Virus record (IMG/VR): IMGVR_UViG_3300028394_000038
Source of the DNA: a virus
DNA length: 64,000 nt
Reading direction: 5' to 3' (one strand)
Part shown: positions 1 to 64,000 of the stretch, piece by piece
Numbering within the stretch: the stretch's first letter is position 1
Layout: each line of letters begins with the position of its first letter
Program-made: the position numbers and the translations under genes
Notes under the pieces: model-generated
The model's database searches: none
What the model saw: the letters and a program-made list of their open reading frames with translations, nothing else
Told to the model about the DNA's origin: nothing

Positions 1-350
1 CTGAAGGTCCAGACTTTTACGAGTTTCATTTGTTGTTTGAAACAATCTATGACGAAGTTTACGGAAGTATTGATGCATTTGCAGAAAATATTCGTAAAAG
101 CGGTGCATACACTCCTGCTAGCTTATCTAGATTTAGTATGTTAACCACAGTGGAAGATGAGAATCAAGTTATTGATCCACGATCAATGACTGCTGAACTG
201 TTAGCTGACAGTGATAAACTAGCACAGTTAATGGCAATGGTTTATAAAATGGCTGATGCCGCAGGCGAGTTTGGTCTATCTAACTTCTTAGCTGATCGTC
301 AAGATGCACACCGCAAGCACAGCTGGTTCCTACGTTCTACATTAAAATGA
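1..350 (+). CDS. dps: Dps/ferritin-like DNA-protection protein (5'-truncated)
   Basis: Frame is open from the window edge: EGPDFYEFHLLFETIYDE...IDAFAENIR...HRKHSWFLRS, matching the Dps ferroxidase signature (GPxF..lH.lFe..Y.e.....D..AE.iR) and the C-terminal W-x-L. Confidence 0.9.
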   Translation, partial: EGPDFYEFHLLFETIYDEVYGSIDAFAENIRKSGAYTPASLSRFSMLTTVEDENQVIDPRSMTAELLADSDKLAQLMAMVYKMADAAGEFGLSNFLADRQDAHRKHSWFLRSTLK

Positions 351-424
351 GAGAAAATGAATATCCAGTCTATCCAGAAGATGATGGCACCGACCGTCCT
401 CGCAACCCTTACAGCCCTGTATAA
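347..424 (+). CDS. 25-aa micro-ORF (MRENEYPVYPEDDGTDRPRNPYSPV)
   Basis: ATGA overlap with the dps stop; below the ORF-track cutoff; translated by hand. Confidence 0.35.
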   Translation: MRENEYPVYPEDDGTDRPRNPYSPV

Positions 425-503
425 TGGCCTAGCATTGTTTGGGTGCGGCCTAGCTGGTATTCCTTTGACTATTGGAGATTTACAAGATTATGAGAGCAAG
501 TGA
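381..503 (+). CDS. 40-aa hydrophobic micro-ORF (MMAPTVLATLTALYNGLALFGCGLAGIPLTIGDLQDYESK)
   Basis: Fills the gap between dps and the next gene; one hydrophobic stretch; overlaps 347..424 in another frame. Confidence 0.35.
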   Translation: MMAPTVLATLTALYNGLALFGCGLAGIPLTIGDLQDYESK

Positions 504-1212
504 ATTTATAATCGAATCATGGAGTCAGAAATACAAAAAGAGTATTAACTGCTCGCATCCTAAAGGCTTTAGTCAACGTGCTCACTGTGCCGGCAGAAAG
601 AAACACAACGAAAGTGTTGAAATGGAAATGGTCTGCCCTGATTGCAACATGTGTGAATCCCATGGCAATCTTAGTGAAATTAAAAAAGGTGCCAAAGACA
701 GCAACGGCTTTACTAAATGTTGGTCCGGATATCATGCCGCAGGTACAAAGAAAGGTAAGAACGGTTCAGTACGTAACTGTGTAAAGAACGAAAGCACAGA
801 GCTAGAAGAAGAGTTTGATCTTATTGAATCGATTATATCCAACCTAGCTTTACGTAATGGTGTTAACGAAGATGCTGTCTGGGAAGATTTAGAAACACTC
901 ACAGACGATGAGCTATATGTGTTTGCTGTTACACAACCAGTTAATGAAGATTGGCAGAAAGTTAACAAACACGATAAGACTTCGGGCATGAGTCAAAAGG
1001 CTGTCAATGCCTATCGTAGAGAAAATCCAGGTAGCAAACTAAAAACTGCCGTAACGACTAAACCTAGTAAACTAAAAAGAGGTAGCAAAAGTGCCAAGCG
1101 TCGATCAAGTTATTGTTCTAGATCCGCTGGACAAAAACGTATGCATCATATAGATTGTTCAAAGACTCCAGATAAGGCAATCTGTGCGGCACGTCGTCGT
1201 TGGAACTGTTAA
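490..1212 (+). CDS. Modular basic/Cys-rich protein, probable head-packaged polyprotein
   Basis: Start moved to ATG 490 (MRASEFIIE). Contains several short Cys/His/Lys-rich modules separated by xxE sites. Confidence 0.7.
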   Translation: MRASEFIIESWSQKYKKSINCSHPKGFSQRAHCAGRKKHNESVEMEMVCPDCNMCESHGNLSEIKKGAKDSNGFTKCWSGYHAAGTKKGKNGSVRNCVKNESTELEEEFDLIESIISNLALRNGVNEDAVWEDLETLTDDELYVFAVTQPVNEDWQKVNKHDKTSGMSQKAVNAYRRENPGSKLKTAVTTKPSKLKRGSKSAKRRSSYCSRSAGQKRMHHIDCSKTPDKAICAARRRWNC

Positions 1213-1973
1213 TGCGAGCAAAAGAGTTCCAGCCAAAAAAACTAGTTATCTTTGATATAGATGACACGCTGGTTCATACACAAACTAAAGTCCACGTGGT
1301 CAAAGACGGACAGGTAACTAAAGAACTTAACAGTCATGAGTTTACACACTATAAACTACAACCGGGAGAACAGTTTGATTTTGAGAACTTTCGTAACGCA
1401 CATGACTTTTTCCACAAAAGTAAACCGATCATTCCAATGATGAATCAACTCAAGCAAGACATCGCTACTGGTAACAAAGTAGTAATGGTAACTGCTCGTG
1501 CTGACTTTGATGATAAAGAGCTATTCTTAGATACATTCCGCAAGTATGGTGTAGACATGGCAAAAGTTCATGTTTATCGTGCAGGCAATATGACTGGCAA
1601 GATTCAAACAGAAGAAAAGAAAAAAATTATTATACGTAACTTGTTAGACAAGGACATTTATACTAAAGCCATAATGTATGATGATGCTGTTCCTAACTTA
1701 GAATCATTTGTAGAACTTAAGAAAGAATATCCAAAGACCAAGTTCTATGCCTGGCATGTTAGCTTAGAGGGCAAAGCAAGCGAATATCAACGTACCGATG
1801 AAAATTTTGCTGATGGAAAGCACCCAGAAGATAAAGGTGATGCTAAACGTCACGGCATTAACACTAAAGCATCAGTAAGCAGTTTACGTAAAACTGCTAA
1901 ACAAGGTGGCCGTAAAGGTCAACTAGCACACTGGTTAGCAAATATGAAAGCAGGGCGAGCAAAGAAACATTAA
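1212..1973 (+). CDS. HAD-superfamily phosphatase with basic C-terminal module
   Basis: HAD motif I LVIFDIDDTL, motif II VTAR, motif IV MYDD. ATG 1212 overlaps the upstream TAA. Starts MRAKEF. Confidence 0.8.
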   Translation: MRAKEFQPKKLVIFDIDDTLVHTQTKVHVVKDGQVTKELNSHEFTHYKLQPGEQFDFENFRNAHDFFHKSKPIIPMMNQLKQDIATGNKVVMVTARADFDDKELFLDTFRKYGVDMAKVHVYRAGNMTGKIQTEEKKKIIIRNLLDKDIYTKAIMYDDAVPNLESFVELKKEYPKTKFYAWHVSLEGKASEYQRTDENFADGKHPEDKGDAKRHGINTKASVSSLRKTAKQGGRKGQLAHWLANMKAGRAKKH

Positions 1974-1975
1974 AG

Positions 1976-2083
1976 AACACACTACCTTAGGACCAGTACT
2001 CGTTACTGACTCAAGTGTGCGCCGGCTGCTGGCGCAGGACGGCCCGATTCGCTACCGGGAATCCTGAAAGTGAGCATTTTTTT
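1976..2083 (+). ncRNA. Candidate structured non-coding RNA (multi-stem, possible pseudoknot)
   Basis: GC-rich island in AT-rich DNA. Stems CACACT/AGTGTG, CAGTA/TACTG, GCGCC/GGCGC, CAGGA/TCCTG and CCCG/CGGG, followed by T7. Family not recognised. Confidence 0.55.
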
Positions 2084-2098
2084 ACGGCTAAATATTAG

Positions 2099-2797
2099 AT
2101 GATTATATTATATACGCTAATAGTAACACATATCACAATTGTCTGCGTTACCCTGTTCCTACATAGAGGGCAAGCGCATAAGGGATTTGTTTTTAATCCT
2201 GTACTAGAACACTTTATGCGCTTCTGGTTATGGCTAACAACCGGAATGGTTACTAAGCAGTGGGTAGCTATACATCGAAAACATCACAGATTTAGTGACG
2301 AACCCGGTGATCCTCATAGTCCGCATGTATATGGTATATGGCATGTATTATTTAAAGGTGCAGGATTGTATCATTCTGCAAGTAAAGACGCTGAAATGAT
2401 CCAACAATACGGTGTAGGCACACCCGATGATTGGATTGAACGCAACGTGTACACCCAACACAGTCGCCTGGGCATTCTCCTAATGTTAGTTATAAACTTA
2501 TTGTTATTTGGGCCGTTAGGCCTTATAGTGTGGGGTGTACAAATGATATGGATACCATTCTGGGCCGCTGGTGTTATCAATGGAGTCGGACATTGGGTTG
2601 GGTATCGTAACGGCGAAACAAAGGATCAAAGCCGCAATATTAGCCCTTGGGGTATTATTATCGGCGGTGAAGAGCTACATAATAATCATCACCTTAATCC
2701 AGCTAATCCTAAACTAAGCAGAAGTTGGTTTGAGTTTGACATGGGTTGGATGTGGTTTACCATATTTAAAACGCTTAGACTAGCTAAACTTAGATAA
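2099..2797 (+). CDS. Membrane fatty-acid (acyl-CoA delta-9 type) desaturase
   Basis: Three His boxes (HRGQAH, HRKHH, HNNHH), DPHSP, hydrophobic segments, C-terminal WFEFDMGW. Confidence 0.92.
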   Translation: MIILYTLIVTHITIVCVTLFLHRGQAHKGFVFNPVLEHFMRFWLWLTTGMVTKQWVAIHRKHHRFSDEPGDPHSPHVYGIWHVLFKGAGLYHSASKDAEMIQQYGVGTPDDWIERNVYTQHSRLGILLMLVINLLLFGPLGLIVWGVQMIWIPFWAAGVINGVGHWVGYRNGETKDQSRNISPWGIIIGGEELHNNHHLNPANPKLSRSWFEFDMGWMWFTIFKTLRLAKLR

Positions 2798-2800
2798 ATA
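2794..2800 (+). promoter_or_regulatory. Putative late promoter ATAAATA
   Basis: Resembles the T4 late promoter TATAAATA; lies 5 nt before ATG 2806; the same motif recurs before structural genes. Confidence 0.65.
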
Positions 2801-2805
2801 TTACT

Positions 2806-3189
2806 ATGAGAGCAAAAGAATTTATTATTGAACAAGGCCACGGTGGGACAAAGAAGATTGATCCTACACATAAAGCCGCGATAAGAAATGTTATGACATT
2901 TCCTAGTATGAATCAAAGTACAGGAAGTGCCTACTTAGGTTGGCGCATGGGTATTGCTCTTGCAGGCGCACCTGATTATCCTACCAAGATGGAAGCAGAT
3001 AACTGGATTGGTGGTGATCCTTTACTATCACCGTATACTAAAGAAGAAATGGATATGGTCAAAGCTGCCGCTAAGGCTGTAGGCGGAGGTGTTCCAGAAA
3101 ACTGGACTGGTAAACGTAGTGAAGAACTTCCTGGTACACATAAAACAAGTCCAGTAGCTAAACCAAAAAGAAACAAATACGGCGTATGA
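2806..3189 (+). CDS. Hypothetical protein with putative capsid-targeting leader
   Basis: Starts MRAKEFIIE; basic C-terminus; directly after the late motif. Confidence 0.7.
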   Translation: MRAKEFIIEQGHGGTKKIDPTHKAAIRNVMTFPSMNQSTGSAYLGWRMGIALAGAPDYPTKMEADNWIGGDPLLSPYTKEEMDMVKAAAKAVGGGVPENWTGKRSEELPGTHKTSPVAKPKRNKYGV

Positions 3190-3500
3190 AAATAAACGAA
3201 CTATTAACAGAAGCACCTATTGACTTTGATCCTAGTGAGCCAATGAATCCCTTAGTACATAGTCATCAAGGCGCTAATCCAGGCAAGCTACAATATCGTA
3301 TGCTACGTGCGGCAGGTCAGTTAAAGGATCTTGCTAAAAGAGCAGAACACGCTAGTCCATTAGAATGGGAAACGATTTCTAAAAACTTTTCAGAACTAGC
3401 AATGAACGTTGAACAGATTAGACATGGTCTAGAAGAACTGGCCGCGCAACGTAAAAAAGGTGGCGTCCGTTCAAGAGGCATTGATCCAAACATTGGATAA
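3186..3500 (+). CDS. Hypothetical protein with putative capsid-targeting leader
   Basis: Starts MKINELLTE; ATGA-coupled to the upstream gene. Confidence 0.7.
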   Translation: MKINELLTEAPIDFDPSEPMNPLVHSHQGANPGKLQYRMLRAAGQLKDLAKRAEHASPLEWETISKNFSELAMNVEQIRHGLEELAAQRKKGGVRSRGIDPNIG

Positions 3501-3507
3501 AATATAG

Positions 3508-3536
3508 TTGACACTGTCAACGCAAGGCTATATAAT
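3508..3536 (+). promoter_or_regulatory. sigma70-type early promoter
   Basis: TTGACA-N17-TATAAT, perfect consensus, upstream of AAGGAG and ATG 3559. Confidence 0.9.
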
Positions 3537-3558
3537 AAGGCATTACTAAGGAGAAGTT

Positions 3559-3819
3559 ATGGGCGCACGTACCTATGGACCAGAAGAAAAGGCCAAGCTA
3601 GAAAGACTTATCAACGAAGGCGTTCAAATCAAATATGAAATGGAAAGCCTGTCAGAAGGACTCAAAGAAACTGTTAAAGCAGTTGCCGAAGAGTTAGAAA
3701 TCAAACCCGCACTAATTAATAAAGCTATTTCCATTGCACATAAAGGTAACTGGAATGACGTATTCAGCGACTTTGACGATCTTGAAACTTTGATCGTAAC
3801 TGTAGGCAAGGATAAATGA
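3559..3819 (+). CDS. Small dsDNA-binding protein, T4 DsbA/GapR-like
   Basis: 86-aa helical protein with pattern E.LKE.VK..AEEL.IKP..INK; strong SD. Confidence 0.55.
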   Translation: MGARTYGPEEKAKLERLINEGVQIKYEMESLSEGLKETVKAVAEELEIKPALINKAISIAHKGNWNDVFSDFDDLETLIVTVGKDK

Positions 3820-4109
3820 TTGCTACAATATTTGCTCCAACTCTACAATGGATTAGAGATGATTGGTCTAGTCATCCTCTACGTTTTTGCGTTGAGTTGC
3901 TCGCTTGGGCTATTAGTATTGGTTGCAGTATTACTATGGCGCTCACAGTCCCTACTCCACCGCTTATTATTCTTTATCCTATTTGGATCACTGGCTGTGC
4001 CATGTATGCTTGGGCTAGTTGGACTAGGAAATCTTTTGGTATGTTGGCTAACTATATACTGTTGACCACTATTGATAGTATAGGCTTGATTAGGATGCTA
4101 AGTAATTAA
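3816..4109 (+). CDS. Small membrane protein
   Basis: About 3 hydrophobic segments; ATGA coupling. Confidence 0.7.
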   Translation: MIATIFAPTLQWIRDDWSSHPLRFCVELLAWAISIGCSITMALTVPTPPLIILYPIWITGCAMYAWASWTRKSFGMLANYILLTTIDSIGLIRMLSN

Positions 4110-4120
4110 GAGAAAGGTTT

Positions 4121-4167
4121 AGTCAGCCATAAATGACTGCATTGGTATTTGTCAGCCCTAAATGACA
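4121..4167 (+). promoter_or_regulatory. Tandem hairpin pair in the polymerase leader (putative translational operator)
   Basis: AGTCA-GCCATAAA-TGACT and TGTCA-GCCCTAAA-TGACA; the second abuts the TAAGGAG SD. Confidence 0.6.
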
Positions 4168-4178
4168 TAAGGAGAAAT

Positions 4179-6848
4179 ATGAGTTATGTAGATGCTCTCT
4201 TTGACAGAGAGAACGACACTATTAAAGTCGTCGAAAGAAACAATAAAGGCGAACGGGTCTATAAAGAGCACCCTGTACGCTACACATTTTACTACCCGGA
4301 TCAACGAGGCAAGTTTACTAGCATTTATGGTGATCCACTTACTAAGGTAGTATGCAAGAACACTAAAGACTTCCGGAAAGAAGTTTCTATTGCTTCAAAT
4401 AAAGAATTGTACGAAAGTGATATTAATCCAATCTTTGTACACTTATCTGAAAATTATCTAAATCAAGATGCGCCTAAATTAAATATCTGCTTCTTCGACA
4501 TTGAGGTAGACTTTGATCCAGAACGTGGCTACAGCACTCCAGAAGATGCGTTCATGCCAATCACTGCGATTACTGTTTACCTAAAATGGATGAAGAAGTT
4601 AATTACACTAGCAATGCCTCCTAAAGGCATGAAGATGGAAGATGCTGTTAAACTAGTGTCTGATATTCCGGATACACATTTGTTTGACAATGAAGGTGAT
4701 ATGTTAGAAACATTCTTGGACTTAATCCAAGACGCTGACATTATCAGTGGTTGGAACAGCGAAGGCTATGACGTTCCGTATACTGTTAATCGTGTTACTC
4801 GTGTATTAAGCAAAGAAGATACCAAACGCTTCTGTCTATGGGGACAGTTACCCAAGAAACGTGAATATGAAAAATATGGGAAGCAGGCTGTTACATATGA
4901 CTTTCACGGTCGTGTACATTTAGATAGTCTTGAACTATATCGCAAATATACATATGAAGAACGCCATACATATCGATTAGATGCTATTGGTGAAATGGAA
5001 GTAGGAGAAAACAAAACTGTCTACGAAGGTACCCTTGATCAGTTGTACAACAATGACTTTCACAAATTTATTATCTATAACAGACAAGATACACTACTGT
5101 TAAACAAACTAGATGATAAACTAAAATTTATTGATCTTGCCAACACACTAGCACACGAGTGTACTGTATTGCTACAGACCACAATGGGTGCTGTTGCTGT
5201 TACTGAACAGGCTATTATTAATGAATGTCATCGTAGAGGATTCCAAGTTCCTAATAGACAAAAGCGTGACGAAGATGCTGACAACAGCGCCGCAGGTGCG
5301 TATGTTGCTTATCCCAAAGAAGGTATTCACGAATGGATTGGTTCTTTAGATATTAACAGTCTTTATCCGTCAGCCATTCGTGCGCTTAACATGGGTCCAG
5401 AGACTATTGTTGGACAGTTACGTCAAACTGAAACTGATAACTTTATCCACGAACAAATGACACTTAAGAAAAAGTCATTTGCCGCAAGTTGGGAAGGTAT
5501 GTTTGGATCATTAGAATATCAATATGTTATGGAACAACGTATTGATAAAACTATTACCATTGATTGGGAAGATGGTAATAACACCGAACACTCTGCCGCC
5601 GAAGTCTACAAGTTAATCTTTGACAGTAATCAACCATGGATGATTAGTGCTAACGGCACTATCTTTACCTATGAAAAAGAAGGTATTATTCCGGGACTGT
5701 TAAAGCGTTGGTATGCTGAACGTAAAGAAATGCAGGCCAAACTTAAAGATTGTATCAAAGCAGAAAACAAAGTCGAAGAAGAATATTGGGATAAAAGACA
5801 GTTAGTTAAGAAGATTAACCTAAATAGTCTGTACGGTGCTATCCTTAACGCTGGTTGTAGATTCTTTGACAAGCGTATTGGACAGTCAACTACCCTAACA
5901 GGACGACAAATTGTTAAACATATGGCTGGTAAGGTGAACGAGATTATTACAGGCGATTTTGATTATCGTGGTAAAGCTATTATCTACGGTGATACTGACT
6001 CCTGTTATTTCTCTGGATATACAACGCTAAAGAAAGACATTGACTCCGGTGCTATCCCTTGGACTAAAGAAAACGTTATTGCATTGTATGACCAAGTCGG
6101 CAACGAAGTTAATAAAACATTCCCCAGCTTTATGGAAGATGCGTTTCATTGTCCGCATAGTCGCGGAGAAGTTATTAAAGCCGGTCGAGAAATTGTTGCT
6201 ATTAAAGGCTTATTCATTACTAAGAAGCGTTATGCTGTTCTTTACTTTGATAAAGAAGGCAAGCGTACAGATATAGATGGCAAGCCTGGTAAGATTAAGG
6301 CTATGGGTTTAGATTTAAAACGCAGTGATACCCCTGAATTTATTCAGAATTTCTTGAGTGATATTTTAGAACGTGTGTTAACTGCTGGCTCAGAGGATGA
6401 AGTTTTAGAACACATTACCCGATTCCGCAGTGAGTTTAAAGCTAGGCCAGGATGGGAGAAGGGCAGTCCTAAACGTGCTAACAACATTACGGACTATCAG
6501 GCTAAAGAAGCAAAAGCAGGTAAAGCCAATATGCCCGGACATGTTCGAGCAAGTATCAATTGGAATACACTACGCCGTATGAATGGAGACAAGTATTCTA
6601 TGCAGATTACAGACGGACAAAAAGTCATTGTTTGTAAACTAAAGCCAAATCCAATTGGCTTCACTTCGGTTGCATATCCAGTAGACGAATTACGTTTGCC
6701 TAAATGGTTTATGGAATTACCGTTTGACGACGCAGAAATGGAACAGACTATTATTGACAACAAACTAGAAAACTTAATTGGAGTTTTAGGTTGGGACATT
6801 AAGAGTACGGAAGAAAAAAACACTTTTAATCAACTCTTTGAGTTTTAA
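4179..6848 (+). CDS. polB: DNA polymerase family B (T4 gp43-like)
   Basis: Exo motifs FDIE, GWNSEGYD, YNRQD; pol motifs DINSLYPS, KINLNSLYG, YGDTDS, KKRYA. Start moved to ATG 4179 after the SD. Confidence 0.97.
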   Translation: MSYVDALFDRENDTIKVVERNNKGERVYKEHPVRYTFYYPDQRGKFTSIYGDPLTKVVCKNTKDFRKEVSIASNKELYESDINPIFVHLSENYLNQDAPKLNICFFDIEVDFDPERGYSTPEDAFMPITAITVYLKWMKKLITLAMPPKGMKMEDAVKLVSDIPDTHLFDNEGDMLETFLDLIQDADIISGWNSEGYDVPYTVNRVTRVLSKEDTKRFCLWGQLPKKREYEKYGKQAVTYDFHGRVHLDSLELYRKYTYEERHTYRLDAIGEMEVGENKTVYEGTLDQLYNNDFHKFIIYNRQDTLLLNKLDDKLKFIDLANTLAHECTVLLQTTMGAVAVTEQAIINECHRRGFQVPNRQKRDEDADNSAAGAYVAYPKEGIHEWIGSLDINSLYPSAIRALNMGPETIVGQLRQTETDNFIHEQMTLKKKSFAASWEGMFGSLEYQYVMEQRIDKTITIDWEDGNNTEHSAAEVYKLIFDSNQPWMISANGTIFTYEKEGIIPGLLKRWYAERKEMQAKLKDCIKAENKVEEEYWDKRQLVKKINLNSLYGAILNAGCRFFDKRIGQSTTLTGRQIVKHMAGKVNEIITGDFDYRGKAIIYGDTDSCYFSGYTTLKKDIDSGAIPWTKENVIALYDQVGNEVNKTFPSFMEDAFHCPHSRGEVIKAGREIVAIKGLFITKKRYAVLYFDKEGKRTDIDGKPGKIKAMGLDLKRSDTPEFIQNFLSDILERVLTAGSEDEVLEHITRFRSEFKARPGWEKGSPKRANNITDYQAKEAKAGKANMPGHVRASINWNTLRRMNGDKYSMQITDGQKVIVCKLKPNPIGFTSVAYPVDELRLPKWFMELPFDDAEMEQTIIDNKLENLIGVLGWDIKSTEEKNTFNQLFEF

Positions 6849-6852
6849 AAGG

Positions 6853-6881
6853 TTGACAATACATATTAATCAATATACAAT
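6853..6881 (+). promoter_or_regulatory. sigma70-type promoter
   Basis: TTGACA-N17-TACAAT, followed by AAGGAG and ATG 6900. Confidence 0.8.
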
Positions 6882-6899
6882 ACAACTAAGGAGAATTTT

Positions 6900-7634
6900 A
6901 TGATTAAGGACATTTTAACAGACATCGTAGCACATACACACAGCTTGGGTTTTTTACCTTTGGTAAAAATTACAGGTGACAAGGCTACCACAACAATTGA
7001 GTCAATGGCTGAGGATCGTTCAGTTATTGTAACTGCTAGTGCTCATAAGGCAGTTGACGAATTTGAAGGCACATTTGGTATGCCAAACTTAGACAAGTTG
7101 AATCTTCACTTGAAGAACCCAGAGTATAAAGAAAATGCAAAAATTGATGTTTCTACCGCAGAACGCAACGGTGCTACTATTCCTGTTGGTTTGCATTTTG
7201 AAAATCAAACAGGCGACTTCCAGAACGACTATCGCTTTATGAATGCAGATATCATTAACGAAAAGTTAAAGACTGTCAAGTTTAAAGGTGCAAGCTGGGA
7301 CGTAAGTTTTGAGCCAACTGTTACTGCTATTCAGCGTTTGAAATTGCAAGCGGCTGTACACACTGACGAAACTGTTTTCCAAGTGCGTACAGACAATGGT
7401 AACTTGGTATTCTTCTTCGGCGATGCAAGTACACATGCAGGTTCGTTTGTGTTCCAAGCAAATGTTAGCGGCAAGTTAAAGCATACATGGGCATGGCCTG
7501 TACAACAAGTTATTAGCATCCTAAATCTTTCTGGCAATATTACTATGAAAATTAGTGATGCAGGTGCTATGCAGATCACTGTTGATTCTGGTGTTACAGA
7601 ATATAACTACATCCTTCCAGCGCAGAGCAAGTAA
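6900..7634 (+). CDS. Probable sliding clamp (gp45-like processivity factor)
   Basis: 244 aa, two-domain alpha/beta pattern, ends in a Y.Y.LPA strand typical of clamps, adjacent to polB. Confidence 0.65.
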   Translation: MIKDILTDIVAHTHSLGFLPLVKITGDKATTTIESMAEDRSVIVTASAHKAVDEFEGTFGMPNLDKLNLHLKNPEYKENAKIDVSTAERNGATIPVGLHFENQTGDFQNDYRFMNADIINEKLKTVKFKGASWDVSFEPTVTAIQRLKLQAAVHTDETVFQVRTDNGNLVFFFGDASTHAGSFVFQANVSGKLKHTWAWPVQQVISILNLSGNITMKISDAGAMQITVDSGVTEYNYILPAQSK

Positions 7635-7636
7635 TT

Positions 7637-7990
7637 ATGAATAGCGTACAGATAATATCAGCATGTTTAGCGTTCTTGGTACTGTGTGGTGCTGTATATC
7701 GGCACATAGGATTTGACAAGATGAAAGAATGTTACGGCATGTGGTTGAAAAAAGAATACTGGACTGATTATAATACTGTAGAGTTTGCCAGTTGGGCGGC
7801 CAAGGCCTGTATCATTATTCCCGGCCTAATCTTTGGTATTAGCATTTGGTGGTTATATTTCTTCACATTAGCAACAAGCCTAACACTTATATGGGCCAGT
7901 GAAAAGAAACTGTTACCCACACTAGTAGGATTTAACACCATATGGGCTTGGATCAGCTGTATGGTATTGGCGCAACATTTACTTAAATGA
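7637..7990 (+). CDS. Membrane protein
   Basis: About 4 hydrophobic helices; ATGA-coupled to the TGT-like gene. Confidence 0.7.
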   Translation: MNSVQIISACLAFLVLCGAVYRHIGFDKMKECYGMWLKKEYWTDYNTVEFASWAAKACIIIPGLIFGISIWWLYFFTLATSLTLIWASEKKLLPTLVGFNTIWAWISCMVLAQHLLK

Positions 7991-9519
7991 ATAAAAATCT
8001 AACAGCAACGCAAAGCGATTACGCATATTTCTTGCCAGCTACGTCAGGATTCTATAGTACATTCATAGGCAAACAACGCTATGGAAACTATGTAGATCCT
8101 GCACGTATTCCTCCAAGTCTTGCTAATGGTGTGGAAAGCCTTAACTATCTTAATCCAGACAAGGGTCAGTTTTACTTTGATCACTGTTTGTATTCAGCAG
8201 GTCATGCTAACTTAGACCTTAATAAACCAGACGAAACTGAAGACATGTTCCGTAATCGTGATCGTAATACCAGTTGGGTATTAGGTGACTCGGGTGGATT
8301 CCAGATCGGTAAAGGTGTTTGGCCTGCTGATTGGAAAGATCCTAACTGTCCTAAAGCCGCATTGAAGCGTAAACAAGTTTTAACTTGGATGGATAGTCTA
8401 ATGGACTATGGCATGGGTCTTGACATTCCTGCGTGGGTCGCTCGTAGCCCGGCAGGACGTGCGGCTACTGGTATTAGTACATATAACGAAGCAGTACAAG
8501 GTACGTTTATTAATAATGAATATTTTATTAACAATCGTAATGGCAACTGTAAGTTTTTAAATGTTCTTCAAGGCGAGAACCATGCTGATGCCGAAGGTTG
8601 GTATCAGCATATGAAGAAATACAGTGACCCAACAATCTATGGCGACCGTGCATTTAACGGTTGGGGTATGGGTGGACAGAATATGTGTGATATCCACTTA
8701 GTACTTAAACGTCTAGTAGCACTACGTTTTGATGGGTTGTTAGAAAAAGGCCATCAAGACTGGATGCACTTTTTAGGTACTAGTAAGTTAGAGTGGGCTG
8801 TTCTATTAACAGACATTCAACGTGCTGTACGTAAACATCATAATAGTCAGTTTACTATTAGCTTTGACTGTGCAAGTCCATTCTTAGCAACTGCTAATGG
8901 GCAGATTTATATTAACACCGAAACAGACGATCGTACTAAATGGGTCTATCGTATGCAAGCATCAGCTGATGATAAAAAGTATGCTACTGATACCAGATTA
9001 TTTAAAGATGCTGTACTACAAGACAAGATATTTGAAAAATTTGAATCAAGTCCAATCATTGATCAAATGCAAATGAAAGATATTTGTATCTATAAGCCAG
9101 GCGACCTAAATAAGAATGGTAAAGAAGGTCGTACTAGTTGGGATAGTTTTAGCTATGCACTAATGATGGGACATAATGTTTGGATGCATATCAATGCGGT
9201 ACAGGAAGCCAATCGACAATATGATTTGGGCAAATTGCCATCCATGTTAGTTGACGAACGCTTTGATAGAGTGTATTATAAGGACATAGTAGAAGCAATA
9301 TTTTCAACCAGTGATAGAGGCATTGCCGATGCTGTTGTAGAAGAATACAGCAGATACTGGATGAGTATTATTGGTACTAGAGGCGCAACAGGTAAAAAGA
9401 CTGTAAATGCACAAACACATGCAGACATACATTTTGAAATCGAAGCTAACCTAGAACCAGAAAAGAAAGCCAAAGTTGAACCTAAAGAAATTATACTTAA
9501 CCCGAGTTTATTTGAATGA
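7987..9519 (+). CDS. TGT-fold guanine transglycosylase, DpdA-like (7-deazaguanine insertion)
   Basis: TGT motifs in the expected order: DSGGFQ, LDIP, VLQG, GMGG, HFLG, FDCA (nucleophile Asp), HN. The CxCxxC zinc site is not seen. Context includes queD/queE/folE. Confidence 0.82.
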   Translation: MNKNLTATQSDYAYFLPATSGFYSTFIGKQRYGNYVDPARIPPSLANGVESLNYLNPDKGQFYFDHCLYSAGHANLDLNKPDETEDMFRNRDRNTSWVLGDSGGFQIGKGVWPADWKDPNCPKAALKRKQVLTWMDSLMDYGMGLDIPAWVARSPAGRAATGISTYNEAVQGTFINNEYFINNRNGNCKFLNVLQGENHADAEGWYQHMKKYSDPTIYGDRAFNGWGMGGQNMCDIHLVLKRLVALRFDGLLEKGHQDWMHFLGTSKLEWAVLLTDIQRAVRKHHNSQFTISFDCASPFLATANGQIYINTETDDRTKWVYRMQASADDKKYATDTRLFKDAVLQDKIFEKFESSPIIDQMQMKDICIYKPGDLNKNGKEGRTSWDSFSYALMMGHNVWMHINAVQEANRQYDLGKLPSMLVDERFDRVYYKDIVEAIFSTSDRGIADAVVEEYSRYWMSIIGTRGATGKKTVNAQTHADIHFEIEANLEPEKKAKVEPKEIILNPSLFE

Positions 9520-10064
9520 AACGTGATTATACAGATGGCGTAAGTGAAGCAGTAAACTTCTTCATTGGTAATGAAGTAGAACATACTCCTGCGTTTGGTA
9601 TGCGTACCTTGTTTGTTACCGGTATTCATAACGAGCAAGTGATTGAACATTTGCTTGGAGATGAAAACTGTTTACTTGATACTAGTAAGCATATTAAACA
9701 TATTTTCTTTGGTGCTAATCATAGTTTTAATCCGCAATGGAATGACTATGAAGGTTGGAAATCGTGGGAAGAAATGATTACCTATTTCTTAGATCGAGAC
9801 TATCTATGCTCATTAGATATCCCATTAAGTGCAGTAGAAGAGTTTCACGATGGTGGGTTAAATGATTATGCAAACTTTATTCCACAAATTAGAGTTCCAA
9901 TTCCTTATATTAAATTATGGAATTATAATACAATGCTTAAAATTGATGACAAAGATTTTAAAGCAACTAATCCCGGCGTGTGGTCTCATAGCCTACACGA
10001 TCTCCAAGACCGTAAGAAGTTCACCCCGTGGGCAGATTACAAAAATGACACTATCTTAAAATGA
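9516..10064 (+). CDS. Conserved-looking hypothetical protein between the TGT-like gene and queD
   Basis: ATGA-coupled on both sides; motifs G.EVEHTP and HIFFGANHSF. Confidence 0.75.
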   Translation: MKRDYTDGVSEAVNFFIGNEVEHTPAFGMRTLFVTGIHNEQVIEHLLGDENCLLDTSKHIKHIFFGANHSFNPQWNDYEGWKSWEEMITYFLDRDYLCSLDIPLSAVEEFHDGGLNDYANFIPQIRVPIPYIKLWNYNTMLKIDDKDFKATNPGVWSHSLHDLQDRKKFTPWADYKNDTILK

Positions 10065-10456
10065 TTATTAGACAAGACCAAAGACCAAATAAAATGATCT
10101 GGGTTACCTTACGCAAGGAAGGTATCCACTGCTACCCAGCGGCGGCAACAGATCCAAACTTAGCTACAGGAGATGAATATGATGTATCGTTCCTTGCTAA
10201 TCCTCACCGCCACATCTTTCATTTCAGGGTGTGGATCAGTGTGCAACATAATGACAGGGACATCGAGTTCATCCAGTTCAAACGATGGCTCGAGTCGCTG
10301 TATAATGGTCAAGGTTCCGTTCTAAGCCTTGACTACAAGAGTTGTGAGATGATGTCAGACGATTTGTATAACATCATCGCACTAAAGTATCCAGATCGTG
10401 AGATCTGGATTGAGGTCTCCGAAGACGGAGAAAATGGTTCATTCATCAAATATTAA
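10061..10456 (+). CDS. queD: QueD-like T-fold enzyme (6-carboxytetrahydropterin synthase family)
   Basis: EGIHCYP...PHRH.FH...IEFIQFK...SCE...IEVSED: His/His-x-His metal ligands plus the T-fold S.E and V.V.E motifs. Confidence 0.75.
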   Translation: MIIRQDQRPNKMIWVTLRKEGIHCYPAAATDPNLATGDEYDVSFLANPHRHIFHFRVWISVQHNDRDIEFIQFKRWLESLYNGQGSVLSLDYKSCEMMSDDLYNIIALKYPDREIWIEVSEDGENGSFIKY

Positions 10457-10471
10457 TTTAAGGAAATAAAG

Positions 10472-10702
10472 ATGAAAAAAGAAGTCGTTCAGATTTTTGA
10501 CGATCTAGAGGCCCTGCATGATTTTTGCAGGTTAAATATGGCTCCTTTTAACGAGGCAGACCTTTATAACAGAGGTTCAAAAGTTTGGAGAGATTACGAA
10601 TACAGTAAGCGTCCACGCAACTATGAACGCAAAGAGTATCAAGGCAATAAGCCACGCAATAATAACGGTGGCTATAATAACTACCGCAACGGTCGTCAGT
10701 AA
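10472..10702 (+). CDS. Hypothetical protein with N/R/G-rich tail
   Basis: ORF with SD; TAATG-coupled to the glycosyltransferase. Confidence 0.65.
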   Translation: MKKEVVQIFDDLEALHDFCRLNMAPFNEADLYNRGSKVWRDYEYSKRPRNYERKEYQGNKPRNNNGGYNNYRNGRQ

Positions 10703-11769
10703 TGGCAACTGTTTACCTAGTAGATCTTGAGCCTGTAGAAACTCGCTACACGGCTCAATGGAAGACTCACCTTCCTGCTATCTTACAAAAGAGAGGACAT
10801 GATGTCACGATTATATCTGGCCCTAGCAATATTCCTAGCGCCACTACTCCTGGTGCATTTCTTAATTTTGGGGGTACTAATATCTATAAGGCAGACCAAG
10901 TTGCACAACTTGGAAGACTTTTTTGTGCAGGATCCATCAAGGTCGGCGATCATTTTATTTTTACTGACGCTTGGCATCCAGGCATTATTAATCTAAAGTA
11001 CATGAGTGAGTTGTTACAGATTCCTGTAACTATTCATGCACTATGGCATGCCGGTAGTTATGATCCTCAGGACTTCTTAGGAAGGCTTATTGGTGATAAG
11101 CCTTGGGTTAGGCATGCGGAGTTTAGTTTTTTCAGTGCAATCGATCACAATTACTTTGCTACACAGTTCCATATAGATTTGTTTTGTAAAACATTTTTAG
11201 AAGATACTCCAAAACAAGAATGTATAGCAAACGGAAATATTGTACGTACAGGATGGCCTATGGAATATATGGAAGATACGTTAACTATGTATAAGAACAT
11301 GCCTAAACGTGATCTTATACTGTTCCCTCATCGTATAGCGCCAGAGAAACAGGTTGAAATTTTCCGTGATTTAAAACATTGGCTACCTCAATATGAGTTT
11401 GTAGTATGTCAGGACCAACAGCTAACAAAAAATGAATACCATAACTTGTTAGGAGAGGCTAAATTAGTTTTTAGTGCTAATTTACAAGAAACACTTGGTA
11501 TTAGTTGTTACGAAGGTGCAGTAGTAGATGCTATACCGTTAGTCCCTGATAGATTGAGCTATACAGAAATGTATTACGACACATTTAAGTACCCGAGCGA
11601 GTGGACTGAAAGTTGGGACAAGTACGAAGAAAATCGAATGAATCTTTGTCATAAGATAATCCAATACATGACCAATTATACACAGTTTATTCCTACTGTA
11701 AAAAAACAAGCAAGAGACTTACACGATCAATTCTTTAGCGCAAATGGATTACTCAACAACATCAAATAA
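10702..11769 (+). CDS. GT-B fold glycosyltransferase (GT4-like)
   Basis: FPHRIAPEKQ, and SANLQETLGISCYEG...PLVP matching the GT4 E-x7-E motif. Confidence 0.85.
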   Translation: MATVYLVDLEPVETRYTAQWKTHLPAILQKRGHDVTIISGPSNIPSATTPGAFLNFGGTNIYKADQVAQLGRLFCAGSIKVGDHFIFTDAWHPGIINLKYMSELLQIPVTIHALWHAGSYDPQDFLGRLIGDKPWVRHAEFSFFSAIDHNYFATQFHIDLFCKTFLEDTPKQECIANGNIVRTGWPMEYMEDTLTMYKNMPKRDLILFPHRIAPEKQVEIFRDLKHWLPQYEFVVCQDQQLTKNEYHNLLGEAKLVFSANLQETLGISCYEGAVVDAIPLVPDRLSYTEMYYDTFKYPSEWTESWDKYEENRMNLCHKIIQYMTNYTQFIPTVKKQARDLHDQFFSANGLLNNIK

Positions 11770-12166
11770 CGTAGGCATTATTGCCCAAGAAGTACTTGAT
11801 ACTATTACTATCGATACTAGCTCATGGAATATGAGCTCCGGTACTGGTTCTAGCTATTATTATACTGCCGGTGCAGGAGTTGGCGGCAGTTCTGATACTA
11901 TTACTATCAGTAATGGCGGAACCGGTATCAGTAACTATACAATTGGCGGAGGTCTTACGTCGTCTGGTACTGTTAGTATTGGAACTATAACCGGAGTCGG
12001 TACAGGATATAATTGGGGCATAACGGAAGAATTTGTAAATTGTTTGCCGGACTTTAATAGAGTACAGGCCATGTGTGAACAATATCCCGGATTAAAGATT
12101 GCCTACGAAAAATTTGTAACAACATATAAGTTAGTGAAAGATGATTATGATAGTCCAAAAGATTAA
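11744..12166 (+). CDS. Gly/Ser/Thr-rich protein with helical C-terminal motif
   Basis: Low-complexity N-terminus; C-terminus CEQYPGLKIAYEKF. Confidence 0.65.
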   Translation: MDYSTTSNNVGIIAQEVLDTITIDTSSWNMSSGTGSSYYYTAGAGVGGSSDTITISNGGTGISNYTIGGGLTSSGTVSIGTITGVGTGYNWGITEEFVNCLPDFNRVQAMCEQYPGLKIAYEKFVTTYKLVKDDYDSPKD

Positions 12167-12620
12167 AAACAAATTCTTTTCCTTTTTAGAAAAACATGAT
12201 CGTAAACGTATCATTATGGATCGTCAATGTAACGAGCCGTTGTTAACTCGTTACTATCTGTTCTTGAAAGATCGCAAGCGTTTTCCGTTTAATGCGTTCT
12301 TACACAAATTTCACAAAGGTGATCCTGGAGATGTACATGATCATCCTTGGCCTTACTTTACTTTAATTTTAGCAGGCGGCTATTACGAATGGGTGCCTAA
12401 ATTTGCTAACGGGATTATGATTGGCGAAATTCGTATGTGGCGAGGCCCTGGTCATTTTAGATTTTGTAGTTCTACTAGCTATCATCGAATTGAATTAAAA
12501 GAAGGTATTACGCCTTGGACCTTGTTTATGCCTGGTCCGCAAAGACGAGAATGGGGATTTCTTGTCAATAATAAATGGATACACACCGATGAGTACCTTG
12601 AAACAAACAAGCAACATTAA
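12141..12620 (+). CDS. Cupin-fold metalloprotein
   Basis: HDHPW...GGYYE motif 1 and HRIEL motif 2. Confidence 0.7.
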   Translation: MIMIVQKIKNKFFSFLEKHDRKRIIMDRQCNEPLLTRYYLFLKDRKRFPFNAFLHKFHKGDPGDVHDHPWPYFTLILAGGYYEWVPKFANGIMIGEIRMWRGPGHFRFCSSTSYHRIELKEGITPWTLFMPGPQRREWGFLVNNKWIHTDEYLETNKQH

Positions 12621-13032
12621 AAACGGATTGGTTGGAAGTACTGTAACCATTGCTCCTGGTTACGGAGCAGTACCTCCACAACTGAGCGGGCATGTTTATA
12701 CAACTACTTCTTCAGGTACATCTGGACAGTTTTTAACGTCCTCTGGCAGTAATGGAACTACTTGGACCACTGGCACTAGCACTATCAATGCCAATCCTGC
12801 AATAACTGTTAAACAAACCAATCCGCCAGAATTAGAAGTCAAAGGCAGGATGGTTATTAATGGTATAGACTTAGAAGAACGGTTGAATACAATCGAAAAA
12901 GTCTTGCAAATTCCCGAACGAGATGTTAAACTAGAAAAGAAGCACCCAAAGCTAAAGAAACTGTATGATGAATACATACACGCATTGGGTAAGTATAGAA
13001 CATTTGATGCACTTAAAGGAGATAACGAATGA
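12589..13032 (+). CDS. Gly/Ser/Thr-rich protein with helical C-terminal motif
   Basis: Low-complexity N-terminus; C-terminus LEKKHPKLKKLYDEY; start uncertain. Confidence 0.65.
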   Translation: MSTLKQTSNIKNGLVGSTVTIAPGYGAVPPQLSGHVYTTTSSGTSGQFLTSSGSNGTTWTTGTSTINANPAITVKQTNPPELEVKGRMVINGIDLEERLNTIEKVLQIPERDVKLEKKHPKLKKLYDEYIHALGKYRTFDALKGDNE

Positions 13033-13262
13033 AAACCTTACACGAATCAGTAGCACATACCTACAAAGAAATGACCATTAAAGAAAATCCTGGATTTAGG
13101 ATTCGTTTAGAAAAACACGAAGTAATTAATCCTAAAGGTTTGTTTAGCCTTGATATTATTCAAGAAAGTCTTAAAGACGGTGAAGTACAAGATACTGCTA
13201 CTTACAATTTCTTTATGACTAAAGATGAATTGCAAAATCTTGCACAGGGTTTAACTGCATGA
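13029..13262 (+). CDS. Hypothetical protein
   Basis: ATGA-coupled ORF with SD. Confidence 0.65.
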   Translation: MKTLHESVAHTYKEMTIKENPGFRIRLEKHEVINPKGLFSLDIIQESLKDGEVQDTATYNFFMTKDELQNLAQGLTA

Positions 13263-13768
13263 AAAAAATATACTACAGTTGGAAAGACGTCGAAGGTGCT
13301 TGTTTAGATATTGCTAGACAAGTAATTTCTAGCCAATGGCGGCCTGACTATATTGTAGGCATTACTCGCGGTGGTGCAATCCCCGCAGTAATGTTAAGTC
13401 AGTTTTTTAATATTCCCATGCGTCCATTACAAGTGTCTTTAAGAGACGGTGGAGATTGTGTTAGCGATTTAGGTATGGCCGAAGATGCATTTGGTCATGA
13501 TGAAGATCCTAAAAATATCCTTATTGTAGATGACATTAATGATCAAGGAAGTACAATTGCTTGGATTAAGAAAGACTGGCCGAGTGGCTGTTTTCCTGAT
13601 CATAACCAATGGACAAAGACATGGGGACATAATGTTCGATTTGCTACTTTAACAAACAATATGGCTAGTAAAGAAACTGTTGACTATAGTGTTTGGGAAG
13701 TTAACAAAGCAGAAGAAGATTGTTGGTTAGTTTATCCGTGGGAAGAATTTTGGCGCAATGACAACTGA
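13259..13768 (+). CDS. Purine phosphoribosyltransferase (Gpt/Hpt-like, type I PRTase)
   Basis: IVGITRGG, PRPP loop ILIVDDINDQGST, C-terminal WLVYPWE. Confidence 0.88.
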   Translation: MKKIYYSWKDVEGACLDIARQVISSQWRPDYIVGITRGGAIPAVMLSQFFNIPMRPLQVSLRDGGDCVSDLGMAEDAFGHDEDPKNILIVDDINDQGSTIAWIKKDWPSGCFPDHNQWTKTWGHNVRFATLTNNMASKETVDYSVWEVNKAEEDCWLVYPWEEFWRNDN

Positions 13769-14132
13769 TATTGAAAGGGCACTTGATGAAAAACGAGCAC
13801 CGTGGACAGGTATTGAATACCGAACCAAAGATTATTGGGTCTTCCGAGATGCCTACCCAGTTACGGAAGGACATCTGTTATTTGTGCCTACCAAAGAAGA
13901 CTGGGACCATCTCTGGGACTGTTACAAAGCCGCATACAAGTTCGGTTACATGGGAGTCGACTCGGGTAGGTGGGACGCTTTTAATGTCGGACAAAACGTT
14001 GGCGAGGCTGCTGGACAAACAGTAATGTATCCACACGTACATATGATACCTAGACGTACAGGCGATATGAAAGATCCGCGTGGCGGAGTTAGGCATGTTA
14101 TTCCAGAAAAAGGAAATTACAAAAATGAGTAA
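13758..14132 (+). CDS. HIT-family nucleotide hydrolase
   Basis: DAYPVTEGHLLFVP, N.GEAAGQTV.YPHVHMIPRR.GD. Confidence 0.9.
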   Translation: MTTDIERALDEKRAPWTGIEYRTKDYWVFRDAYPVTEGHLLFVPTKEDWDHLWDCYKAAYKFGYMGVDSGRWDAFNVGQNVGEAAGQTVMYPHVHMIPRRTGDMKDPRGGVRHVIPEKGNYKNE

Positions 14133-14304
14133 GTGTACTTGCGGCCGTACTATTAACGACCCTTGGTGTGATGGTAGTCACACATTAACCGAAGAACAGT
14201 ATAAAGAACGCTGTAGAGAAATCGAACTTGAGGAATACAAACGTCAAGCTCAAGAATTATGGAACGATTCATGCACTAGCATTAGGTCTAATGATGCCAA
14301 GTGA
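14125..14304 (+). CDS. CDGSH iron-sulfur (NEET-type) domain protein
   Basis: From ATG 14125: CTCGRTINDPWCDGSH, matching C-x-C-x2-(S/T)-x3-P-x-CDG(S/A/T)H. Confidence 0.85.
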   Translation: MSKCTCGRTINDPWCDGSHTLTEEQYKERCREIELEEYKRQAQELWNDSCTSIRSNDAK

Positions 14305-14497
14305 GTGCGATGTGCGTATCGACTGGGATAACCAAAATGGATTCTGGTGGAATGAAACTTGTGCATTAGTATTATCAGTTTTTGGGTTACCTGGAAATAG
14401 ATACGAGTCTCATCCAGACTCAGACTATATGCTGTTTAAATTTAAATCAAAAAAGGATGCAGAATTATGCCGCATACTGTTAAGCGAACGATTCTAA
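14291..14497 (+). CDS. Hypothetical protein
   Basis: ORF; start moved to ATG 14291. Confidence 0.6.
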   Translation: MMPSECDVRIDWDNQNGFWWNETCALVLSVFGLPGNRYESHPDSDYMLFKFKSKKDAELCRILLSERF

Positions 14498-14670
14498 TAA
14501 CTATAGCAATCGGTGTATATGTTGCTGTAATGTTTTTAGTATTTCCAATGATAATGTCAAAAAAAGGTGATGTTATTAAGATTGACTGCACGTGGAGTGA
14601 GATAAGTCCAGACTTTAGTCCAGAAATAAAACAAGCGTGTCGTAAAGCTCGTATAGCAAATCCCACATGA
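14467..14670 (+). CDS. Small single-pass membrane protein
   Basis: N-terminal TM segment; Cys pair in the soluble part. Confidence 0.6.
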   Translation: MPHTVKRTILITIAIGVYVAVMFLVFPMIMSKKGDVIKIDCTWSEISPDFSPEIKQACRKARIANPT

Positions 14671-14969
14671 TAAAATTTAATCTCAGCTTACTAAATCCTT
14701 TCAAACACGAAAACTTTATTGGTTTATATAATTGGAGTGGTAAGATTACCAAAAATAAATCTTGGGAAGTAGAGTTATACTACTATGCCTACGAATGGTT
14801 TATTTTTAACATAGATCTATCTTGGATTGGTCGAGATCATGCTGGTCCAAATTTTGAAGTTGGTGTATTTGGCTACAATTTAAGTGGCAATATATACGAC
14901 AATAGACATTGGGATTATAAAAATAAATGTTGGGAAACACTTGACAACGACCTAAATAAAGTAGTATAA
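14667..14969 (+). CDS. Hypothetical aromatic-rich protein
   Basis: ATGA-coupled ORF. Confidence 0.6.
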   Translation: MIKFNLSLLNPFKHENFIGLYNWSGKITKNKSWEVELYYYAYEWFIFNIDLSWIGRDHAGPNFEVGVFGYNLSGNIYDNRHWDYKNKCWETLDNDLNKVV

Positions 14970-14970
14970 T
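14941..14970 (+). promoter_or_regulatory. sigma70-type promoter for folE, with embedded TAAATA
   Basis: TTGACA-N18-TATAAT; TAAATA at 14953-14958 within the spacer. Confidence 0.75.
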
Positions 14971-15010
14971 AACACAAAGACATCCACGTCATTAACTCGG
15001 AGAATTAAAA

Positions 15011-15781
15011 TTGACAACATTTACAACAGAAGATTTACAAAATGTCATTGCTGGCGCAGAACAGCAGGGCGATGACGACAAAAACTATAAAGAAGCATAC
15101 TTAGGCGACTACCTTCGTTTTAAAATGAAACGTGAAGGAAAACGCTTTTGGGCTGGTGACAACATCAGCGAGTATGTTACTGAAGCTGACAAAGAACAGT
15201 TAATTAACGATGCCGCTGAAGCATTTGAAACTGTGTTAGATAGATTGCTAATTGATCGTGAAACAGATCCCAATAGCAAAGGTACAGCTAGACGATTAGC
15301 TAAAATGTATTTTAACGAAGTAATGGCAGGACGTTATGAACCAGCACCGGATGCAACAGCTTTTCCAAACGACAGTAAAGATAGGTATGAAGGCATGTTG
15401 GTGGTTAGGAGTGAGCTTCGTAGCATGTGTAGCCATCATCACCAGCCTGTTAGTGGTGTTGCCTACATCGGGATCATCGCCGCCCAAAAACTCATTGGAT
15501 TGTCCAAGTATACACGTATTGCCCAATGGTGTAGTCGTAGAGGAACCCTACAGGAAGAATTGTGTAATGACATAGCAAGAGAAATACAAAAGGCAACAGG
15601 ATCAGAAAACGTAGCAGTCTACGTTCAAGCAGTTCATGGGTGCTGTGAAAATCGCGGCATTATGGCACACTCTAGTCTAACACAGACTACAGTTTTAAAA
15701 GGTGCATTTAACACCGATGGCAACACAAAGAAAGAGTTTTTTGATAACATTAAACTTCAACAAGAATTTGCACCACGATGA
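15011..15781 (+). CDS. folE: GTP cyclohydrolase I
   Basis: T.RR.AKMY, SMCSHHHQP, GLSKYTR, LQEEL, HGCCENRG; TTG start after GGAG. Confidence 0.95.
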   Translation: MTTFTTEDLQNVIAGAEQQGDDDKNYKEAYLGDYLRFKMKREGKRFWAGDNISEYVTEADKEQLINDAAEAFETVLDRLLIDRETDPNSKGTARRLAKMYFNEVMAGRYEPAPDATAFPNDSKDRYEGMLVVRSELRSMCSHHHQPVSGVAYIGIIAAQKLIGLSKYTRIAQWCSRRGTLQEELCNDIAREIQKATGSENVAVYVQAVHGCCENRGIMAHSSLTQTTVLKGAFNTDGNTKKEFFDNIKLQQEFAPR

Positions 15782-16449
15782 CCTACTGTTTAATACCAAT
15801 GACTCTTCCCGAGATTAATAATCTTTTAGGGGCTAATTTTGTAAATACATTTCAAACTGAGATGGATTTGATTATTGCTCCTTTAAGAAAATATATTGCA
15901 AAAGGATATCCATTAGCACTAGGTAAAGAACAATGGGAGTATGTGGTTTCTGAATCTATTCCTAATGCAGAATGGTGTGGTGCAGGAAAAAGCATTATCG
16001 ATGTTAAGATTGGTAGCATAGGTATAGATGTCAAGGGCGTTAGTAAAGAAGAAACATCAACGTCGACTACCGAAGCTAGTATGTTCCAATCATTTAAAGA
16101 AGAAACAAAATTATATTTCAATAAAAAAGATACTGAAAGTATTTGGAATTTATTTGTCGATGGGTGGCTTTCCAAAGTTAAATCTGTAGATGAATATTAT
16201 CTTATTGGTATTGTTAGAGAAAAAGAAACGCTTAACTGCTCACTGTGTGCATTTAAGGTTGCTGACACTAATCTATTATACGAGGACGATCTTTGTAAGT
16301 TCACAAAAAAGTCTATGAAAGTATCAGGATTAGCAGATTCTGCATTTATTGAAACAAGAGTTTACAGTAGCAAAACTAGATTAGAAATTAAATTTAAAAG
16401 CAAAGTTTGGCAAGACCCTAACTATGCTTTACCAATTTACAAATTTTAA
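15778..16449 (+). CDS. Putative PD-(D/E)xK restriction-endonuclease-like protein
   Basis: EQWE...IIDVKIGSIGIDVKG fits E...D-x(n)-D-x-K; Lys-rich; looks more AT-rich than its neighbours. Confidence 0.45.
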   Translation: MTYCLIPMTLPEINNLLGANFVNTFQTEMDLIIAPLRKYIAKGYPLALGKEQWEYVVSESIPNAEWCGAGKSIIDVKIGSIGIDVKGVSKEETSTSTTEASMFQSFKEETKLYFNKKDTESIWNLFVDGWLSKVKSVDEYYLIGIVREKETLNCSLCAFKVADTNLLYEDDLCKFTKKSMKVSGLADSAFIETRVYSSKTRLEIKFKSKVWQDPNYALPIYKF

Positions 16450-16459
16450 GGAGACCCAA

Positions 16460-16651
16460 ATGTCACAACTAAGCAAACTAGCAAAAGTAAATGAAAATAT
16501 CAGCATCAATCGTTACGACAACGGTTGGATGGTTGAAATCGGTGGACGAGATAAAAAAGAAGATTGGAAAACTACCAAGACGCTTTGCAATTCAGAAGAA
16601 GAAGTACTTGCTCTAGTTAAAGAGTGGAATACATTACCTTTAGACGTTTAA
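16460..16651 (+). CDS. Hypothetical protein
   Basis: AAGGAG SD then ATG 16460. Confidence 0.7.
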   Translation: MSQLSKLAKVNENISINRYDNGWMVEIGGRDKKEDWKTTKTLCNSEEEVLALVKEWNTLPLDV

Positions 16652-16661
16652 GGAGAATATT

Positions 16662-17360
16662 ATGTTTGGATCAAACTATACAGAAAACGGTTTTATTAAC
16701 TATCGTTCTGCTGGAGAAATCAATCAAGCCATGGGTCGTGTTTACGGTTACATGGGTCTTGCCACATTGGTAAGTATGCTGGTCAGTTTCTTTGTGGGGA
16801 CCAATCCAGAGTTAGTGCAGTTTTTCTTTACAGGTGCAATGCATTGGGTGGTAATGTTTGCGCCGTTGATTGCAGTATTTGGAATTGGCTACGCACTTAA
16901 CAACGATCCGCCAAAAGAAACTGCTATACTATTATTAGCAGGCTTTGCGGCTATCATGGGCTTGAGCTTTGCTGTAATATTTGCGGTCTATACTATGAGC
17001 AGTATTTTTAGTGCCTTCATGGGTGCTAGTGTTCTGTTTGGAACAATGAGCTTCTACGGATACTTTACTAAAAAGAATTTAGATAGTTTAGGCAAGTTTA
17101 TGTTTGTTGGATTGATTGCCATCATTATTGCCAGCGTTATCAATATCTTTATTGGTAGTAGTGTAATGCAGATGGTCATTTCAGCATTAGCCATTGTGAT
17201 CTTCATGGGACTAACTGCTTACGACACCCAACAGATTCGTGAAATGGTTAGCGTTGATTCTAGCCCTGCCGTAGAAGTAATAGGTGCTCTAACTCTGTAC
17301 TTAGACTTTATCAATATCTTCTTGAGCTTGCTACAGTTGTTTGGCGATAAAAAGGATTAA
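16662..17360 (+). CDS. Bax inhibitor-1/YccA family membrane protein
   Basis: 7 TM segments; AYDTQ.I and ALTLYLDFINIFLSLLQL signatures. Confidence 0.93.
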   Translation: MFGSNYTENGFINYRSAGEINQAMGRVYGYMGLATLVSMLVSFFVGTNPELVQFFFTGAMHWVVMFAPLIAVFGIGYALNNDPPKETAILLLAGFAAIMGLSFAVIFAVYTMSSIFSAFMGASVLFGTMSFYGYFTKKNLDSLGKFMFVGLIAIIIASVINIFIGSSVMQMVISALAIVIFMGLTAYDTQQIREMVSVDSSPAVEVIGALTLYLDFINIFLSLLQLFGDKKD

Positions 17361-17362
17361 TA

Positions 17363-17860
17363 ATGTCAGTATATCTAATTAAACCACTTGAAAAGAAAAG
17401 CGTAGTTTACCACGTAGAAATGTTTCGTGAAAATGCGGACGGTTCTACTAGTTGGTTTAACTTAGACGAAACATGGCGATGGGGTCAAGGATTTATTGAA
17501 TCAGATATGGATTGTAACCTTCCGTATAAAGATAGTGACCTTGCCTACTGTGATCCTAATGCAGGATGGGGTGCTGAACTAGACGATAGCTGTGCTTGCT
17601 GGTTTGAATTTAGCGATGATATTACTGAAGAAGAACAGGAAGCTATCAAAGAAGCATACTATGAAGGCGGTGCGGCTTGGTTGTTTGACGGCGAACATGA
17701 TTGGCAAGAAGAGGATTCAGCTATTCATGTGTTAGCACCTTTCCAAGTTAGTCTTGTTGAAGATGACGGTACTATTATCGAAGAAAATGTAGTATTAAAG
17801 GATCGTCCAAATCCTAATACAAGTTGGCCGTTTAGTCCAGAATTTCCTAAGGAAGAATAA
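17363..17860 (+). CDS. Acidic hypothetical protein
   Basis: 165-aa ORF rich in D/E/W. Confidence 0.7.
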   Translation: MSVYLIKPLEKKSVVYHVEMFRENADGSTSWFNLDETWRWGQGFIESDMDCNLPYKDSDLAYCDPNAGWGAELDDSCACWFEFSDDITEEEQEAIKEAYYEGGAAWLFDGEHDWQEEDSAIHVLAPFQVSLVEDDGTIIEENVVLKDRPNPNTSWPFSPEFPKEE

Positions 17861-17861
17861 A

Positions 17862-18077
17862 ATGAATTCAGTAGATATGGCAAATAATCTTATTCATCGA
17901 GCAAAGAACTTACAAGAGTTTGTTGTTGAAACCGATGTTCCGGAAGATTTTAGATTTAATGGCGTAATACCATTTGACATGCAGATTAAAGATAGTATAA
18001 TAAGTGCTAAAGTAATAGCACTTGACTTTGATGAAGCTGTTACACAACTTGATAACTTTTTAGAAAGCTGTAAATGA
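17862..18077 (+). CDS. Hypothetical protein
   Basis: ORF with SD. Confidence 0.65.
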   Translation: MNSVDMANNLIHRAKNLQEFVVETDVPEDFRFNGVIPFDMQIKDSIISAKVIALDFDEAVTQLDNFLESCK

Positions 18078-18247
18078 ATCCGCAACACCTATATACAATA
18101 CGCTGGACACAACCCTATGCTACTTATCAGATGCGCCCGTATCTTCGCCAACTTCGTAATGACTATGAAGTTCAGATTGAAGATAAATTGGCTCGTGGTC
18201 AGTTCGATGATGCAAAAGCAGTCTTAGAAAGAATTATGAAATTATGA
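18074..18247 (+). CDS. 57-aa hypothetical protein (not in ORF track)
   Basis: MNPQHLYTIRW...ERIMKL; ATGA overlaps at both ends exactly fill the gap. Confidence 0.65.
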   Translation: MNPQHLYTIRWTQPYATYQMRPYLRQLRNDYEVQIEDKLARGQFDDAKAVLERIMKL

Positions 18248-18534
18248 ACTGGTTGAAACTCAAATTCCGAGATTGGATAAACAGCGCACAAGATATACAT
18301 GAAACATCTACACGATCAAGTCGATTAATTAGTAGTGCTGAAGAAAAGACTATTAATGATGATCCTGTATTAAATTTCAAAGTTTATTCAGCAGTAGGTG
18401 GTAAGGTTGTAGAGTTTAGACGTTATGATCGTAAAAGTGATCGCAATGATAGCACCACTTACATTATTACTAATGATCAAGACTTTGGCGATCGCATTGC
18501 AAAAATTGCAACTATGGAAAATTTAAAAGCATGA
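18244..18534 (+). CDS. Hypothetical protein
   Basis: ATGA-coupled ORF. Confidence 0.7.
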   Translation: MNWLKLKFRDWINSAQDIHETSTRSSRLISSAEEKTINDDPVLNFKVYSAVGGKVVEFRRYDRKSDRNDSTTYIITNDQDFGDRIAKIATMENLKA

Positions 18535-18872
18535 AGATAGAAATTCCAGCAGAAGGTATTATGAAAACAGGCGATTGGGGAGATAGTAAAGTCTACCGAA
18601 TCGCCTGTAATTGTCACGATGAATCCCACAATCACAATGTATGGATAGAAGCAGACGACCATGATATTGTTGTAAACATTTATACTACAGGCAAAACTAA
18701 CTGGTGGAGTAAAACACGATGGTATCATATTTGGACATTACTAACCAAAGGTTATATCGATACCGAATCTAGTGTGCATTTAACCAAACAACAAGCTCTT
18801 AACTATGCAAATGTGTTACAATTGGCAATTAGTGATGTAGAAGAATTTAGGAAGAACAATGTCAAAAATTAA
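18531..18872 (+). CDS. Hypothetical protein (CxC..H-rich motif)
   Basis: ACNCHDESHNH; ATGA-coupled. Confidence 0.65.
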   Translation: MKIEIPAEGIMKTGDWGDSKVYRIACNCHDESHNHNVWIEADDHDIVVNIYTTGKTNWWSKTRWYHIWTLLTKGYIDTESSVHLTKQQALNYANVLQLAISDVEEFRKNNVKN

Positions 18873-19716
18873 AATTGCAGAATTATTTTATAGCGTACAA
18901 GGTGAAGGACGGTACATGGGTGTTCCGTCTGTGTTTCTACGCACATTTGGTTGTAACTTTAAGTGTGCTGGCTTTGGTATGCCACGTGGTGAAGAAAGCC
19001 ATGAAGCAACAGACCTTGCGGCTACACATACAATGATTAAAGCATTTGAAAAATATGAAGACTTGCCTTTGGTTAGTACAGGCTGTGATTCGTATGCTAG
19101 TTGGCATCCAGACTTTAAAGATCTAAGTCCAATGCTTGAAAGTAATGCTATTGTAAATCGAATTATGGAAATACTGCCGCACAAACGTTGGGAAGAAGAA
19201 CATCTTGTCATCACAGGTGGCGAACCTTTATTGGGTTGGCAACGTGCTTATCCAGAATTGTTAGAACACGCTAGTATGGGTAGACTTAAAGAAATTACAT
19301 TTGAAACAAATGGTACTCAGCCGTTAACTGATGAATTTAGATCATATTTGCACAACTGGCGTAAGGCAAATACAGATCGAGAGATTACCTTTAGTGTAAG
19401 TGCTAAACTTCCTTGTAGCGGAGAATCATGGGATGAAGCTATTCAACCACAGATTGTTTGCGAGTACGAATGGTTTGGTACTGCATATTTAAAGTTTGTT
19501 ATTGCTACAGAACAAGACTTTGCCGATGCTGAGTGTGCTATTGCGGCTTATCGTAAACAGGGATTTAAAGGGCATGTATACTTAATGCCAGTAGGCGGCG
19601 TTGAAAGTGTCTATGCAATGAACAATAAGAATGTAGCATTACTGGCAATGAAAAATGGTTTGCGTTATAGTGATCGTTTGCAAGTACCGTTATTTAAAAA
19701 TGAATGGGGAACCTAA
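18859..19716 (+). CDS. queE: 7-carboxy-7-deazaguanine synthase (radical SAM)
   Basis: ELFYSVQGEG, VFLRTFGCNFKC...GCDS, VITGGEPLL, FETNGT, SVSAK, LKFVI, YLMP, RLQ. Confidence 0.92.
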   Translation: MSKIKIAELFYSVQGEGRYMGVPSVFLRTFGCNFKCAGFGMPRGEESHEATDLAATHTMIKAFEKYEDLPLVSTGCDSYASWHPDFKDLSPMLESNAIVNRIMEILPHKRWEEEHLVITGGEPLLGWQRAYPELLEHASMGRLKEITFETNGTQPLTDEFRSYLHNWRKANTDREITFSVSAKLPCSGESWDEAIQPQIVCEYEWFGTAYLKFVIATEQDFADAECAIAAYRKQGFKGHVYLMPVGGVESVYAMNNKNVALLAMKNGLRYSDRLQVPLFKNEWGT

Positions 19717-20168
19717 TGAATAAATGGATTGAAAAATTATTTGGCATTGATAAAATTAAAGCCAGAACAGAAGCCGCATTAAAACAAGCAGAAGAATCTA
19801 TTCAAGTAGCCAATAAAGCCGCAACTGCCGCTGAGGCCGCGCAAAAAGCAGAAGAACTAGCCAAATTAGATCCAAAGGCTCGTGCTACTGCCAAAGGTGA
19901 GCCATATGTAGCAGTACTTGATACTAAAGTAAATCCGGACAATGTACGTAATGGCTTTTTTGAGCTTGACTGGAATGACCTTTTTGTGTTACAATTGAAA
20001 CAAGCTGGATACGGATTTGACGGTGATGCCGACGAAGAGATTGTAGATCGTTGGTTTAGAGGATTATGCAAAGACGTGGCTAGCGAAGAAGGTATTGATA
20101 TGACTGACCGAGGTGCGGGTTATATTAATGTTCGTAAGTTAACCGAAGGTAAAAGCGAAGTTTCATGA
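19716..20168 (+). CDS. Hypothetical protein (coiled-coil N-terminus)
   Basis: TAATG-coupled to queE; motif GFFELDWN. Confidence 0.7.
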   Translation: MNKWIEKLFGIDKIKARTEAALKQAEESIQVANKAATAAEAAQKAEELAKLDPKARATAKGEPYVAVLDTKVNPDNVRNGFFELDWNDLFVLQLKQAGYGFDGDADEEIVDRWFRGLCKDVASEEGIDMTDRGAGYINVRKLTEGKSEVS

Positions 20169-21172
20169 CATATATTTTAGTAGATACTGCTAACACATTC
20201 TTCCGTGCCCGTCACGTCATTAAAGGTGACGCTGATATTAAGTTGGGCATGGCATTCCATATTACACTTAACAGTATCCGCAAGGCTTGGCAAGACTTTG
20301 GAGGCACACATGTAGTCTTCTGTCTCGAAGGTAGATCATGGCGCAAAGACTATTACACTCCTTACAAGGCGCAACGTGCGGCGGCTCGTGCGGCAAAGAC
20401 TGTAAAAGAGCAAGAAGAAGAAACCCTGTTCTGGGAATCATTTGATGCATTTAAAGATTTCGTTACAGAAAAGACTAACTGTACAGTATTACAGAATCAG
20501 CAGTTAGAAGCAGATGATTTGATTGCAGGTTTTATTCAAAGTCATCCCAATGACGATCACGTGATTATTTCGACAGATACAGATTTCGTGCAACTCATTG
20601 CTCCGAATGTTAAGCAGTATAACGGAGTAATGGAACATACTATTACACACGAAGGTATCTTTGATAAAAAGGGCAAGCGTGTTATTGATAATAAAACTAA
20701 AGAAGCTAAAGTAGTTCCAGACCCACAATGGCTGTTATTTGAAAAATGTATTCGCGGTGATACTAGCGATAACGTGTTTAGTGCATATCCTAAGGTACGT
20801 AAGAATAAACTAGAAGAAGCATTTAAGGATAGAGCTAATAAAGGATTCGCGTGGAACAATCTCATGTTGCAACGTTGGGTTGACCATAATGGTGCCGAAC
20901 ATCGTGTGCTAGAAGATTATGAACGCAATCGTAAGTTAATTGATCTTACACAACAACCTGCAGATATTCGCAATATTATAACAGAAACTATCATTGGTGG
21001 CATTAAGCCAAAGGAAGTTACACAAGTTGGAATTAGACTATTAAAGTTTGCACAACTTTATGATTTACAAAAAATCTCCGATCAAGCATCTAGTTATGCT
21101 GATCCTTTAAACGCTAAGTATCCTGCGGCTAGCTATACTTGGCAAGTTCTAAATAAGAAGGAAGTACAATGA
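20165..21172 (+). CDS. rnh: 5'-3' exonuclease/flap endonuclease (T4 RNase H-like)
   Basis: ILVD, SWRKDYY.PYKAQR, LEADDLIA, IISTDTDFVQL, GDTSDNV. Confidence 0.93.
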   Translation: MTYILVDTANTFFRARHVIKGDADIKLGMAFHITLNSIRKAWQDFGGTHVVFCLEGRSWRKDYYTPYKAQRAAARAAKTVKEQEEETLFWESFDAFKDFVTEKTNCTVLQNQQLEADDLIAGFIQSHPNDDHVIISTDTDFVQLIAPNVKQYNGVMEHTITHEGIFDKKGKRVIDNKTKEAKVVPDPQWLLFEKCIRGDTSDNVFSAYPKVRKNKLEEAFKDRANKGFAWNNLMLQRWVDHNGAEHRVLEDYERNRKLIDLTQQPADIRNIITETIIGGIKPKEVTQVGIRLLKFAQLYDLQKISDQASSYADPLNAKYPAASYTWQVLNKKEVQ

Positions 21173-21645
21173 CCGAAATCCATGCAAAGCCTGTAGTAGA
21201 CGGAAAATTTTGGATTGTTGAACAAGACGAAAATAAAGTAGGTGTTCTAAAACTTACTGAACAGAAAAAATTTGTCTTTAGTTCAAAAGATACTATTACA
21301 GTATTTGATAATAAGAAAAAATTATTTGAAGCGTTTGGATCAAATTTCTTTGTAGCTAAAAAGAAAAACGAAGAAGTTGAATCATTAGATAGAGAAGTAC
21401 ACGGATATCCAACTAGCGGCGCACCATATAATCCCATGTATGATGTAAAGAAACACTTACCACTTTTTACTAAAAGTAATAAATCAAAATCGGTTTATTG
21501 TGCAGGCTACTATATTATTAAATTTGATAAAGGTTGGGTAAAGAGTTTTTGTCCTAAACTTATTACTGTTGAACGCTATCAATATGAAGGTCCATTTAAA
21601 ACTGAAATGGAAATGAAACATAGGTTAAACAATGCAAACAGATAA
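21169..21645 (+). CDS. Hypothetical protein
   Basis: ATGA-coupled ORF with SD. Confidence 0.7.
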   Translation: MTEIHAKPVVDGKFWIVEQDENKVGVLKLTEQKKFVFSSKDTITVFDNKKKLFEAFGSNFFVAKKKNEEVESLDREVHGYPTSGAPYNPMYDVKKHLPLFTKSNKSKSVYCAGYYIIKFDKGWVKSFCPKLITVERYQYEGPFKTEMEMKHRLNNANR

Positions 21646-21874
21646 GATTAATACAACTGTATTGACACAGTTTATGAATCAAATTAAGGCCGCTGATACT
21701 AGTAATCAGCGAGAAATTAGATTAGACATTGCTACTGCTAAAAACATACATCACACACTAGCATTAGTAATGACTAGATTAGCAGGCAACTATGAAGGTT
21801 TAATGCAGTCGCAGGCTAAGGAAGAACCAGTAATCACTGTTCAAATGGACGGTGGAGTATGGACGGAAAAGTAA
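21632..21874 (+). CDS. Hypothetical protein
   Basis: 80-aa ORF in the operon. Confidence 0.65.
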   Translation: MQTDKINTTVLTQFMNQIKAADTSNQREIRLDIATAKNIHHTLALVMTRLAGNYEGLMQSQAKEEPVITVQMDGGVWTEK

Positions 21875-21884
21875 TGTAAATGCG

Positions 21885-21891
21885 ATAAATA
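21885..21891 (+). promoter_or_regulatory. Putative late promoter ATAAATA
   Basis: Intergenic GATAAATA upstream of GGAG and ATG 21920. Confidence 0.55.
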
Positions 21892-21919
21892 TATACGTAG
21901 TTATCTGGAGATAGTATAT

Positions 21920-22204
21920 ATGAGTCGACCTAAACCAAATGTAGTACTTGAAAGCGTTAATAAAAAAACGTATAAGAGTGATCAAATCCTAGAAGCGGAA
22001 GCTATTTGGGCTGTTTTCTATCTAGGAAAACCTTTCAACTTAAAAAGTCAAAACAGCCTAAGTGGTTATCCAGGTAGCAAGTATAAGAAAGTCAGTTTTT
22101 CAAATCCTGGCCACGCACATAATCTTGCTAAAAAATTAAACACTTTATTCAATAGCAAAGACTTTGCTGTTTATAAACTAACAACTGGTGAAGAAATAAA
22201 GTGA
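21920..22204 (+). CDS. Basic hypothetical protein
   Basis: KYKKVSFSNPGHA motif; SD present. Confidence 0.7.
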   Translation: MSRPKPNVVLESVNKKTYKSDQILEAEAIWAVFYLGKPFNLKSQNSLSGYPGSKYKKVSFSNPGHAHNLAKKLNTLFNSKDFAVYKLTTGEEIK

Positions 22205-22596
22205 ACAGAAAAACCTACACTAAAATATTCTTAAAATCAGCAGGCGTTGCTGTTACAGAAGAAAATATTAGTGTCAGTATGCGAGTGTGGTGGCAAAACA
22301 ACAGAACCAAAAGCGAAGGTGGTCTGCGTCTAACCGAAAAAGGTTTGGATTTTTTAAGAACTACTTTGGATTTGGCTGTTTACGAAGTTCCGTTTCCAAC
22401 CGGATTCGATTTAAAACCACAAGTGATTATATTTTTGGATAGATTTATAGACTGTCCATATTTCTTAACAGATCGCTCAATAACTGTACTTTCGGAAAGA
22501 AAGTGTTTTGAGTTATACCTTTTTAACGGTGATGTCCAAAAATACGGAATTACCAAAGCCATGCGTAGCAAAAAAGCCACAGAAGAAAATAATTAA
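22201..22596 (+). CDS. Hypothetical protein
   Basis: GTGA-coupled; GLRLTEKG resembles a winged-helix wing. Confidence 0.65.
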   Translation: MNRKTYTKIFLKSAGVAVTEENISVSMRVWWQNNRTKSEGGLRLTEKGLDFLRTTLDLAVYEVPFPTGFDLKPQVIIFLDRFIDCPYFLTDRSITVLSERKCFELYLFNGDVQKYGITKAMRSKKATEENN

Positions 22597-22604
22597 AAAA
22601 GTTC

Positions 22605-22633
22605 TTGACTTTTCTAGCGTTCTGCGTTATAAT
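22605..22633 (+). promoter_or_regulatory. sigma70-type promoter
   Basis: TTGACT-N17-TATAAT with an A-rich UP region. Confidence 0.85.
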
Positions 22634-22685
22634 ACTAATACTGCGAAACAAAAGCAGAACTATTTTTTAACAGACAGGAGCTAGT

Positions 22686-23780
22686 ATGGCAAAAGCAGAA
22701 GTTATCAATCGTCAAGTGAGCCCGAACGGTGCAAAGAACGCTATTCGTAAGGCATTTAAGAAACAGCGTCCATTGTTCCTCTGGGGTCCCCCGGGCATTG
22801 GTAAGTCTGATGTCATTCATCAGTTAGGCGCAGAAATGGATGCTCATGTTATTGACATTCGTTTGAGTCTTTGGGAACCTACCGATATTAAAGGTATTCC
22901 TTACTTTGACAGCAACTCAGGTACTATGGTTTGGGGTAGCCCAAGCGAACTGCCTACAAAAGAGTTTGCTTCTAAATTCCCCCACGTTATTTTGTTCCTA
23001 GACGAAATGAACTCTGCGGCTCCTAGTGTACAAGCGGCGGCTTATCAGTTGATTTTGAATCGTCGTGTTGGACAATATCATTTGCCAGATAACGTTCTTA
23101 TTGTTGCGGCTGGTAACCGTGAAGCAGATAAGGGTGTTACTTACCGTATGCCTGCTCCGTTGGCTAACCGTTTTGTTCACTTGGAAATGCGTGTAGATTT
23201 TGATGACTGGTCACAATGGGCTACTGTAAACAAAGTACATCCAGATGTGGTTGGTTACTGCACCTTTGCTAAGAAAGACCTGTACGACTTTGATCCAAAG
23301 TCTAGCTCACGTGCCTTTGCTACTCCACGTAGCTGGTCCTTTGTTAGCGAGTTGTTGGAAGATGATGACACTAGCAACGACACATTGACTGATTTGATTG
23401 CGGGTGCAGTTGGAGAAGGATTGGCTATTAAGTTTATGGCTCACCGTAAGATCAGCTCTAAACTGCCTAAACCAGAAGACATCCTTACAGGCAAGGTTAA
23501 GAAAATGGAAACTAAAGAAATTAGTGCCATGTATTCTTTAACTGTATCATTGTGCTATGAGCTCAAAGATGCGGCTGACAAGAATGATAAGAAGTTTAAC
23601 GACAAGGTTAACTACTTCTTCCAATTTATGATGGATAATTTTGAAACAGAATTGGTTGTTATGGGTACCAAACTTGCATTGACACAATATCAATTGCCGT
23701 TGGATCCAGACGAGATTGCATGTTTTGATGACTTCCATACTAAGTTTGGCAAGTATATTGCGGCTGCTCAAACCAAATAA
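22686..23780 (+). CDS. MoxR-like AAA+ ATPase
   Basis: Walker A GPPGIGKS, Walker B LFLDE, AAGNR, PLANRF, TPRSW. Confidence 0.92.
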   Translation: MAKAEVINRQVSPNGAKNAIRKAFKKQRPLFLWGPPGIGKSDVIHQLGAEMDAHVIDIRLSLWEPTDIKGIPYFDSNSGTMVWGSPSELPTKEFASKFPHVILFLDEMNSAAPSVQAAAYQLILNRRVGQYHLPDNVLIVAAGNREADKGVTYRMPAPLANRFVHLEMRVDFDDWSQWATVNKVHPDVVGYCTFAKKDLYDFDPKSSSRAFATPRSWSFVSELLEDDDTSNDTLTDLIAGAVGEGLAIKFMAHRKISSKLPKPEDILTGKVKKMETKEISAMYSLTVSLCYELKDAADKNDKKFNDKVNYFFQFMMDNFETELVVMGTKLALTQYQLPLDPDEIACFDDFHTKFGKYIAAAQTK

Positions 23781-23787
23781 GCAGAAA

Positions 23788-23815
23788 ATAAAAGGTGTAG
23801 AAATACACCTTTTAT
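23788..23815. terminator. Intrinsic, probably bidirectional, terminator hairpin
   Basis: ATAAAAGGTGTA-GAAA-TACACCTTTTAT: 12-bp perfect inverted repeat with a GNRA loop. Confidence 0.75.
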
Positions 23816-23816
23816 C

Positions 23817-23845
23817 TTGACTTTTATACAGAATGACTGTATAAT
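23817..23845 (+). promoter_or_regulatory. sigma70-type promoter
   Basis: TTGACT-N17-TATAAT immediately after the hairpin. Confidence 0.85.
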
Positions 23846-23876
23846 ACATATATACAGTAAACATTTAGGAGCAAAA

Positions 23877-25055
23877 ATGGCACATAGTACCGATCCAGTA
23901 ATTGATAAAATTGTAGTAGCACGAGTAGGACTGCTATTACGTCATCCGTTTTTTGGCAATATGGCAACTCGAATGAAGCTCATTGATGCGTCAGATTGGT
24001 TACCAACTGCCGCTACCGATTTCCGTAACTTCTACTTTAACCGTGAGTTTTTTGAGAAAATGACTCCTCGTCAAGTTGAGTTTGTAGTAGCACACGAAAT
24101 CTTGCATTGTGTATTTGATCACATGATGCGTAACGAAGGCAGAGAAAAACAAATTTGGAACATTGCCGCTGACTATTGTGTTAACGGTATCCTAAAGCGT
24201 GACCGCATTGGTGATGATCCTCCTGTTAAGTTCTTCTATGATCGCAAGTACGACAACTGGTCAGCTGAACAAGTCTACGACGAAATCTATAACAAGTATG
24301 ATGAAGAACAACTTAACCAGTTAGGTCAAATGTTGGATCATCATATGGATCCAGAAGGCGGTAAAGATGGACAGCCACAGTACTCTAAAGAAGAACTGAA
24401 AAAGATCCGTGACGAAATTAAAGAAGCAATGATCCAAAGTGCTAATGCCGCAGGTGCAGGTAATGTGCCAGGCGAGATTGCACGTATGATTAAAGACATG
24501 ACTGAGCCTAAAATGGATTGGCGTGAAATGTTGCGTATGAACATTCAAAGTCTTGTTAAAAATGACTTCAGCTTTAGCCGTCCTAACCGCAAAGGTCAAA
24601 TGACAGGTGCTGTATTGCCAGGTTGCAATTTTGACACTAGCATTGACGTATGCGTAGCACTTGACATGTCAGGTTCTATTAGCGATGAAATGGGTGCGGA
24701 TTTCTTAGGTGAAGTCAAAGGCATTATGCAAGAGTTCAAAGATTTTAACATTAAGATTTGGTGTTTTGACACTAAGGTCTATAATGAGCAAGACTATGAC
24801 TCTTACAACGGCGATGAGATTGACGAATACGAAATCATGGGCGGTGGCGGTACAGAATTTGACTGTAACTGGGACTACATGAAGGAACATGATATTCGTC
24901 CTAAGAAGTTTATTATGTTTACAGACGGTTATCCTTGGAGTTCATGGGGTGACGAAGATTACTGTGATACAATCTTTGTTATACACGGTAACGACACTAT
25001 TGTTCCGCCGTTTGGTAGCTATGCATACTACGATATGGAAACTTCAACAGCCTAA
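23877..25055 (+). CDS. HExxH metallopeptidase-like + vWA domain protein (DUF2201-like MoxR partner)
   Basis: PTAATD, AHEILH, NIAADY.VN; MIDAS DMSGS, GGGGTEF, FTDG. Start moved to ATG 23877 after AGGAG. Confidence 0.88.
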   Translation: MAHSTDPVIDKIVVARVGLLLRHPFFGNMATRMKLIDASDWLPTAATDFRNFYFNREFFEKMTPRQVEFVVAHEILHCVFDHMMRNEGREKQIWNIAADYCVNGILKRDRIGDDPPVKFFYDRKYDNWSAEQVYDEIYNKYDEEQLNQLGQMLDHHMDPEGGKDGQPQYSKEELKKIRDEIKEAMIQSANAAGAGNVPGEIARMIKDMTEPKMDWREMLRMNIQSLVKNDFSFSRPNRKGQMTGAVLPGCNFDTSIDVCVALDMSGSISDEMGADFLGEVKGIMQEFKDFNIKIWCFDTKVYNEQDYDSYNGDEIDEYEIMGGGGTEFDCNWDYMKEHDIRPKKFIMFTDGYPWSSWGDEDYCDTIFVIHGNDTIVPPFGSYAYYDMETSTA

Positions 25056-25339
25056 TGTTATCTTTAGATAAGATCAATCCACTTAATGTATTAGGTTGTA
25101 GGGAGGTTGGTGAGCCACCTCCCCATTTCCATTATCTTCAATTAAACCTTAAATATAATATCGTAGCATCTGTTAAACAATGGATATACGAAAATCTGCA
25201 CAGCAGATTCTATCTAGGCGAGTGCCTACAGCTTACTGATAATCAATTTACTATACAAATTAAAATTGGATTTGAAGAGCCAAAAGAGGCCAGTTTCTTT
25301 TTGCTTGCGTGTCCACTTTTAAAGTATACAAATCATTAA
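25055..25339 (+). CDS. Hypothetical protein
   Basis: TAATG-coupled ORF. Confidence 0.65.
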   Translation: MLSLDKINPLNVLGCREVGEPPPHFHYLQLNLKYNIVASVKQWIYENLHSRFYLGECLQLTDNQFTIQIKIGFEEPKEASFFLLACPLLKYTNH

Positions 25340-25379
25340 AGTGATATATAATAGTACTTACAACCAAAGGAGTAAAAAC

Positions 25380-25610
25380 ATGACTGAAACAACTACACAA
25401 CCAGAAGCACAAACTACACCAGAAGCACCAGCATCTGTAGATTTAACTGTACAAGACCTAGCCGGACTACGTTCAGTAATCGATGTAGCAAGTTCACGTG
25501 GCGCATTTAAAGCCGCTGAAATGGAAGCTGTTGGAAAAATCTTCAACAAGCTAAATGCATTCTTGGACCAAGTAGCTAAACAACAGCCTGCACCAGCAGA
25601 AGGACAATAA
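25380..25610 (+). CDS. Hypothetical protein
   Basis: AAGGAG then ATG 25380; motif IDVASSRGAFKA.E. Confidence 0.7.
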   Translation: MTETTTQPEAQTTPEAPASVDLTVQDLAGLRSVIDVASSRGAFKAAEMEAVGKIFNKLNAFLDQVAKQQPAPAEGQ

Positions 25611-25614
25611 TCTA

Positions 25615-26229
25615 ATGGCCGATATCAAACACATTGGAAGGTTCAAGTCAAACGGACGTAAATGTCTGATTGCCTATAGAACACTGCCCGGTGAGAGTGA
25701 TTCTGCATTGGTTATCCAAACTGAAAACTTAACTGATGAAAACCACGACTCACTAATGAAGTTAGTTGAGTCACAGGGTGCTCAATCAAGTTATGAATTT
25801 GCAGAAGTCCTAGCACGAACAAGGTTCCAGGACGGTAGTATTATGCTGTCTAACTTACACGTTAATAAAAAATTACTTAAAGTAAAGACTAGCGATATTG
25901 AAGTAATTCCAAATATGAAAGCTGTTATTAGTTTAGATCAACTAAACCAATTAATTGCTGAACAAAAGGGAATTAGTGTCAATGATCTAGCATTAGGTAA
26001 TCAAACATCTATACAAGATGTTGCTAAAGTAAATGATCTAACAGTTGAAGAAGAAACTGTTCCACAAAAAGCATTTGAAACTAAACAATTAGATCAACCA
26101 CTTACTGATACAGACCTTGCAAAGAAATATCGTTCTGATGCAGATCGCCTTAGTAAGGAAGCGGCTCAACTTCGTAGGATGGCCGAAGAGCTAGTTCCAA
26201 CAAAGAAGAAAGCTGCCGTTGACGAGTGA
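25615..26229 (+). CDS. Hypothetical protein
   Basis: 204-aa ORF with a C-terminal coiled coil. Confidence 0.7.
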   Translation: MADIKHIGRFKSNGRKCLIAYRTLPGESDSALVIQTENLTDENHDSLMKLVESQGAQSSYEFAEVLARTRFQDGSIMLSNLHVNKKLLKVKTSDIEVIPNMKAVISLDQLNQLIAEQKGISVNDLALGNQTSIQDVAKVNDLTVEEETVPQKAFETKQLDQPLTDTDLAKKYRSDADRLSKEAAQLRRMAEELVPTKKKAAVDE

Positions 26230-26546
26230 CAAAAAAGTCTTTGCCTAAAGACGTAGTCGAGTCGTGGCCAGAGATTTTTAGTGATATAGATGTTCGTGCA
26301 ATACCGTTAGAGTATCTTGATTCCATACGAATCATTTTTGAAAACGGTAAAGTCTGGGACATAGACATTGCCAAATACGCTAAACACTCCGGCGAAGAAG
26401 ACTTAGAAGGTCATCTTAAAGAACTACTCAGCAACTACGAAGAGTCTATACAACATATAGACTTTCGTTTAGACGTCGCTAAAGTTAAAAAAGATGTAAT
26501 AAAACAAACTAAGAGTTTTCTTAAAAAACCAAAAAGAGAAAAATGA
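26226..26546 (+). CDS. Hypothetical protein
   Basis: GTGA-coupled ORF. Confidence 0.65.
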   Translation: MTKKSLPKDVVESWPEIFSDIDVRAIPLEYLDSIRIIFENGKVWDIDIAKYAKHSGEEDLEGHLKELLSNYEESIQHIDFRLDVAKVKKDVIKQTKSFLKKPKREK

Positions 26547-27079
26547 TAGCAGGAATGTTTGCAGTAGATAGTGTCGGAGGAATGGGCTGGAAAGGTTCTA
26601 TGCCTTGGCCTAATAACCCCGACGATATGAAATGGTTTAAAGCCACTACACAAAATCAAATTGTTGTCATGGGTAGAAAAACTTGGGATAGTCCCGATAT
26701 GCCAAGTCCGCTACCCGGTAGACATAACGTAGTGTTTACCAATAACTTTTTTGATCAAGACGATATTGAACAAATACGTGGCGATGTTTGCGAAGCATTG
26801 GTAAGTTTAAAAAGCCATAATAAAAGAAAAAATGTTTTTATTATTGGTGGTCCTAATTTGCTCATGCAAAGTAGACCAGTTTTAGAACGTGTTTATCTTA
26901 CTCGAATATCAGGTGGTTATTTAAACGATACTACTATCGATATAGTAGACTTCTTAGACGGAATGGTATTACACCAAACTGTTAACCTTGGATCTTGTAT
27001 AGTAGAAGAATATCATAATGAAGCAATATCATCAAGCGTTAAAGCATATACTAACAAACGGAAAAAACAAGACCGATAG
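26543..27079 (+). CDS. folA: Dihydrofolate reductase
   Basis: [37 protein letters not shown]. Confidence 0.93.
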
Positions 27080-27917
27080 AACGGGGGTAGGAACCCGTAG
27101 CGTATTTGGTTATCAAATGCGTTTTAATCTGCAAGAAGGTTTTCCAGCTACAACTACTAAGAAGCTCGCCTGGCGAGCGGTTGTAAGCGAACTCCTCTGG
27201 TTCTTAGAGGGTAGTAGCGATGAACGCCGGCTTGCGGAAATCCTACATGGTACTCGAGATCCTTCTAAGAAAACAATATGGACTGCCAATGCTGAAGCAG
27301 ACTATTGGAAACCTAAGGCAAGATTTGAAGGAGACTTAGGCCGGGTATATGGCGTACAATGGCGCGATTGGATATCTCATACACCCGAAGGTGATCCCGA
27401 CATTGATGATGAATACGGCAAAACATATTTTGACCCTATATACAAACACATTGATCAAATAGAAAAACTTATTGAAGGTTTAAAACAAGATCCTGATGGG
27501 CGTAGACATATTCTTAGTGCATGGAATGTAGGTGAGTTAGATCAAATGGCATTGCCGCCGTGTCACGTTATGGCACAGTTTGATGTTACAGATGGTCATT
27601 TAAGCTGTCAACTGTATCAACGTAGCTGTGACATGTTTTTAGGAGTGCCTTTTAATATTGCCAGTTATAGTTTACTAGTTCATATCATTGCTCGCGAGTG
27701 CGGTTTTAAGGTTGGAGATTTTGTTTGGACTGGCGGTGATTGCCATATCTATAATAATCACTTTGATGCTGTAAAAGAACAGCTGGCTAGAGAGCCTAAA
27801 GCATTGCCTATACTAGTGTTTACAGAAGGCAAAAAAATCGCCGACTATAACATCGACGATTTTGTATTACAAAACTATAATCCTGATCCAGCCATTAAAG
27901 CTGAAATGGCTGTTTAA
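27018..27917 (+). CDS. thyA: Thymidylate synthase
   Basis: DRTGVGT, ELLWFL.G, YGVQWR, RR...[30 protein letters not shown]. Confidence 0.97.
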
Positions 27918-30900
27918 CGTATAAACGCTTCTATTACTTTGACTCCGGTATCATCACTAGATTCTAAAGCAATAGCAAATACATCATTGGCATGGGGTAC
28001 AGCGGCTACAGCACAACCGTCATTGGCTGCTACTAGTCGTTGGCCTTTACGTACAGAACCAATTACCTTAACAGGAACTCTTCCTTTTAGTGCAACTGCC
28101 ACACCACCTTCTAGATCTTTATTCATTAGATAAGCAGGTTTATCGCTAACTACACCAATTGCTAAATCACCGTATCTACTAGCAGTAACTTCTTTTTCAC
28201 CGCCAATAGTTAATACTGTTCCAACTTCATAATCAGCATCTGGTAGATATTTTTCTGCCAAGTCAGCAAAGTATGCTTCGGTTGACACACCAATAAATTT
28301 GTCTGCTGTAATCCAGTTAGCACTAAAGTCGCCGCTACTGTTTCTAGCTACTAGTGTGCTGGCAACGTTACTTGTACTAGCGTTAACGCTAATTTTAACG
28401 TTATCGCCAGGTCCTGGCGAATATGCTGCCAATCCTTCATTTAATGATATATAATTTCCAGCAGTTAATTGCCCAACATAATTTAAACCAGATAAATTAG
28501 AACCGCTTAATTGGAAATCATCAGCAAACGCGGCTGAAATAGTAATAGCACCGCTACCATCAAAATTAGCTGTACCTTTTAAAATGCCGCCTAATGCTAT
28601 GGCTCTAGCTTGTTGTAGTTTATCAGCAGTTGCCGCTTTACCTGTAAAGTAAGCACTAGTACCACTACCAGTTCCCTGACTTAAAACTACTGTACCGTTT
28701 GGTGATAATACATCGCCGTTTAATCGAGCAATTACAGTACCATATCCGTTAGTACTATCGCCAAGCGTAAGTTTATTTTGGTTAGTATCATATGAGAATG
28801 TTGTTTGGTCTGCATAGATACTTCTTGGTTGACTTCCTGTACCAGGTAACCCGCCTGTAACAAATACAGGATAGAATGTACCAATATCTGTTGGTTTATC
28901 AGCAACTAAAATTTGAGATGAATTACCTACACTAATTTGTGCTAAATTTTTCCATTCTGGAACTGTTCCTGTACTAGATAATACATACCCTACTGAACCA
29001 ATTGAAAGATAATTAGTAGTATTTCCAGCTGTTTGATAAGGTATATCTCCTAATGCACCGTCGGATAAATTTTTAGCCTTAGTAGCTGTTGCCGCATTAC
29101 CGCCGATGCCGTTACCGTTGTCTGTTGCTACAATAGTTAATGAGCCAGCGCCGACGACTGTTTGGCTTGAAAACCCAATTGTTAATGTATTCTGTCCCAA
29201 TGCAGGAGCATCAGGTGTAATAGCTGTAATCACTACATTACCAGTAATTGCCGTACCAGTTACTTTAGCACCCACTCTCCAATCAGCTAGCCCTTGGAAA
29301 GTCCAAGGTGCTAACGAAGTTCCTGAACCAGTAAATGAATCAACAAGAACTGTTATAGTTAATGCAATGTAATCAACGGCTGTAATTTTTCCAGACATTG
29401 TTATAGTGTCGCCGCTTTGGGTTTTAGTTATTTTAACCCTATCATTGACTTGCCATCCTGGTACTTTTTGTACTGTGAATGTTTTAGACCCAGTGCCAAC
29501 TGTAGTTTGTGTTACCGAGACAAGATCGTCGTATCCGTTTCCTGTAGGAACACTACCTGGATTAGCAAATGTATTAACATTTGATACAATAATAGTAGTA
29601 GAAGTTGCGGCGCCACTTGTTCCAACTAATGTAGCATTGCTGTTAGTAAGAGCAATTGGTACTGCTGTTGGTGCAATATTGATGTTCCATGTGGAATTAG
29701 CTGTTGCACCAACTCCATCTGTGCGCGGTACCTTAAGGTTAGATCTTGCTTGTGTATCTGTACTAGCGTTTGTGCCACCGGCAGCAATTCCTAGAATGCC
29801 GCCAACACCAAACTTAGCATCAACATATGATTTAGGTACAGCCTGTTGATCAGTAGTAACTGTTCCAGTTAATGTAACTGTTGCATATGTTGGATCTGTT
29901 GGTTTTCCAACTATATCAGTATACTCAATATTAATATTGCCGCTACCGTCAAATGGTTTTCCGTTAATATTTCGAGGAGTTTTTAATACTGTAGCTGTAG
30001 ACGCATTACCGGCAAATGTGTCTGCTGAAATTGTACTAGTTCCGTCATTGTTTCTTTTACGTGCTACTAGTGTATCTCCACTATTAGTTGCCATAAAACT
30101 AGCTTGAAGATATGATGTGCCAACTTTTAGTGAATTAGCCTGTGTTGCTGTTCCATCAAAAGTTGTAGCATATACAGTAGCCCATTTAGCACTAGTGCTA
30201 CCCAAGTTAAATGCAGAACTTGTTGCATCCGGTCTAATACCGTATTGGTCAATTATTAATGGAAATACTGGAGTTGTATTTTGTTTAACCGAGAATGTAA
30301 TGCGCTGGCCGCCAAGTCTAGCTGAAATTTGTGGTTGGTTAGCAATAACTTCAATTTTTAAATCGTCGTTTGCTCCTAAAGTAAGACCTTCATCAACGCT
30401 AATTTTTACTTGGTAAGGCAATGTTAATAAATTGTTTACTGGACTTAGGTATTCAGATGGAAGTTTGCCGCCAAAACGCAATGCATTTGATACTGTTCCC
30501 CAAACTTTATATGTTCCGCCGCCGTTAGATCCGCTTATGCCAACTGCGTCAACGTTAGGAAATGTAATTCCTCGTTTGATTTGTTTAGAAGAAGGATCTG
30601 TAAAACCTGTAATAGTACTATCTGGATCAGCAATGTTTAATACAAATTCGTCTTCAGATATGATAAAATTAACTGCACCATTAACTGTTGCGGCAATAAT
30701 TCCGTGCGGTGTTCCGCTAGCATCAACAACGTTGCGACTGACCATTTGTGTGATGCCTGTACCAGCATTTTGCGGGCCAACTGTTAACCAGTCTGCTGTC
30801 ACTCCACCAATTCTAACTTTTAACTGATCTTTATTTGAATCAAACCACAAGTCTCCCGGGGTAGGAAACGGTGGTTCTGTTGCGCTATATTCTGCACCTG

Positions 30901-31180
30901 TTAGGGTTTTCCACACTTTTGCACCAGTAGAAGTATCACCAGTATGTACTTTTATTTTTTTGTTAGTTGTATCGTACCATAGTTGTCCAGAAATAGCATT
31001 TGGTGGTGGAATTTGTCTTGCAAAATTTTCCAATAAATGCACAAATGTTTCGTTCTGAATTTCTCCGTAGCCGGCATAATTTTTACCGACTAACTGAATG
31101 TCAAGAGTTTGATCAACTGTACCATCTTGTACAGTTGTTATTACTGTTGCATTATTCCATCTGTTTATTGTATATGACAT
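27914..31180 (-). CDS. Tail fibre protein with C-terminal intramolecular-chaperone-like domain
   Basis: N-terminal [20 protein letters not shown]...GQLWYD anchor; G.A.TA..L..AR.I repeats; C-terminal ADLAEKY...[10 protein letters not shown]. Confidence 0.8.
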
Positions 31181-31209
31181 CTAGTAGCCCCTAAAACTAA
31201 CGTTATTAT

Positions 31210-31216
31210 TATTTAT
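31210..31216 (-). promoter_or_regulatory. Putative late promoter ATAAATA
   Basis: Intergenic, upstream of the tail fibre start at 31180. Confidence 0.6.
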
Positions 31217-31230
31217 CGCTCTTTGTGCTT

Positions 31231-33312
31231 TTAAATTAATGCAAAAAGTTTCCAATTTGTGCTGTTGCCTGAAGGATTTGTTTGTCCTGCGGCCACACTT
31301 ACAATACAAATCCATTCTTTATAATCAAAAATTACAAGATCATTTACAGAATATGCTGTAGCATTATCCCAATTGCCCGCTGGAACATAATCAGTAATAT
31401 ATTCCCATGCTAGACTATTATCTGGTTGTTCTACGACCACAAATCTTTTATAAAATCTAGTAGTTACAATGCCAGCTGACGGTGCTGGAATAACTTGTGT
31501 TTCTATAATATCTTCTACTACTGACCAGTTATCATAGCTACCCTCGCCTTTGTTAACTGTGTTTTTACTAAATGCAATAGTTTCAGTGCCAGTTAATTCA
31601 GTACCTGTTTGTACCGGTTTATATTGTATAGGATTAACTACTATTGCTAAATGAGTTGCATGAATTTTAGCAATAGTTCCAACAATAGCAATACCTTGAG
31701 GATTATTAACTCCGTCATAGATAGAAGCAGTATATGTTAAAATTTCAACTATTTTTGCATTTGCCGCCTCAGTTCCTATTTGTGTTGTTATATCAAAATC
31801 ACTAATGTCTAGTGATAGTGAAATTGGGCGAATACTAACACGTTCGTCAACATATTTTTTATTGGCTGCATCTGTTAAATTACTAGTAACATAATTTAAG
31901 TTGGCTAAATTTGTAAGTGTTTTACCGTTAACGTTTATAACACTAGTAGCCGAAGATAATATTAATTCAGTTGTCCTACTAGTAATAATATTGCCAGTAA
32001 TGTTTAATCCAGCATCCATATTTAGAGTAGTTAAGTTACCTAGTGTTTTTAAACTAGAATTAATTACTGTAGTTCCTAAGGCAGTAGCCGATAATACAGG
32101 AGTATAGTTAATGTTATAATTTTTACCAGTAACTAAGTTAAAATTTTCTGAACTATCCCAACTGCTATGTGCATATGAGTATGTTAAAGTTTTATCAGTG
32201 GTACCGTGTAATGTAATTCCGCCGCCGTCGGCATCAGTATCAGTTACTACGCCAGTTGGTGATTTGTTCAATTCAATATTCTTATCTTCAACTTGTAAAG
32301 TAGTTGTATTAATTGTAAAACTATCACCTTCAATAGTTAAATTGCCCGAAACTTTTAAATCACCTTTAATGTCAACAGTCTTAGTAGGGGCTCGATTAAA
32401 AAATCCAATTCTTTGATTTATAGAATCAACATATATTGCGGTTTTTACACCGCCAACTGGTTGTTTTGTTTTTATTTCAATTGATCTACTTGACTCGTTA
32501 TTTTCAATAACGAAATTGCCGCCTTCAAGTTTTAAACTAGTATCACCTTGTGCCGATCCAGTGCCTGGATCTCCTCCTAGCAATCTAACGCCAGATGCTG
32601 ATTGTACTGTTAAAGAACCAACAATTGTACCGTCTTGGTTGTTATATAGTATATCGTCTGCTACTTTGGTTTCGCCTAATGCTGTGACTAGACCTTCTGC
32701 ACGAGAAACAGTAACATTAAATTTAGTACCAAGTAGAGTTCCTACTGAAAATCCAACTCCAATATTACCTGTAAATCCTTCAATTGCTAGTGCAGGAGTA
32801 AATGCACTATTGCTGAATATTCCCAATAATACTCCATTAACAAAAAGTTTAGCAACTACTTTAAGTCTATTATTAGTGTCAATAATATTGTCAATTAAAA
32901 ATCCTGACGTTTTTTGTTGTGCTGAATAAACTGGACCTGCTAATGTTAAATCAACACCGTCATAAAACCATAACTGATTTGTTTCATTATTAATCCATAA
33001 GTCGCCTGGAACTAGATTAAGAGGGCGAATTGAACTCACTAACGGGCCTCCGCTAGCTCTAAAAACATTTCCGTCATACACATTTACTCTACCAGTACTA
33101 GTATTATACCATAGTTGTCCTTTAATAGGATGTTCAGGTTCTGTACTGCTGGAAAAATTCTCTAGTAGCTTTACTAGGTTCTCATTAAACACCTGGCCAA
33201 AGTTTGTAACATTTTTTCCAATTAACGTAAGACTACTACTGCCGGTATCAAATTGACCGTCTGGAATCTCTGCTAATACGTTACCGTCAGTTTTATTAAT
33301 TTTATATGTCAT
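31231..33312 (-). CDS. Tail fibre/baseplate appendage with C-terminal carbohydrate-binding-like module
   Basis: Same N-terminal anchor as its neighbours; C-terminus W...TAY..ND.V......W......P.....W resembles CBM5/12. Confidence 0.75.
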   Translation of the reverse strand: MTYKINKTDGNVLAEIPDGQFDTGSSSLTLIGKNVTNFGQVFNENLVKLLENFSSSTEPEHPIKGQLWYNTSTGRVNVYDGNVFRASGGPLVSSIRPLNLVPGDLWINNETNQLWFYDGVDLTLAGPVYSAQQKTSGFLIDNIIDTNNRLKVVAKLFVNGVLLGIFSNSAFTPALAIEGFTGNIGVGFSVGTLLGTKFNVTVSRAEGLVTALGETKVADDILYNNQDGTIVGSLTVQSASGVRLLGGDPGTGSAQGDTSLKLEGGNFVIENNESSRSIEIKTKQPVGGVKTAIYVDSINQRIGFFNRAPTKTVDIKGDLKVSGNLTIEGDSFTINTTTLQVEDKNIELNKSPTGVVTDTDADGGGITLHGTTDKTLTYSYAHSSWDSSENFNLVTGKNYNINYTPVLSATALGTTVINSSLKTLGNLTTLNMDAGLNITGNIITSRTTELILSSATSVINVNGKTLTNLANLNYVTSNLTDAANKKYVDERVSIRPISLSLDISDFDITTQIGTEAANAKIVEILTYTASIYDGVNNPQGIAIVGTIAKIHATHLAIVVNPIQYKPVQTGTELTGTETIAFSKNTVNKGEGSYDNWSVVEDIIETQVIPAPSAGIVTTRFYKRFVVVEQPDNSLAWEYITDYVPAGNWDNATAYSVNDLVIFDYKEWICIVSVAAGQTNPSGNSTNWKLFALI

Positions 33313-35759
33313 TATTTGTAGTCCGAATCGTAATCTGTTAATTTACCTGTCCAAATAATCATATTTAGAGCTAGGAACGGGTTCATAATACTGAACGGTT
33401 GGCCAAATGGTCCACCAGCTGGTTCTGTTAATATGCCGCCGCTTGATCTTAAAAGTCTGCCTGTATCGTTTGCACCGCCTAATCCTTTAACTGGAATCGC
33501 ATCAGTATCAGCTAATTCTGTTGGGCTGTATGCGCCAAAGCGTCCATCTTTATTACCTGTTAAGTCATGTTCGTGATCTGGAAGATTGTTTACTGTTAAC
33601 TCCATCTGTTCGTCGCCTGCACCAATACGCACAACCGTAGGATCATTATAATCAATAGTTGCGTTTGGATCAGTTACTCTGCCGGCAGGGGTTGTGATAG
33701 TATCAATCTTTGAAGAAATACTATTTCTGTCAGGAACTTTTTTACCATTAAACATATTATCAGCACCAAGAGGAAATCTACCTCTTAAGTCGGGAAGTTT
33801 AAACGTATCAAATCCTTTTGTACCTAATGGATTAGTAGTAGCATCGTATGCATTAGAGTTACCATATAGTCCAGCGATCACATTATATAATGCTTCATAT
33901 CGTATCCTAGAAACTTCAGATCCGTCGCATAATAGCCACCCCATTGGTGCTTTGAGTCCAGCAAATGGTACAACAGTACCCACTGGTAGTTGTGGAATTG
34001 CTGAAAACAATGTATTCTTTTTAATTTTCTTAAGACCAGCAGTACCTTGGCTTATTAAGAAATCGTCGCCTTCGCCTAAACCGGCTGCTGTTGTTACTTC
34101 TAATTTGCCGGAAACAAATGTTTCACTAAGATTTGTAACAAACTGTTTTCTATTACCTAGTACACCGGCCGGACTAATAGTTCCGGCAATTGCTTGCGGA
34201 CCTGTTGCTGTTCCGTTAAAAGTTATATAAGTTTTTGTTCCTTCAATAACATTATATGTGCCGCGATACGCTACCGGAGTAATATTAGATACAACAACTA
34301 CTGTACCTGCTGGGAAAGGAACTACTGTCTGAGCATCGAATTCAAGTTTAATAATTGTTCCGTTGCCCGATGCGACTGTAGTGTTTACAGGATTAGTTCC
34401 TGTCTTTCCGTCAAACTCAATTTCGTTACTAGTTACATCGCCAATCATTTCAAATATGGTTGAACTAGCTAAGTTAGTAGCAGAACCGTCTATTGATCCT
34501 TTAACTGTTCCAATTAGTTTTCCGTTGAATTCAGTTGCGGCATATATTTTATTAGCATATATGTTATTAAATTGTTTGCCGTCTGCCAATGTAGGATCAG
34601 ATCCCAATGAAGAACCGTTATTGGTTGCTGGTGATATATTTGCTCCAACAGTAATTTTACCATCTAAACTAATGTCGCCGCCAACAAATAAATTCTTTTC
34701 AATACCTGCTCCGCCTGCTAGCTGAAATGCACCAGTTACAATACTAGTTGAGTTAGCAGTACCTTTGATGAATAACTGTCCCGAAGAGTCAGGGTTTTCT
34801 TCTGTTAGTCCAAGGCGTATATTTCCACTAATATCTAATGCTTCTTGTGGAGCAATATTATTAATACCAACACGTTCTTGGCTGTCTACTCGAATAACAA
34901 CACGTTCATTTCCGTTATTATTAACACGGATGTCTAGACTGGATCCGGATGTCTTTTGATAAATGTATCCGACGCCGTTGTCAACAGCAAGTTCCATCTG
35001 TCCGTCAGCACCAATTTGAATACCAGTGTTACTTTTAACGTTAAGACCTTTGTAGTTATTAGTGATAACGTCGCCACGTAGGAAGTTGTCTGCTTCTAAA
35101 CCTGTTGACAAATAACCGGATACAATTAGTTTACTAGCTTTTTCTGCTGTACCAAAGTAACCATTATATAAACTGCTAAGTGTCACACCAGCATAGATAT
35201 AAGGAAAACCAGGGAGTGTTGTTTTAGGTTGAAATTTATCAGTACTGAATATTGCTACTCTAAATCCGCCTACATAATTAGTAATAACGGTGCGTTCAAT
35301 ATTATCAGTATCTCTAAAACTTTCTGGTTCAGCTCCTGTTCTAGCTCCTGCACTAAAACGTGGACCAACTAAGATCCAACCTGATCCAGAGAATAAAAAT
35401 AATTGTTGTGTATCAGTATTAACCCATAAATCTCCAGGTAAGCTATTACCTGCATCGGGTTGATTTCCGCTTGATTTTTTAAGGCCGCCTGCGGCAACCC
35501 ACTGGGTTCCATCATATACATTTAATTGTTTTATACTAGCATTGGTATCATACCATAGCTGTCCTTTAACAGGATTAACAGGCTCGCTAGTGTTTGCAAA
35601 ATTTTCTAATAAATGTAAGAAATTTTCGCCAATTGCTTGGCCATAACCCGTTGTGTTTCTTCCTGGGAAGTTAAGACTAGTAACCGAATTCGTAGTATTA
35701 TCATCTACGGTTAGCGGAGTGTTGTTAATTTGATCGGTAAAACGAATTTGGTATGCCAT
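33312..35759 (-). CDS. Short tail fibre with phage tail-collar domain
   Basis: PVGTVVPFAG..AP.GWLLCDG.EVSR..Y..LY.VI...F.LPDLRGRFPLG, plus LP.H.H and PFLALNMII. Confidence 0.88.
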   Translation of the reverse strand: MAYQIRFTDQINNTPLTVDDNTTNSVTSLNFPGRNTTGYGQAIGENFLHLLENFANTSEPVNPVKGQLWYDTNASIKQLNVYDGTQWVAAGGLKKSSGNQPDAGNSLPGDLWVNTDTQQLFLFSGSGWILVGPRFSAGARTGAEPESFRDTDNIERTVITNYVGGFRVAIFSTDKFQPKTTLPGFPYIYAGVTLSSLYNGYFGTAEKASKLIVSGYLSTGLEADNFLRGDVITNNYKGLNVKSNTGIQIGADGQMELAVDNGVGYIYQKTSGSSLDIRVNNNGNERVVIRVDSQERVGINNIAPQEALDISGNIRLGLTEENPDSSGQLFIKGTANSTSIVTGAFQLAGGAGIEKNLFVGGDISLDGKITVGANISPATNNGSSLGSDPTLADGKQFNNIYANKIYAATEFNGKLIGTVKGSIDGSATNLASSTIFEMIGDVTSNEIEFDGKTGTNPVNTTVASGNGTIIKLEFDAQTVVPFPAGTVVVVSNITPVAYRGTYNVIEGTKTYITFNGTATGPQAIAGTISPAGVLGNRKQFVTNLSETFVSGKLEVTTAAGLGEGDDFLISQGTAGLKKIKKNTLFSAIPQLPVGTVVPFAGLKAPMGWLLCDGSEVSRIRYEALYNVIAGLYGNSNAYDATTNPLGTKGFDTFKLPDLRGRFPLGADNMFNGKKVPDRNSISSKIDTITTPAGRVTDPNATIDYNDPTVVRIGAGDEQMELTVNNLPDHEHDLTGNKDGRFGAYSPTELADTDAIPVKGLGGANDTGRLLRSSGGILTEPAGGPFGQPFSIMNPFLALNMIIWTGKLTDYDSDYK

Positions 35760-35761
35760 GT

Positions 35762-36376
35762 TTACGCTCCGTTAAAACCTGTTAGACTCTGTACTCTAAC
35801 TGTATAATCAATTTGAATTAAACGGTTTAATGATTTTTGTACTGGATGGAAAATAACGTGGGTTAGTAATTTTCCTGTCCCTGTTGGGCTATATGCTCTA
35901 AGGCCTAATTCATCAAATACGTATTCGCCGTCTAGGTATGTTGTATTGTCAAATGCTTCTTGGTTATTAGGCTCGCCGTAGTCTAACAAGCAAGTGACTA
36001 GAATATCTGTATAGTTTGTTCCTGTAACATGTCGGACATCAATCTTATTACGAGTCGGGTCAACGTTATTTGTGCTTCGATCGTTGACTACTTTAGTATA
36101 GGTTTCATTATATAAACTGCTGTTAGATCCCGTAGTATTTGGGGTCAAGTATGTAATAATTCCTGTTGGGTCCACTGCTGTGCCGCCGTTGCCAAAGCTC
36201 ATTTGATATATTGTTCCTATACCTTCGTTTGCGAGACTCTGTGCTAAGGCAATGCTCATATTCTCATAATGAATAGCATTGCGTTTGTTAACGATTACTT
36301 CTTGAGAAACGGGATCCCAAATTTTAATATGTCCTTGGAGTAATATTCCCGAATTTTCGTCTGGTTTTGTTGTCAT
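35762..36376 (-). CDS. Virion structural protein (baseplate/fibre attachment)
   Basis: FDELGL...LLTHVIF.PVQKS...IDYTVR; located in the tail operon. Confidence 0.65.
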   Translation of the reverse strand: MTTKPDENSGILLQGHIKIWDPVSQEVIVNKRNAIHYENMSIALAQSLANEGIGTIYQMSFGNGGTAVDPTGIITYLTPNTTGSNSSLYNETYTKVVNDRSTNNVDPTRNKIDVRHVTGTNYTDILVTCLLDYGEPNNQEAFDNTTYLDGEYVFDELGLRAYSPTGTGKLLTHVIFHPVQKSLNRLIQIDYTVRVQSLTGFNGA

Positions 36377-36397
36377 GTTGTTTTCACCTATACATTG

Positions 36398-36404
36398 TAT
36401 TTAT
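36398..36404 (-). promoter_or_regulatory. Putative late promoter ATAAATA
   Basis: Intergenic, upstream of start 36376. Confidence 0.6.
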
Positions 36405-36417
36405 TTTAATAGTTTTC

Positions 36418-39400
36418 TTATACTTTATTCTTATCTGGTAGCAGAGCGTAAGTTGCTCTAATAAATTTAGCCGGGTCGGATCCAGAATCAGCTAAACTAA
36501 CACCATTTGTAGTCCATGCTTGACCTATGCGCTTTTGAACTACAATATACTGCCCTGCTTCCGGTACTTCAGTTAAACGAATTTGCATTGGCTGCTGGTT
36601 TGTTGCAGAAGTTACTGAAAATTCAGCTTCGTATTGTACATCTCCGCTAGGACTATCTGGCCCTAGATTAGGATTCCAAATAGTATATGTTGTCTTACGC
36701 AGTCTACGGCCTGCAACAAATACTTCTACATCGTTACACTGATTAAATGCAGACGGTATTGTTTTCCTATACCAAGTGTTATCAACAACAGGAACAGTTA
36801 GTTTAAAGTCTAACTGTATTTTCAAATACTTGATTGCTTTAGCAATTACTCGGCTAGTTGGTGTTTGATTGTTAATATTAAAAATTAACTCTCCTGCTGT
36901 ATTTGCAGTTGTTGCAGTTACCGTAAATGTTGTTAAACTATCTATTGATGTTATAATGGCCAGTGTGCCAAAGTTTCCTATTCCAGAAACTTTGCTAACA
37001 ATTTGTCCTACTTTTAGACCGCTGGTAGCATTAGGAATTGTTATGCCATTTTTTACATAAGATCCAGTTAATGTGACCGTAGATACTAAACCAGCAGTAC
37101 TAACTATTCCCGGAACAGTTATAGTTTTTACATCCTCTGTTCCAGTAAACTCTATTGCTCCGTAGGTATTTGCAGTAGTTGACTTAATAGTAATTTGTGT
37201 GTCACTATTAACTTCAGTGATTACTGTTAGGCCGCCAATTGCGCCAATGCCGCTGATTTTAGATAATACCATACCAACACGTAATGTGCTATTAGCATTT
37301 GATAATCCGGTAATTGTAGTAGTTAAACTTGTACCAGTTACTGTTCCTGTTAGTGTAGTTGTTGTAAATCTTGGTAGCGATGTAATTGGAGGATTATATA
37401 TGATTAAATCGTATGCTCCAACAGATTTTGCGGGAGTTACAAAAGTTAATTTTGTATCGCTTATTCTGTTAACTACACAATCAACATCACCGACAAATAC
37501 CTTAACATTGATTTTAAAACCAGTACCGGTAACTGTTACTGTTTGACTTCCTGATAAATCGGCTGTTTGATCTTCTCCAGGAAATACTATTGATGTTACT
37601 GTTAGTCCAGGAGAATTTGTATAAATGCTTGCGCCATTAGTATACCCGTCCGATACTGTTACTGACGAAATAAATTCATCTTTGTAAGGAACCGATTGAA
37701 TAATACTTTGATCTCTTACTAGAGTACCTTCAGCATGAATATCTTTAATGCCTGTACCTAAAGTACCGCGTTTTAATTGTCGAATAATATTACCATCTTT
37801 TCTTAGATACTCAATACGTTCTCCGTCAATAAAAATTACACCAGGTTTATTTAATCTAGCACTAGGTTCTGGCAATACTGATCCGTCAACTAACTCTATA
37901 ACATTGTCATAATAATTTAATGTTTTAGATAATGTAGTCGACGATGCGTCATCAATTCTTGAATAAGAATTCTTATTCAACATGTCTTTAAATATTTTAT
38001 ATCCAAAACTACTTTTTGTTATTTTATTACTAAATGCAATTATATCTACAATATCAGTTTCTAAGAAAACTCTAGTTGGCGTAAAGCTAATATAGTTCAT
38101 ATTACTCTCTAGAGCATAGTCAACATTAGGTGTTAATAGTTTTCTGTTTAACGTGATCCACACATACTGAGATCCAATTGCAGGTCTACGTAATTTAATT
38201 CTACCGCCGGCTAATTGATTGTATCGATAGTATTCTGTTGCTCCGGGAACTAAAGCTGATGCAGAAGTAGTCTTATCGTGCTCGCGTTCAATTTCAAGTA
38301 TATCATGATTACTAAAAGTAATCACTGTAATCACTGTGTTAGGAGCATATGTTCCAATTACTTCAATGGATAAATTATTATCTGTAGAAATTATATTATA
38401 GTCAGAATTTGCAACTATTGATAATGAAATTTTATCTCCGGTTTTTGCAACACCTTTTTTAACTTTAAGTTGGTTGTTTACCGGAATCCAAAAGTAATCA
38501 ACACCCTGTACAATATTTACGCCGTTAACTGCTACAATAACTGTGCTACTGTCTACAGTATTAAATGCATATTTTGAACTGTCAACAGTATATGTTCTGC
38601 TTGTGCCTGCTACTATAAAATAGAAAGTATCAGCTGGTCTTAAAATACTGCCGTTAGTTACTACTAATACATTATTAGCTAAAGGTTTAGCAAATTCTGG
38701 ATTACGAGTTAATTCGTAAATTGTATCAATACCGTTATGTACAATTGTTTGTTTTTGTACTTTACTAATAGAGTCAACTGCTGATCCTAGAATTGTATAG
38801 TTGATAATTGCACCAGCTGGCGGTGCAACTTCAAAACGTATACCAATAGTTCCAACTAGTGTATATTGACTGTCTGTTTTAAATGTTGTCACTGCTGTAG
38901 CTTCGCCGTCTACGGTAACAAACGCAGTAGTTTCAGTAGTCCATCTTGCAGTCGATACAAATTCAGTGGTAGTTCCGTCGGCAGTAAAGTAATCTAAATC
39001 TAGAATATTTAAACCGTTTTGACTAATACTAGTTATAACAACTTCTAATCCCGGTGCATAACTAGTAGTTAATTCTATTTGTTGGCTAGCAAAATTAACT
39101 GTATAATTTACATTTTGTTTGATAATATTTCCATCAACTTTTACAATAACAGAAGTCGATGTTCCTGGGCGTTGGCCAATGTCAAATATATTATCGTCTG
39201 CTGTTAGATACTGCACGGTATTAATAATAGGGGCTCCGTCACCAATCTTATGGTATACTGTAATATCAACAGTATCTACTACTTGACCAGTAACTACTTC
39301 TTCAGGTGCATGACTTGATGTTGGAGTAACAAATCCGTCACCGTCAACGTTAATATCTTCAGCCGCTAATCCAGTGGCACTTACATAAGCAAAATCTCCA

Positions 39401-42400
39401 CCAAATATTTGAGTATCATATTGAATATCACTAGGTTTAAAACTGCCGTCACTTGTATTCTTTCTTAGAATAATACTATCGCCTGCTTGGATGTCTGCGG
39501 CAAATGTTGCTGTAAATGTTGCATGGTTAGGAATTACAATAGGTCCAGTGCTTACACCGTCACCAATGAAGGAATTCATAATAGCATCTTGATTAACAAT
39601 ACTTGGGAAGTTTTCAATTTCGTGTTGTACGGTATTAATTTTTCCGTTAATAGTAACTGTAGCTCCGGGAGTTATTACTCCGGCTGTTGTTACAATATCA
39701 AATCTATCATTTCCAGTAGCCAATGCTTTAGCATAAGTGCTAGTTAAACGTACACTAGTGTTGTTTATAACTTCGCCTATATAATAAGTTGTTCCAGAAA
39801 CATATCCTTGGATTGATCCGTGACTTAATGTTCCTGTTATTCTAATACTTTGGCCAACTAATCTTACTCCGCTCGGTAAAATTAATCTTCCAAAAATATC
39901 AAATATTTGTACAGAAGCAATGTTGCTTGTTATATCATATGCGGCTATGAGGCTAGAACCGTTGGCAATTAATGCAATTGCATTATCTCTAGCATACTGA
40001 GCAGTGACTGCATCTTGTTCAGTAACAACATAATCTGAATTTAAATTATCATAGATTGATTGTTTAGCATCTCTCACTTCTTGTGCATGAGATATTATTT
40101 GTGGATCACCAAGAACAATTGCATTATCTAATGCAATTTGCGCTTGAAGCAATATTGCTTCAGCGGCAGTTCTAGCATCAAATAACAACTGAAGCTGACT
40201 AGTTAAGTCAGCAAGTAATGCAATGTTAAAATCTTTATCTTCTTGTGCTGTAGCTAAATTAGTTGCAATAGTTAGTTTTTCATTTTTAACAGCAACTAGT
40301 CTATCTAGCAATGGTTTAACTACAATATAATTAGGATCGTCTAATCGTCTATTGAATGTTTCTGTTGTTCTAAATGAGTATACACCAGATGCTGCCTGCA
40401 CTAATGCTTTAGTCAAAGTTATTTTAGCGCCAACAATATCCGAGACTGTGGTATTTGATTGTATACCAATTCCTGAAACTGATTGTCCTTTTTTAATTCC
40501 GTTAGCATTGGTAACAGATAAAGATGAACTATCAACATTGCCTGTTCCTAACGGCGTTGCAGTAATATAACTTCGATTGCCGGTCCAGTATACGTTAATA
40601 TATTCAATTTCAGTAGGAGCATAATTTAATGTAAACGATCTAGCAATACCATCACTCTTAATTAAGAAATCAGTAAAATCGGGATCAAACTGATCGTAAC
40701 CTGTAGTAAACCACGGTAATGCATCATAGCCAGATCCAACATCAAATCCAATGCCAGTGATCTCAACGCCACCGTAATCTACACCTTGCATTAACTGTCC
40801 TAGATCGCGCCCTAATTGGCCTGCGGCCGGGTTATAAAAATAATTAATTCTATCGGCAGCATCTAATAAGTTGATATTTTTATGATATTCAATAACAACT
40901 TTAGATAAGTTTGCAGGTGCTGAATTAAATTGCAATATTCCTTTATAACGGTCATATGAGTAACTTGGATCAAGTTCGTTGAATACTATGTAATCAGCTC
41001 CTAATATTTCTCCATTATTATCAGACACTGTAGTACGTGTTTTGATAACATCAACTGGCCAAGCTAATTCAAATCTAGTTTTAGAACCGCTAGCAATAAA
41101 TGTTTCTTTAGCTACAATTGATCCAAATGTATATTCCGGTGATACTCTATCAAATTTGATACCAATCTTTGTAGATCGTACCAAGCTATTAGATAATATA
41201 GCCACTGCTCTAGCAGGAGTGCCGCCGTCATTAATTGACCCATTTATTTTGATAATAGGAGTAACTAAGAAGTTTTCTCCGAACGGATCGTTAATAACAA
41301 TAGTAGAAACTCTGCCAGACGATAGATATGCTTTTGCAGTAATAGTAGAAGGTGCTGGCTCAATTGTTACAACAGGAGCAGTTATATAACCAGAGCCGCC
41401 ATCTACTATTCGTATTTCTGTTAAATTAAATCCTGCGCTGTATAACCAATCGCTGTATGGATATTGTTTAATATCATTACTGCTGTATGTTAATATACCA
41501 TCCGAAATACTAGTTTGAAACGGTATCACACTATTAGTAGTTTGATCATATTTTGGAGGTAAGTCAAAGTCAGATATTTGGCTTCCGGTTGGTTCAAAAA
41601 TTTCATATGTACTAACAAATTCACGAATTTTACTTCTGTAAGGTTTAGCCTCATTGATATATTCTTGATAGCTAGGTAAGTTGTCGTTTTGATATGTTGG
41701 TTTTTGTTTTAACGGTCCAAGATTATGTTTTGATCTTACAAAACTTGTTTTAAATGCCCAATCAATTGATTTCTGTTCACTAAATGCATATCTTAAACTA
41801 GCAAAGAATAATTCTTTATATTCTTTTGCTAAATTATCAACAAAAATTATGTTCTTGATTGTGTCAAGGATAATTGTTAATTCAGTCTTTGGTTGATCAT
41901 CGAACACAAACGAATCAAAAGTTGGTCCGTCAAACCCTTCTGCATTTTCTGCAAAACGATATAAACTATCAGTAAATTTAATTGTACCAGATTGTCGTCC
42001 TACAGTTTTATAATTAACTGTTGTTTCAAGAACATTTTGATTGTCAACTTTTTCTAATAGTACCCATCCGCCAATACCTTGATTATTAACTTTTACTATT
42101 TCGCCAATTTCAATATTAGCACTAGGTAGTTGATAAGCAAAATCAACTATATGATCTAGTTTAGTAAACTCGCTGTAACCTGCAGAGTACCAGTCAATGT
42201 ATTTCCAATAACGAGTAGTATCATATGTTTGAGTACGTTCTCTAAACCAAGTTTTCTTTAAAGAATTCCATGTATACAACGACCATCTATTATTTGCAGT
42301 TTCGTCTTTAGTGACTAATACAGATAGTGTACGTACAGACAGCGTAGTTGATTCAAGATATCCGATACCAGGTTTATCAACTGTTGCTGAAATAATTTGT

Positions 42401-45400
42401 CCTTTTGAACCAAGTACGGTGGTAATTTTTGCTCCGGTACCTATTCCATTAATTGTTACTAATGGCGGATTGATATAACCCTTTCCTGAAGTTACAATAA
42501 CAACTCTAACAAGTTTTCCGTTTTCAATTACAGGAGATAGTACTGCTCTAACAATTTCGTTTGTTCCTACAAATCTAATTTGACTGTAAGAACTAATTTC
42601 ATAATCATACTTGCCCGATCCTAGACTTGGTAATTCGTCTTTAGAATTTAAACTAGTAAGATCAACATCATCTATAATAGATTGTGTTGCTATTACAGAA
42701 TTAACACGTTCAACAAACTGTTTAAGTGCTTCAATCCTATTAACAAACATGCTTTGTCTTGGGCGACTTTGAATTCCGTATTTTAATTTAACTGGAAGTT
42801 TTGAGTCAGGGACTTCATTACCTAAACTATCAAATCCGGACAAACTGTCAATCCATTTTTGTTCAACATACTTGTTAATTGGTTTGTCAATATCGCTTGT
42901 AGATAATAATTGATAGTGGCTATGAATATTTGATTGTTCAAAATTATCAATAATCCAGTATCGAACATTTAACGCTACTTTCCTACTGGCAATTAGATCC
43001 TTACAATTAACTAGTGAGAACTGATTTGCGCCGTGGAACGATATGTAGCTGACTCCCATATTTTTAGGGTTGCTAATATAATTTGCAACATCTCTAGCAG
43101 AAACTGTTCTGCCGTCTACATCAGGCACTGTAACTTTATTTTTAACCCAGAAATAGTATATATTTTTAAATGTTTTACTAATTGTGTCAAATGTTTTACT
43201 AACGCTGTATGAAGTGCTTTTGTATTTGCTAACACCACTAATGCCAAGAGTCAACCCTGCTTCAGTATCGGCTAGTTTATCCCACTCAGCGGGAGTGTAT
43301 TCGCTTTCAACCCATTCGTATACATTTACTAATTGATTTTCAAATAAAGTGTTCCAAGAGTTGGCTTTATACAATACAGGACCCTGGTTAGGATCAATAA
43401 ATTTAGCACTACTTAAATCCCACCATAGATGTCCAACATGTTTTTCTTTCCAATACATTAGAGGATCAACTACGACCGTATCATCTCCGACAGAATAAGT
43501 TGCAGGGTCGTAATATGTTTTAAATTTTAATTCATCTTCAGCAATGCTTAAAATTTTACCTTGCAATGGATCTACAATATCAAGATACGTAACTATACTA
43601 CTGTCTTCAATGTCATATAAGAATACAGATTTAATTTTATCTATATTAACTAATTGCCCCGGTGTTCTAAATTTATACCAAGATTTGTTTTCAGAATAAA
43701 ATTCGTGTATTGCACCAGTTAATGTATTGTAATCACTAATGTATACTCTATCAGACATAGCAATAGCAGAGCCATAATTAGAACCAACTGCAACACCAAC
43801 GTCTAAACTGTCAGAGAAAATAAATTTATTTTCATAGTGATCATATAACATTACACTACCAGATCCTAATTCAGTTTCTAAAAACGTAGTAGCATCTAGA
43901 TCAAAGACAGTTTTATTATTATCAAACTTTGTGTGTGCTAATTGTCGACCGCCTGCACTGGTAATTGCCAACTGATCACCAACTGTATTAAATTTAACAG
44001 TTGATCCAAAATACTCACTGCCTCTATTATAAGGATTACTTAATTGCTCTTTGAGTACATATTCTCCAGGAGTATATGCTTCCTTAACATTAACAACAAG
44101 AGTAGCAGTAGCATCGTCATAAGAAGTTACAACTCCAACCATATAATTAGACAAGTCATGTGTAATAGTAACACGTTGTAATTCTAAAATATTTAAAGGC
44201 TTTGGAATAGTTACAGACACCGGATTAGAATTATAATTTGTACCTCTAGTTAATAATTCTCCAGCAACTACTGCTCCTGTAGTTGGATTAACCTGTGTAA
44301 CCTTGTAAGTTGCTTTGCCGTCGCCGCCAGAAATATAAACAATATCATCTACCGCGTATTTAGAACCTGCATTAGCAATTCCCGGATTTGCTCTTAAAGT
44401 ACCAAAAGTTGCTACCGCATTTAATAATAAACCTGTACCGCTTTTACGTACAGTAAATGTTTTTGTTCCAGGTTCAATTGTTATTTTGGTTGTACTAGAA
44501 GTTGTTACTCCCGGTAATGTAACAGTCCATGCAGTAAATGCAGAAGGAATATTATAGTATACCGAAACTGCGCCTTCATTTAAATGTACATTAGAATATG
44601 TTGGCGATCCGATTGCTAGTTTGCCGCCGTCTTTAGATACTGCAATAGTAGAGCCAAAACTAGATTTTGCTGGTAATGGAGATTCTATAGTTTGTACATC
44701 TTTATTAAATTCATAATTATTAGAATAATTCCATATACGAATTGTATCATTGCCTCGAGATAAATTGTTGCTAAAAGAAAGGATAACGTTTCCGTTAGCG
44801 GCCACTGACATGTCTAGCAAGTCATGCCCTAATGTAAACACTACTGGTGCTCCAACTGTCGCGCTACTGCTAACAAACGCAGGATCAAGTGCATTTGCTA
44901 CAAGTTTTGAAATATAGTAAACAGTTAAAGATGGTGCAACAGTTGCAGAGCCTTTTGATGCTACAAATAATTTGTCTCCAACTACTGCTACCTTCTGACC
45001 AAAAAATTGATTATTTGTTTTAGTAGGTGCGGTTACTAAATTTGAAAATACATAATATCCGTTGGCGTTTCGTGTATATAAAACCACGTATCCGTGATTA
45101 GCATATACTGGCATTGCTCCTGAACGATTTTCTAACACAAAAGTTGGGCCGCCCTGAGTCTCTGATATTGTAAAACGTATTGGGTCTATAATTTGTGACA
45201 CATAATATGTTTTGCCAGCAACTATAGTACCAAGTGTAGTATTTGAAAATACAATTGGGCCGTTGATAATAAAATTAGCAGTAGTGCCAGCCGATAATAC
45301 TAGCCTGTTACCATTTGATGTAGTTGTTCCTACAACTAATGGTGCGGCATTTGCCGCAGGAGCACCTGCTGCCAAGAAAGCTCCGTCACTTCTTACGGAC

Positions 45401-48400
45401 GTTGACGAAGCAAAAGAATTATTTGTTAATAATATTGTTGGATTAGGATTATTTGCATCCTGTGTAGTAACCGGACTTAGCTCTTCTCTGTACGCCCAAT
45501 TAGACTTAGCAGTAGGTCTAGTATAATATAGCATACTGTTTTCTATTGAGACTATCATTACTGTACTAGCTTCATTTACAGATACATTAATACCAAACTT
45601 TGTTTTGTTATTTGAAACTGTTGTTAAATTATACTCGTTTTGATATTTCCAAACTGTCCATTGATTGTCAACTCCGTCGACCCATACTAGATCACCGTTT
45701 TTCTTTGAAGCTATTCCTAGATTATTAATAATCTCAATTGACGGTACTCGCACTGATACAAACTTATATAAATTCAAAGTTAACCCAACAGTATCTGCTG
45801 TGTTAAGTATTTTTGGTTTATCAAATTCAATATAGTCAACTCCGACCGCGGTGACTTTATAAAATCCTTCTAACGTTGCTATAGAATTATTAATGCCAAT
45901 ATAACTGTCAACATTAATATCAGTGTCAACAACCCTGTTTAGTGTGATTCGAATAGTATTTTGTATAATTGAAACTTTTCTAACTAAGTTTTCAAATAAT
46001 GTAAATCTATAAACATTCCAAGTATTTTTATCGCTAGCAATCCAGAAATAATATCCGTCATTTAATTTGTTTATATTGACAGAAAATATTTCTTCTATAG
46101 TGTTTAATTTGTATTCAACATCTTCAGCATTAACATATCCCGCAGTTGATACATAATAATTTGACAACTGATGTGTTTCAAATGGGCTGTGTGAATATGT
46201 TTTACTCTTTAAGTAAACTTGGTCAGGTAAAATTCTATAAACAAAATCTAATAAAGAATTATCAATAGATTTTACCAGCTCAACTGGTTGAGGATTAATT
46301 AAAAATTTAACCTCGTCCAGTCTAAACTCAACTTCATCAAAGCCGGCATTGGCTCCGTACTGTCCAACACGGATTGCCCACTCTTCATAAAACTCTAAAC
46401 TTTCTTTAGTGCTAGTACTTAGAGCATCAAACAATTTAGCAAAACTATTTTCAGTGCCTTTTTCAGTAATGAATCCTTGATAGAACTTGTATTGGCTTAC
46501 ATCATCGTTAATGATATTTTCAAGATACTGACGCTTTTGGTAGCCAATAAGATGCTGTGCAAATTTTTGCTGGTTTAAATCAAAACTATCAGTATCTAAG
46601 TCGTAGAAATCAGGAAACTGATTGGCTCGATAGTCCCAGTTAGGAATTAACTTAGGTTCTGGTCTAGCTTCTAATTTATTCCATTCAGAGTAGTCAAACG
46701 TTTCGCTGCCTGGAACATTAGCCTTTGCACTATAATAAAATTCTTTGTACTTAACAGTATCACCTAATTTATAATCAGTCCATACTTTCCAAAATTTAAC
46801 TATTGCACGATCGTAAATAAATCCAGGAATATCAAAATCGCCATTCCAGTTAGTTGTTCTATAACCAACCACTTTGATACGTTCTTGTCTATATCCTTGT
46901 ATCTGATCATAAATCACATCATTGAATATAGTAGTGTTATCTAAAATTAATACGTGTTCTTTTTGTACTAAATTTAAAGTAGCATGATATATACCATCAG
47001 CAGTATTTTTAGGTGATAGTGTGAATAGGTTACCTTCTCTAGTATTACCTGTATACAATGAAGACAGCGCCGCACCGTCTTGTTTTAATATTGAATACTC
47101 ATAAAAATTGTCATATATATTGTCAACTACAGAATATTTTTGATTAAATTTAACTTCTTCAGCACACGGGCTTACACTTATTACTGCGCCGAGTGACCAA
47201 TTTTGTGTAGTCCAAAATGCAAATTCTTTTGCACTAGTTTGAAAATCTGTTATTGTTCTGATGGTAGAATTAAAATTTTCAAATAGCATGCCGATTGATT
47301 TTAAATAAGCACCGTAGCCTAATAGAAAATCAACTACTTCTTGAATAGTTCGTAACTCAGCACCATAATGTAATGTAGAAACTGTATCATTAAATTTTGT
47401 TCTAATAACAATTTGTCTACCGCCAGTTAACGGCAACGACGGCAACTTAGCAAAATATTTTATTTCAAATACTGATGATGCTTGATGTGATACTGTTGCT
47501 CTATAATATTGATTATTAAAAAATACAATTTTATCTTTAGTATAATACTGATTAGCAATCCAAGTAGTAAAACTAGCAGATACACCGCCTACATTAATTT
47601 CAGCGTCATTATTAATAATTAATGGTTTGAAATATTTAAATGCTGGTAAAAATTTATTATAACCTCTAATAATAAATCCGGTTGTTGCTTTTTCTATAAT
47701 TACTGCGCTATAATCAACAGACGACACTGGACTGCTGGTATTAAGTATAATATTATAATTTTCTTCAGGAATGAACACATTGCCTGTGTTTAAAGGATTA
47801 CGACTATCTAATATTAATTTAAATTTTTCTTTAGTAGTAAATCCACCAAGTTTACTTGATAAGCGAACTATTAAATTTGTTAATTCGTTTTTATAAACAG
47901 GAATTTCTGAAAGAGACTGTCTTCCAATAATATAATCAGTAATATAGTTTATTAAGCCAGCAGTATATACTCTTGATGTACTATCTGCGGTGCTAGGAGT
48001 AATTAAATTGGTAACATTAAATCTTAAATTTCCGTTAGTAACTTTATAAACTAATTGATTTGTATCATCTCTGTATTGTCGAACACGATCAAAACAGCTG
48101 GAAAATACTTGCGCAGGTCGTAGTATAGTTAACGCTGTTATTAAAGAAAATGGATATTCTGCACTACGTCTCCATGCTGATTCGACAGGAGCTTGGTCTC
48201 CAAACCTAAACTCTCCTTCAATTAATGAAGATGTGTAGCCGTCAATAATACCAATATTGCTAGGTGCTAGTAGTTCGCCGTCTTCGTTTACCGGCAACAT
48301 TGATAACAACTGTGGTCTTACAAACTTAGTGTTCTTAACAAAATTAGTACTAGGATTTCTAATTATACCGGCAGCTAAATCATTCCATAGAATTAAGTTA

Positions 48401-51400
48401 TTGCTAGTATATGGTGCCGGACCGTAGGTAGTTTCCCACCATGTTGGTTTAATACTTAATCCTAGCATTTCCCAGGGATGTGTATGTGGTCGATCAGTAT
48501 CGTATACTAATTTAAATATACCTCTCCAAAATCCTGGAAGTTCTGTACCAGTAGATGATCTAAATTCTCGGTAGTTGTAGGTTTTTGGATTACTACGTAC
48601 AAAGAAAGAGTGTTTGGTATAATCATCAGCTATTAAATTTGACCAGTGCAAGAAATCTCCTGCCATAATGTTATTAATATCATCGAATGTTAGATCAGTA
48701 GTTCTATTGTACCCCGGAACAAAATCATAGATATCAAATAACTTTGTATCATATGCAATTTTAATATTGTTATAGATTCTACGTTCAAATTCTAATAATA
48801 AATCATCTCTAAAATCATTAAACGCAATAGTTATACTACCGTCGTGGCCTTGAATAACTTTAGTTGGATTTTGATAGGTAGTATCAATAAAAATCTGTGG
48901 TTCAAATTTAGGATACAATCCATATTTTGTCGGAGTTGGCGGCAAGAAACAGCCGTCCGTTTTTCCGTATTGAACAATTTTTAAATTGTCGCCAGACGCA
49001 ATTGTTGATAAGATTTTTACAAAATTAACGTCAATAAATTCATAATCTTTACCGTAAACTAATAGTTCGTCGTTTACGTAAACAAGTACAGCACGTTCAC
49101 TAACAGTGGTTAGATTAAAATCAAAAGTTAATGGATATTCAGTAATTGAGTTATCAATTATTTCTTGTTCAAAAATAAAATTAGGACCTGCAGGTATCAT
49201 GTCGCTTAGATAATACGGACTATCTTTTGTAAAGTCCTTAACCACTTCTTTTAAAATTAAATCTAAGTGAATTCTTGTTACGCCATCATATCCGTAATCA
49301 GTTGCTTTGCGTAATACATTTCTTTTGAATTTTGCATAATCAAGTCTGGCTGTTTTTAATGCATTAATTACATTATAATTTTTATTAGTAATATGATATG
49401 CTATAGGTAACAGTGGTGCAGAATGTTGCACAATCTTTGTTCCTAACGGAGTAATATTTCCTAAATCTCGAAGACTAGCAGAGCCAGGGATTGTACCAAT
49501 AAACTTGTCAATATTGTCTGCAATTGAACTTACATGATTATTAATTTCACCTAGAGTAAAAGTGTCTAAATTTAAATTTTGAGGATTGTGTTCTAGATTA
49601 GAAGGAAATTCAAAATAGCCATTAATTTTTGGTGCGGAAGAATTTGTTTTAACTATTAATACATCATCAACAGATAAATCTTTAAAGAATTCAACATAGG
49701 CTTTCTTATTAATAACAGTGATTGTATAATCAGTATCGTATTTTCTATGTCCGTTTAGATATACTTTAACTGTTAAATCAGTTAATAGGCCACTGTCTGC
49801 GTATACATCAATTAAAAACATATTACGTACTTGATCAATTACATATTGTCTAACAACAAATTGTTTAGTTTTTGTATTAGCAATAGTCCACCCATTGGCG
49901 TGATCATAAGAAGTTAACGTATTATTAATACGCAGGTAACCAAGTTCTATATCAATCGGTTCTACTAGATTTGTACTGCTTTGATAGGTATGTTTGTCAG
50001 TATGAAGATTAAAATTGAAAACAATGTCTCCAAAGTTGCCAATATTTCTATATGTAATATCAAACCCTAATTCAGTATCGTATGTGGTGCCTGTTTGATA
50101 ACTGAATATTTTTGTTCCTTTAAATGTAGTACCAGGATACTTTGTTGTATTTCCATAACTAGTTCCTGTAGGGTCAACTACTTCAAATAATGGGCTTTGA
50201 TTTATAGTAGTCTTGTCTTGGCTTTGCATCCATGTACCGTCCATGTAATGGAACATGGTACCTCTATAACTACTTCCTTCTGTTACTAGAACAGTTTCGC
50301 CGGCTTGTGGGTCAGTATCATCTGTAGGCAATAGTGTAATTCTGCGTTGTCCCAAATGTGTTATAAAACTTACTGTAAATATTCTTCCTGAAACTCTAAT
50401 GTCAGTGTCTGCGGTAAACAATACACGCATACCTTCAACTAGATTAACCTTATCAATATTATATCCGTAACTACCTTCAATTGTAGAAAATACATCTTCA
50501 GTAAATGTATCAACTAAAGTTACATTTTTTTTAGCAATTCGACCAAAATTCCATAATTGAACATTTGAGTTAAATTCAATGATTGGGCGTTTAGCTCTTG
50601 CATTCTGATCTAAAATTAACGGTTGATTATTTGCTGATGCTGATGCTTCAATTAAATTTCTGTGAAACCATCGATTATGACGACTCCAGGGATTTCTATC
50701 TGCACTGCTTCTATTAATAACAATATAATCTTTGCTTGCAGGGAAATTATTGTTTACGTCAAATCCTTGTGTATCAAAATTTTCATTATCAAATTCAATT
50801 TCTAAATCAGAAGTATATGCTGACGGTGTTTCAAGATCTTTTTCTGCTACTAGTCTAATTGCAACACCAACACCTTCAACGTACCAATTACCAGTTGCAT
50901 ATATTGACGGAGTTACTTGTCCAGAAAAAGACAACTTCATTCCGTTAGATAATGTAGTTCCGCTACCGGTAGTATAATATTTTTTACCTATAATTTCACT
51001 ATCAATTTCTATGTGTGTCGAGTCAGTAATATTAAAAATTGTAAAATATCCTGAAGTGTTTATATCAGTTTCGCTAACATAATACAAAATATTAGGAGCA
51101 TCTAATGGTACTGTAAATTCAATAGACCCTTTCTTAACATGGGTGGTAGAAGGAACAATTACATTTTTATTATTTCTTATTGTAATTCCATTAGTATATA
51201 AATCTGCATCACCTATTGTTCTAACTGTCTTAAATGCAAACGGACGGTCTTCGCAATCTATTTCAAAAGTATATGTTTGTCCTCGATACAATTTAAATTT
51301 AGGATTTGCTGTTAGTCCATCAGGGGTAAACAAATAAGAAATATTATCAACTTCGTCAACTAACTTAACAGTATATGTACTATTAATTTCTGTTGACTGT

Positions 51401-51885
51401 CCTAAAACTGTAATTGGTTGTGGGCCGTTAGGTAACCAGTAGTATTCTCTATAGTTAACAAATTTATCCCAGTCTATATGAGGATTCCATGCATAATATT
51501 CTTCACTGTTAACTTTACTATGATCTAAAGTGGTTCCTGCAAAGAAATTTAATTGATTAATATAGTCATTATAATCTTTAAAAAAAGTAACATTATCTAA
51601 AGAGTCTTTAGAAACAATAGCCGGCTCAAGTTGGTATGCGGCTCTATCAACACTAACTTCTCCTAGATACTTGTCTGCCGAAGTAAATGCTGGTGTGTTT
51701 TTACGACCAATAAAAGCGTTTATTTTTCCAACAGTTCCCTCGTTGATCATTTGATCAACTGTAGCACTCAAGAACTTTTGATTTACGGAAGTTCTGTAAT
51801 ACTTGGGAAGAAAATCTAATGACGTTCTTTTATTATTGTCGCCAATAGGTAACGCTGATTCTTGTTGGTTGTTATCGAATGCCAT
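36418..51885 (-). CDS. Giant (5155 aa) baseplate wedge/structural protein
   Basis: Uninterrupted ORF after the gp6-like gene; FG-GAP-like propeller repeats, GxGY beta-sandwich modules, IPT/TIG-like domain. Confidence 0.8.
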   Translation of the reverse strand: MAFDNNQQESALPIGDNNKRTSLDFLPKYYRTSVNQKFLSATVDQMINEGTVGKINAFIGRKNTPAFTSADKYLGEVSVDRAAYQLEPAIVSKDSLDNVTFFKDYNDYINQLNFFAGTTLDHSKVNSEEYYAWNPHIDWDKFVNYREYYWLPNGPQPITVLGQSTEINSTYTVKLVDEVDNISYLFTPDGLTANPKFKLYRGQTYTFEIDCEDRPFAFKTVRTIGDADLYTNGITIRNNKNVIVPSTTHVKKGSIEFTVPLDAPNILYYVSETDINTSGYFTIFNITDSTHIEIDSEIIGKKYYTTGSGTTLSNGMKLSFSGQVTPSIYATGNWYVEGVGVAIRLVAEKDLETPSAYTSDLEIEFDNENFDTQGFDVNNNFPASKDYIVINRSSADRNPWSRHNRWFHRNLIEASASANNQPLILDQNARAKRPIIEFNSNVQLWNFGRIAKKNVTLVDTFTEDVFSTIEGSYGYNIDKVNLVEGMRVLFTADTDIRVSGRIFTVSFITHLGQRRITLLPTDDTDPQAGETVLVTEGSSYRGTMFHYMDGTWMQSQDKTTINQSPLFEVVDPTGTSYGNTTKYPGTTFKGTKIFSYQTGTTYDTELGFDITYRNIGNFGDIVFNFNLHTDKHTYQSSTNLVEPIDIELGYLRINNTLTSYDHANGWTIANTKTKQFVVRQYVIDQVRNMFLIDVYADSGLLTDLTVKVYLNGHRKYDTDYTITVINKKAYVEFFKDLSVDDVLIVKTNSSAPKINGYFEFPSNLEHNPQNLNLDTFTLGEINNHVSSIADNIDKFIGTIPGSASLRDLGNITPLGTKIVQHSAPLLPIAYHITNKNYNVINALKTARLDYAKFKRNVLRKATDYGYDGVTRIHLDLILKEVVKDFTKDSPYYLSDMIPAGPNFIFEQEIIDNSITEYPLTFDFNLTTVSERAVLVYVNDELLVYGKDYEFIDVNFVKILSTIASGDNLKIVQYGKTDGCFLPPTPTKYGLYPKFEPQIFIDTTYQNPTKVIQGHDGSITIAFNDFRDDLLLEFERRIYNNIKIAYDTKLFDIYDFVPGYNRTTDLTFDDINNIMAGDFLHWSNLIADDYTKHSFFVRSNPKTYNYREFRSSTGTELPGFWRGIFKLVYDTDRPHTHPWEMLGLSIKPTWWETTYGPAPYTSNNLILWNDLAAGIIRNPSTNFVKNTKFVRPQLLSMLPVNEDGELLAPSNIGIIDGYTSSLIEGEFRFGDQAPVESAWRRSAEYPFSLITALTILRPAQVFSSCFDRVRQYRDDTNQLVYKVTNGNLRFNVTNLITPSTADSTSRVYTAGLINYITDYIIGRQSLSEIPVYKNELTNLIVRLSSKLGGFTTKEKFKLILDSRNPLNTGNVFIPEENYNIILNTSSPVSSVDYSAVIIEKATTGFIIRGYNKFLPAFKYFKPLIINNDAEINVGGVSASFTTWIANQYYTKDKIVFFNNQYYRATVSHQASSVFEIKYFAKLPSLPLTGGRQIVIRTKFNDTVSTLHYGAELRTIQEVVDFLLGYGAYLKSIGMLFENFNSTIRTITDFQTSAKEFAFWTTQNWSLGAVISVSPCAEEVKFNQKYSVVDNIYDNFYEYSILKQDGAALSSLYTGNTREGNLFTLSPKNTADGIYHATLNLVQKEHVLILDNTTIFNDVIYDQIQGYRQERIKVVGYRTTNWNGDFDIPGFIYDRAIVKFWKVWTDYKLGDTVKYKEFYYSAKANVPGSETFDYSEWNKLEARPEPKLIPNWDYRANQFPDFYDLDTDSFDLNQQKFAQHLIGYQKRQYLENIINDDVSQYKFYQGFITEKGTENSFAKLFDALSTSTKESLEFYEEWAIRVGQYGANAGFDEVEFRLDEVKFLINPQPVELVKSIDNSLLDFVYRILPDQVYLKSKTYSHSPFETHQLSNYYVSTAGYVNAEDVEYKLNTIEEIFSVNINKLNDGYYFWIASDKNTWNVYRFTLFENLVRKVSIIQNTIRITLNRVVDTDINVDSYIGINNSIATLEGFYKVTAVGVDYIEFDKPKILNTADTVGLTLNLYKFVSVRVPSIEIINNLGIASKKNGDLVWVDGVDNQWTVWKYQNEYNLTTVSNNKTKFGINVSVNEASTVMIVSIENSMLYYTRPTAKSNWAYREELSPVTTQDANNPNPTILLTNNSFASSTSVRSDGAFLAAGAPAANAAPLVVGTTTSNGNRLVLSAGTTANFIINGPIVFSNTTLGTIVAGKTYYVSQIIDPIRFTISETQGGPTFVLENRSGAMPVYANHGYVVLYTRNANGYYVFSNLVTAPTKTNNQFFGQKVAVVGDKLFVASKGSATVAPSLTVYYISKLVANALDPAFVSSSATVGAPVVFTLGHDLLDMSVAANGNVILSFSNNLSRGNDTIRIWNYSNNYEFNKDVQTIESPLPAKSSFGSTIAVSKDGGKLAIGSPTYSNVHLNEGAVSVYYNIPSAFTAWTVTLPGVTTSSTTKITIEPGTKTFTVRKSGTGLLLNAVATFGTLRANPGIANAGSKYAVDDIVYISGGDGKATYKVTQVNPTTGAVVAGELLTRGTNYNSNPVSVTIPKPLNILELQRVTITHDLSNYMVGVVTSYDDATATLVVNVKEAYTPGEYVLKEQLSNPYNRGSEYFGSTVKFNTVGDQLAITSAGGRQLAHTKFDNNKTVFDLDATTFLETELGSGSVMLYDHYENKFIFSDSLDVGVAVGSNYGSAIAMSDRVYISDYNTLTGAIHEFYSENKSWYKFRTPGQLVNIDKIKSVFLYDIEDSSIVTYLDIVDPLQGKILSIAEDELKFKTYYDPATYSVGDDTVVVDPLMYWKEKHVGHLWWDLSSAKFIDPNQGPVLYKANSWNTLFENQLVNVYEWVESEYTPAEWDKLADTEAGLTLGISGVSKYKSTSYSVSKTFDTISKTFKNIYYFWVKNKVTVPDVDGRTVSARDVANYISNPKNMGVSYISFHGANQFSLVNCKDLIASRKVALNVRYWIIDNFEQSNIHSHYQLLSTSDIDKPINKYVEQKWIDSLSGFDSLGNEVPDSKLPVKLKYGIQSRPRQSMFVNRIEALKQFVERVNSVIATQSIIDDVDLTSLNSKDELPSLGSGKYDYEISSYSQIRFVGTNEIVRAVLSPVIENGKLVRVVIVTSGKGYINPPLVTINGIGTGAKITTVLGSKGQIISATVDKPGIGYLESTTLSVRTLSVLVTKDETANNRWSLYTWNSLKKTWFRERTQTYDTTRYWKYIDWYSAGYSEFTKLDHIVDFAYQLPSANIEIGEIVKVNNQGIGGWVLLEKVDNQNVLETTVNYKTVGRQSGTIKFTDSLYRFAENAEGFDGPTFDSFVFDDQPKTELTIILDTIKNIIFVDNLAKEYKELFFASLRYAFSEQKSIDWAFKTSFVRSKHNLGPLKQKPTYQNDNLPSYQEYINEAKPYRSKIREFVSTYEIFEPTGSQISDFDLPPKYDQTTNSVIPFQTSISDGILTYSSNDIKQYPYSDWLYSAGFNLTEIRIVDGGSGYITAPVVTIEPAPSTITAKAYLSSGRVSTIVINDPFGENFLVTPIIKINGSINDGGTPARAVAILSNSLVRSTKIGIKFDRVSPEYTFGSIVAKETFIASGSKTRFELAWPVDVIKTRTTVSDNNGEILGADYIVFNELDPSYSYDRYKGILQFNSAPANLSKVVIEYHKNINLLDAADRINYFYNPAAGQLGRDLGQLMQGVDYGGVEITGIGFDVGSGYDALPWFTTGYDQFDPDFTDFLIKSDGIARSFTLNYAPTEIEYINVYWTGNRSYITATPLGTGNVDSSSLSVTNANGIKKGQSVSGIGIQSNTTVSDIVGAKITLTKALVQAASGVYSFRTTETFNRRLDDPNYIVVKPLLDRLVAVKNEKLTIATNLATAQEDKDFNIALLADLTSQLQLLFDARTAAEAILLQAQIALDNAIVLGDPQIISHAQEVRDAKQSIYDNLNSDYVVTEQDAVTAQYARDNAIALIANGSSLIAAYDITSNIASVQIFDIFGRLILPSGVRLVGQSIRITGTLSHGSIQGYVSGTTYYIGEVINNTSVRLTSTYAKALATGNDRFDIVTTAGVITPGATVTINGKINTVQHEIENFPSIVNQDAIMNSFIGDGVSTGPIVIPNHATFTATFAADIQAGDSIILRKNTSDGSFKPSDIQYDTQIFGGDFAYVSATGLAAEDINVDGDGFVTPTSSHAPEEVVTGQVVDTVDITVYHKIGDGAPIINTVQYLTADDNIFDIGQRPGTSTSVIVKVDGNIIKQNVNYTVNFASQQIELTTSYAPGLEVVITSISQNGLNILDLDYFTADGTTTEFVSTARWTTETTAFVTVDGEATAVTTFKTDSQYTLVGTIGIRFEVAPPAGAIINYTILGSAVDSISKVQKQTIVHNGIDTIYELTRNPEFAKPLANNVLVVTNGSILRPADTFYFIVAGTSRTYTVDSSKYAFNTVDSSTVIVAVNGVNIVQGVDYFWIPVNNQLKVKKGVAKTGDKISLSIVANSDYNIISTDNNLSIEVIGTYAPNTVITVITFSNHDILEIEREHDKTTSASALVPGATEYYRYNQLAGGRIKLRRPAIGSQYVWITLNRKLLTPNVDYALESNMNYISFTPTRVFLETDIVDIIAFSNKITKSSFGYKIFKDMLNKNSYSRIDDASSTTLSKTLNYYDNVIELVDGSVLPEPSARLNKPGVIFIDGERIEYLRKDGNIIRQLKRGTLGTGIKDIHAEGTLVRDQSIIQSVPYKDEFISSVTVSDGYTNGASIYTNSPGLTVTSIVFPGEDQTADLSGSQTVTVTGTGFKINVKVFVGDVDCVVNRISDTKLTFVTPAKSVGAYDLIIYNPPITSLPRFTTTTLTGTVTGTSLTTTITGLSNANSTLRVGMVLSKISGIGAIGGLTVITEVNSDTQITIKSTTANTYGAIEFTGTEDVKTITVPGIVSTAGLVSTVTLTGSYVKNGITIPNATSGLKVGQIVSKVSGIGNFGTLAIITSIDSLTTFTVTATTANTAGELIFNINNQTPTSRVIAKAIKYLKIQLDFKLTVPVVDNTWYRKTIPSAFNQCNDVEVFVAGRRLRKTTYTIWNPNLGPDSPSGDVQYEAEFSVTSATNQQPMQIRLTEVPEAGQYIVVQKRIGQAWTTNGVSLADSGSDPAKFIRATYALLPDKNKV

Positions 51886-51899
51886 GAAATATTCCTTCT

Positions 51900-54800
51900 T
51901 TACGCACTTGTGATGTCATTGTTGTTTAACGGGATTGATGTTAGTACTGTGCCGCTTGAATTGATCCTTGCCGCGGTAATTTCTGAAATAATTTCAATAT
52001 CGTCAACAGTAGCTGAACTAATTAATAGTTCGTCAGCATTTGATGTTATTTCAAATAAACTACCAAATGCCAAGTTCTGCTGTTTTGGTACTATTACTAT
52101 GTTTACTAGATTAGGACTTAGCTTGCGAATAATGTACGCCGACAGTTCTCCAAAGTAGAATGTGTCGCCAAACTCCCAATTTTCTAAAGCAAAAAATTCA
52201 TTAATTGCAGTAATGACTCCTGATTTAATATCGTTATCACTTATAACTACATTAGAATTTTTTACTACTTTAAATGTGCCTTGAAGACTAGAGGCGGCAT
52301 GCTTACCAAATAATGGTTTGTATTTTGCAGGATGATAAACTATTTCATCACTTATTGATTTTACCTTGTTTATGTCCATACTAAAATTAGTATATAATGC
52401 GTCACTACTTGGTGGTAATGGTTTAGTTGTTACATCTCCTGCAAGCCAGCGACGATATAAAACATCATATGTTTTAGTTAACATAAAAATATCTATTATA
52501 TTTGTAGCGGCTGGGTCTAATCTTGCTGAGTTATCTGCGGCATGTATATAATGGAATTTTAAACTATCTCTGCCTGAGAAACCTCTGTACTCATTAGTGA
52601 TTGTAAAATTAGTTGATGATTTATTAAATGACTTAACTAAATTTTCTTTGATAATGTATATTAATTGTCCGTCGTCTAATGTTAACGGAACTGCTTCTTG
52701 GCTTAGATATACTTTAATTAAATCGTTAGTATTTTCAATGTAATAGAAATCAGTTGAACCGTCCAGTGCTACTTGACGCTTTTGAAAAATAAATTTAGAC
52801 GTAATATTTGTTGAAGGACTAACAATGTTTTTAAATAATTCTGGATCGTCAACTATACCGTCCTCGTTACTGTCAAAAAAGCTAATAGAAATCTTTTTAG
52901 TATCTATGTAACCGTCACTGCCTAAATATTCATCAATAATTTCCCAATCAAAATTTTGATTAAATGCGGCCAATAAATCGGGGCGTGTATTGATACTCAT
53001 TACTGAGATTTTATCTCTAATTACTTTTCCGTTAGTTGGATCGTAAACTTTAGAAGTGCTATCAAAGAAAAATCTCATTTCTTTAGCACTTTCAAATACA
53101 TATCTTAAGCCGCGATAAGTTGCAAGGTAAGACGTACCATCAGTTTCAAATAAAATTATCCAACTTGCATCTAACTGTTGATTACTAGAGTCGCCAGTTT
53201 TTCCTAAGCTGAATGCAGATTTTTTATCAATATTAGATTCTGTAATAATTTTCCATACAGTATCTGCACTATCATATCTTAAAGCAAAATTCTTATTAGC
53301 GGCAATTAGATCAATAATTTTGTTCTTAACACTATCTTCAAGTGACGTAACAAATTTAGGTACCGCAGTATCGCATACTGCGCCCGATGGAACAATTTCG
53401 TTTAATGTTACTGGTCCTAATCCATTTGCCAGTATGCCGCTATTTTTTGCTGTACCGTCTCCGACTATTTGTACAACTTTTGTCCAAATTCCTGTTTTAG
53501 CAGATACTGGTGCCCCTGCTTCGTCAATGAGTTTGTTATCTGCACTGAATAGTTTCCCAGGGGGTGGCGTAAATTTTAACATTGCTCCTGGAATTATATA
53601 TCGTAAATTTGAAAATGTTGCAGATCCTAATTTTTTAATTGCATTAACCTGGGTGTTATCATTAATATAACCCGTTGATATATTTGTGCCGGAAGTAACT
53701 TGTGTAAAAGAAGAAAAGGCAACCCCCAACGATATAAATGCATAGCTGTCTAAATAATAATCTTTAATTGTACGACTAGCAAGCACAGGTTCGATTTGAT
53801 TTAATACTGCATTTTCAATATCAGTTCTAGTGTTATAGGAAAATTTAAAACTTCCAGTAATGGGTTCTTTATACAGTATTCCGTCGGTTCCAAACAAATT
53901 AGTATTGCTGTATTTTCCGGTGGTATCTTTTAAGTCAAAATATCTACTAATACCTGAGCTGACTCGGTTAACTGATTTTACTTTAATTATTTCTTGGTTA
54001 ACACTTAACGGAAATACATTATAGTCTTCTCCGGTTATCATTCTATTTTGTGTATAGTACGTTGCTGGAGCATTAGTTTTAATGCTGTTATTTGTTTCAC
54101 TAGCTGATGCATTTTGAACAGTATAGTTTAATCCGGCTGTGATAGTTAGTGTTTCTTGCTTTCCAGATTTATTACTAATATACGAAATATTAAATGATAC
54201 ATTTTTAATGTTAGACGGACTGATTGCATATTCGTATCCGTTACTTACTCGATAATAAACTCTAAAATTACCTTGAGGTAAATCACCAAATGTGCCGTCT
54301 GCAAAGTTCAAACGAACTCGATCTCCGGTTCGTGTGATTACTGAAAATATTTTTCTAATACTCTTAGAAAGAGAATTGTATATAATGTTGTTGCCTTCAA
54401 CTGCATCAACTTTTGTCCACTCTTGTGATAATAGTCCTGCACTGTCTAAACTGTATAACCAGATATCTGAATTGTTGATGTTAGAACTATCCAAGTCCAC
54501 TGTTTCGTTAGTACTTGGACGTAGAATAGAAAATGTTCCTTGATTTAAACTACCTTGACGGAAGTGTACAAAGAAACCAGTATTGGTACTTGGAGATCCA
54601 CCGCCATCGTCACGATATAAAAATGCCAAGTTAGTTCCAGGCATTGGTGGCTCTTCATAGATGTTTAAGGAATTTTTAATTGCACAAGATACTATTTCAA
54701 AATTCATGTTTCTACCGTCAATGTTTTTGGTAAATCCATAAATTGGAGCATCTGTGTTGGTTGCGTTAAATCGATATTGTTGTGTTCTAATTCCAGCAAC

Positions 54801-55334
54801 TGTTCCTGAATCTTGGGGCCTTCCAAACTGCCCAGTTGACGGCAAGGCGGCGTTTAATACTTTAATAAATTGTTCGTGCCAATTGGTGTTTGCACTATCA
54901 TTCCATACAATAGTTTGATTAGCAAGGCTTCGACCGTTACTGTCTATAATAGCTTCACTAGTTCTTACTGAACTAAATTTTAACAATCCGTTAGCACATT
55001 GGTTTCTTTTAGGGTTGTAGCTGAGCAGACGTGCTAAACGTAGTACACTTTCACGACGATCAGCAAGTTCTAAAAAGTTTTCACGGGCATTTAGATCAAA
55101 ACGGAAGGCTAAGTTTTGTCCAAGAAAGGCAATTAAATCAATTAAGGCTAGATATTCGCTAGATTCAATATAGTCGTTGAAATCTTCTGGATAGTTTTCA
55201 CGAAGATACGTGATCATTGTTCGACGTAGATTGTCGAAATCATAGCTTTTAAAATCAGCATTTTTAAAGCTCTGATATACCTTTTTCCAGTCCTCTGCCG
55301 CAATCAATTTGTTTTGTCTATCTATACTTGACAT
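51900..55334 (-). CDS. Baseplate wedge protein (T4 gp6-like)
   Basis: DFDNLR..MI.YL, DFNDY.ESS, ENFL..A.RRESV..LA..L.Y.P, QNRMITGEDY. Confidence 0.85.
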   Translation of the reverse strand: MSSIDRQNKLIAAEDWKKVYQSFKNADFKSYDFDNLRRTMITYLRENYPEDFNDYIESSEYLALIDLIAFLGQNLAFRFDLNARENFLELADRRESVLRLARLLSYNPKRNQCANGLLKFSSVRTSEAIIDSNGRSLANQTIVWNDSANTNWHEQFIKVLNAALPSTGQFGRPQDSGTVAGIRTQQYRFNATNTDAPIYGFTKNIDGRNMNFEIVSCAIKNSLNIYEEPPMPGTNLAFLYRDDGGGSPSTNTGFFVHFRQGSLNQGTFSILRPSTNETVDLDSSNINNSDIWLYSLDSAGLLSQEWTKVDAVEGNNIIYNSLSKSIRKIFSVITRTGDRVRLNFADGTFGDLPQGNFRVYYRVSNGYEYAISPSNIKNVSFNISYISNKSGKQETLTITAGLNYTVQNASASETNNSIKTNAPATYYTQNRMITGEDYNVFPLSVNQEIIKVKSVNRVSSGISRYFDLKDTTGKYSNTNLFGTDGILYKEPITGSFKFSYNTRTDIENAVLNQIEPVLASRTIKDYYLDSYAFISLGVAFSSFTQVTSGTNISTGYINDNTQVNAIKKLGSATFSNLRYIIPGAMLKFTPPPGKLFSADNKLIDEAGAPVSAKTGIWTKVVQIVGDGTAKNSGILANGLGPVTLNEIVPSGAVCDTAVPKFVTSLEDSVKNKIIDLIAANKNFALRYDSADTVWKIITESNIDKKSAFSLGKTGDSSNQQLDASWIILFETDGTSYLATYRGLRYVFESAKEMRFFFDSTSKVYDPTNGKVIRDKISVMSINTRPDLLAAFNQNFDWEIIDEYLGSDGYIDTKKISISFFDSNEDGIVDDPELFKNIVSPSTNITSKFIFQKRQVALDGSTDFYYIENTNDLIKVYLSQEAVPLTLDDGQLIYIIKENLVKSFNKSSTNFTITNEYRGFSGRDSLKFHYIHAADNSARLDPAATNIIDIFMLTKTYDVLYRRWLAGDVTTKPLPPSSDALYTNFSMDINKVKSISDEIVYHPAKYKPLFGKHAASSLQGTFKVVKNSNVVISDNDIKSGVITAINEFFALENWEFGDTFYFGELSAYIIRKLSPNLVNIVIVPKQQNLAFGSLFEITSNADELLISSATVDDIEIISEITAARINSSGTVLTSIPLNNNDITSA

Positions 55335-55353
55335 ACTCAGTCCTCATTATAGA

Positions 55354-55360
55354 TATTTAT
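55354..55360 (-). promoter_or_regulatory. Putative late promoter ATAAATA
   Basis: GATAAATA upstream of GAGG and start 55334. Confidence 0.6.
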
Positions 55361-55384
55361 CGTATAGATAAAGTGGGCAGTTTA

Positions 55385-55828
55385 TTAACCGAGTAGACTG
55401 TTGTCTTTGTCAAACTTAAATCGTAGATTTTCTGATATATTGTATATCAAATATGTTAGCTCACACTCTATTTGTATGCCACTTTCGTATTCGCTTACTA
55501 TGACATTTTGAACTCGGACCCTGGGGTCGTAGTTGATAATAGCAGACACATTTTGTACTATTAGATTTTTGACTTCGTTAGTTAACGGGTCAAACAATAG
55601 ATCCCAAATAATAGTTCCAAAATTTGGATTCTCTAGGCGCTCTCCATAGCGAATATGAAAGTGATTGATAATATCCTGCTTGATTAGTGCTAGATCATAT
55701 AGAGCAAAGTTGCCAGTTGGATTGCCCACTGTGCTAAGTCCCCTGTAGGTTTTACTCAACGGAGGTGCTGTGGTCTTCCTAACTTCAGGAACAACTGTTC
55801 TAGTGTATAGTGATTTTTCTATGCTCAT
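55385..55828 (-). CDS. Baseplate wedge protein gp25-like
   Basis: D..LIKQDI.N......GER..NP.FG..I..LLFDP...DPRV. Confidence 0.9.
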   Translation of the reverse strand: MSIEKSLYTRTVVPEVRKTTAPPLSKTYRGLSTVGNPTGNFALYDLALIKQDIINHFHIRYGERLENPNFGTIIWDLLFDPLTNEVKNLIVQNVSAIINYDPRVRVQNVIVSEYESGIQIECELTYLIYNISENLRFKFDKDNSLLG

Positions 55829-55833
55829 AGTAG

Positions 55834-55840
55834 TATTTAT
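55834..55840 (-). promoter_or_regulatory. Putative late promoter ATAAATA
   Basis: 5 nt before the gp25 ATG; contains the gp5 stop codon. Confidence 0.65.
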
Positions 55841-57414
55841 TTGCTAATTTTTCTAAATGTATCTGTTGAAGTGGTATACTTCAACGGGTCTTGTCCGTGT
55901 AGATTTTCATGGCCGTCCCACGGTTCGTGCATGGGTGTTCTTGCTACTACAATGGCCAATGCATCTGGTTGTACTGCATCTGTTATGCTGGCAGCGGTTG
56001 CGGCTTCGGCTAATGGCCCGTTTAAGTTAATTTTAGCGCCACTGGTAAGGTTGATATTTGCTCCGCCGTTGATTGAAGTGGTTTTTCCGGATGTAAATTT
56101 ATTTCCGCCGGCGGATAGTAAGGCAATATCTGCTCCTGATGTTACTTTTACATTAGAACCAGTTTGTAAATTAAATGCTTGGCCAATAGCTTCACTAGTT
56201 GATCCAGTAACGCTAGTATTCCTATTAGCGCCAATGCTTTCATTCTTTGTACCTACAACAGATATTTTTTGATCTGCTCCAACTATCAAACTATGTATAG
56301 AACCCACTTCAACATTATGTTTTGCGCCTGATCGAATATTAACATTCCTGCCAGCGTCCATGTTAATATCTTGATCTGCCTTGATGTTTATATCTTTTTC
56401 TGTATGAATACTAACGCTGTCTTGTGCATAGATATCTATTTTTCCCATACTGGTTAATTCTATCCACGTAGTACCTGCGGCATTGCCAATATAAATTAAA
56501 TCTTCACTGTTATGCAATAAAATTTGATGTCCTGTGCGAGTACGAATACGCACAAGCTCATTATGAGGAATATCGGGCTGACCGCCTGTTTCGCCGTTTT
56601 CTACACTGACATACTCGGGTGGGCCTTCGCTTGCAGGAGTCTTACGAATAAAACTTTCGTCTCCGTCATCCATAACAAATGTTGTACCGCCAAGACGACT
56701 GACAAATGCACTTTGAATTCTACTTTCTTTTTTACCTATTGCGCCTGTTGGTGCATTGGGTTTTCTATCAACTGGTCCTGGCGTACTAATTCCAAACACA
56801 GTACTTGGTAATTCTCGTCTTGCACTACTAGATGTAATTCCTCTAGTGTCGTCTTTGTTTAGGCCCTGTGTTGTTAATATTTTATGAAACGGATGTATTG
56901 GTTTAGGTAACTGTGTAATATCAGGTTGCGAAAGAGCTTTGTTTGCTTTCTTATTATATTCTGCTACTACTTTTCTTTCATCACTACCTGCTTCAGTTGT
57001 AGTTGATGTTGCCGCCATTCCAGGCACCATAAAGTTTACATATTCGTCAGGAGCGCAACCAATCCAATATCCTTTTGCCGCATTACCGTAGGCAAACATA
57101 ACCATTACAATAGTTCCTACATCAGGAGGAACCATCCACATACCATAGGCTTTTTGTGTGCTGTCGTAGTCGTTAGGTTCTTCATTTGTAAAAGTGATAC
57201 TAGTTTGCCCTGCAAACGGACTTAGGTATCTAACTGTAATAACTGATCCAGTAATACCGGGCTCTTCTCTGCCAACGTCATTGATTAATTCAACTTGCAA
57301 CGATCCCATATATTTTGCGTCAATGTGACTGATTACTCGAGCCATGTAAGGACCCGGGTAGTCAAAGTACCGTTCTTCTGATCTTGAATCTTCTGGAAGT
57401 GTGTCGTTTATCAT
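55837..57414 (-). CDS. Baseplate central spike (gp5/VgrG-like)
   Basis: OB-fold D....G.L.V...PPDVG..V.V.F, RTRTGHQI, then 8-residue beta-helix repeats and INLNG. Confidence 0.85.
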   Translation of the reverse strand: MINDTLPEDSRSEERYFDYPGPYMARVISHIDAKYMGSLQVELINDVGREEPGITGSVITVRYLSPFAGQTSITFTNEEPNDYDSTQKAYGMWMVPPDVGTIVMVMFAYGNAAKGYWIGCAPDEYVNFMVPGMAATSTTTEAGSDERKVVAEYNKKANKALSQPDITQLPKPIHPFHKILTTQGLNKDDTRGITSSSARRELPSTVFGISTPGPVDRKPNAPTGAIGKKESRIQSAFVSRLGGTTFVMDDGDESFIRKTPASEGPPEYVSVENGETGGQPDIPHNELVRIRTRTGHQILLHNSEDLIYIGNAAGTTWIELTSMGKIDIYAQDSVSIHTEKDINIKADQDINMDAGRNVNIRSGAKHNVEVGSIHSLIVGADQKISVVGTKNESIGANRNTSVTGSTSEAIGQAFNLQTGSNVKVTSGADIALLSAGGNKFTSGKTTSINGGANINLTSGAKINLNGPLAEAATAASITDAVQPDALAIVVARTPMHEPWDGHENLHGQDPLKYTTSTDTFRKISK

Positions 57415-57417
57415 AAA

Positions 57418-60400
57418 TTATCCTGGAAAGTCTCCAAGTTCTGCGGCGGCTTGAAGATAGCCGTCTCTACTTTCTGCATAACTAACTACGTCTTCTCCTT
57501 CTGCAACTGTAATTTGCGCTTGATTATTTGTTTCTTGGACTCCTGGATTTACTGTAGCTCCGCGAGCCCGCATCCTCATAGCTTCGCCATTATCTTTATC
57601 TTCTTGATCTATTGCGTTATATGCTTCTAACCCAGGAGGATTTTGATTTGCTCTACGTGCTAGATTTAACATCTGTGTAAATTTACCTTTTTCGAATTTG
57701 CTCTTTACGGAGATTATTTTGTATAATCCGCTAAACGGTATTTCTAACTCTGTTTTAATATCTTTTGGAAATGTTAAACTTCCGTCTACATTTAAATCAA
57801 CGGGTGTAAGAAAATTAATTAATATGTCTACTTCACTTGATTGGTAGTCCATTGCTCCGGTAGCTGTAACATTTATTCTGCTAGATGAATTAGTGTTAGT
57901 AAAATTTCCTATGCCGCTGTCAGCCAAATAATATGGGTCTCCTAAAATAGTCATATCTGCTTGAACTTTTTCAGTGCCTAAGTTTAGTATACGTGCTTGA
58001 AAATGTTTTGCCACAAGCGTTTTATAAGTATCGGCATCGCCGCTACCATCACTACTTTTCCATCTGTCAACCTTAGCTAATCCCATAGCAGTTCCTGTTG
58101 CCACATCACCGCCAGATTTAGCGTTGCCTTTAATTGAAGGAACATACGGATGTATACTGTCCGACGGTGCGGCACCTGATTGGCCAAGCCGAGACATTAA
58201 CGCTTCACCTGCGGCAGCTCCTAATCCCTGTGCTAACAACGGAACACCAAAGTTATTGTTTAAAGTTAATTTAAAATCTAATATATCAACATTTTTTCCG
58301 GTGTATATGTAGTTGTATTCTTTAACAGCTTCGTTAACCAGTTGTTGATAACCTTTGCCTGTGATATTAGGCGTTGCAAATAGTGATTGGTGTATCTTAT
58401 ATGGCACTACTCTAAACACTAATAGTTTAGGATTAACACCGGTATTTTCGTTTTGTTTATTAGCTGTTGTTATATAGGCTTGAGTTTCAATTCTAAACCA
58501 ATCATAAAATCCGTCTTTGGGAGTATTTGTTACAGCACTTGTGCAATAATCGCTCATTAACATTACTTCTGTAATTGCATTAATAATACTTGTGCCTTTT
58601 CTAAATACAAATTCTTTTTCTGTTGCATTTACTTGATAAGCGTTGCGCGGATATTTTTTATTTGATAATGCAGGTATTGTAACTTCGCCGGTCCAGTTAG
58701 GATCGTCAGGTTTTTTAGGATCGTGGCCACCTTGAGCGAGTGTAAAATTCATGCTGGCTTTTCCTAATGCACTAAGTTCACCTTCAGCTTGTACTAAAAT
58801 ATTAGTTTTGTTGTCTCTGTTTAATTGAACTCTAGATAAAACATTGCCGCCTCCCGCAGTACCTTCTTTTATATTTGATGTTGCTCCGTTATCCGGAGGA
58901 TCTTGTTGTTTAATTGTTTGCAATTCTGTAGGGAATACAATGGCAATTTCGTCAGGCAAGTACGGTTTTTTTTCATCAGTAGTTGATAACTCTAATAATC
59001 TACTAGATACTAGATGTTGTAAACTATGCGGGCCGCTTTGTAACATTTCAACAACTGTTGATCCAGATATTGCAAAGTCTGCTTTTAAAAAATTATAGTT
59101 ATCGTTTAACGCTAGTTCATTCCAGGCCTGAGACTTTACTTGATATTTGCATCCTGAAGCCGTGATGGTCATATTAATACTGTACATTCTAATTGGAAAA
59201 TATCTAACTGCAACTGTTGATGCTGTGTTATCTCCGTCAGTACCTACAAATTCTAAACTTAATAAGTACGGTGCTTGAGTATAATCTGTATGACCATTTT
59301 GTACTGCGGCAATTTGACAACTTTCTAAGAACTGCCCCATACTGTAAGGTTCGGTCACTTCAAAATCTAAAGTGACTACGTTGGTTCCTTTTGTTGAAGG
59401 TGTTGGAGTAATTTGACACAACATGTCTACGTTATCAATAAAATAATCGTATTTCCCTGAAGGATTATCTACTGGCTGATAAGCAGTAGATACTCTAGAT
59501 TCTGAAAATCTTCCTCCACTGCTTAAAATAATTTTGCCAACTAGTCCTTTTCTATAACTTTCGTCGGGAAAATTTACAGCATCGGCAGATAGACTGCTTA
59601 ATGTAAACAAACAATTACTTGAGACAAATTTTTCTAATGGATTTACTATTGGTAATTTAATTTTTTCTTGGCCGCCTGCACCGTTTGACCCCACGTCAAG
59701 TGTAGTAGCTAAATTTGCTACACTAGTTGCAGAGATATCTGTTCCTCTATCAACATTGGGCAGAATTGTTTCTCTAGGGCCTAAAGTTTGCTCTGCTAGA
59801 ACAGTGCCTGTTACAGGAGCAACATTGCCGCCTGCGGCAGCAGTTGTTGTTGGCACTCCTGAGGCACCGCTTACTGCCCTTGATGCGGCAATAAAAGGAG
59901 TCTTAGGTGATACTCCGTTAGCATCTGAGTCTGCATTTAATCCTTTTTTGACCACTGCACCAGCACCCGATAAGGACGATGCGGCTAACCAACCAGCACG
60001 TTGTTCTTGGGGAGTGTCGGCTGTAAGCCTATATGTGCCTTCTGGGGTTTTTACAGTTTCTAATGTTCTAGCATTGACCGCTGTATATCTTTCATATGCT
60101 TTATCCTGTGCGGCAGAGTTATATAGAAATTCATTTAAATTTTTAGGCTGGCCGCCGGTGCCTACCCAATTGTTTTGATCATATATTGCGGCATTACCTG
60201 CCTTAGCATAGGCTCCGGGTTTTAAGAGGCCTACAGTTTCTAATGCTTGTGCGCCCATTTGATATCCGCCTGCGTATGACAGACGATTTACTCCGTTAGG
60301 TAATCCCCTAGCAGTTGCCTGCGGGTCTATTGGAATATAGTTACTACCGCTCTCGTCTTTAAAACGTTGAGCTCTATATTTCTCGTAATTTTCAGGTGTT

Positions 60401-60423
60401 AATCCTGCAATTGTTGCGGCCAT
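57418..60423 (-). CDS. Baseplate hub-like protein with N-terminal lysozyme-like domain
   Basis: N-terminal ESG.NY...GGYQMG...AQD.A; C-terminal I.GDP...SGLYKI..V.S.F..G.F.Q.L as in gp27/phage late-control D-type hubs. Confidence 0.65.
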   Translation of the reverse strand: MAATIAGLTPENYEKYRAQRFKDESGSNYIPIDPQATARGLPNGVNRLSYAGGYQMGAQALETVGLLKPGAYAKAGNAAIYDQNNWVGTGGQPKNLNEFLYNSAAQDKAYERYTAVNARTLETVKTPEGTYRLTADTPQEQRAGWLAASSLSGAGAVVKKGLNADSDANGVSPKTPFIAASRAVSGASGVPTTTAAAGGNVAPVTGTVLAEQTLGPRETILPNVDRGTDISATSVANLATTLDVGSNGAGGQEKIKLPIVNPLEKFVSSNCLFTLSSLSADAVNFPDESYRKGLVGKIILSSGGRFSESRVSTAYQPVDNPSGKYDYFIDNVDMLCQITPTPSTKGTNVVTLDFEVTEPYSMGQFLESCQIAAVQNGHTDYTQAPYLLSLEFVGTDGDNTASTVAVRYFPIRMYSINMTITASGCKYQVKSQAWNELALNDNYNFLKADFAISGSTVVEMLQSGPHSLQHLVSSRLLELSTTDEKKPYLPDEIAIVFPTELQTIKQQDPPDNGATSNIKEGTAGGGNVLSRVQLNRDNKTNILVQAEGELSALGKASMNFTLAQGGHDPKKPDDPNWTGEVTIPALSNKKYPRNAYQVNATEKEFVFRKGTSIINAITEVMLMSDYCTSAVTNTPKDGFYDWFRIETQAYITTANKQNENTGVNPKLLVFRVVPYKIHQSLFATPNITGKGYQQLVNEAVKEYNYIYTGKNVDILDFKLTLNNNFGVPLLAQGLGAAAGEALMSRLGQSGAAPSDSIHPYVPSIKGNAKSGGDVATGTAMGLAKVDRWKSSDGSGDADTYKTLVAKHFQARILNLGTEKVQADMTILGDPYYLADSGIGNFTNTNSSSRINVTATGAMDYQSSEVDILINFLTPVDLNVDGSLTFPKDIKTELEIPFSGLYKIISVKSKFEKGKFTQMLNLARRANQNPPGLEAYNAIDQEDKDNGEAMRMRARGATVNPGVQETNNQAQITVAEGEDVVSYAESRDGYLQAAAELGDFPG

Positions 60424-60424
60424 A

Positions 60425-60721
60425 TTATATTCCTAATACTCTGAATAATGTAGTTTTTTTAGGAAGATAAATTAGTGTACCTACTTTAAAATCAAAAATT
60501 GGATCTCGTATAACATTCATATTTCGTTGTGTGAACACCCACCATAATTTAGGAGTGCCGTATAAATCTTGGGATAACAAATCCGGTCTATAATTATAGT
60601 GTGAATCAATAGTATAAGGAATATCATCAGGCTCTGCACTAACAGGGCGTATATTAAAATTTCCAAGGTAGCCGTTTGATAAAGAAGTATCGTGCCACGG
60701 ACTAGTAATTTTATATGCCAT
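60425..60721 (-). CDS. Baseplate protein gp53-like (LysM-type)
   Basis: YRPDLLSQDLYG.PKLWWVF...N........G..IYLP. Confidence 0.85.
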   Translation of the reverse strand: MAYKITSPWHDTSLSNGYLGNFNIRPVSAEPDDIPYTIDSHYNYRPDLLSQDLYGTPKLWWVFTQRNMNVIRDPIFDFKVGTLIYLPKKTTLFRVLGI

Positions 60722-61557
60722 TAAATATAACCTCCATCACCAATATAAGTGCCGTTGACAAAGGCATCTAGTGAGAATTGACGTTGTTGTGTTCTACTGT
60801 AAATTGGCATTAGCTGTACTATCAGTGTGCTTTTTACAGGAGCATAGCTGGTATTATTAACATCAAAAGAAATTCCTTCTATAGTCTTAGTTCCGCCTAC
60901 ATTAGCAGAAATATAATCAACATCTTTTGGTAGGTCCATTGTAAAAGTTTTAATCACTACTGGAACATTATTAAAAACATATGCTCCATATCCGTTTAGT
61001 CGAACTACCGGTGGGGGTTGGCCGGCATCCTTTGAATCTCCAAACGACATTTTTGTAACAGATCGCAAATAGTGAGTGGCAGCAATCCAATATGCGGCAT
61101 CAACACTGTTTTCACAATAGAATTCAGCAGTAATAGTAATTTGTTCAACTCTGCTATGGTCATAGGCCATAAAAGCATAATTATTATGTGTGGTGTCAAG
61201 AGAGTTATATGTTGCAGAGTGTGTTATATTAACTTGTGGCGTAAAAGGAAAAATCAAATTGTCACCCGAATTTACTAATGGTTTTAATACTGGGCTTTGT
61301 TTGTATGCTGTATTGTTTGTTGGCAAACTTAATTTTACTCGCCAGTCTACAGAAGAAGCGGCAAACGATACTTCACCAGGAATATGCCCCAAAGGAGCTT
61401 CGCTTCCGCCAAACATTGGACCTCTAAATGCGTTGACTAGTGCGGCGCCGACTGCAACGCCACCTGCTATTTTAGCTAATTTGCTATTGCCTGTTGCGGC
61501 TGCAATACCGGAAATAGCGGTAGCTGTGCTTGCAAAACTATTTAAATCGTTGGCCAT
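60721..61557 (-). CDS. Baseplate tail-tube initiator/cap (gp48/gp54-like)
   Basis: FPFTP.......A.Y, GQPPPVVRL.GYG...F.NVPVVI..F. Confidence 0.65.
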   Translation of the reverse strand: MANDLNSFASTATAISGIAAATGNSKLAKIAGGVAVGAALVNAFRGPMFGGSEAPLGHIPGEVSFAASSVDWRVKLSLPTNNTAYKQSPVLKPLVNSGDNLIFPFTPQVNITHSATYNSLDTTHNNYAFMAYDHSRVEQITITAEFYCENSVDAAYWIAATHYLRSVTKMSFGDSKDAGQPPPVVRLNGYGAYVFNNVPVVIKTFTMDLPKDVDYISANVGGTKTIEGISFDVNNTSYAPVKSTLIVQLMPIYSRTQQRQFSLDAFVNGTYIGDGGYI

Positions 61558-61579
61558 ATTTGGTAATCTCCGTCAGTAG

Positions 61580-61586
61580 TATTTAT
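61580..61586 (-). promoter_or_regulatory. Putative late promoter ATAAATA heading the tail operon
   Basis: ATAAATA-CTACT...GGAG upstream of start 61557. Confidence 0.65.
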
Positions 61587-61614
61587 TGACTTTATTAACT
61601 GCTGACATTATAAT
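61586..61614 (+). promoter_or_regulatory. sigma70-type promoter for the late sigma gene
   Basis: TTGACT-N17-TATAAT, then GAGGAG and ATG 61638. Confidence 0.85.
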
Positions 61615-61637
61615 GTATATGAGGAGTCATAAGAACA

Positions 61638-62501
61638 ATGAAAAAAGTAAACTACCTAAATAACAAAGACTTGTTATTAGAAATACATAGAAGTAAAAAC
61701 AGTTACTCCAGCTATACAAAACCTGAATATCATCAATACGATGTTATTTTGCCTAGCGTAGAAAAGATTAACATTCGAACTATTGCAGAAGCCAAACGAG
61801 TTCGAGCAAAAAGACTAGGTCAACAGGCATTTGAAGCGGCAAAAGCCGTCAACCCCAAATGCAAGTCTGCTGAATTTGAAGTAGATTATAAAACTATCGA
61901 AAAGCCCGATGTTGTATTTCGCATTATGACCTATGATCATATACCGTTAGAACCAGGACGTAAGCGCACACCAAAGACACTGGCCGATCACAGAGAAAAA
62001 GTTAACTTCCCTGCTTTCCAACATTGGAAATTTGACGAACATGATGAACTGGTATGCGTGGGTAAGAGTCATTGGAAAGGCCCGATGAAGACTGGAAAGT
62101 TTTGCAAGGATCACGGACAAGTCACTAACACACTGGCTCGAATGTATATTAAACTTTGCGAACGATATGCTACTCGTGGCAACGTTCGTGGCTACACATA
62201 TAATGACGAAATGAAGGGGCAGGCCATTTTACAGTTAACACAGATTGGTCTACAATTTGACGAATCGAAATCAGACAACCCATTTGCCTACTTTACTGCG
62301 GCAGTTACTAATAGTTTTGTTCGAGTTATTAACATTGAAAAGAAAATGCAAAATATTCGAGACGATATTTTAGAAATGAACGGAATGAATCCTAGTTATA
62401 CCAGAATGATCAATGCAGAGTATGTGGCCGCTGCCAAACGTGATGCAGATTCTACTGCGGTTGTTCCTGTTGGTGACATTGAAGTTGACCCTGCAGAGTA
62501 A
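61638..62501 (+). CDS. Late-transcription sigma factor (T4 gp55-like)
   Basis: NYLNNKDLL, RGYTYNDEM...A, FDESKSDNPFAYFT....NSF.R.I..EKK; upstream of gp47/gp46 as in T4. Confidence 0.88.
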   Translation: MKKVNYLNNKDLLLEIHRSKNSYSSYTKPEYHQYDVILPSVEKINIRTIAEAKRVRAKRLGQQAFEAAKAVNPKCKSAEFEVDYKTIEKPDVVFRIMTYDHIPLEPGRKRTPKTLADHREKVNFPAFQHWKFDEHDELVCVGKSHWKGPMKTGKFCKDHGQVTNTLARMYIKLCERYATRGNVRGYTYNDEMKGQAILQLTQIGLQFDESKSDNPFAYFTAAVTNSFVRVINIEKKMQNIRDDILEMNGMNPSYTRMINAEYVAAAKRDADSTAVVPVGDIEVDPAE

Positions 62502-62514
62502 TTTCTGTTATAAT
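62485..62514 (+). promoter_or_regulatory. sigma70-type promoter (extended -10)
   Basis: TTGACC-N18-TATAAT with TG immediately upstream (TGnTATAAT). Confidence 0.7.
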
Positions 62515-62530
62515 AGAAAAAAGGATTAGA

Positions 62531-63535
62531 ATGTTTAAGAAAGTTGCCTGTTTTACTGACATACACTTTGGATTAAAATCAAATAGCTCAACTCATAATC
62601 AGGACTGCGAAGATTTCGTAGATTGGTTCATTGCGGAAGCTAAAGCGGCTGGCTGTGAAACTGGTATATTTCTTGGTGACTGGCATCATAATAGAAACAG
62701 TTTGAATATCACTACCATGGATTATACCCTACGTAGTTTAGAAAAACTTGGTCAGGCATTTGATAACTTTTATTTCTTTCCAGGCAATCACGATTTATAC
62801 TACAAAGACAAGCGTGATATTCATTCTGTTGAATTTGGCAAGTATGTTCCAGGAATAACTGTTGTTAACGAAATAACGACCATTGGTGATACTACTCTAG
62901 TTCCATGGCTGGTAGGTGACGAGTGGAAGAAGATGGAGAAACTAAAGAGCCGTTATGTCTTTGGTCACTTTGAACTTCCTCTATTTTATATGAACGCTAT
63001 GATTGCCATGCCTGATCACGGTGAACTACAGGGCTCACATTTTAAAAATCCCGAATATGTATTCTCGGGGCACTTCCATAAACGTCAAGCCAAAGCAAAC
63101 ATTGTCTATATTGGCAATGCGTTTCCGCACAACTATGCAGATGCATGGGATGATGACCGAGGAATGATGATTCTTGAACACGGAAACAAGCCAGAATATC
63201 GTATATGGCCAGATGCTCCCAAGTTTAAGACAGTTAAACTAAGTCAACTGATCGACGACGCAGAGTCTCTTATTAAAAGTAAAAGTTATCTGCGTGTGGG
63301 CATTGATATTCCCATCAGTTACGAAGAAGCCAGTTTCATTAAAGAAACTTTTCTAGCACAATACAACATTAGAGAGCTTACTCTTATCCCAGAAAAGAAA
63401 GATACTGAAATTAATAACGATTTAGATGTTGAACATTTTGAATCAGTTGATCAGATTGTCAGCAGTCAGCTGGCTACTATTCAAAGCGACAGCTTTGATC
63501 CAAAAGTATTGCTAGCGATTTACAATAACCTATGA
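62531..63535 (+). CDS. Recombination endonuclease subunit (gp47/Mre11/SbcD-like)
   Basis: DIHFG, LGDWHH, GNHD, GHFE, SGHFH metallophosphoesterase motifs. Confidence 0.95.
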   Translation: MFKKVACFTDIHFGLKSNSSTHNQDCEDFVDWFIAEAKAAGCETGIFLGDWHHNRNSLNITTMDYTLRSLEKLGQAFDNFYFFPGNHDLYYKDKRDIHSVEFGKYVPGITVVNEITTIGDTTLVPWLVGDEWKKMEKLKSRYVFGHFELPLFYMNAMIAMPDHGELQGSHFKNPEYVFSGHFHKRQAKANIVYIGNAFPHNYADAWDDDRGMMILEHGNKPEYRIWPDAPKFKTVKLSQLIDDAESLIKSKSYLRVGIDIPISYEEASFIKETFLAQYNIRELTLIPEKKDTEINNDLDVEHFESVDQIVSSQLATIQSDSFDPKVLLAIYNNL

Positions 63536-64000
63536 TAAAAATAAAAGACCTAACAGTTAAAAACTTTATGAGCGTGGGTAATGCTACGCAGGCAGTGGAC
63601 TTTAAGAAAGGGCATCTTACACTTGTACTAGGCGAAAACTTAGATCAAGGCGGTGATGACAGCGGAAGTCGTAACGGTACAGGTAAAACTACTATTGTTA
63701 ATGCACTTAGCTATGCTATCTTTGGCAATGCACTGACTAATATTAAGAAAGATAACCTAATCAACAAGATCAACAGTAAGAACATGCTGGTTACTGTTGA
63801 GTTTGAGAAAGACGGCATTCTTTATAAGATTGAACGCGGTCGTAAACCCAACATTCTTAAGTTTTATATTGACGATCAAGAACAAGAAGCCGCAGATGAT
63901 GGTCAAGGTGACAGTCGCGAAACACAAAAAGACATTGATGCTCTGCTAGGTATGAGCCACGATATGTTCAAGCATATTGTAGCATTAAACACCTATACAG
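63532..64000 (+). CDS. Recombination ATPase subunit (gp46/Rad50/SbcC-like), 3'-truncated
   Basis: MIKIKDLTVKNFMSVGN...RNGTGKTT.VNALSYA.FG; ATGA overlap with gp47; runs off the window. Confidence 0.93.
   Translation, partial: MIKIKDLTVKNFMSVGNATQAVDFKKGHLTLVLGENLDQGGDDSGSRNGTGKTTIVNALSYAIFGNALTNIKKDNLINKINSKNMLVTVEFEKDGILYKIERGRKPNILKFYIDDQEQEAADDGQGDSRETQKDIDALLGMSHDMFKHIVALNTYT

Follow-up and report, generated by a model that had tools for sequence, protein, structure and literature searches.

A pseudoknotted RNA family of freshwater jumbo phages with conserved loops complementary to helices 69 and 70 of 23S rRNA: a candidate anti-ribosomal RNA

The DNA analyzed here, referred to below as the window, is a 64-kb stretch of the IMG/VR virus record IMGVR_UViG_3300028394_000038, which is 152.8 kb in length and has an estimated completeness of 42%. 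A structured RNA of about 105 nt lies at positions 1970-2078 on the plus strand, between a HAD-like open reading frame (ORF) and a fatty-acid desaturase gene (Table 1). The intergenic gap that carries it, between the upstream stop codon and the next ATG, is 125 nt long, and its GC content is 0.52-0.55 compared with about 0.40 around it. The original prediction, made from the letters of this DNA, had described a multi-stem RNA in a long and GC-rich gap. Both properties of the gap were confirmed, and all of the helices named there are present in the window sequence at the coordinates given. Read from 5' to 3', the RNA consists of the flank UAAAGAAC, the helix P1 around an invariant loop CCUUAGGAC and an optional hairpin P2, the hairpin P3, a long hairpin P4 and the 3' tail AAAGUGAGCA. 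The minimum free energy of the single sequence was no better than that of its shuffles (z = -0.5 on the plus strand and -1.3 on the minus strand). Because these z-scores are at chance level, the window sequence alone gives the RNA no statistical support, which comes instead from its homologues.

Table 1. Positions of the RNA, its parts and its neighbors in the window.
Feature	Position	Strand	Remarks
HAD-like ORF	1200-1973		upstream of the RNA; Pfam match
5' flank UAAAGAAC, conserved	1971-1978	+	overlaps the end of the HAD-like ORF, whose stop codon is 1971-1973
P1, 5' strand CACACU	1978-1983	+	pairs with 2014-2019
L1, invariant loop (CU)ACCUUAGGACC	1982-1994	+	exact reverse complement of E. 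coli 23S 1921-1933
P1-enclosed loop ACCTTAGGAC(C)	1984-1994	+	read from the window sequence
P2, optional hairpin CAGUA-CUCGU-UACUG	1994-2008	+	CAGTA 1994-1998 / TACTG 2004-2008
P1, 3' strand AGUGUG	2014-2019	+	pairs with 1978-1983
P3, hairpin CGCC/GGCG	2020-2034	+	CGCC 2020-2023 with GGCG 2031-2034
L3, 7-nt loop of P3, GGCUGCU	2024-2030	+	pairs with the 3' tail
P4, hairpin	2035-2066	+	outer stem CAGGA 2035-2039 / UCCUG 2062-2066; inner stem CCCG/CGGG
L4, loop ATTCGCTAC	2047-2055	+	terminal loop of P4
3' tail AAAGUGAGCA (DNA AAAGTGAGCA)	2067-2076	+	AGU(G)AGC part is the second helix of the H-type pseudoknot with L3
Pseudoknot pairs, L3-tail	2025-2075, 2026-2074, 2027-2073, 2028-2071, 2029-2070, 2030-2069	+	G2072 bulged
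U7 run	2077-2083	+	adjoins the 3' side of the pseudoknot; possible 3' end
TAAATA, late-promoter-like box	2089-2094	+	before the desaturase ATG (2099); part of the next gene, not of the RNA
Fatty-acid desaturase	2099-2797		downstream of the RNA; Pfam match

Relatives of both flanking proteins are abundant in IMG/VR and include near-complete records of 320-367 kb, which places the phage in a jumbo-phage family of freshwater-type metagenomes. BLAST of the RNA element against 160 loci of these relatives gave about 20 distinct homologues, whose position relative to the desaturase gene was variable. A covariance model (CM) was built from 20 homologues and was supplied with a core structure drawn by hand, because RNAalifold on a plain MAFFT alignment recovered P3 only, insertions and deletions in P1, P2 and P4 misaligning the remainder. 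The element of the window matched this CM with 101.6 bits (E 7e-26), as the only match in the window and in the whole 152.8-kb record, and CM matches scored 100 bits and more. The 160 loci held 46 matches, all co-oriented with the flanking genes. Exactly one match was found in nine of ten related large records (270-367 kb), among them seven of the eight rated at least 92% complete by CheckV; the near-complete genome G008 had none. All 99 viral loci searched from the first IMG/VR pattern scan were CM matches. In total, at least 311 IMG/VR loci carry the RNA, with at least 252 distinct sequences. By sequence comparison, they constitute a new family of structured RNAs of 80-110 nt, of which each genome has a single copy, in a large group of jumbo phages from freshwater (relatives of 320-370 kb).

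BLAST against GenBank phages with the 1.6-kb region or with the element alone gave only chance matches of 19-28 nt, and no cultured phage carrying the RNA was found there. A pattern scan of genome contigs gave 18 matches, 16 of them due to chance and two real, the latter on contigs binned with Lishizhenia and Haliscomenobacter MAGs. Since viral contigs have the very same promoters as those around the Haliscomenobacter copy (L304), this contig is probably a phage contig caught in the bin rather than a marker of the host. Both contigs are most likely binned phage contigs.

In 172 distinct aligned sequences the order of the parts is (U)UAAGAAC, P1, P3, P4, AAA and the tail GUGAGCA. Most homologues have the (U)UAAGAAC-like sequence 5' of P1, including those with an ORF that enters the RNA and translates it as sense codons. 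P1 has 5-6 bp, and its loop consists of the invariant CCUUAGGAC with P2 inserted in about three quarters of the members; P2 is missing from roughly one quarter of the aligned family. P3 has 4-5 bp and a loop of 7 nt, L3, which is usually GGCUGCU. P4, a long hairpin, is interrupted by an internal loop and ends in a conserved loop, L4. The CCUUAGG of L1 is invariant in the seed alignment of 20 sequences, whose members were collected without fixing L1. The pattern scans did fix L1, so that its invariance rests on the smaller set obtained by BLAST and CM search.

The paired regions of the RNA covary. Over 11 modelled pairs in 97 distinct sequences, 93.1% of the cells were paired, compared with 65.1% when partners were shuffled and 23-47% when they were slid; 299 cells carried double changes, and the covariation score was 0.69 versus 0.19. 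For the structure of 17 pairs that includes the pseudoknot, the values were 92.5% paired versus 70.5% shuffled and 28-49% slid. The three modelled pairs of P1 occur as CG, UA, AU and GC and are paired in 93-97% of the sequences, and the stem of P3 (GC, CG, AU and GU) in 99%. The outer stem of P4 also covaries (85-87% paired), and the inner pairs that close L4 are paired in 97-98% with the types GC, AU, CG and UA. Paired columns held 156 G-U or U-G combinations versus 45 A-C or C-A, and therefore the plus strand is the RNA strand.

Two pseudoknots had been suggested for the tail in the original prediction, one with the loop of P3 and the other with TTCGCT in L4. The former is proven by covariation. 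The latter is rejected because L4 is replaced by unrelated loops in other lineages while the tail is unchanged. A rescan anchored on L1 plus L4, by which L3 and the tail were freed from the search pattern, listed 260 distinct instances, 98 of which were flagged as non-canonical for L3 or GUGAGCA. In about one third of these 98 the sole change was the base after GUGAGC; genuine changes of L3 or tail were present in 60 loci. Compensatory L3/tail variants included GGGUGCU/GUGACCA, GCCUGCU/GUGAGGA, GACUGCU/GUGAGU and GGCUACU/AGUAGCA. Other loci had L3 and tail sequences unrelated to these yet complementary to each other: GACCACU/AGUGGU, UGCCUACA/UGUAGG, UGCCCCCA/UGGGGG, GUUCUCCCUG/CAGGGAGA, GGGAACCC/GGGUUC and CUGCCGCUU/AGCGGC. 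In a CM alignment that included the variants, one pseudoknot pair was GC in 81 sequences, CG in 5, AU in 2 and GU in 2, and another was CG in 76, GC in 10 and UG in 1. The coupled changes of L3 and tail and the formal covariation count together establish an H-type pseudoknot in which P4 sits in the connecting loop. Comparative analysis demonstrates that the RNA is real and that it folds as P1 (with L1, with or without P2), P3, a long P4 and the pseudoknot. Homologues and their covariation had been proposed as a check in the original prediction; at least 311 loci were found, with covariation far above that of the shuffled and slid controls. A pseudoknotted fold with such covariation is also too complex for a simple terminator, as had been argued there.

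None of the known RNA classes that we considered accounts for this fold. The search of the 64-kb window with Rfam 15 at gathering thresholds gave no match, and permissive filters on positions 1900-2150 gave one chance match (E=9.4) outside the element. ARAGORN found no tRNA or tmRNA in the window. The RNA therefore keeps its description as unassigned and as something other than a tRNA cloverleaf; P1, moreover, closes only L1 and P2 and not all of the arms. A viral tRNA-like structure was rejected since the bases after the tail vary (UU, CU, AA, UA and others) and no CCA is present. Known self-cleaving ribozymes (hammerhead, twister, twister-sister, pistol, hatchet and HDV-like) had no Rfam match at E<=10, and the CUGA- and GAAA-like strings of the window are not conserved in the homologues. 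A group I intron is incompatible with a total length of 80-110 nt, with an L1 that is fully Watson-Crick to rRNA and with the lack of any Rfam intron match. A guide RNA of the C/D-box or H/ACA type was rejected as well, because the 172 aligned sequences contain no conserved boxes and the GCA end of the tail is paired in the pseudoknot.

The genomic context was scored wherever the flanking DNA sufficed, in 229 distinct instances. In 180 of them, an ORF of 80 codons or more lay upstream and ended between -39 and +14 nt of L1. Of the upstream ORFs, 33 enter the RNA and are closed by the UAG of CCUUAGG, and the stop codons of most others lie 6-16 nt before it; the upstream ORFs are of many unrelated kinds. 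On the downstream side, TAAATA was found within 50 nt in 70 instances, as in the window, and a sigma70-like TTGACA-N17-TATAAT within 80 nt in 52, followed by AGGAG. A run of at least four U within 10 nt of the tail was present in only 68 instances, so that the U7 run of the window is not a defining part of the RNA. For the same reason, and because ten unpaired or pseudoknotted bases separate P4 from the U-run, an intrinsic terminator was rejected. Some instances (L035 and L256) have a separate canonical terminator further downstream. In relatives, the RNA lies upstream of the desaturase gene, downstream of it or kilobases away, and no protein gene was constantly linked to the RNA among the instances examined. 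The RNA is the last part of a transcription unit; the next gene is variable and is usually preceded by a promoter or another terminator. A riboswitch in the 5' leader of the desaturase gene, which was one option of the original prediction, is therefore excluded, and among its options a small RNA fits best. Transcription of the RNA would accompany that of the upstream ORF, whatever its kind, or follow immediately after it.

The unpaired parts of the RNA resemble rRNA in antisense. The comparison was made with a real E. coli rrn operon, and rRNA was examined after the conserved unpaired parts had been recognized as antisense-like, which introduces a look-elsewhere effect that is small relative to the joint probability of the matches. 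L1 (CUACCUUAGGACC) is complementary at all 13 positions to 23S 1921-1933 of E. coli, a segment that comprises the 3' strand of helix 69 and the linker to helix 70. When the 114-nt stretch at 1970-2083 was shuffled, an rRNA match of 13 nt was reached in 0 of 200 trials. In relatives, the exact match of L1 is up to 15 nt long (1916-1933) and extends into P2. GUUAC, the reverse complement of 23S 1910-1914, is present in 40 of 55 distinct P2 segments, and the alignment score of P2 to antisense helix 69 was 5.4 versus 2.2+-1.3 for shuffles. At the level of sequence, these results show P2 as a diverged antisense copy of helix 69.

L4 is of four alternative kinds across the family, which we designate A, B, C and D. 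Type A, (A)UUCGCUAC(C), matches 23S 1929-1937 in antisense as a perfect 9-mer. The L4 of the window is of this type (AUUCGCUAC), and the exact match of 9 nt is formed by UUCGCUACC at 2048-2056. Type D, ACGCCAUUC (variant UACGCCAG), is a perfect 9-mer as well, the reverse complement of 23S 1968-1976. In our own alignment, type C (GGGAAU) pairs with 23S 1938-1943 and type B (UCGUGC) with 23S 1964-1969, by 6 bp each. The strands of helix 70 in E. coli 23S were derived here from the complementarity as 1933-1943 and 1966-1976, and the 23S positions of pseudouridines 1911, 1915 and 1917, of m5U1939 and of m5C1962 are consistent with them. The 5' strand of helix 70 is matched perfectly by L4 type A and more weakly by type C, and the 3' strand perfectly by type D and more weakly by type B. 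All of the L4 target sites lie directly 3' of the L1 target, and the targets of L1 and L4-A overlap by 2-5 nt.

By direct calculation, an 11-mer match is expected 0.001 times by chance in 4.6 kb of rRNA, and each 9-mer about 2e-4 times per 60-nt neighborhood. The matches of L4 types A and D are independent of one another and of L1. Those of types B and C are weak on their own, with chance probabilities of about 0.015 and 0.06. The calculated duplex energies are -17.7 to -23.1 kcal/mol for L1, -14.4 kcal/mol for L4-A and -15.6 kcal/mol for L4-D. Covarying pairs surround the L1 and L4 loops, so the significant complementarity lies in unpaired parts of the conserved fold (13 nt in L1 and 9 nt each in L4-A and L4-D, within 23S 1921-1976). 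E. coli and 18 of 41 sampled genomes from another phylum have the same 22-nt target, GGUCCUAAGGUAGCGAAAUUCC; the other sampled genomes gave no 22-nt match, which missing rRNA in draft assemblies would explain. Such conservation of the rRNA target would account for an L1 that is invariant across phages while the stems diverge freely. No sense target of L1 beyond chance was found in the phage's own record.

L3 also matches 16S 519-527 (the 530 loop) and, with two G-U pairs, 23S 1902-1910. These matches were rejected as a defining feature and are regarded as incidental, since L3 changes together with the tail and some lineages have unrelated sequences in its place. Whole-length RNAduplex comparison with rRNA was uninformative, as it ignores intramolecular structure and shuffles therefore gave similar energies, although the best duplex was located in or beside 23S 1750-1960 for about half of the 70 sequences. 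The antisense relation of the invariant loops to 23S rRNA had no place in the original prediction.

Our preferred reading, which is tentative and could well prove wrong, is that the RNA acts in trans by base pairing with domain IV of the host 23S rRNA. The exposed loops L1 and L4 would pair with this domain, and the complementary bases are placed in loops as in known loop-initiated antisense RNAs. In the mature 50S subunit the target bases are base-paired and buried at the subunit interface, and therefore the likely target would be 23S rRNA that is still nascent, or a 50S subunit that is either free or in a late precursor (pre-50S) state. Assembly studies have shown that helices 68-71 dock very late in the formation of the 50S subunit, and the helix 69-70 segment, a late-folding part, is the core of intersubunit bridge B2a. 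Pairing might be expected to trap the large subunits of the host, to cause cleavage of the hybrid, or to block their maturation or subunit joining. The benefit to the phage is a matter of speculation; it might be a shut-off of new host ribosome production, or a marking or tethering of 50S subunits. With slightly more reserve, we suggest a pseudoknotted "anti-ribosomal RNA" that would hybridize with helix 69-70 of the host and thereby stall or redirect the maturation or joining of large subunits. Its P4 loop would serve as an exchangeable second "address" that has been retargeted several times to either strand of helix 70, and such an RNA would probably have arisen from a captured and inverted fragment of rDNA. 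Several points stand against pairing in trans. The target is buried and would be accessible only in rRNA that is immature or unfolded. Given the great abundance of ribosomes, an effect by stoichiometry seems demanding. The match of L4 types B and C to helix 70 is limited to 6 bp, and the overlap of 2-5 nt between the L1 and L4-A targets is a further difficulty. The complementarity could also be a relic of an inverted rDNA fragment that was kept for contact with a protein or for a tertiary contact.

This last objection leads to the explanation that we consider the most serious alternative, although it is rather unlikely. L1 would be the binding site of a phage or host protein or of a ligand, or a catalytic center, the RNA being an RNP scaffold, an aptamer or a new self-cleaving ribozyme, and the complementarity to rRNA would merely reflect descent from captured, inverted host 23S rDNA. 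Aptamers and ribozymes typically have such a compact pseudoknotted fold, in which the stems covary and a few unpaired bases are invariant, and the weak rRNA matches of L4 types B and C are in keeping with this explanation. The likeness of P2 to antisense helix 69 looks like homology and would explain the complementarity without a function. However, all four kinds of L4, different as they are, find their complements in a single rRNA helix, on one strand or the other, beside the L1 target. Simple descent does not predict this mapping, because types D and B, the latter with the weaker match to helix 70, are not contiguous with the L1/P2 segment. Binding of a protein or ligand, or catalysis, is further opposed by the variable downstream gene, usually set apart by a promoter, with no constantly linked protein gene, and by the failure of any known ribozyme or riboswitch model to match even at E<=10.

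It is improbable that the RNA is a cis-acting element at the 3' end of the upstream transcript, such as a pseudoknot terminator, an exonuclease-blocking stabilizer or both, that closes the transcription unit. Its place right after a stop codon, seen in 180 of the 229 instances, the promoter or U-run that comes next in many of them and, in the window, the U7 run immediately after the 3' strand of the pseudoknot would suit such a role. On the other hand, most instances lack the U-run, and some have a canonical terminator of their own further downstream. A genome of 320-370 kb has many operon ends and yet contains one copy of the RNA, which together with the rarity of an adjoining U-run argues against a general terminator. 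Moreover, termination or stability needs neither an invariant loop of 9-13 nt nor alternative conserved L4 loops.

A link to translation is far less probable still. The RNA would then be a tRNA-like pseudoknot, with C-CUUAGGA-C of L1 as an anticodon-like loop (UAG) and the tail ..GAGC-A as acceptor and discriminator, or a recoding or termination signal. CUUAGGA does have the shape of an anticodon loop (U33 and a purine at 37), a pseudoknot at the 3' end is known from the tRNA-like structures of plant viruses, and the 33 upstream ORFs that stop at the UAG of L1, with most others ending 6-16 nt before it, might be seen in this light. However, the stop codons of the motif close two of the three frames, and ORF ends at this site are expected in a compact genome; the upstream ORFs are also unrelated. 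ARAGORN recognized no tRNA or tmRNA, the tail is followed by no CCA or conserved 3' end, L1 in most members is a loop of at least 9 nt or holds the P2 insertion, and the loops of P4 are not T-loops. The least credible explanation is an element that acts as DNA, a nuclease target or decoy, proposed on the grounds that the minus strand holds up to 18 bp of an rDNA homing site (L1917-L1931, used by LAGLIDADG homing endonucleases and group I introns) and that the reverse complement of L1 and the start of P2 reads ATAACGGTCCTAAGGTAG in some relatives, which we take to be the core of the I-CeuI site; but covariation with G-U pairs and the pseudoknot point to selection on the plus-strand RNA rather than the DNA duplex, the part of the site present in most members is no longer than 10-13 bp, and no endonuclease gene is linked.

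Phages take over ribosomes with proteins. To our knowledge, no natural RNA of bacteria addresses rRNA by base pairing, and rRNA guide RNAs belong to archaea and eukaryotes. If trans-acting pairing with 23S rRNA is correct, this RNA would be the first natural RNA of a bacterial virus known to target rRNA by base pairing, and binding, if it occurs, would represent a new mode of host take-over or of control of ribosome biogenesis. Hundreds of environmental jumbo-phage genomes carry, in single copy, an RNA with invariant loops that are antisense to a ribosomal region of outstanding conservation and central function. Because the 22-nt target is identical in E. coli, pairing can be tested directly without the natural host. 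Should the rRNA idea fail, a well-supported new class of structured RNA with a proven pseudoknot would still be worth adding to Rfam.

A search of the literature on phage RNAs complementary to 23S rRNA gave nothing relevant. The IMG/VR-wide screen of Fremin et al. 2023 (PMC10690425) reported 8,495 unnamed structured RNA candidates ("DNAVirus_X"), which come from the same data source and are the same kind of object; the RNA described here may be among them. The main text of that paper (PMC10690425) contains no mention of jumbo phages, of a desaturase or of complementarity to rRNA. In its fold, the phage RNA is comparable to preQ1-III and SAM-II-like aptamers and to the pseudoknots of tmRNA, in which a hairpin loop pairs with a downstream tail and an extra hairpin lies between, but it has no sequence or CM similarity to them and no constant downstream gene. 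A different likeness is to group I introns at LSU L1925/L1926, which we take to be the Tetrahymena-type insertion site: CUACCUU-AGGACC is what the P10 and P1 guide for that junction would read. Unlike these introns, the phage RNA is only 80-110 nt long and has no P3-P9 core, no splice-site G-U wobble and no flanking exons.

Closer parallels are found among small RNAs that pair with other RNAs. The snR191/U19-type snoRNAs are eukaryotic guide RNAs of the helix 69 region. In archaea, the H/ACA RNA sR-h45 of Haloferax is a guide RNA for this region (PMC7075261). The phage RNA resembles sR-h45 and snR191/U19 as a small RNA with bipartite complementarity to LSU rRNA around helix 69. Unlike them, it has no C/D boxes, H/ACA pocket or ACA box, and no partner of the Cbf5 or fibrillarin type is in sight. 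Its complementarity is continuous instead of flanking an unpaired target base, and it is encoded by a phage with a bacterial host. With CopA/CopT, RNA I/RNA II and many Hfq-independent sRNAs, the phage RNA shares perfect complementarity of 9-13 nt in the loops of stable hairpins, small size, a non-coding nature and a mobile genome. It differs from CopA/CopT and RNA I/RNA II in that its partner, judged by complementarity, would be the host 23S rRNA and not an mRNA or a replication primer, and in that two loops, held by an H-type pseudoknot core, would address neighboring strands of that rRNA.

In relatives carrying the pseudoknotted RNA, which in the window lies upstream of the desaturase gene, the RNA overlaps the end of the preceding open reading frame (ORF). 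Among 229 distinct instances with enough flanking DNA, the UAG within the invariant P1 loop, CCUUAGG, serves as the stop codon of an upstream ORF that crosses P1 in 33, and this ORF is often the desaturase itself. In most of the remaining instances, the stop is the UAA or UAG of the conserved 5' flank. The motif therefore closes two of the three reading frames, and the ORF and the RNA share sequence.

The region 3' of the RNA contains expression signals (see table). Strong sigma70-type promoters (TTGACA-N17-TATACT) are followed by TTTTAGGAG Shine-Dalgarno sequences in relatives, and both elements are nearly the same in distant contigs. The box ACGG(A/C)TAAATA, seen in the window within ACGGCTAAATATTAG-ATG, is found again in several relatives at an equal distance after the RNA; it looks like a late promoter of this phage family preceding the next gene. 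In some relatives, a separate canonical terminator, GAAAGCCCC-UUGC-GGGGCUUUUUUU, lies about 15 nt past the RNA and replaces the directly adjoining U-run.

Coordinates and examples of features in and around the RNA
Feature	Location	Context
ORF/RNA overlap	e.g. L064:3640-3700, L075:2780-2840	Relatives
ACGGCTAAATATTAG-ATG	2084-2101	Window
Sigma70-type promoter and Shine-Dalgarno sequence	e.g. L257, L265, L278, L235, L263, L304	Downstream of RNA
ACGG(A/C)TAAATA box	L002, L003, L033, L084, L087, L280, L346	After RNA
Separate canonical terminator	L035:2153-2190; also L256	Downstream of RNA
L3 with 16S rRNA complementarity	2024-2030	Window and relatives
5' flank and P1 5' strand resembling 23S antisense	1971-1983	Window and relatives

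The promoter and Shine-Dalgarno sequences argue for hosts with canonical sigma70/SD usage. Two RNA-bearing contigs from metagenome-assembled genomes are labelled Bacteroidota (L293, Lishizhenia; L304, Haliscomenobacter) and are probably binned phage contigs. Such usage fits poorly with these labels. The only near-complete relative without a match at E<=0.1 to the covariance model built from 20 homologues is G008 (the record behind L138; 335 kb, CheckV 95%), in which the RNA is either absent or present in a divergent form.

Further parts of the RNA resemble the antisense of rRNA. In its common form, L3 taken together with the bases that close it, CGGCUGCUG(G), is a perfect antisense match to 16S rRNA 519-527 in the 530 loop, and it can also pair with 23S 1902-1910 (two G-U pairs, -17.6 kcal/mol). 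These matches were judged incidental because L3 covaries with the 3' tail. In the majority lineage the rRNA match could matter, for example in switching between the pseudoknot and rRNA pairing. The 5' flank and P1 5' strand (UAAGAACACAC-CUACC) resemble the antisense of 23S 1929-1945 (CAAGGAAUUUCGCUACC), of which the ..UUCGCUACC part is present again in the type A loop of P4. This likeness and its repeat hint that the whole element may have derived from an inverted rDNA fragment with internal duplication.
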